Source: Octopus sinensis | Taxonomy: Eukaryota | Length of the DNA stretch: 32,255 bases | Direction of reading: 5' to 3' | Assembly: GCF_006345805.1 (NCBI RefSeq) | Contig: NW_021829646.1 | Coordinates: 1 to 32,255 of the forward strand | In this document: in pieces, positions 1 to 32,255 of the stretch | Layout of the letters: the number at the start of each line of letters is the position of its first letter | How positions within the stretch are numbered: position 1 is the stretch's first letter | Position numbers and translations under genes: made by a program | Notes under the pieces: generated by a model | Seen by the model: the letters and a program-made list of their open reading frames with translations, nothing else | Databases searched by the model: none | Told to the model about the DNA's origin: nothing

Positions 1-328
1 CACACACACACGTACACACACAAACACAAACGCGCGCATTTAAAATAGACACACACATACATACATACACACACATACACAATTGCGAACATACACACAC
101 GATCTGTCTTTCCTTTTCTTCTCTGATTCTATTTCGTATCTCTCCTTTTCAAACATAATCCAGACTCTCCCTCTCTCCATTTCACTCTCTCCGTATCTCC
201 CCTTCTCAGACTCTCCCTCTCTCTCCTTCGTTCTCTCTCTCTCTCTATCCATTTCTCTCCTTCTTTCTCTCATAGACATTTTGTTACTTCTGCCTTTGTC
301 CTCACAACCACACACATTTTACAATGAA

Positions 329-336
329 CTTCACTT

Positions 337-380
<44 letters not shown>
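329..380. repeat. (CT)n microsatellite within a CT-rich low-complexity region (~90-870)
   Basis: Direct inspection. Confidence 0.95.
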
Positions 381-387
<7 letters not shown>

Positions 388-919
388 CTACCTATCAATC
401 TGTCTATCTATCTACCTCACATTTTTTTCTGTTCCTCCCTCTTGCTTTTCACCTATCACTTTCTCTCCCTCTCTCTCTTTCTATTTCTCTCCATCTATCT
501 ATCTCTTTATATCGCATATTGCTCTGTTTCCTTGTATCATTTACTCTCTCTCTTGCTTTTCCTCTATCACCCTCTCTCCTCTTCTCTCCCCTCATCTCTC
601 TCTCTCTATCTATTTCCTTATTTATATATCTCTCTATATCTCACTGTACTCATGCAACGCGATTTCTTTCATAGATGCCGTCTTCCTCTCCCTAACGCAT
701 CTGCAATTATACCCTCTCTCTTTCTAAACGTCCCCCCATGCATTTCGGGCTTTATCAGACCAACTCTCCGCCCGTTGTTCCGTCCTCTTCTCTCTCTTCC
801 TCTATCCTTCTCTCTTTCTCTATCTCTATCTTTCCATCTATCTATCTATCTATTTATCTATTTATTTATCTTTCTACTCTTATCAATCAACGCCATCTCT
901 CCTTATTTACATACATTCA

Positions 920-1333
920 TGTATATATACATACATACATACATACACACACACACATATAAACATACATTATAAACATACATGCATACTGCATATATAA
1001 TATATAATATATATATATATATATATTATAAATATTACGAATACACACATATATACATACATACATACATGCATACATATATATATATACTATATATATA
1101 TATTTATATATATATATGTATATATATATATGTATATATATATGTATATATATATATACATACTTGCATATATAAATGTCTACGTACCTGTTTAAATACG
1201 TACAGATTAGGTACATACGTTCCTGCATGCATATATACATACATACATACATACAGACAGACACATACATATAAACATACAAATATACACACACATACAT
1301 ACATACATACCTGCACACACATGCATACGTACA

Positions 1334-1372
<39 letters not shown>
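920..1372. repeat. Compound (ATAC)n/(AT)n/(AC)n microsatellite
   Basis: Direct inspection. Confidence 0.95.
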
Positions 1373-1373
<1 letters not shown>

Positions 1374-2054
1374 CAATGCGCGTGTGTGAATCCTTGTATT
1401 ATTGCCCTCTTTTATCCTCACACTAACACATTTAAAATTACTAACCACTCTCGCTTTCTACTCTCAAGCGAATTCTCACACAATCTCTCTCTCTCTTTTT
1501 CACTCTTTTTCCATCCACACTCTCTCTTACTCTTTCTCTCTATTTCTCTCTCTCTCATTCTTCCTCTTATTGACAAGTTAACCTCTCCAAAGTGCAATGA
1601 CTTCAATTACACCAACAACAGCATGCTGCAGGCTGCTGTTAAGAGCTGACACTGTCACAGAACTTTTAAAACCGCACCACGCCGTCTGAACAACTCAGCT
1701 ACATTTGCTGTAAGCTGACTTTAATTTCTTTACACTTTGATGGACGAACAATTACCGAATCACTACACACCTCCACCTCCCACATTCATTTACTCTCTCC
1801 TTCTCTCATTCTCCTTCTCTCCTTCTTCTCTAATTCTTTCTTTTCTTTTTCTGTTTTCCTTTCTCTTCTTTTTTCTGTTTTCCGTCGTTATTTTTCTTTC
1901 CATGGTTGTTTCTCCATACTACTCGTTTCTTTGCAAATCCATTCCTCTTTCGCTCTTTTTTCGCTCTACTTCTTCTCCTTTTTTTTAATTTATCAATATG
2001 CATTAATATATCCCCGTTGCAATAAATCGATCAGTCTAGCTGCTTACGTAACTA

Positions 2055-2486
2055 TCAATCCATCCATCCATTCATTCATTCATTAATCCATATAGCAATC
2101 CATTTAAGAATCCATCTAAAAATCCACCACTCTATCTCTCTGGCTATCTACCTATCTATCTAATTATCTAGCTATATACTAGCTACCTATCTATCTATCT
2201 CTATATTTCTCTGTTTGTCTACATATCTATCTAATTACCTATCTATCAACTACCTAAATTTCTATTTATCTATCTATAAATCTATCTATCTATCTATTTA
2301 TATATCTATCTAACTATGTATTAATTTAACTATCTATTTATCTATCTATCTATCTATCTATTTATCTATCTTTCTATTTATCTATCTATTTACCTACCTA
2401 TCTATCAATCTATCTATTTATTTATCCATGTATATCTTTATATATATGTGTTCTATATGTATGTGTGAGTGTATGAGTGTGTGCAG

Positions 2487-2526
<40 letters not shown>
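2055..2526. repeat. Degenerate (ATCT)n followed by (GT)n
   Basis: Direct inspection. Confidence 0.9.
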
Positions 2527-2530
<4 letters not shown>

Positions 2531-3707
2531 GGAACATCTTTTTTGTACGGAATTATAGCAAATAAAGAAGGGTTTTGATGACATAAGCCTTTTTTCTTTC
2601 TATTTCCATTTGAATTACCTGCAATCTTTAGAATAATGACGCAAGTAAATGAGACCTTCACCATCTCACCCTCAGAATGGAGTGATTTTGGTGTTAGTTG
2701 CAAGCACTTTGTAATTCGTAAGGTCAATATGATTGGTGCTGACTGACATTAACCCCTGGGCTTAATTTTAACCGTTAGAATTAATCATTACCAATCAAAT
2801 GCTATTTACATGTGACTATATTTTATGGTTTTATATTAGCATCGTCCCGTGCCGCGAATATGAGTTACATAAATAATCACCTGTGTTTGTTTGAGATGCA
2901 GTTGACATGGATTGCATCGGTTACTAACATACCAGTTGTGTGGTGCAGTGCATTGCAATCAGTCCTTGCACATGATGAAACACGAGTGAATGTCGATCCT
3001 CGTTGGTCGATCCAGTATAGCAGCTGTCGTAATGAATATCCACAGAAATTGAAGTCGGTAAAAAACAGTCAGATTAAAAGAAGCAAAAAACAAACTGAAA
3101 ATATTCACTACAAACGAATCAAATAATAGAGGAATCCACAGAACAGAACGAATACTAATCTGCCAGAAGCACTCTAACAAATTAATGGAGAAACCTTGCA
3201 ACATTACGGGTAGAAATACAATTCGAAGTATATATATAACACACGTCAATGACGAAAAATATTCAAAGCACACATAAAGCGTATTATGTGAACCAAATGC
3301 GTTTTAACTATAGAAGATATAAATACATTAGACGCATCATAAATCGTAACGCAAAACGAGTTGCACCAAAGCATAAATTAGTATTGTGTACAATAGAAAT
3401 GGTAAATTTGAAAATGCTTTATCAAAGCCGAAAGGGATCTGGACGAGTGTAGGCCTCAAGCCAAATTGTCGGTGAATATTGTGGTTTAGAAATTTGATTT
3501 AGGGTTAGAGGTAAATATAATTATTGTAAGTGTTTATTTGGTCCTTTCGCCGTCTGGTCCGTGCACAGAGATCAGTTGGTATGGCGTCGGGAGCGGATGG
3601 TGACACATACCTCAGATCAAACACCGAAGCCAGACAGCAAAATATTTCGCATGAATGTACTCACACACTCACACATGCACACAAATACACACACACTTGC
3701 AATGGTG

Positions 3708-3785
3708 ATAGATAGACAGATAGACGGACAGACGGATGGACAGACAGACAGACAGACAGATAGATAAATAGATAGATAGACAGAC

Positions 3786-3852
<67 letters not shown>

Positions 3853-3857
3853 CAGAC

Positions 3858-3888
<31 letters not shown>

Positions 3889-3957
3889 TAGATAGATAGA
3901 CAGACAGACGGACAGATAGATAGATAGACAGACAGATAGATAGACAGACAGACAGAC

Positions 3958-4050
<93 letters not shown>
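3708..4050. repeat. Long (GATA)n/(GACA)n microsatellite
   Basis: Direct inspection. Confidence 0.97.
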
Positions 4051-4709
4051 CATAGGAAATGATGCTTAGAAAACTTAGGCTACATATTGCCATTCTCCAT
4101 ATGTATACATTTGCTTATATTTTTCTGGGTATGATTAAGTATTTCTACTAGTATCATCATTAATATCGTTGTAATATTTTATACTCTAACATAAAACATA
4201 ACGCGTCTCTATAAAATGCGATCTATCACCAAGCACATAGCGCGCAATTTTATGCATGCGCAGACACACCTCAGATTCAGAAAAATTACTATTTAGCTCA
4301 TTTTTTTCTTATCATTTTTCTGCCTTTGCATTCCTATTCTTCATACTTAGCTACGTCTCACCCAGTTCACGTGGTTTACACCCGTTACATGTTTATATAT
4401 ATTTAGGTTAAAATGTACCCAGATATTCGTGCTTCGGTAAAGTCGTATTATTTAGAGACGTACTGAAGTTTGTGAATGTTGTGCATTAAATTAATATTTG
4501 TTGTAATGAAATGAAAACCATTTGCTTTTACATTTATTAATCAATAATTCACATTCGGAAATTTAATCTGCGTAGGCACACCCCATAATTACTACCCAGC
4601 GGGTGCATGTCTGTGAGTGTCTGTGTGCTTGTGTCTGTGTATTCGTATATGTGTAAATATGCTTGTGAGCGTATATATGTATATGAGCATAAATATAGAT
4701 AAACGTAGA

Positions 4710-4715
4710 TATCAC

Positions 4716-4746
<31 letters not shown>

Positions 4747-5097
4747 GTATTCGCACATACCTACACATTTACATACATATGTACATACATAATATATACA
4801 TATATACATACATATGTACATACATAAGTATGCACAACTCTCTAGCTAGCTAACTTGCTACGCAAATGTGTGCGAATCGGGCAAATTGCCGAAGAATTAT
4901 ATCGATTTTTGCCCATTCCATTGTTAATATTCATGCTATATATGCACCTAAGCCTTACCCTTAAACCTAGAAATACATCTTACATACATACACACATACA
5001 CACACACACCTTTATATATATATATATATATATAAAGAGAGAGAGAAAGAGAGAGAGAGACATTTGTGTATATAAATACATACATATATACGTATAT

Positions 5098-5176
<79 letters not shown>

Positions 5177-5195
5177 GTATGTGTGTATATATGCA
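4710..5195. repeat. (AT)n/(ATAC)n/(GA)n microsatellite cluster
   Basis: Direct inspection; a unique spacer lies at about 4830-4975. Confidence 0.85.
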
Positions 5196-6380
5196 TGTGT
5201 GTAAGTGTATTGAAAGATACAGGTAGTGAGAGAAGGGGAAGAGAGGGAGATCAAATATTAGAGCTTTTGTAAAACTAATTTACTATCGAAAATAAGAACA
5301 GCAACGTATTTAGTGCTTCGCAAGCAATTGTTAGTCGTTCACAATTGTATTTGCTGTCTCAAATTAGCTTTGCAAACTTGTAACTTTTAATATCGTTTTA
5401 TTAAAATCATAGCCTTTGACAAATGATATACGCAGAAATGTACATACATACATATATACATACATACATATATACGTAGATATGTTTGTGTGTGTATGTT
5501 TATGGAGGTACTGTCGGGTAATCAAACGAATGAACATGCGCTCACTTCATTATTAGTCTTGCGAAATGATATTTCACTCCTGCTTCGCTGTTGTTGTCGT
5601 ATTACATGACTTAATATAAAGATATGCGTTGTTTTAAATATAAATATACATGTATATATACATTCAGGCATGCATACATATATACAATTACGTAGGTATG
5701 TAAGTATGTATATATATATAGAGAGAGTGAGTTGAGCAAATGTATAGGTACGCTGCTATATGTATATATAGATATTTAAAAAATGGAACAAAAACGCAAT
5801 AGAGGACAATAAACATGAAGACTGTTAGTCAATACAAAAGTAGAGAGGAAAAACAACAATTAGTGCGACAAGAAAGGACGGGTCATTCGTGGCATTCTTT
5901 CATCAGTCAAGTTACCAGATGTCCTTACAGTTTCGGGCAGTTACACTTCAGACTGTTCGATCTGATTGTCCCCCAAAAAGTCTAAGGTAAGAGTATTAGA
6001 TTTTTTTGTAAGAAAGCAAGCGAATGTTTATGACAACAATGAAAAAAACGGAGAATATCTTGCGCAATTACAAATGCAAATAATAAGAATATAACAACAG
6101 GTGTCTTTCGACTGAAGACGAACCAAATTGAGCTGGCGTATATAAATTGAAAGCCTTAAGGCGGGAACATGGGAGATGGACATAAGAGGAGTTGGCGGTC
6201 GGCAGTCAGGCCAAGAAAGAAAAATCATGGCTGGCCGGACACAGGTCACGTGGAAGGAGGAGAGAGGGGTGGCATAATTTTTAAAAAATCAAAGAGACAA
6301 AGGGAAAGGTACAGGGGAGATAAAAGAAGAGGAAAAGTATGAGTTAAAGAAAGAAAGAGTGTGCGGAAAGGAATGCAAGG

Positions 6381-7840
6381 TATCCTGAGAAAGCCTATTC
6401 GTTTGGAAGTATCAGCCTTGCCGTAAGTTCAGTTGTGTGGAGAACAAAACTTGGAGGACAGATATGCGAGAAAGCTGGGAACTTCTTGTGGTATTCTCTG
6501 GCGCTGGAGAAGTCTACTGATCTCTCGAATACGTGTTCATTCGTGATGTTAATTTGGACTTTGAGATCACAGAAGTGTTGACATCGGTTTGTAGCATGCA
6601 GGGACCATCAACTGGAGAAGATATTTTCATGGAAGTGCAGAAAACTTAGCAAGGCTATAAACCTTCAGCGGAATCAGCTACGATGTGTTACAGTTGATGG
6701 AGAAAAAAAACATGACTAGAGTGAGGAAGGGTCTGGTGGGGTAGATCAGGACTAAGCTGGAAGGTCTTCAACTCCTGGGTATTATACATCAGCAAGCACC
6801 CTGTGGGAAAATCTTACATATTACTTGCGTGCTGAAATCAGTCGTTTCTGCGGTGAACTTCATTCGGGATCATGCCCATAATCACAGTCAGTTTCAGGCT
6901 TCTCTTGAAGGAATTGAACCTGAGTTTTGCGATTTGACTTATCGCACAGCAGTGAGGTGGCTCTGCTATGGTAACGTCTTCTTTTCTCTTTATAATCTCC
7001 AAAGAGAAATAGATATTTTCCTCACCGAAAGTGATAGAGCTGCTCCATTTCTGTCAGATCCTACTTGGCTGTCAAAGTTGTCATTTTTGGTTGACATCAC
7101 ATCTCACATGAACGAATTGAACTTGAAACTTCAGGTAAAGGATAACCTTATCTTTGATCTCTTCAAATCATCAAAGGATTTCGGAGAAAGCTATCATTGT
7201 TTGAATCAGAACTGGAAGGAGGAAACTTCTCTCATTTTCGGTGTTTCAAAGAGATTCGCGCTGGAATCGCAGAAGATGTTAACTTTGACTTTACGAATTA
7301 GATTATTCGTGACTTAAATAAGCATATTATGGAGTGATTTTCAGATGTCGACAGAACTGAAAGAGACATTCTTCGATTCCAGAATCCGTTTGATTGTAAG
7401 CATGATGACGTGCCAATAGAACTACAGTTGGTATCCAGTGATATCCAACAAACAAATGGCTTTTATCGGTGAGTGTGTTACATTATAAGGCACAAAAAGA
7501 AAATGACTCACCCCAAACACAACAGAATATGCTTCAACACACGAACTCACATAAAGAATCTTGCAAACCAAATCGAAAAACGAAATCTAATGTGATTATT
7601 TAAGTGAAGCAGCTCTTCGGTTTGAGGGTCAGACTCAACTTAATATCGCGAAAAGCAAAACTTGTTGAATGTTATCGCTGCGTACCTGATAATGTGTTTT
7701 CAAAGTTGAAAAGATTTGCCTCTGTTATGGCATCAGTGCTCGGAACTACTTATGTCTGTGAGCAAACATTTTCAAAAGTGAATAATGTGAAATCATCACA
7801 TTGATTGTAGTTAACTGATAAACATTCGAAAGCAATACTC
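6381..7840 (+). mobile_element. Degenerate hAT-superfamily DNA transposase (SPIN/Charlie/GTF2IRD2-like), pseudogenised
   Basis: Manual translation across frameshifts and stops gives YPEKAYSFGSISL...WYSLALEKSTD (from 6381), VFIRDVNLDFEITEVL...GPSTGEDIF, LRCVTVDG, KGLVG*IRTKLE, IIHQQAPC, then the ORF 6829-7317 segment (VNFIR...YRTAVRWL...WLSKLSFLVDITSHMNELNLKLQ), RFQNPFD...VPIELQL (~7375-7430), and the dimerisation-domain segment KLKRFASVMASVLGTTYVCEQTFSKVNNVKSSH*L*LTDKH (~7700-7830). These motifs match hAT transposases in the expected order. Interrupted at about 7431-7645. No TIRs found. Confidence 0.9.
7461..7596 (+). repeat. Foldback-family repeat arm 1, inserted in the hAT relic
   Basis: 7461-7550 is the near-perfect reverse complement of 7841-7930, and 7461-7528 is similar in the same orientation to 8091-8157. 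Confidence 0.85.
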
Positions 7841-8167
7841 TGAGTTCGTGTGTTGAAGCATATTCTGTTGTGTCTGGGGAGAGTCATTTTTTTTTTGTGC
7901 CCTATAATTTAACACACTCACCAGTAAAATTTCCATCTATTCCTTATTTTCATTTTCCTAATATTTTCTTTGCGTCTTGCAACCTTTTCAATAGCCTTGA
8001 ATATTGAAAAGGTTGCAATAGTCAAGACTATCGAAAAGGTTGCAAGATGCAACGGAAATTGTAGGAAAATAAAAAGGAATAAGTGAAAATTTTACCGGTG
8101 AGTGTGTTAAATTATAAAGCACAAAAAGAAAACGACGCTTTCCAGACACAACAGAATCACATTAGAT
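7841..8167. repeat. Long inverted repeat / foldback element (arm 2 at 7841-7993 reverse; arm 3 at 8033-8157 forward) with a duplicated hairpin tip
   Basis: The reverse complement of 7862-7989 aligns along its length with 8033-8157 (roughly 80% identity by eye). The centre has perfect pairings 7977-7993/8002-8018 (17 bp) and 7975-7989/8033-8047 (15 bp). Confidence 0.9.
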
Positions 8168-8885
8168 CCCTATATAGCAATACAATCTCTATAGTTAATA
8201 GGGTAGCCTCTTCACCACTTACGTTTGACTCTGTCACGTATTGTTTTCACTGTAGATGTCGCCAGCTTTAATGTTATTGTAGCGAAGTCTGTGATTTGTC
8301 ACTCGCACATAAAGCATTGTAAATACGTCAAGTTTAATATCCAGTGCCATGTTTTTACCTTTTCTTTTTGCACTAATGTCTTTAGTTGTTCTTAATGGGT
8401 TTTTTTTTTATTATTTTACTCCAGACGTCTATAATAGGTAAATCAAAATCGGACAGAGAACCATAATTATCCTTAAAAATAAAAAATGAAAAATAACCCG
8501 AGGAAGAACAACTGTTTTGTGAGAGAAACATACATCTTGTTACTGTGAATGTAAAAGTGGAGATACGAGAAAACAAGAGAGAAGGAGATGTGAGAATGAA
8601 GAATTAATTGAAGGATTACAAGACTCTTGGTCACTTAACACTTTACACCACCGATGTTTGACCAAAAATTCTAAATTCTAAAACCGCCAACAAATACACA
8701 TACACACTTAAACACACTTCGCTGTGGTGACATAAAACATATGGAGCTACATACGTTGCTAGCTTGCCGATGCTGTAACCATTTCAATTAGTTATGTGTT
8801 GGTAGTGGTCGTGGTGGTGTGTTGTAATGGTGATGGTTGTTGTTGTTGTTGTTAAGCAACAAGACGGGTAAGGATGATTAGATGA

Positions 8886-9075
8886 TGGTCTACGGCTGAG
8901 GGACGGGAGACCCCAGACCTAGGCAAAAAAAAAAAACTTTGGCCGTCTTGTTGTAGTCGAGGGCTCTTCGTTGACGTCCGACACCACTGGGAGGTGGCCC
9001 TCGATGACGCCAGAAATGAAGATCTCCAGGTCCAGATTCTTGAACGGCTGTCGATGATGATGATGATGATGATGA
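8886..9075 (+). mobile_element. Possible 3' end of a non-LTR retrotransposon followed by a (GAT)n tail
   Basis: A stop-free frame from 8886 reads ...ETPDLG(KKKK)LWPSC...HWEVALDDARNEDLQVQILERL and runs into (GAT)n at about 9054-9075. It loosely resembles C-termini of some LINE ORF2 proteins; this is recalled similarity only. Confidence 0.3.
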
Positions 9076-9134
9076 TACTGGTTCTAGCAATACCGGAGTT
9101 GATAATTCTTTGAGAACATCAGTATCGGTAAGAA

Positions 9135-9295
9135 TGGTTGTGGTGGTGGTGGTGGTGATGGTGGGGTCGGCGTTGGTGGTAGTGGTGTTGGAATTAGTTA
9201 GTGGTGGTGATAGTTGTGGTGGTTATGGTAGTTGTGGTGGTTGTGTTAGTTGTGGTGGTTGTGGTAGTTGTGGGTGGTTGTGGTAGTAGTGATGT
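9135..9295. repeat. (GGT/GTT/AGT)n trinucleotide low-complexity tract
   Basis: Direct inspection. Confidence 0.9.
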
Positions 9296-9839
9296 TGGGA
9301 TATTGCCGACGGTGTTGACAGACAATTTTTTTAATTGCATTTTTGTTGGTGTTTTGTCCCAAGTCAGCTCTCTTTTTTAAAACACAATACCACACAACAA
9401 CACAGTCTTCAACGACTGTTTTTCAGCTTGGAAAAAAAGTGATTATTTTCTTCATAATATGATTGATGACTTTGGTAGTTGTGTCGGTGTGAATAACAGA
9501 TTATGTTGGTGGCGAGAGTAAAGGTCGATATACACACATACGTAATATATATATATATATATGTGTGGGGGTGCGGTGTATGAGTATGTGTCAGCGTGTA
9601 TGTATATCGACCTTTGTATCGCGGTATGTGATTGTGTATCCCGTTACTAACGACTGATTGGGAAATAGATACACGTTTTGTATGCGAATATATGTGTGTA
9701 TTGAATACGTTTGCATATAAGTATGTATCTACCAAGATACCTATCTGTCTGTCAAAGCCAGTCATCTTTCTCTCTCTCTCTAGTTATCTATACCTATTTA
9801 CATTTCGCTCTATGCATGTATGCTTGCACATTTATACAT

Positions 9840-9889
9840 ATGTTATATATATTATATATATTATATATATATATTATATATATTATATA

Positions 9890-9947
<58 letters not shown>

Positions 9948-10112
9948 TGTATAATATATATATATATTATATATATATATATATACATATATTTCGTTTT
10001 TGGATTGGGTAAGATTCTTCATAAGGCACAAAAGGGAAATGACTTACCCCAGGCACAACAGTATATATATGATGTGTGTGTATGTGCTTGTGTGTTTGTG
10101 TGCGAAATATAC

Positions 10113-10164
<52 letters not shown>

Positions 10165-10289
10165 CATATATACTTATATATACATATATATATACATGTA
10201 TATGTATGTATATGTCTATGTATGTATATATATGTTTATATATATATAATATTATATATATATATATATGTGTGTGTGTGTGGTGTAGT

Positions 10290-10323
<34 letters not shown>

Positions 10324-10385
10324 TACTTATATATACATATATATATACCTGTATATGTATTATATGTCTATGTATGTATATATAT

Positions 10386-10422
<37 letters not shown>

Positions 10423-10560
10423 GTGTGTATGTATATATGTATGTATATATATATATATATAATATATATATATATATATGTATATATATACATACATATA
10501 TATATATGCATACATGCATACATAGACTGAAAGACAGACAGATAGATAGATAAACAGATA
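9840..10560. repeat. Large (AT)n-rich compound microsatellite region
   Basis: Direct inspection; contains the 9991-10061 repeat fragment and an internal duplication of about 155 bp. Confidence 0.92.
9991..10061. repeat. Rearranged fragment of the foldback-family repeat
   Basis: 9991-10019 resembles the reverse complement of 7554-7586. 10020-10061 (cataaggcacaaaagggaaatgacttaccccaggcacaacag) resembles 7484-7525 in forward orientation. Confidence 0.7.
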
Positions 10561-11084
10561 TGGATATGGATAGATTTAGATACAGAGAGATTAATCGTTA
10601 CATGTATACATACAAATATAATCAATACTTAAATACACAGATAGTCACATTCCAAATGTATATCGATCTATCTCCCGAAAGGCCATCAGTGACGAATACA
10701 CAAGCATTTGCATACGCCAATGTGCGTGCGCGTGCTTGTGTGTGCGTGCACGCATGTGCATGTATGTGCTCGCGCGGCGATTATGTGTGTGTGTGTGTGC
10801 GCGCATGCATGTGTGTGTGTCTATGTGTGTGTTTGTGTGGGCCTATTTGAGCGCGTGTCTTGAGGTTACAGGTTTTCAAATTGTCTGCGAAATATTGAAA
10901 GCAGTTTAGCATAAGAAGAGAGAATGGCTTTTAAACTGTTAAAATTATTCCGAGAGTCATTCAATACCGTAATTACAGACAACATCCTGACATTACCGGT
11001 CAAACTTACAAAATGAGGTGGTCGCGAAGCAAGAGATGTTTGTTTATATGTATATATATATATATATAATATATATATATATAT

Positions 11085-11240
11085 AATAATAAATATTAGG
11101 GAATAAATCCAAATTTACAGGGAAAAATCAGATTTAGGACTGAATCCAATTTTATAGTAAAATATTATATAATATTAATTAGAGACAAAACCACTATTAT
11201 GCAAATCAAACAAAGAAAGACTTAATCCAATGCATAAAAA
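11085..11240 (+). repeat. Dispersed AT-rich repeat, copy A (next to (TA)n)
   Basis: Aligns with the reverse complement of 24631-24792 (agggaataaatccaaatttacagggaaaaatcagatttagga...agagacaaaaccactatt). Confidence 0.85.
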
Positions 11241-11374
11241 ATGTGTGTGTGTATGTGTAAATGTATGTATACATGTGTGTGTGCTTATGTATATATATAT
11301 ATTTTATATGCATACATACACACGAAATCAAATACTTTAGTGTGTGCGCGCGCTTGCGTATACACACACACACA

Positions 11375-11453
<79 letters not shown>

Positions 11454-11664
11454 TATGTACATATACCGAGAGACAAATGATTATTTTTACGAGAATGATA
11501 TATTTCGATGTGAATAGTTGTTGTCTTAGTTCCATTTAAGATTTCGTCAAATAAAGTTGGTGTCTCCAAGTCGTATTTTCACGCACGTGCACACACACAC
11601 ACAAACACACACACATACACACACATATACATACGCATCAAAAGTTTTCGGTTCTCCGGCAGTT

Positions 11665-11858
11665 ACAGCGAAGAGTGTTCCAGTTAATCCGATCAACTGA
11701 ACATCCTACCCGTGTAGCTAAAATGGAAAGGGCTGAGCACTCCAGAGACTCGCGTGCACTCCACGCAGTTCCCGCGAGATTCAGCATGACTCAGAATGTG
11801 ACAAGCCTGACTCCTATGAATTACAGGTACAACATATTTTTACCAGCTGGGGCAACAT
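11665..11858 (-). mobile_element. Degenerate SINE 3' fragment (tail shared with the 27582-27971 SINE; short central module like the 21100 SINE)
   Basis: 11665-11832 aligns with 27615-27775 (gctgagcactcca, attcagc, tacaggtacaac). The minus strand of 11833-11858 resembles gttgctccag...ctgtagaaacgagttg in the 21100-21367 copy. Confidence 0.7.
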
Positions 11859-11974
11859 AAAAAAAAAATAACAGTTTATGTTTTAGGCAGGATATGATTG
11901 TAATAAGAGTTATTGACATATAAAAATGGCAATATTTACAGATATGATTGAAGAAAACAAAGCACTAGATCAAT

Positions 11975-12168
11975 GGCTTATATCACCTAAATCGTCTAAT
12001 TTTTTTTTTTTCTCTCCCTGCTTATTTCTGTGTTCCTTTCTGGTGAAGAGCGTAGGCTCGAAACGTAAAAGACCTTCTCACTTCCCGAGCGTCAAACTAA
12101 TACGTTTGTTTGTTGTTTACATACCCGTCTTCGTCTTTTGTTTTGTTTATTCTTTTGTAAATTCTAAG
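11975..12168 (+). mobile_element. Penelope-like element terminal-repeat (pLTR-like) fragment, family 1
   Basis: Shares gaagagcgtaggctcgaaacgta...gagcgt.aaactaatac...tgtcttcgtcttttgttt with 19757-19944, 20006-20192 and 30825-30975, and contains a minimal hammerhead-like motif. The PLE assignment is inferred from that motif; no RT or GIY-YIG ORF is visible. Confidence 0.65.
12036..12071 (+). ncRNA. Minimal type I hammerhead ribozyme-like motif (A6 variant)
   Basis: cttt(12036-39)-CUGGUGA(12040-46)-a-GAGC/guag/GCUC(12048-59)-GAAA(12060-63)-CG-UA(12066-67)-aaag(12068-71). Stem I is cttt/aaag, stem II is a perfect 4-bp hairpin, and stem III is the palindromic ACGU. Confidence 0.6.
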
Positions 12169-13317
12169 TATAAAAATAATAGCTCACTTCGCAAGTAAGA
12201 GGTTCTAAAAAGTTAGCTGTGTTCATCTTCGGATTTGGCAAACTTTTAAATATATTCTAGATATATTGTGGCTCGTACATTTATTTGTGTACAACTGGAA
12301 ACGCCTCCACTTTTGCAACAATGGGAGTGTTTACTATTCCTTTCATTAGTTTTTAAGCATTCATAGCTTTATTTACCATTCAGTGCTCTAATAGCCATAT
12401 TTTCACATTTCTAAACTTATTTGTACGTAATTATACCACTTCTTATCCATTTTAATAAGGAATTACTATAACGTTTCTCAAATCAAAGGCACTTGCTTTT
12501 TCAAATATATATATTTGTCATATATATATATGTCAAATTCTGATTTTGTAAAAAGTGGATATTAATAAAAGATATGGCCAATTGTCGCATTGCACTGATC
12601 TTCAGTCGATATTTGATGGTTATATTTAACACTAGATTCTTGGGGGTGTTCTCTTGTTTTCAAAGGTTTTTTTTTTTATGTTTGGCATTACACACTTAAA
12701 ATCAAATCAAATTCTGCATTTAGGCCAGACATTTTTTTTACCTATTGTTGGCTTTCGTTCTGGCAAAAATTATTCTCTATATTTCCCGCAGGCATTGGCC
12801 ACTCTGTTTGTTTGATTTTTGTTTGTTGTTTTTTTTCAATCCCTTCTGCATTATTTGTATTTTTAAATTTCATCTCTGTGTTGACCTTTGATTCTTAAAA
12901 AAATTCTATTATTTTCCTCACCTAATATAACTTCTGCGTAAATAGATTTTATGTATATAAAAAAAAACGTTTCTTTCTTTTTACAGAGAGAAATTTTTAC
13001 TTCCTTAACCCATATTGTTTGGTTATTGAATTTCACGAAACATTCGCAGTATTTTTACAATCACTTTCCCCTTCGTACACTAGTAGTATTATGTTTGAAT
13101 TTACATCACATATCCCTATATATATGTTTAGGCACATCCTAATGTATCGACTTGATTTTGGTAACCTCTATTTGCCGTTAGTAATCTTGTATTATTCCCT
13201 GATTCAGCTTTTCTATTCCTTTAACTTTCTAACATATAGTAAAAGAATGTTTTTCTATCAAAGACAAGTTTTGAATCTTCATATATTTAAGCATAAGTCG
13301 AAAGTTCGGCCTTTCTT

Positions 13318-13539
13318 TATTTCTTTACTACCCACAAGGGGCTAAACACAGAGAGGACAAAGAAGGACAGACAAACAGATTAAGTCGATTATATCGACCC
13401 CAGTGCGTAAATGGTAATTATTTAATCGACCCCGAAAGGATGAAAGGCAAAGTCGACCTCGGCGGAATTTGAACTCAGAACGTAGAGGCAGAACATTTTG
13501 CCATGATTGCTAACGATTCTGCCAGCACATTGCCGCCTT
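13318..13539 (-). mobile_element. tRNA-derived SINE, family B (same family as 26342-26573)
   Basis: High similarity to 26342-26573. Minus-strand box B gagttcaaattcc, core ggtcgactttgcctttcatcctttcggggtcga, tail ...gggtagtaaagaaata. The head is partly deleted. Confidence 0.9.
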
Positions 13540-13544
13540 CGTTT

Positions 13545-13755
13545 AGTATATCATGCCCCAAATACAGAAAGGCAAATCATTTGGCATGGTCTATTTAATT
13601 CCAAAAGGAACGCTTATAGGATGGGGCAGAGTTTGCTGTCCGTAAGAGGAGATCCCCGTGAGTCAAAGTGGCTATTCCAGCGCATCTCCTACGCCATCCT
13701 CTGGGACAACGCCTTTTCCGCTTTGTCTGCCATTAGAATCGTTTCTATATTGTGA
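13545..13755 (+). mobile_element. C-terminal restriction-like endonuclease fragment of a CRE-clade-like non-LTR retrotransposon
   Basis: From 13621 the frame reads MGQSLLSVRGDPRESKWLFQRISYAILWDNAFSALSA, matching the recalled CRE-type C-terminal pattern LG..L...TGDPR...FL.QR(I/L)SIAIQRGNA.S.L. Confidence 0.6.
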
Positions 13756-14048
13756 GGGGCAAGATTTCGCCATAACCATTTACTTACAACATTAAACAAT
13801 AGCTATGTTTGAAATTTTATTTATTTATTTCCTACAAAATCAAACAGGAATCGACTGAAATTTGCGAGTGATTCTCCTCCATTTGAAATACATTTTGTTT
13901 AATTGTGATTACACATCACAGAAGGAAACCAATGAAATTGATGTTTACATTGCCATCTTGATATTTTCATGAAGAAATTCGACTGAAGGAAGACGTTCTT
14001 GTGTGATGGAATAAATCTGCAATGATTATATGATGCCATATCAATTTG

Positions 14049-14211
14049 CCGTATTTCAACGTTTATAAGGAACCCTGTTTTGTCAAAAATTAGGTTAAAA
14101 AATAAGGAAGTTTCTTGAACACGGATACTATTATAATCCCTTAGAAAACACTTTTTCCAAATTTTACGCCCCCAAAATTAGGGGGTTCCGTGTACACGAA
14201 ATAATACGGTA
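14049..14211. mobile_element. Short MITE with pogo/Tigger-like TIRs
   Basis: The left end 14049-14075 (ccgtatttcaacgtttataaggaaccc) and the reverse complement of 14183-14209 (ccgtattatttcgtgtacacggaaccc) match at 20/27 positions. The right end is followed by TA (14210-11); the left flank is TG. Confidence 0.6.
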
Positions 14212-14714
14212 GTACATTATTTGCTGTTAGTGAAATAAAAAAAAACGCTCTATACATGCAGATGAATTTTCTGTCCATGCTGGTTGTTCAACCAATATTC
14301 ACACGCTCTTATTTATAGCAATACCAAGGGAAGGAGTTGAAAGAATTATTACCGTGCCGGACATAATGCTCAGCAACGTATGTTCTATCGGTACTTTCTG
14401 ATTTCAAGTGCTGCCAATGCCGACTTTGCTTTCTATTCTTGTAGGCGTAGTTAAAATAAGTAACAGTTGAGTCCTGGAGGTCTATGTGTCTATCTGTCAG
14501 TCCGTCCATCCATCCATCAGTCAATCTATCTATCTCTCTCTATATATATATCCCTATATATCTATCTATATATCTATCTACCAGACAGACACACACTACT
14601 GGCTTTCTGCTAAAACTTGAAACTATTAATTACAGTGGTATCTTCGACGTAATTGACTCTTCCAAAAATTATTATTTCACATTGTCTCGAGTTCCTAAAT
14701 TCTCCTGATATCAA

Positions 14715-14991
14715 GAGAGAGAGAGAGAGAGAGAGAGATGAATCATGGATGGATGGAGGACTGACTGACAGACAGGCAGACAGAGAGGCAGAGTGAGAGG
14801 CAGACACACGGAGAGACAGACAGACAGACGGACGACGGGCGGACAGACGGAAGGATGGACAGACTGACAGACAAACAGACTGACAGACAAACAGACTGAC
14901 AGGCAGACAGACAAATGGACGGACGGGTAGACGAACCTACAGATGGAGCATTGGCAGACAGACAGATAGACAGATAGATAGATACATAGAT

Positions 14992-15028
<37 letters not shown>

Positions 15029-15212
15029 CATGCATACATACATACATACATACATACATACATACGTACGTACGTACGTACATACATACATACATATGTA
15101 TGTACGTACATACATACATACATAAATACATTCATACAAACATACATACATACGTACTTACGTACGCACGTGCGTACATACATACATACATATATACATT
15201 CATTCATACATA
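14715..15212. repeat. (GA)n, (GACA)n, (AT)n and (ATAC)n compound microsatellite
   Basis: Direct inspection. Confidence 0.93.
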
Positions 15213-15514
15213 GAGAGTTCCCATCCTTATGTCCCAGTAATTTCTTTCGTTTCATGATGGACATATCAATCGCCGATTCCTCCGCAGAGACATTCTCTGA
15301 CATGCGTGGTGCCACTAAACCATATCTAACGATGCCACCGATATGTGATTAGCAGCATTTGAAAGCGAAATATTCTAAAGACCATCTTCCCAGAGACAAG
15401 CTGACGGCTTCAGACGTTTGATTACGAAATATTCCCCGTTATAATTTTCTGATCATTGTAACCACGCTCAGACACGCACGCCCACATAAGATATACACGC
15501 ATATACACGATGCA

Positions 15515-15560
<46 letters not shown>

Positions 15561-15627
15561 ACGCACGCACGCACACTCACATTCTTGGCATACCCAGACG
15601 CTCTCCCTATATCTCTCTTGATATAAC

Positions 15628-15658
<31 letters not shown>

Positions 15659-15666
15659 TGTATCTG

Positions 15667-15700
<34 letters not shown>

Positions 15701-15820
15701 ATATGTATCTGTATATATATATATAAACATATTAACACACACATATAGATGTATATACATGTGTGTGTATATATATATAAATATATGTATAATATATTAT
15801 ATATATATATATATTATATT

Positions 15821-15855
<35 letters not shown>

Positions 15856-16025
15856 GCATAAATGTATAAATTCATAAGTGTCATACACAATTTTCATTCA
15901 TACATACATACGTACGTACATATACACACATCTACATACACACACACACGCACACATTCACGCACACGCACACATTCACGCACACGCACACACATTCACA
16001 CACACACACACCACACATATATATA
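15515..16025. repeat. (CA)n/(AT)n/(ATAC)n microsatellite cluster
   Basis: Direct inspection. Confidence 0.9.
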
Positions 16026-16269
16026 TAGTTTTGCAAACTATTACACCGTTTTGCCGGTCAATAATTTTTGATCTGGCAATTGTTCATTTCTTGCTTTAAC
16101 ATGTCTGATACGGTTTAGTAGTTTATTTTCTGATCACCAGGTTGGATAATTTACCGATTTGCTCGTCCAATCCTCTCTCCCAATGTCCACAAATTTGCGT
16201 ATATAATATGCGAATATGCGTATATGCAGCATAATATGGAAGGACAGTGTCGCTATCTACTTGTATTAG

Positions 16270-16450
16270 GTCATATAAATTGAGGCTCTGAAATCATATC
16301 TCAACAAGAAGTATGGTATTCTTTTCTCAGTATGAGATGGATTTATATCCAAAGGAAACTGCCTCTCCATTCAATTTTGGCGAATGCAGCTTTGGCTTGG
16401 AGGAAATGATGTCAAGAGTGAATGTCCGATTGTCATTGAATGTGTTCACT
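16270..16450 (-). mobile_element. Possible highly decayed RTE-type LINE RT fragment
   Basis: Minus-strand frames give NDNR...DI / QAKAAFAKI / LILRK, weakly recalling the RTE region downstream of the RT 'YLG' motif. Frameshifts and stops are present. Confidence 0.25.
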
Positions 16451-16923
16451 CTGAATTGTAAGACCTTCCAGCTGATGGCTAAATCACTGATCAAACTCGC
16501 CTCCTAACTTCAAGCTTAACTCCTCTCACTTCTGCTCTAACGAACATGAGGTTCTTTCTTCTGCTCTTCCCATTTTGCCCTCAAGGTCTCGATTATACTC
16601 TTCTCTGCAGAATTGTGACCTCGATCAGGATTTATTTATTTTGCCTTCTCAAAACGCAGAGCTACATGATAATCTACTAAATCTACTAAATAATCAACTT
16701 AGACTTTGGAAACAGTGCTACAGCATGGTCTCTAACCATTGACAGGGACCAATAAGAAACAAAACAATTAATATTTCAAACGATTCCTTTTTGATATATT
16801 TCTTAGTTTGAATATGACAAACTCCTGTTTACTTCAAAAGTCTCTTTTTATAGTCTATCGACCCCAACAAAATGAAACCCTTATTTTGTAATTTTTATGA
16901 TTTTTATTCTAAAAGATTTATGT

Positions 16924-16957
16924 CTCATATTTTTCTTCCTTTCTTTTTCAGGTAAGT
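16924..16957 (+). promoter_or_regulatory. Juxtaposed 3' and 5' splice-site consensus (candidate recursive splice site / ratchet point)
   Basis: Branch-like CTCAT at 16924-28, an uninterrupted pyrimidine run at 16930-16949, AG at 16950-51, and GTAAGT immediately after at 16952-57. Confidence 0.55.
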
Positions 16958-18832
16958 GATCCAAATTTGATCCAGTTTCTTCTTTCGCTGCACGAAAACT
17001 AGTTTCTAAAGTTCATCATTTGAAAGGTAAAGTTTTCCGTTCATTTTCCACGGGAGAAAAATCATATGTTCTATATATTAGATATATTATCATATACTGT
17101 TTAAAATCAGTGTTGAGATACGATTGTACCTGAGTCGATGCCGTCGATCAAAATCTTCGAGTTGCGAGGATTTAATACTCTGCATTAAGTTGGTCCAATC
17201 AAAACTCGGGCTTTTCCGAGTACATGATCATGTGATGCAGACCATGGTATCATTGATGTTATCATCTCTTTCTTTTCACTCCCCTCCACATCAGCATTGT
17301 CTTTCTCTCAAATATATTATTATCGTTATGGTTCAAATGTGGACGGCACATGTGGACGATTTTCATTTACAATACTTTATTTTCCGCGTTCAAATCCTGT
17401 TATGTAATTTTTTACGATTTGATAAAATACTTATCGTCAAATCTTAGAATCGATAAAAATAAACTGATCGCTGTTTTTACCAAATTTCAGAGAAATTTAG
17501 CTGCTATTTGTAGCAAGTCGAACCACCATATAAATGCTTATTGTTCAAGATTCGCACTTCCCCTTATTCATTTGGATATGAGACGATTTGGTATAGCTAT
17601 TTCGGCGTCACCTATTTGGCGTCGTTCATTCGACGCTGACTTACTTGACATCACCCATCACACGTGTTAGTCACGTTTCCTCGTCTCTCCCCCACCTCTC
17701 TCTCTCTCTCTCTCTGAGTATATTTGTATCTGGAAAGAGATATCTATGCCAATGATGTTCAAGAAAAAGATTGTAAGCTCACTCGTTCTCTCCCCTAATC
17801 TCACTCCTTTCCCCTATATTTTTTCCATCTGAAATCATATACTCCTGCATGCGCTTGCGGACGTGTATGTACGTGTGTTTACCTCAAATGACAAAATATA
17901 CTAATCCGGAAACCGGTTCAACCCACCAGTTAAACCTACCAAATCTCCAGCATCTAAACAGCACACCGAATCCTTTGCACCCGCAACCATACAGTGGTAT
18001 TTTGATGACATCAGTGAAATGATACAGGGATCGAAATCGCATCTACAATTTTCCATTTCTTTAATTGTAGCAGCAACGACGCTTTTAATTTACTGATATT
18101 TCCAACGCTCATCAAAACCCAGTTTTATATTTTTGGTTTTAGCTGTTTATATTTCTCCCTATTTTCTGTTTTTTTTTTTTTTTACTTGTGTTCTTCTAAT
18201 GTCGTAACATGTGTCACCCGAAGACTAGAATATGCTTCCGTAATGCAAGTCTGGAGGGGATAAAGTGGACATTTTTTTTTCATCTGTTTCCCTTTTGTAG
18301 TATAAATTAATACGCGAGGGAAACGTGACATTGCTGTTGAAATGCATCGCTCAACTACCAAAAACTTTTTTATCAAGTAATATATGGTATCAAAACATCG
18401 GGCGATATTTTCTTTGGAGTTCTTTCATTATTTTAGACTTATTAGGAATTGTAAATGATCTCCGGGCAAATCGTGCTGCAGATAGAAAAAGAAAACCAAG
18501 GAAAGAAAAGAAAAAAAACGAAAAAGAAAGCTAAAAATCTTTTAACACAAAATATGAATTCCTTTAAGTTTTAACCTAAAGCAGAAAAACGATCCACGCT
18601 TGCTTGAAAGGACACTTGATTCCACATGATATTTGCTGTGGTATTCTAATAACGATAAACATACGCTTCACTTTAACAAATAAATATCTACCGTAGGGTG
18701 CGCATATTAGATACAAAAGGCGGGAAATAGAGCGTTCTTCAAATGTGTGCGTCACTTTCCACTTTTCTAGTGCACACAAAGTAATTCATAATGAAAATTT
18801 GCTACCATATTTTGTATTCGAAAAAGCAGGAC

Positions 18833-19065
18833 ATGTGTGTGTGTGTATGTGTGTGTGTGTGTATGTTTATGTGTGTGTATGCATACATACATGTGTATAT
18901 TTATGCATGGGTGTGTGTATGTATGTATATATGTAAGTATGAATGTGTGTGTACGTGTGTGTTTGCGTGTGTGTGTACGTGGGTGTATCATACACAAAAT
19001 ATATTTGCTGGAAAAAGAATGCAGTGACACGATGGATGACATATACGAAAGAGAATTCATGCATG

Positions 19066-19095
<30 letters not shown>
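18833..19095. repeat. (GT)n-rich tracts
   Basis: Direct inspection. Confidence 0.85.
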
Positions 19096-19099
<4 letters not shown>

Positions 19100-19336
19100 T
19101 ATTTACAAAGTCGGAGTATTTTAAAAAAAGAACTTTCTCGTATATTTAGCAGGTAAAAACAGTGAGTGGTTACTCAATGCAACTAGCTTAGCACCAATAA
19201 TGAGTAAATGCTGAGTTAAAAAAACATGTCAGCATTCATTCATAATAAAAAATTAAAACAACAATCTCAATATTCCTTTACTTAAATAAGGGTTTCTTAT
19301 GCAGGCCCAAAACCAGCAATTTTGAACAGAAGATAA

Positions 19337-19426
19337 ATTGATGTTATCGTTTCTATTACCTGACAGGTAACTTACATTTATCGATCCAGGAGCGATGAAA
19401 GGGTAAGTTCATCGCGGTGTGTTTTG
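19337..19426 (-). mobile_element. Old degenerate SINE fragment related to family B
   Basis: atttatcgatccaggagcgatgaaagggtaagt resembles atttatcgaccccgaaaggatgaaaggcaaagt at 26445-26477. Confidence 0.5.
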
Positions 19427-19756
19427 TACCGATTCAAATACTGACAAGGATTTTATGCAATTCTTTAACGCTTCGGCTAATGTAGAAATTTGTTGGCGAT
19501 TGTGAAGTCCAGATACACGAAGGACCTGACAAACTCCACGGCGTCGGGGACAATATGGATAATCGGAGAGTCCGGGATATCTATAACATGTATCAGCCAT
19601 GTCGTCGCTCAGTTCCTCTTGAAGCGAAGTCTTGGATAGATTTCAAAATTGATGCCAATATCATTTGTGCACTATTGATGGAATATTTTCCACGTAACAC
19701 AAATGATGTAGCGCTCTCGGCGGCGTTGGAGATATATATATATATATATATATATA

Positions 19757-19944
19757 GCCGCCATGATAGATCGTTAGCCACTACACACATTTTTCTCTCC
19801 TTGTTTCTCTCCTTGTTTTTTTCTGTAGAAGAGCGTAGGCTCGAATCGTACAAGACTTTTCTATTCCTGAGCGTTATACTAATACATCTGTTTGTTTTGT
19901 ACACTACCTGTCTTCGTCTTTTGTTTTTTTTCGTAAACTCTCAC
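19757..19944 (+). mobile_element. Penelope-like pLTR fragment, family 1, copy 1 of a local duplication
   Basis: Same family as 11975-12168. The hammerhead-like motif is decayed (CTGTAGA-a-GAGC-gtag-GCTC-GAAT). Flanked by (TA)n on both sides. Confidence 0.75.
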
Positions 19945-19957
19945 TATATATATATAT

Positions 19958-20005
<48 letters not shown>

Positions 20006-20192
20006 GCCGCATGATAGATCGTTAGCCACTACACACATTTTTCTCTCCTTGTTTCTCTCCTTGTTTTTTTCTGTAGAAGAGCGTAGGCTCGAATCGTACA
20101 AGACTTTTCTATTCCTGAGCGTTATACTAATACATCTGTTTGTTTTGTACACTACCTGTCTTCGTCTTTTGTTTTTTTTCGTAAACTCTCAC
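20006..20192 (+). mobile_element. Penelope-like pLTR fragment, family 1, copy 2 of a local duplication
   Basis: Identical by eye to 19757-19944 except for a one-base indel (gccgccatg vs gccgcatg). Flanked by (TA)n. Confidence 0.75.
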
Positions 20193-20214
20193 TATATATA
20201 TATATAATATATAT

Positions 20215-20256
<42 letters not shown>

Positions 20257-20394
20257 CGTTAGAAATACATTAATATTGATTCAATATGAATACGTTGTTT
20301 TGTTTTGATTTTATTATATTTACATCATGGGGTATGTGGTTGTGTGATGTTATGTAGGAGTCTGTGTAGACGTGGACGTCTATGTACGTACGCA

Positions 20395-20478
20395 TGTATG
20401 TATGTATGTACGTATGTATGTATGTATGTATGTATGTATGTATGTATGTATGTATGTATGTATGTATGTATGTATGTA
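20395..20478. repeat. (ATGT)n microsatellite
   Basis: Direct inspection. Confidence 0.95.
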
Positions 20479-20850
20479 TAATATCGTTCTTTTACATCTG
20501 TTCTACCATCGTGTAAATTGTGTACAGAATAAGTAGATATTACACCAAGATATATCACATTTGCATTTCAAGAATATTAACACAGTTTTCAAGCAATAAT
20601 TATTCATGAAACATATAAGATATTTCAAAGTTATTTAGGAGAAGGAATTATGCATCGTAAATGTGTTTGTTCACAATGTGTGACATATTTAATTTGTTTA
20701 CAAAAAATAAAAGAAAACAAATCACCCGATTTGCTCAACGACGGAAAATAATAATTAAACGAGACTATTGCATGTAAGCATATATGAAGTGCTGCTTCTG
20801 ATTATATCAATACGGGTGTTTGTTTCGCTATGTACTTAGAAGTACGTTCT

Positions 20851-21094
20851 GAAGGCTCAGTGGTTAGAGCGTCGAGCACACAATCATGTGGTGGTGTGTT
20901 CGATTCCTGGACCAGAACACTTTATTTCACGTTCCATCGTCACTGGTGCCAAGCTGTATCAGCCTTTGCCTTTCCTCTGGGCAACTTCAGGGGCCTAGAG
21001 AGCGAGGACTGTTATGCATGGGCGATTGCTGGTCTTCCATAAACAACCTTGTCCGGTCTTGGTCCTCGGAGGGGAACTTTCTAGGGACAAGCCC
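20851..21094 (+). mobile_element. tRNA-derived SINE, family C, copy 1 (internally deleted)
   Basis: Box A-like ggctcagtgg (20854-63) and box B gttcgattcc (20898-907). The body is shared with the adjacent copy (acactttatttc, tcactggtg.caagct, atgca.gggcga). Confidence 0.85.
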
Positions 21095-21099
21095 TAAAT

Positions 21100-21367
21100 G
21101 AAGGAGCATGGCTCATTGGTTGGAATGTCGGGTTCACAATCATCAGGTAGTGAGTTCGATTCCTGGACTGGCCTCTGTGCTGCGCTCTTGAGAAATACAC
21201 TTTATTTCGAGTTGCTCCAGTTCACTCGGCTGTAGAAACGAGTTGCGACATCACTGGTGGCAAGCTATTATGGCCCCTTTGCCTTGGAAAAAATCGATGG
21301 CGTGGGGAACAGAGGCTGGTATGCACGGGCGACTGTGTGACTTCAATAAACCACCTTGATCGGACTT
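21100..21367 (+). mobile_element. tRNA-derived SINE, family C, copy 2 (head-to-tail with copy 1)
   Basis: Box A tggctcattgg (21109-19) and box B gagttcgattcc (21152-63). The central ttgagaaatacactttatttc...gttgctccagttcactcggctg resembles my recollection of the Nin/Deu-type SINE domain. Confidence 0.85.
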
Positions 21368-21859
21368 ACCATGCTGCTTACCATGTTTGCCAAATAAGTG
21401 GCAAGCAAGAAACCTAGGATGTTGGGTTATTAGATTAGCACTGGGTAAATAGATATATGTTCTACATTTTGCTTATTAAGTTCTCTTTGAATTAATTATG
21501 GAAATAAAACCCTCGGCCTCTTTATATATAGGTAATCTCAAAGCCATTCATCTAATTACATGCGGGGACGTAGCTCCCCTTTGATACTATCCACTTAAAT
21601 AATGTTTAATGTAACATTATGATAAGGAAAATCAGAGATTAACAGCTGTTACTATTGCACGGAGACAATTCTGATTTGTTTTTAAAGCTTTTTCATTCCC
21701 ACATCTTGTTTTGTAAATTTTTAGATAAAATCTTCATACACTAACAGATTTGCACACGTATATCCATTAAAAGGAGCGTTCCCACCATATGATGGCATAT
21801 GGTAGCCAATAAACTTGAAGGAGCTTTGAAATTCACGTTATGCGGTTAATACTAACTAG

Positions 21860-21888
21860 ATATATGTATGTGTGTATATTTATATACC

Positions 21889-21936
<48 letters not shown>

Positions 21937-21951
21937 ATATATTATATATAT

Positions 21952-22014
<63 letters not shown>

Positions 22015-22152
22015 TATATATATGTATATATATTTATCTATGTATATATGTATGTATGCATATATGTATTTATGTATGTATCATTTTATTTAGTGGTTTC
22101 TATGAAATAATATAAATTCCGTATAATATAATTACGTTTAGTATATATATAT

Positions 22153-22201
<49 letters not shown>

Positions 22202-22870
22202 AACATAAGATAAGGTATATATATATGTGTGCGTGTGTGATTGTGTGTATGTAATATATATACATCTATGTGAATGTGTGTGCGTGTAATGTGTGAGTAT
22301 GTATGTATAATGGAAATACTTAAACTTTCAACTCAAATTAAGGAGGGCACAAATAGGAACAGAATGCTAAAATGGAAGTACATAGCTATACATACATAGC
22401 TATACATACACACATACATACACACATACATACATACACACATACATTCATTCATACATGCATATATAACTATACATACATACATACATACATTCATTCA
22501 TACATACATACACACATACATACATAACTATACATACATACATAAATACATACATATATGCATACATACATTCATACATACATACATATATACATAACTA
22601 TACATACATACATACATACGTTACATACATACATAAATACATACATAAATACATATATACATTCGTACATACATACATTCATACATACATACATATATAT
22701 ATTATATACTAAGAGAAACGTACACATATAATATATATATTTACGCACACATAAACACACAAATTTACTTGTGTAAGTGTGTGTGTGTGCATTTCCGTGT
22801 ATGCATGTATATATATGTATATAGATATATCTATCTATATACATACACACACACACACACACACACATAC
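21860..22870. repeat. (AT)n, then (ATAC)n with higher-order units, then (CA)n
   Basis: Direct inspection. Confidence 0.9.
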
Positions 22871-23434
22871 ACAGAGAATCATATACTTAGAGCTATAACG
22901 AATGTCATCAGGAGAGTTGCATCGAAGCGAGGTTAACAAATGAATATCTTAAGACAGTAATCTCAACAGGCGGCGCTAGTGATATAATTTCCATCAATGT
23001 CTGCAATGTTTACAACTGGGAATCCATACAACTGATGACAAATGAAGGTCTTTTGTCTCTCTCCGAGTGGTTGACTTAGTTTATATCCGTTTAAAGCACT
23101 CCGCGCATTCCCTTTCCTCCTTTGTCTTTCCCCTACTCACTCTGTCCGTTTCTGTTCGTGGAACTATCTGTCTTTACCGTTTCCTGCGTACGTGGCAATC
23201 TGTCATTGTTAGTGACCGTCGCCCTAGGTTTCAACCGTGTCGCTATATAATCATGTATCTCTCTCACTGTTCGTGTTTGTGCGCATGTGTCGAGATATAT
23301 ATAGGAGGGGGGTTATTTCCAATATATATATAGATATATTCCTATAGATATAGACACATACATTTCGGTATATATATATATATCTGTATCACTCTTTCTC
23401 TCTCTTTGTTTCTCTCTCCCTCTCTGTACATATT

Positions 23435-23436
23435 TA

Positions 23437-23472
<36 letters not shown>

Positions 23473-23620
23473 AGTGTGTGTGGGTGTGTGTGAATGCTTT
23501 CACAGTCTCGATTTCGTACACTTTACTTTAATACACAGACGTACACACATTCCCATACACACACATGTATATATGCACGCATATTATATATATATATATA
23601 TATATATCTCACCCTGCCCC

Positions 23621-23652
<32 letters not shown>

Positions 23653-23722
23653 CACACACATGTATACACACACACATACACAGACACACACACACACACA
23701 CACATATGTATATATGCATACA
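23435..23722. repeat. (GT)n/(AT)n/(CA)n cluster
   Basis: Direct inspection. Confidence 0.88.
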
Positions 23723-24041
23723 TAGAGGGAGAAGAGGAAAAGAGTGAGTAAGATTAACGTAAACATTAATATGGACATGTTCGCGTTAATATTGAGTTTA
23801 TGAAGACAGGTTTCATGGTTATTGTTCGATAATTAATTAGAAACATAATTACACGGAGATCATGTCAGACATGTAGATAGATTGCTTGCCTTCCTTTCAG
23901 TATTTAAATTCCTTCCACATACATCATTTTTTTCTTCTCCAAAATATTATTGAATGCGAAACGATATAATTCTTTAAACACATTCACAATATTCGAAGGT
24001 TTTGTGCAAATCATTGGCCAGACGTATTTTCTAGACGCAGA

Positions 24042-24139
24042 CATGGCCGGGTTTCGGATTCGGTTCCACCTTGTTGTAACCTTGGGCAAGTTCCTGGGCC
24101 GCCTATTGCTTTGCAAGCGAATTTAAAAGACGGAAACTG
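24042..24139 (+). mobile_element. Degenerate 5' part of a family A SINE
   Basis: ttgggcaag...ggccgcctattgctttgcaagcgaatttaaaagacggaaactg resembles ttgggcaag...ggcccaccaatgccttgttagtggatttggtagacggaaaatg in the 24836 copy. Confidence 0.5.
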
Positions 24140-24453
24140 TACACCTTTTCGATATCAGTGTCTTTATGATACTAGAAAAGGGATAAGTGTTTGTGAAGTG
24201 TTTGTGAAACTCGAGTCCATGTGTATCATAAGTTGAAGACGGGAAGGATGGCTTCCCTTTACAAACACTGATAGGGTACAGAAAGTGTGTCGAAAGCCAG
24301 CTGGAGGAGGTGTCCTCCTGGGGCTACAAACTACAGTAGCATCCACCCTTAGGGCTTAGCCATATTTAAATAGCAAATATACGTCACGATGTGCTGCAGC
24401 TACTGTTTATAACTCGCTCTAAGATTTATTATTGTTATATATAGAAAAAATAA

Positions 24454-24454
<1 letters not shown>

Positions 24455-24509
<55 letters not shown>

Positions 24510-24530
24510 TATATATATATATATATAAAT
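24455..24530. repeat. (TAA)n followed by (TA)n
   Basis: Direct inspection. Confidence 0.95.
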
Positions 24531-24630
24531 TTATAAATATAAAAATTATTAATTAAGTAATTTTTTAAATTTTAACTTTAATGTAAATAATTTAAATTTT
24601 GAATTTTATATTTTATATATTTTTATTCAT

Positions 24631-24792
24631 TAATTTTATTTCTATGTTTTGGGTTAATGATTTTCACTGTTTGATTGCCTAATAGTGGTTTTATCTCTAA
24701 TTTAATATAATATATATTTATACTATAAAATTAGACTTAATCCTAAATCTAATTTTTCCCTGTAAGTTTGGATTTACTCCCTAAAGTATTAT
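24631..24792 (-). repeat. Dispersed AT-rich repeat, copy B (inverted relative to 11085-11240)
   Basis: Its reverse complement aligns with 11085-11240. It abuts (TA)n at about 24796. Confidence 0.85.
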
Positions 24793-24795
24793 TTC

Positions 24796-24829
<34 letters not shown>

Positions 24830-24835
24830 GGTATA

Positions 24836-25250
24836 TAGGTGCAGGAGTAGCTGTGTGATAAGTAGCTTGCTAACCAACCACATGGTTGCGGGTTCAGTCC
24901 CACTGTGTGGCATTTTGGGCAAGGTCTTCTGCTATAGCCCGGCCCACCAATGCCTTGTTAGTGGATTTGGTAGACGGAAAATGAAAAGAAGCCGTCAGTA
25001 TATATGTATATATATATATGTGTATGTGTGTGTGTGTTTGTGTTTCTGTGTTCGTCCCTCTAGCATTGCTTGACAACCGATGTTGGTGTGTTTACATCCC
25101 CATCACTTAGCGGTTCGGCAAAAGAGACCGATAGAATAAGTACTGGGCTTACAAAAAGAATAAGTCCCGGGGTCGAATTGCTCGATTAAAGGCAGTGCTC
25201 CAGCATGGCCGCAGTCAAATGACTGAAACAAGTAAAAGAGTAAAAGAGTA
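24836..25250 (+). mobile_element. Full-length tRNA-derived SINE, family A, with an internal (TA)/(TG) microsatellite
   Basis: Box A-like tagctgtgtga (24848-58), box B ggttcagtccc (24891-901), internal microsatellite at about 25000-25050, and a 3' tail of agtaaaag repeats (25231-50). Confidence 0.9.
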
Positions 25251-25263
25251 ATATGTCTATCAA

Positions 25264-25268
<5 letters not shown>

Positions 25269-25321
<53 letters not shown>
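25269..25321. repeat. (CT)n microsatellite
   Basis: Direct inspection. Confidence 0.96.
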
Positions 25322-25329
<8 letters not shown>

Positions 25330-25940
25330 AATCGCAAGATCCACAGTTCTACCACACAGTTCATTACCTTATTCTAGAATCTTCGTCAAACCAAAGAATT
25401 CTGTCTCTGTGAGAAAAAAGCGAAAATGGGACCAGTAAGATCGGTACTCTATCCATTATCTAAATCACTTGTCTGCAAGTAACTTAAGAATTTGTTGTTG
25501 TTACCGCTATCGTTCAAAATATTTCGAAGCAATATTATTTATCTGTAAAATGGCTAACTAAATATTAATACCTTGTTTTTTTTCCCTCCGTTCTATGTAT
25601 GCATTCTGCGGAATAATTGGTTAATATTTATTTTATTTTATTACCTTACATAATTATTTATATATTTATTCATTTGTGAAATGTGTATGATCTTTGATGA
25701 TTCAGGGTCACATCGTGTAGACATTACGACGTGAAATCAATTAAAATATATACGCGCAAAGACAAACCTTTCTCCTTCAACACCCAGGATTGGTTTGAGG
25801 GTGGGGCAGACGTTCAAAGATAACTAGAATCTTTATTGGCAGGTAGATATCGCAAATGAAGAAATTCCTATTTGGTAATGCTGGAAAGAGATTGCGTCTT
25901 GGAGCGAGGAAAAAGTACATCTTAATGCTACTACAATCAA

Positions 25941-25968
25941 TAATAATAATAAAAATAATAATAATTAA

Positions 25969-26001
<33 letters not shown>

Positions 26002-26165
26002 TCTTTCTGCTAGAGACACAAGGTCTGGATTTTGGGAGAGGGGACTAGTCTGTTATATCGAGGCCAGTGTTTAATTGTTACATAATTTATTGACCCTGTT
26101 AGGACGAAAGGCAAAGTCGACCTCGGCAGAATTTTAACTCAGAACGTAACGGCAGACGAAATGCC
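25941..26165 (-). mobile_element. Outermost SINE of the nest (family B sibling with a different 3' tail and a (TTA)n end)
   Basis: 26085-26165 matches the family B core. 26001-26060 is a different tail. (TAA)n at 25941-26000 lies at its 3' end on the minus strand. Confidence 0.75.
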
Positions 26166-26341
26166 TATTTCTTTACTACCCGCAAGGGGCTAAACACAGA
26201 GAGGGCAAACAAGGACAGACAGACAGATTAAGTCGATTATATCGAACCCAGTGCGTAACTGGTACTTATCCCCGAAAGGATGAAAGTTAAAGTCGATATC
26301 TGTGGAATTTGAACTCAGAACGTAGCGGCTGACGAAATACC
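26166..26341 (-). mobile_element. Middle SINE of the nest, family B body (its head lies at about 26574-26625)
   Basis: Matches the 26342-26524 segment of the inner copy. It begins on the minus strand at ggtatttcg, which is continued by the head fragment at 26574-26625. Confidence 0.85.
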
Positions 26342-26573
26342 TATTTCTTTATTACCCACAAGGGGCTAAACACAGAGGGGACAAACAAGGACAGACATAG
26401 GTATTAAGTCGATTACATCAACCCCAGTGCGTAACTGGTACTTAATTTATCGACCCCGAAAGGATGAAAGGCAAAGTCGACCTCGGCGGATTTTGAACTC
26501 ACAACGTAACGCAGACGAAATACCGCTAAGCATTTCGCCCGGCGTGCTAACGTTTCTGCCAGCTCGCCGCCTT
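26342..26573 (-). mobile_element. Innermost full-length family B SINE with a 9-bp target-site duplication
   Basis: Minus strand begins aaggcggcgagctggcagaaacgttagc (box A-like) and has box B gagttcaaaatcc. It is flanked by cgaaatacc at 26333-41 and 26574-82. Confidence 0.92.
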
Positions 26574-26625
26574 CGAAATACCGTTAAGCCTTTCGCCAGC
26601 CGTGCTATCGATTCTGATACTGCCA
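26574..26625 (-). mobile_element. Displaced 5' head of the middle family B SINE
   Basis: cgaaataccgttaagcctttcgccagccgtgctatcgattct is a diverged copy of cgaaataccgctaagcatttcgcccggcgtgctaacgtttct (26516-26557). Confidence 0.75.
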
Positions 26626-27097
26626 GACACATACTAACACATGACAACGTTCAATGTGTTAACTGTGATGGGGCCTTGAATGGCGTAAGCCTAGGACACG
26701 AGAATCGGTTAAACAGTATCACAGTATAGACTGATTTCCTGTTTCCATGTATGTTAATTAGAATGACTTGTGATACGCCAAGAGAAGAGAGAGTTAGCTG
26801 ATATCATTAATTCTTATTCAGAAGCTAAAAGGTTCATTTTCGCGCCCGTTTTACAGACGACAAGAAGATATGTATAACCATGAATATTTCATACTTCCCT
26901 TGTTTATGTATTTACATACCAAAAAAAAAGGGATACAGAGAAAATAAGTACTCCATACACATACACACGCACACATGCATCTATATACATACACATAAAA
27001 TACAAATATATCCAAATATACTTTAAAAGAGAGATATGCACATAACAACAATAATATAGGCATACATACATATACATAAATATATGTATGTATATAT

Positions 27098-27238
27098 ACT
27101 CTCTTTTACCCTTTTACTCTTTTACTTGTTTCAGTCATTTGACTGTGGCCATGCTGGAGCACCGCCTTTTAGTCGAAAAAGGACTTATTCTTTGTAAGCC
27201 TAGTACTTATTATATCTGTGTCTTTTGCCGAACCGCTA
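27098..27238 (-). mobile_element. 5'-truncated family A SINE
   Basis: Reverse complement of 25108-25250 with an internal deletion; includes the tail repeats (cttttact)n. Confidence 0.88.
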
Positions 27239-27295
27239 TATATATATATATATATGTATATCTATGTATCTATCTATCTGCCTATCTATCAATCT

Positions 27296-27343
<48 letters not shown>

Positions 27344-27581
27344 GGAACAATAATAACTCTTTGCTAGAGTGGGCCATGATGTCTCATACATGACAAAAAG
27401 ACTTCACCAGGTGGTGCTCTTAAGTTAGACATGGCCTGGGATATTACTGAGCGAAACCTATCAAAATTATCAAAGTTATATATTTATATATACATATACA
27501 CGTCATCGCCGACTTACGACCACAATTGTTTCCACATGATTGGTTGCTACACAGCTTCGTTTTCTATTTTTACATTCTTTA

Positions 27582-27971
27582 GATGGATGGGAGCACTCCG
27601 TCGGTTACGACGATGAGGGTTCCGGTTGATCCGAATCAACGGAACAGCCTACTCGTGAAATTAACGTGTAAGTGGCTGAGCACTCCACAGACACGTGCAC
27701 CCTTAACGTAGTTCTCGGGATATTCAGCGTGACACAGAGTTGACAAGGCCGGCCCCCTTGAAATACAGGTACAACAGAAACAGGAAGTAAGAGTGAGAGA
27801 AAGTTGTGGTGAAAGAGTACGGCAGGGAGCACCACCATCCCCTGCCGGAGCCTCGTGGAGCTTTTAGGTGTTTTCGCTCAATAAACACTCACAACGCCCG
27901 GTCTGGGAATCGAAACCGCGATCCTATGACTGCGAGTCCGCTGCCCTAACCACTGGGCCATTGCGCCTCCG
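27582..27971 (-). mobile_element. Full-length tRNA-derived SINE, family D, with a probable 10-bp TSD
   Basis: Minus-strand head ggaggcgcaatggcccagtggttagggcagcggactcgcagtcataggatcgcggtttcgattccc, with box A at 27950-60 and box B at 27906-17. The flanks cattctttag (27572-81) and cattcttaag (27972-81) match at 9/10 positions. Confidence 0.92.
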
Positions 27972-28308
27972 CATTCTTAAGGTACATTCTCAGGTAAAAG
28001 ACACACACAGCATTCTGTATTAAACTATTATACAGGCATTAGTCAAGAATTTCGGGGTTTCAAACAGTTGTCTTATAAACAAATACGAGGTTGCCTCGAT
28101 TTCTTCATTCAGCACTTGGGACAATCACTTGGGATAATCGATAACCAAGCGTAGAGGAAGCGTTTGTTAGCTGAAATCATCCATAGACGGGTCAATTTCT
28201 AAGAAATTAAACCCATTAGATTTCAACTGGACTATTTATATTGCTGCCGGCAACGGGAGTTTGCCAATCGACGTAAAGTCGATCGGTCGTAAGTCGGATT
28301 GGTTGTGC

Positions 28309-28344
28309 ATATATATATATATACATACACTCATATATATATAT

Positions 28345-28386
<42 letters not shown>

Positions 28387-28417
28387 ATATATATATACAT
28401 ACACATATATTATATAA

Positions 28418-28488
<71 letters not shown>

Positions 28489-28620
28489 GTATATATATAC
28501 ATATATATATATAATATATATAAATATATATATAATATATATCTATATATATATTATGTATATGTATATATAAGAGGCCTTAAGGGCAAGAACAATATAT
28601 ATATATATATATACACATAT
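28309..28620. repeat. (AT)n-rich microsatellite
   Basis: Direct inspection. Confidence 0.94.
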
Positions 28621-29144
28621 ACGTCTGTCAATCTTTCTCTCTGGGTATCTATTTAACTTCCTCTTTTCTTTCTTTCTTTCTTTCGTTCTTTTTTCTCTTC
28701 CTCTCTCTCTCTCTCTCTCATATTCTGTAAAGATCGATTTTGATCCTGCATGGTGAGTGTAGGTCTCAGCCACTGATACATTTGCAACACACAGCGTATG
28801 TCACGATGCCGCCTTTATGATTACATCAATATTAGATTCCCCAAGGCAAAATAGCGCAGATTCACATGGACAGACCTACCGAGGCTGTAAGTACATATTG
28901 AGAACTATTAGCAGACATCAAATTTCGCAGCCGATACCTGGCTCTGCAATCACACGACGGCTTTCATATTCAAAATATAACGCAATTAATGTGATTCAAA
29001 AATGTTTTTTTCATTTTCAATATATCCTTTTTTTTTTATCTCTTCCATTTTCTGTTTGGGATTTTCTCTGTTCTTCGTTATCTCTCCCTCTCTCTTTCTC
29101 TCTCTCTCTTTCTCGCTCCCTCTCTCTCTCTCTCTCGTCTCTTT

Positions 29145-29175
29145 ATATATATGTTTATATGTATATTATATGTAT

Positions 29176-29221
<46 letters not shown>

Positions 29222-29344
29222 GTATATTATACATATTATATATGTACATATATATAGGTATATATAACAATATATTACATATATATATATATATGGTGCA
29301 TGTATGTTATACATATACATTTATGTATATATATATATATGTGT

Positions 29345-29377
<33 letters not shown>

Positions 29378-29450
29378 ATATGCATATATGTATATCTGTA
29401 TATATATCTATCTGTATATATCTAGCTAGCTAGCTAGATAGATACATACA
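29145..29450. repeat. (AT)n/(GT)n compound microsatellite
   Basis: Direct inspection. Confidence 0.9.
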
Positions 29451-29919
29451 TACATAGACGGACAGGTAAATAGGAAGGTAGGTAGACAGTTAGATAGATA
29501 GATAAAGATATGAAGACAGACAGGCAGACATATCCTAACGCACACCAATATACTATCTATCATAAAAGATGTAATATATATGAAATATAAAATTGTTATA
29601 AATGATATATAAAATGATATATGATACAGATATGTGCGTATACTTTTGTACATTATACATAGTTATATATTTAAAGGTGACCGTAAAACATTAGAAAATA
29701 ATTCATACAAAAAGAAATGATAGAAATAAGAATGTAAATAGAAGATTATAAGTAATATACGATGAATATTTGTTTATATATATATATAACTTATAAACAG
29801 GGGCAAAAGAAATTTTAATATGCTGCCACAATTTTTGATGAAATTTTTCTCTGTAAAAAAGCTTCATCCTATGTAAGTAGTATATATATATATATATATT
29901 CATGAATGTATGTATGTAG

Positions 29920-30025
<106 letters not shown>

Positions 30026-30343
30026 AAACATACAGACAGACAGAAGTAAAAGATAATTGTTTGCGGTTTGCAATGTATTTTATGATACGACTTGAGTAAA
30101 AATTTAATGTATTTTTATAGATGTTTATTTATATTCATATGTTTGTTTGGGCTTTTTCTATTTCTGTTTTTGTTTTCAAAATGCTATATTTGATGGTAGT
30201 ATAATGTACATAGTATTGCTTCATAAGCTACCAACCATTCTGTTTGTACTCTTACTTCTGTTTAGACGTTTTATTTAAGGAATATAATGTTCTGTTATGC
30301 ACAAAGTGATTCTCGCATACATACATACATACATACATCATAC

Positions 30344-30391
<48 letters not shown>

Positions 30392-30423
30392 CATATGTAC
30401 ATACCAACATACTTACATATATT

Positions 30424-30458
<35 letters not shown>

Positions 30459-30561
30459 ATCTGTATATAGATATATGTAATTGTTAAACATGACTGAAAA
30501 CATTAAGGCAAGGCCAAACATCTCAAGTAATATTGAATATTATTATTATAGGAAATTCAAA

Positions 30562-30617
30562 ATCTTACAGCTGTTTCTGGAATATCCCTGAAAGTGGGAT
30601 ATTCTGTCATTAGAGTC
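30562..30617 (-). ncRNA. Decayed minimal hammerhead-like motif, second type
   Basis: Minus strand reads gact-CUAAUGA-ca-GAAUAUCCC/acuuuca/GGGAUAUUC-ca-GAAAC-agcu-GUA-agau. It has a perfect 9-bp stem II (30580-88/30596-604) and a palindromic ACAGCUGU stem III. The core deviates at G5 and at the base of stem II. Confidence 0.5.
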
Positions 30618-30654
30618 AAATAGGGAAAAATATGGAAAATGAAAGACAATTATG

Positions 30655-30660
30655 TACATA

Positions 30661-30732
<72 letters not shown>
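30655..30732. repeat. (AT)n microsatellite
   Basis: Direct inspection. Confidence 0.96.
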
Positions 30733-30735
<3 letters not shown>

Positions 30736-30824
30736 TGACTACATCGAGGAAGGGAATAAATGAATAAGGAGATGGAAAGAAAGAAGAAAAAAAGAAGCAT
30801 ACATATGTGCGCTAGCTTCTAAAG

Positions 30825-30975
30825 CTTTCTATTTTTTTTATTCTCTCACTGTTTAGTTTCTTGTGTTCCTTTCTGCTGAAGAGCGTAGGCTGGAAACGTA
30901 AGACTTTCTCACCTTCACGAGCGTTAAAATAATACATCTGTTTGTTGCTTACACACCTGTCCCCGTCTTTGTTGG
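30825..30975 (+). mobile_element. Penelope-like pLTR fragment, family 1, with a CUGCUGA hammerhead-like core
   Basis: cttt(30869-72)-CUGCUGA(30873-79)-a-GAGC-guag-GCUG-GAAA-CG-UA. Same family as 11975-12168. Confidence 0.7.
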
Positions 30976-31844
30976 GGTTTTTTTTTGGGGGGGGGAGAAT
31001 CCCAACTATATATATATATATTATATATATATACACACACAAATGTATATATATATATATTATTTGAGGGAATAAAATCCAAATATTTTCTAATTTAGTA
31101 TATATATATATATATATTTATATATGTGCATGTCACAATAAATGGATTGGAGTGATGCGGTAATAATCTTCAAAGCCTCCTTAATGTATCATTCTACACA
31201 ACATAGAATATATATAGTAGAATAGCAGAGAAAAGAATAAAGTATGTGTAAAGCCATAAATGGCAGAGAAATATTTTGATGAAATTTTATTTATGATTAA
31301 CAAAAATCTTAATATCGCGAGAAATTATTTCCTAACTCAAAAACATAATATAAGACTTTATATTATCATATACAATTCTATACGTCTGCGTTAATGCAAA
31401 CTGTAAGAAATTTATTTATTATTAAATATGACAATAACTCTGCATGTTTTTGAGTTATGAAGCAATCATATATGTTATGAATTTAGAGGTAAATCATACT
31501 CCCTTTAAGGATATCTGCTTGTTTAGGCACTCGAAATCCGGATGTAGATACTATATTTGTGTAAGGTATGAATAAGTGTTTAAACGCTGGAGAAAAATTT
31601 TCTGCTGAGTATGATATTGAAAAAGGAGATCGGGGACCTTTTCCGTATTATTTTTTCATATTACACCATTACACGTGTTTCGTCTGCCGTTAGGAGTCAT
31701 GTAGTATATGCAATAGAAAAGATTTAAGGCATCTCCTATTAGAATTTCTTCATACAGACAATCTCACACACACACTCTCTCTTTCTCTCACTCCCTCGCT
31801 CTATCTCTCTATCAATGTATCTATCAATCTTTCTAGCTAGCTAG

Positions 31845-31917
31845 CTATATATATGTATGAGTGTGTTGTGTGTATATATATGTATGTATAAATATATATA
31901 TATAATATATATATATA

Positions 31918-31957
<40 letters not shown>

Positions 31958-31966
31958 ATATATATA

Positions 31967-32001
<35 letters not shown>

Positions 32002-32030
32002 GTGTGTGGTGGGTGGGTGTGTGTGTATGT
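31845..32030. repeat. (AT)n/(ATGT)n/(GT)n compound microsatellite
   Basis: Direct inspection. Confidence 0.92.
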
Positions 32031-32031
32031 A

Positions 32032-32255
32032 TAATAATTGAAGTAAAAACAAGATCAATTTCATACACGAACTTCTGTTTGTTTATTATGTAACAATAAT
32101 AAGTGAGTTGTATGTGATATTTCATTTATTAATACACTACTGGCAATTATATAATATCGTTGTAAGAGAAAAAAAAACATGTAATAATTGAAGTGGACAA
32201 AACGATCAATTTTATACATGGACATCTGTTTCTTGATTACATGACAATAATAAAT
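32032..32255 (+). repeat. Diverged tandem repeat with a 150-bp period (runs off the window end)
   Basis: taataattgaagt occurs at 32032 and 32182, each followed by similar gatcaattt.atac...tctgttt...acaataataa. Confidence 0.7.

What the first reader, a model, noticed from the sequence alone, without database searches (positions are those of the whole stretch)
16924..17032. Candidate recursive splice site (zero-length exon) with a 75-nt cryptic exon closed in all frames
Seen: a branch-like CTCAT (A at 16927), 20 consecutive pyrimidines (16930-49), then CAG|GTAAGT. A consensus acceptor is thus fused to a perfect donor, in sequence I could not assign to any repeat. A second donor-like AAG|GTAAAG follows at 17026/17027, defining a 75-nt segment (16952-17026) with stops in all three phases (TAA 16953, TGA 16957, TAG 17000). 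Known: AG|GT ratchet points followed by a cryptic exon are the signature of recursive splicing in very long introns of Drosophila and vertebrates (Duff et al. 2015; Sibley et al. 2015). Inference: the window lies in a long plus-strand intron that is removed stepwise. I am not aware of recursive splicing having been characterised in cephalopods, but I cannot check that.
Basis: partly seen in the sequence, partly recalled or inferred. Interest (0 to 1): 0.78.

Follow-up and report, generated by a model that had tools for sequence, protein, structure and literature searches.

The report
Candidate recursive splice site, octopus DNA
A textbook acceptor-fused-to-donor splice motif really is present in unique non-coding octopus-like DNA and is rarer than chance gives for one window, but whether it is transcribed, used or conserved could not be tested, so recursive splicing remains a plausible candidate only.

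Summary
The motif is a 20-nt pyrimidine tract followed by CAG|GTAAGT at 16951/16952. It has both the best acceptor score and the best donor score of all AG and GT sites on both strands of the window. About 0.005 sites this good are expected per window, and none comes close in 91 kb of other octopus DNA. It lies in a 2.8-kb block that matches no repeat in the window or in the fetched octopus loci. Two supporting points are weak. A donor as good as AAG|GTAAAG follows 8-21% of random positions, and stops in all three frames occur in 30-35% of random 75-mers. At genome scale (2-3 Gb) several hundred equally good motifs are expected by chance. The decisive evidence could not be obtained: an enclosing plus-strand intron, junction, lariat or saw-tooth reads, and conservation. 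No host gene, exon or orthologous locus could be recovered. The window is octopod, because it shares a SINE and other repeat families with an Octopus bimaculoides chromosome. My estimate is about 0.4 that it acts as a ratchet point with a 75-nt cryptic exon. I put about 0.38 on an unused chance motif and about 0.12 on an ordinary exon boundary. Verdict on the interpretation: cannot tell.

The parts
16924..16928 (+). Branch-point-like CTCAT (YTNAY), with its A at 16927, 24 nt upstream of the AG. A second candidate is TTTAT with its A at 16920 (-31).
   Evidence: A YTNAY in the -18..-40 interval occurs at 38% of random positions, so this is weak support.
16930..16949 (+). Uninterrupted 20-nt pyrimidine tract TTTTTCTTCCTTTCTTTTTC, with T,T at -6/-5 and C at -3. 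It lies in an AG-free zone, 16916-16949.
   Evidence: Only 1.4% (+) and 0.25% (-) of 20-mers in the window have 19 or more pyrimidines. TRF does not report it as a tandem array.
16949..16957 (+). Composite site CAG|GTAAGT. The acceptor AG ends at 16951 and is fused to a 9/9 consensus donor that starts at 16952 (a 'zero-length exon' or ratchet-point motif).
   Evidence: It is the only CAGGTAAGT in the window, with the best 3'ss score (10.4 bits) and the best 5'ss score (8.9 bits) on either strand.
16952..17026 (+). Putative 75-nt cryptic RS-exon. It has stops in all three frames (16953, 16957, 17000), and the longest open run from its first base is 16 codons.
   Evidence: No protein homologue was found for the ORF that overlaps it. 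Closure in all frames is expected in 30-35% of random 75-mers.
17024..17032 (+). Weaker downstream donor AAG|GTAAAG, with A instead of G at +5. It scores 2.9 bits against 8.9 for the ratchet donor.
   Evidence: It is the only other donor above 2 bits between 16940 and 17350. A donor this good occurs within 30-100 nt of 8% of random positions.

Best explanation
The element is a ratchet-point-type recursive splice site.

Proposed mechanism, all of it inferred: if the locus is transcribed on the plus strand inside a long intron, the strong acceptor (branch point about 16927, 20-nt pyrimidine tract, CAG) and the weak donor at 17026/7 are first recognised together as a 75-nt cryptic exon. The upstream exon is then spliced to 16952. 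That junction recreates a strong 5' splice site (exon end|GTAAGT), which outcompetes the weak donor at 17027. The 75-nt segment therefore leaves with the rest of the intron and never reaches mRNA. If the segment were retained, its stops in every frame would truncate the reading frame.

Only the sequence anatomy and its rarity are shown. Transcription, use of the site and selection on it are inferred.
For: The motif is exact and is the top-scoring acceptor and donor of the window. The expected chance number is about 0.005 per window. No dinucleotide shuffle reproduces it. No AG|GT site scores 13 or more in 91 kb of other octopus DNA, against 19.3 here.

It matches the published consensus (y)nNCAG|GTAAGT (PMC2773006). 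It has the TT at -5/-6 seen in 99.5% of fly ratchet points (10.1101/006163). It has a short downstream cryptic exon with a weaker donor, as the RS-exon model requires (PMC8605326).

The surrounding block 16030-18830 is not a repeat within the window or in 102 kb of fetched loci. No credible coding exon lies anywhere in the 32 kb, as expected inside a very long intron. [quoted passage not shown]
Against: There is no evidence of plus-strand transcription, of an enclosing intron, of junction or lariat reads, or of conservation. None of these could be tested.

A 2-3 Gb genome should hold several hundred equally good motifs by chance, most of them outside sense-strand introns. The weight of the argument depends on how many true recursive sites octopus has, and that number is unknown. 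Repeat-rich vertebrate genomes show almost no sense-strand enrichment (1.5-fold or less, PMC2773006), and this genome is repeat-rich.

The second donor and the stops in all frames are weak evidence. The splice-site matrices I used are approximate metazoan values from memory, not trained on octopus.
Confidence: 0.4

Rival explanations
1. It is a fortuitous motif that is not used. A T/C-rich tract in AT-rich non-coding DNA happens to abut a chance CAGGTAAGT. The locus is intergenic, antisense to any transcript, or too weakly transcribed for the site to matter.
For: Expected density is about 140-160 sites per Gb on both strands at a score of 19.3 or more. The window is 27% microsatellite and rich in pyrimidine tracts on the plus strand. 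No exon or gene was detected in 32 kb, which fits intergenic DNA. The accessory features are common by chance.
Against: For a single window the event is rare: about 0.005 expected, with the best acceptor and the best donor of about 6,900 candidate sites falling at one position. The chance model, if anything, overestimates the background, since 0 sites at 13 or more were seen against 1.3 expected in 91 kb. The tract is a discrete 20-nt run, not part of a microsatellite array.
Confidence: 0.38
2. It is an ordinary exon boundary rather than a recursive site. In one version, a non-coding or first exon ends at 16951 and uses CAG|GTAAGT as its normal donor; candidate upstream acceptors lie at 16586, 16611 and 16746, and there is a possible ATG at 16872. 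In the other version, 16952-17026 is an expressed 75-nt untranslated or lncRNA exon that merely begins with GTAAGT.
For: Acceptor-donor pairs 16586-16951, 16746-16951 and 16952-17026 are the three best exon-like pairs in the window. One frame is open for 32 codons up to the donor, from 16854 to 16949, and its in-frame ATG at 16872 would give the 26 residues MKPLFCNFYDFYSKRFMSHIFLPFFF. Hundreds of annotated human exons begin with a 5'ss-like sequence (PMC6224609).
Against: No frame is open across any of these candidate exons. The 26-residue peptide and the surrounding ORFs have no homologue and no Pfam family. A 20-nt pure pyrimidine run at an exon's 3' end is unusual, and so is an exact GTAAGT at an exon's first base (about 3e-4 by composition). 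My rough rate estimate puts this class about tenfold below the other two.
Confidence: 0.12
3. It is an intronic U1 snRNP docking site that acts without splicing, for example by suppressing premature cleavage and polyadenylation or by promoting another RNA-processing event. On this reading the pyrimidine tract is incidental.
For: The donor side is a perfect 9/9 match to the 5'ss consensus, which is defined by pairing with U1 (general knowledge). A conserved intronic U1-binding motif with a non-canonical role is documented in Drosophila mod(mdg4) (abstract of PMC4387717, as listed).
Against: It does not explain why the best acceptor of the window sits exactly on the donor. No test was possible.
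Confidence: 0.04

Closest known systems
Drosophila intronic ratchet points with cryptic RS-exons (Hatton 1998; Burnette 2005; Duff 2015, 10.1101/006163; Joseph 2018 and Joseph & Lai 2021, PMC8605326; Pai 2018, PMC6110457)
   Same: It has the (Y)nNCAG|GTAAGT core, a prominent pyrimidine tract, TT at -5/-6, and a short downstream cryptic exon closed by a weaker donor. That exon would introduce a stop if included. It sits in exon-free surroundings of at least 15 kb on each side.
   Different: No RNA evidence, no known host intron and no conservation data exist for this site, and all three define the fly set. The cryptic exon is 75 nt, against about 50 nt in flies, and its length is a multiple of three. 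The organism is a lophotrochozoan with a repeat-rich genome of 2-3 Gb, where the chance background is about 20 times higher than in the fly.
Vertebrate recursive splicing through RS-exons (Sibley 2015; Blazquez 2018, PMC6224609; Zhang 2018, PMC6110456)
   Same: The model is the same: the RS-exon is defined first, a 5'ss is then reconstituted, and the two donors compete. The setting is also similar, a large repeat-rich genome with very long introns.
   Different: Only nine fully suppressed intronic sites were noted definitively in mammals, according to PMC8605326. Vertebrate large introns show almost no sense-strand enrichment of the motif (PMC2773006). If octopus resembles vertebrates, a motif alone predicts little.
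Pseudo-exons and zero-length exons that arise by chance in long introns (Grellscheid & Smith 2006, as summarised in PMC2773006; the DMD pseudoexon review PMC7175933 surfaced but was not read)
   Same: It is a non-coding segment flanked by good splice signals and closed in all frames.
   Different: Typical pseudo-exons do not carry a perfect donor fused to the acceptor.

Membership tests
Recursive splice site (ratchet point with cryptic RS-exon) | [quoted passage not shown] | tested here: met
   The match is exact, with the best acceptor and the best donor score in the window.
Recursive splice site (ratchet point with cryptic RS-exon) | TT at positions -5/-6 and a pyrimidine tract more prominent than at ordinary acceptors (fly set, 10.1101/006163) | tested here: met
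   T,T at 16946/16947 and 20 consecutive pyrimidines. Whether this fly-specific preference applies to octopus is unknown.
Recursive splice site (ratchet point with cryptic RS-exon) | A downstream 5' splice site, weaker than the ratchet donor, that defines a short cryptic exon | tested here: met
   AAG|GTAAAG lies 75 nt downstream and scores 2.9 bits against 8.9. The chance of a donor this good is 8% within 30-100 nt and 21% within 30-250 nt.
Recursive splice site (ratchet point with cryptic RS-exon) | The cryptic exon disrupts the reading frame if included (out of frame or with a premature stop) | tested here: met
   Searches show stops in all three frames. The feature hardly discriminates, because 30-35% of random 75-mers share it. 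The length of 75 nt is a multiple of three.
Recursive splice site (ratchet point with cryptic RS-exon) | Location on the sense strand of a long intron (tens of kb) | not testable with these tools
   No annotation and no cephalopod DNA search are available. No coding exon was detected in the window, which fits an intron longer than 32 kb and intergenic DNA equally. One search had reduced sensitivity: it missed the hAT homologues that one search found.
Recursive splice site (ratchet point with cryptic RS-exon) | Splicing intermediates: upstream-exon-to-site junction reads, recursive lariats, saw-tooth coverage in total RNA | not testable with these tools
   No RNA-seq data are accessible.
Recursive splice site (ratchet point with cryptic RS-exon) | The AG|GT core is conserved above its flanks in related species | not testable with these tools
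   I tried to reach orthologous DNA and failed. ORFs near the site have no entry or relative in the protein collection. An exact 36-mer is absent from the JGI metagenomes. Only 91 kb of unrelated octopus loci could be fetched.
Recursive splice site (ratchet point with cryptic RS-exon) | Not part of an interspersed repeat | tested here: inconclusive
   There is no second copy in the window and no match in 102 kb of fetched loci. The window's SINE, by contrast, hits 8 or more times in one 18-kb O. bimaculoides locus. Only very high copy numbers are excluded.
Ordinary protein-coding exon boundary | An open reading frame across the exon, with homology to a known protein | tested here: not met
   No frame is open across 16586-16951, 16746-16951 or 16952-17026. 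No homologue or Pfam family was found.

The most novel reading that the evidence does not exclude
This is a selected, constitutively used ratchet point in a very long intron of an octopus gene. It would be the first recursive splice site described in a cephalopod or any lophotrochozoan. Together with the motif enrichment reported for insects and sea urchin, it would imply that recursive splicing with cryptic RS-exons is ancestral to bilaterians. It would also imply that the mechanism helps process the very long introns of a large, repeat-rich invertebrate genome.
Probability: 0.33. Interest if true: 0.55.

Novelty: new member of a known kind. Interest (0 to 1): 0.35.

Why it matters
Recursive splicing has been demonstrated experimentally only in Drosophila and vertebrates. 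For other invertebrates there is only a motif-enrichment argument (PMC2773006). Octopus genomes combine a vertebrate-like repeat load, which is visible in this window, with invertebrate ancestry.

Octopus therefore sits at the point where two published ideas disagree. One holds that recursive sites are the invertebrate solution for long introns. The other holds that repeat-rich genomes dispense with them.

A validated site would give a concrete locus for testing this in a third major animal lineage. A single motif cannot do that. A genome-wide census of such motifs, sense against antisense in long introns, could be run immediately on public assemblies and would.

Tried and rejected
1. I looked for the host gene or orthologous DNA through the protein collection.
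- Ten ORFs from 16126-17667, concatenated, gave no hit.
- 72 high-entropy ORFs from the whole window, concatenated to 4902 aa, gave no hit. This query also missed the hAT homologues that a shorter query later found, so its negative result is weak.
- Exact look-up of the ten longest ORFs found none in the collection.

2. An exact 36-mer around the site is absent from the JGI metagenome contigs.

3. A string from the SINE was not found in the paper library.

4. Pfam on 20 ORFs gave nothing, apart from one sub-threshold Atrophin-1 match in a low-complexity ORF. Rfam on the whole window gave nothing.

5. I built a small exon finder from approximate splice-site matrices plus open frames. At strict thresholds it gave 13 candidates and at loose thresholds 34. 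Nearly all lie in the hAT remnant, SINEs, other repeats or microsatellites, and none is credible.

It gave one spurious hit to a 12-residue motif in a repetitive protein.

7. I considered using strand skews and SINE orientation as proxies for the direction of transcription. I rejected this: microsatellites dominate the composition, and there are too few independent repeat copies.

8. I considered the second-best AG|GT site (19367, plus strand, 11.2 bits, with AGG|GTAAGT 36 nt downstream) as a possible sister site. I rejected it as evidence because scores near 11-12 also occur in the control loci.

9. The whole-window repeat finder was swamped by microsatellites, so I used BLAST self-comparison instead.

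Full report
OBSERVATION. The sequence is exactly as described.
- CTCAT lies at 16924-16928, with its A at 16927.
- Positions 16930-16949 are 20 uninterrupted pyrimidines, TTTTTCTTCCTTTCTTTTTC.
- CAG|GTAAGT has its junction at 16951/16952.
- AAG|GTAAAG has its junction at 17026/17027.
- TAA (16953), TGA (16957) and TAG (17000) close the three phases of the 75-nt segment.

T,T sits at -6/-5. The zone 16916-16949 is free of AG. A second branch-like TTTAT has its A at 16920. In the phase that starts at 16952, only 16 codons are open before the stop.

IS IT MORE THAN CHANCE? CAGGTAAGT occurs once on both strands. Composition and Markov models expect 0.07-0.21 occurrences.

I scored every AG and GT with approximate metazoan splice-site matrices. 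These matrices come from memory and were not trained on octopus.
- The site has the highest acceptor score of 3260 AG dinucleotides (10.4 bits; the next best score 8.3 and 8.0).
- It has the highest donor score (8.9 bits; the next best scores 8.1).
- Its combined AG|GT score is 19.3, against 11.2 for the runner-up.

I combined the window's own distribution of pyrimidine-tract scores, which keeps its many T/C microsatellites, with Markov probabilities for the nine-mer. This predicts about 0.005 sites this good per window on both strands, or 140-160 per Gb.

Three checks agree that the site is an outlier.
- None of 100 dinucleotide-preserving shuffles gave a match, even with three mismatches allowed.
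The model expected 1.3, so it is conservative if anything.
- The relaxed pattern Y12-N-YAG|GTRAGT is absent from all seven fetched loci.

For one window the motif is thus a real outlier, at roughly p = 0.005 or less. A 2-3 Gb genome should still contain several hundred such sites by chance.

A donor at least as good as AAG|GTAAAG follows 8% of random positions within 30-100 nt and 21% within 30-250 nt. Closure in all three frames holds for 30% of all 75-mers and 35% of non-repeat 75-mers. A YTNAY in branch-point range occurs at 38% of random positions.

SURROUNDINGS. The window is 34% G+C. TRF arrays cover 27% of it, and it has no Rfam match.

The site lies in a block, about 16030-18830, that has no second copy in the window. 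That block also has no match in 102 kb of fetched loci. Several interspersed families occur elsewhere in the window.

No ORF around the site has a homologue or a Pfam family.

A simple exon finder, using splice-site matrices plus open frames, gave 13 candidates at strict thresholds and 34 at loose thresholds. Nearly all fall in transposon remnants, SINEs or microsatellites. The best exon-like pairs in the whole window are 16586-16951, 16952-17026 and 16746-16951. All of them use the site itself, and none has an open frame.

The window therefore looks free of internal coding exons. That fits a very long intron and an intergenic region equally well.

ORIGIN. A broken hAT transposase of the GTF2IRD2/FAM200 type lies at about 6348-7841 (+). 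Its homologues include Octopus bimaculoides and O. sinensis proteins.

The window shares its tRNA-derived SINE and at least three other repeat families with a 21-kb piece of O. bimaculoides chromosome CM046605.1. The SINE has 8 or more copies in the 18 kb of that piece that is not N. None of these families appears in 73 kb of O. sinensis loci.

The window is therefore octopod, and closer to O. bimaculoides than to O. sinensis among the genomes sampled.

WHAT COULD NOT BE TESTED. Three kinds of evidence decide between a ratchet point and a chance motif: a sense-strand host intron, RNA intermediates and conservation. I could reach none of them.
- The protein collection holds no product of this window.
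- No DNA search of eukaryotic genomes is available.
- An exact 36-mer is absent from the JGI metagenomes.
- The long concatenated query missed hAT homologues that the shorter query found. Its negative result on exons is therefore weak.

MECHANISM AND PROBABILITIES. If the locus is transcribed on the plus strand inside an intron, the anatomy predicts the published RS-exon pathway (PMC8605326).
1. The 75-nt segment is defined as an exon by the strong acceptor and the weak donor.
2. The upstream exon is spliced to 16952.
3. This regenerates exon|GTAAGT.
4. The regenerated donor outcompetes the weak donor at 17027 (8.9 against 2.9 bits).
5. The segment leaves with the rest of the intron.

The site also carries TT at -5/-6, found in 99.5% of fly ratchet points (10.1101/006163), and matches the consensus (y)nNCAG|GTAAGT (PMC2773006).

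I weighed the hypotheses by their expected rates per window.
- Chance sites that also have a downstream donor: about 0.001.
- True recursive sites: about 1.6e-6 times their unknown number in the genome.
- Equality therefore needs about 500 sites genome-wide, before a modest bonus for the branch point and the TT.

Flies have more than 500 such sites (PMC8605326). Insects and sea urchin show several-fold sense-strand enrichment of the motif in large introns (PMC2773006). Mammals have only a handful of fully suppressed sites and an enrichment of 1.5-fold or less (PMC8605326, PMC2773006). Lungfish resembles human (10.1101/2024.12.11.627982). Octopus is an invertebrate with a repeat-rich, vertebrate-sized genome, so either regime is possible.

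My estimates are:
- about 0.40 that the site is used recursively, of which about 0.33 is a selected site and the rest a chance motif that happens to lie in a sense intron;
- about 0.38 that it is an unused chance motif;
- about 0.12 that it is an ordinary exon boundary, either the donor of a non-coding or first exon or the acceptor of an expressed 75-nt non-coding exon;
- about 0.04 that it is a U1 docking site with no splicing role.

These numbers rest on approximate matrices and on a guessed prior. They should be read as 'about even', not as a measurement.

COMPARISON WITH WHAT IS KNOWN. By sequence the element meets every motif-level criterion of a Drosophila-type ratchet point with a cryptic RS-exon. 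The criteria that actually define the experimentally established sets are untested: location in a sense-strand long intron, splicing intermediates and conservation. I therefore describe it as 'works like, if used' and not as an established member.

The library contains no report of recursive splicing in cephalopods or molluscs. One search found one incidental co-mention. None of the 15 top-ranked papers mentions recursive splicing.

VERDICT. If true, it would be a new member of a known kind in a new lineage, which is moderately interesting. The next steps are cheap: map the window to an annotated assembly, inspect total RNA-seq, and run a sense-versus-antisense census of the motif.

Noticed in passing
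window 6348-7841 (+): A decayed hAT transposase of the GTF2IRD2/FAM200/ZBED5-like type, split over several frames. Its protein is 49-55% identical to intact 350-600-aa proteins, including ones from Octopus. Its DNA is 82% identical to ENA metagenome contigs that carry an intact 595-aa ORF (L002, L003), and 73% identical to an O. bimaculoides copy (L001). Pfam did not recognise the fragments directly.
   Followed up: partly
window 7862-8157; also 7461-7549 against 7841-7929: A 296-nt near-palindrome that is 83% self-complementary, plus a 92% inverted repeat pair. Both lie immediately downstream of, or overlap the end of, the hAT remnant. They may be terminal or MITE-like structures of the element.
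   Followed up: no
window 13318-13541 and 26047-26580: Copies of a tRNA-derived SINE. The second site is a 176-nt tandem array of 2.4 units. All copies have their tRNA-like head on the minus strand. The family has 8 or more copies in 18 kb of an O. bimaculoides locus (L001) and none in 73 kb of O. sinensis loci (L004-L007). This suggests a lineage-specific expansion and places the window nearer to O. bimaculoides.
   Followed up: partly
window 19732-20253: A 248-nt unit duplicated in tandem (2.1 copies, 97% identical). Each copy is bounded by TA microsatellites. A related sequence lies at 12007-12148 and 30838-31063.
   Followed up: no
window 19367-19408 (+): The second-best AG|GT composite site of the window lies on the same strand. 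It is CAG|GTAACT (11.2 bits), followed 36 nt later by a strong donor, AGG|GTAAGT. Scores of this size also occur in the control octopus loci, so I did not count it as support.
   Followed up: partly
window 19412-19642 (-) and 19486-19734 (+): A relatively G+C- and CpG-rich stretch with protein-like ORFs on both strands (77 aa on the minus strand). It has no Pfam family. In 1.8 billion representative proteins there is only one spurious 12-residue repeat match.
   Followed up: yes
window 27593-27973, 11654-11834; 25019-25251, 27106-27238: Further interspersed repeat families shared with the O. bimaculoides locus L001 (87% and 78% identity). Their class was not determined.
   Followed up: no
tools:: A 4902-aa concatenated query to the search for homologous proteins returned nothing. 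A 485-aa query containing the same hAT segments returned 59 hits. Long concatenated queries lose sensitivity at the word-sharing stage, so negative results from them are weak.
   Followed up: yes
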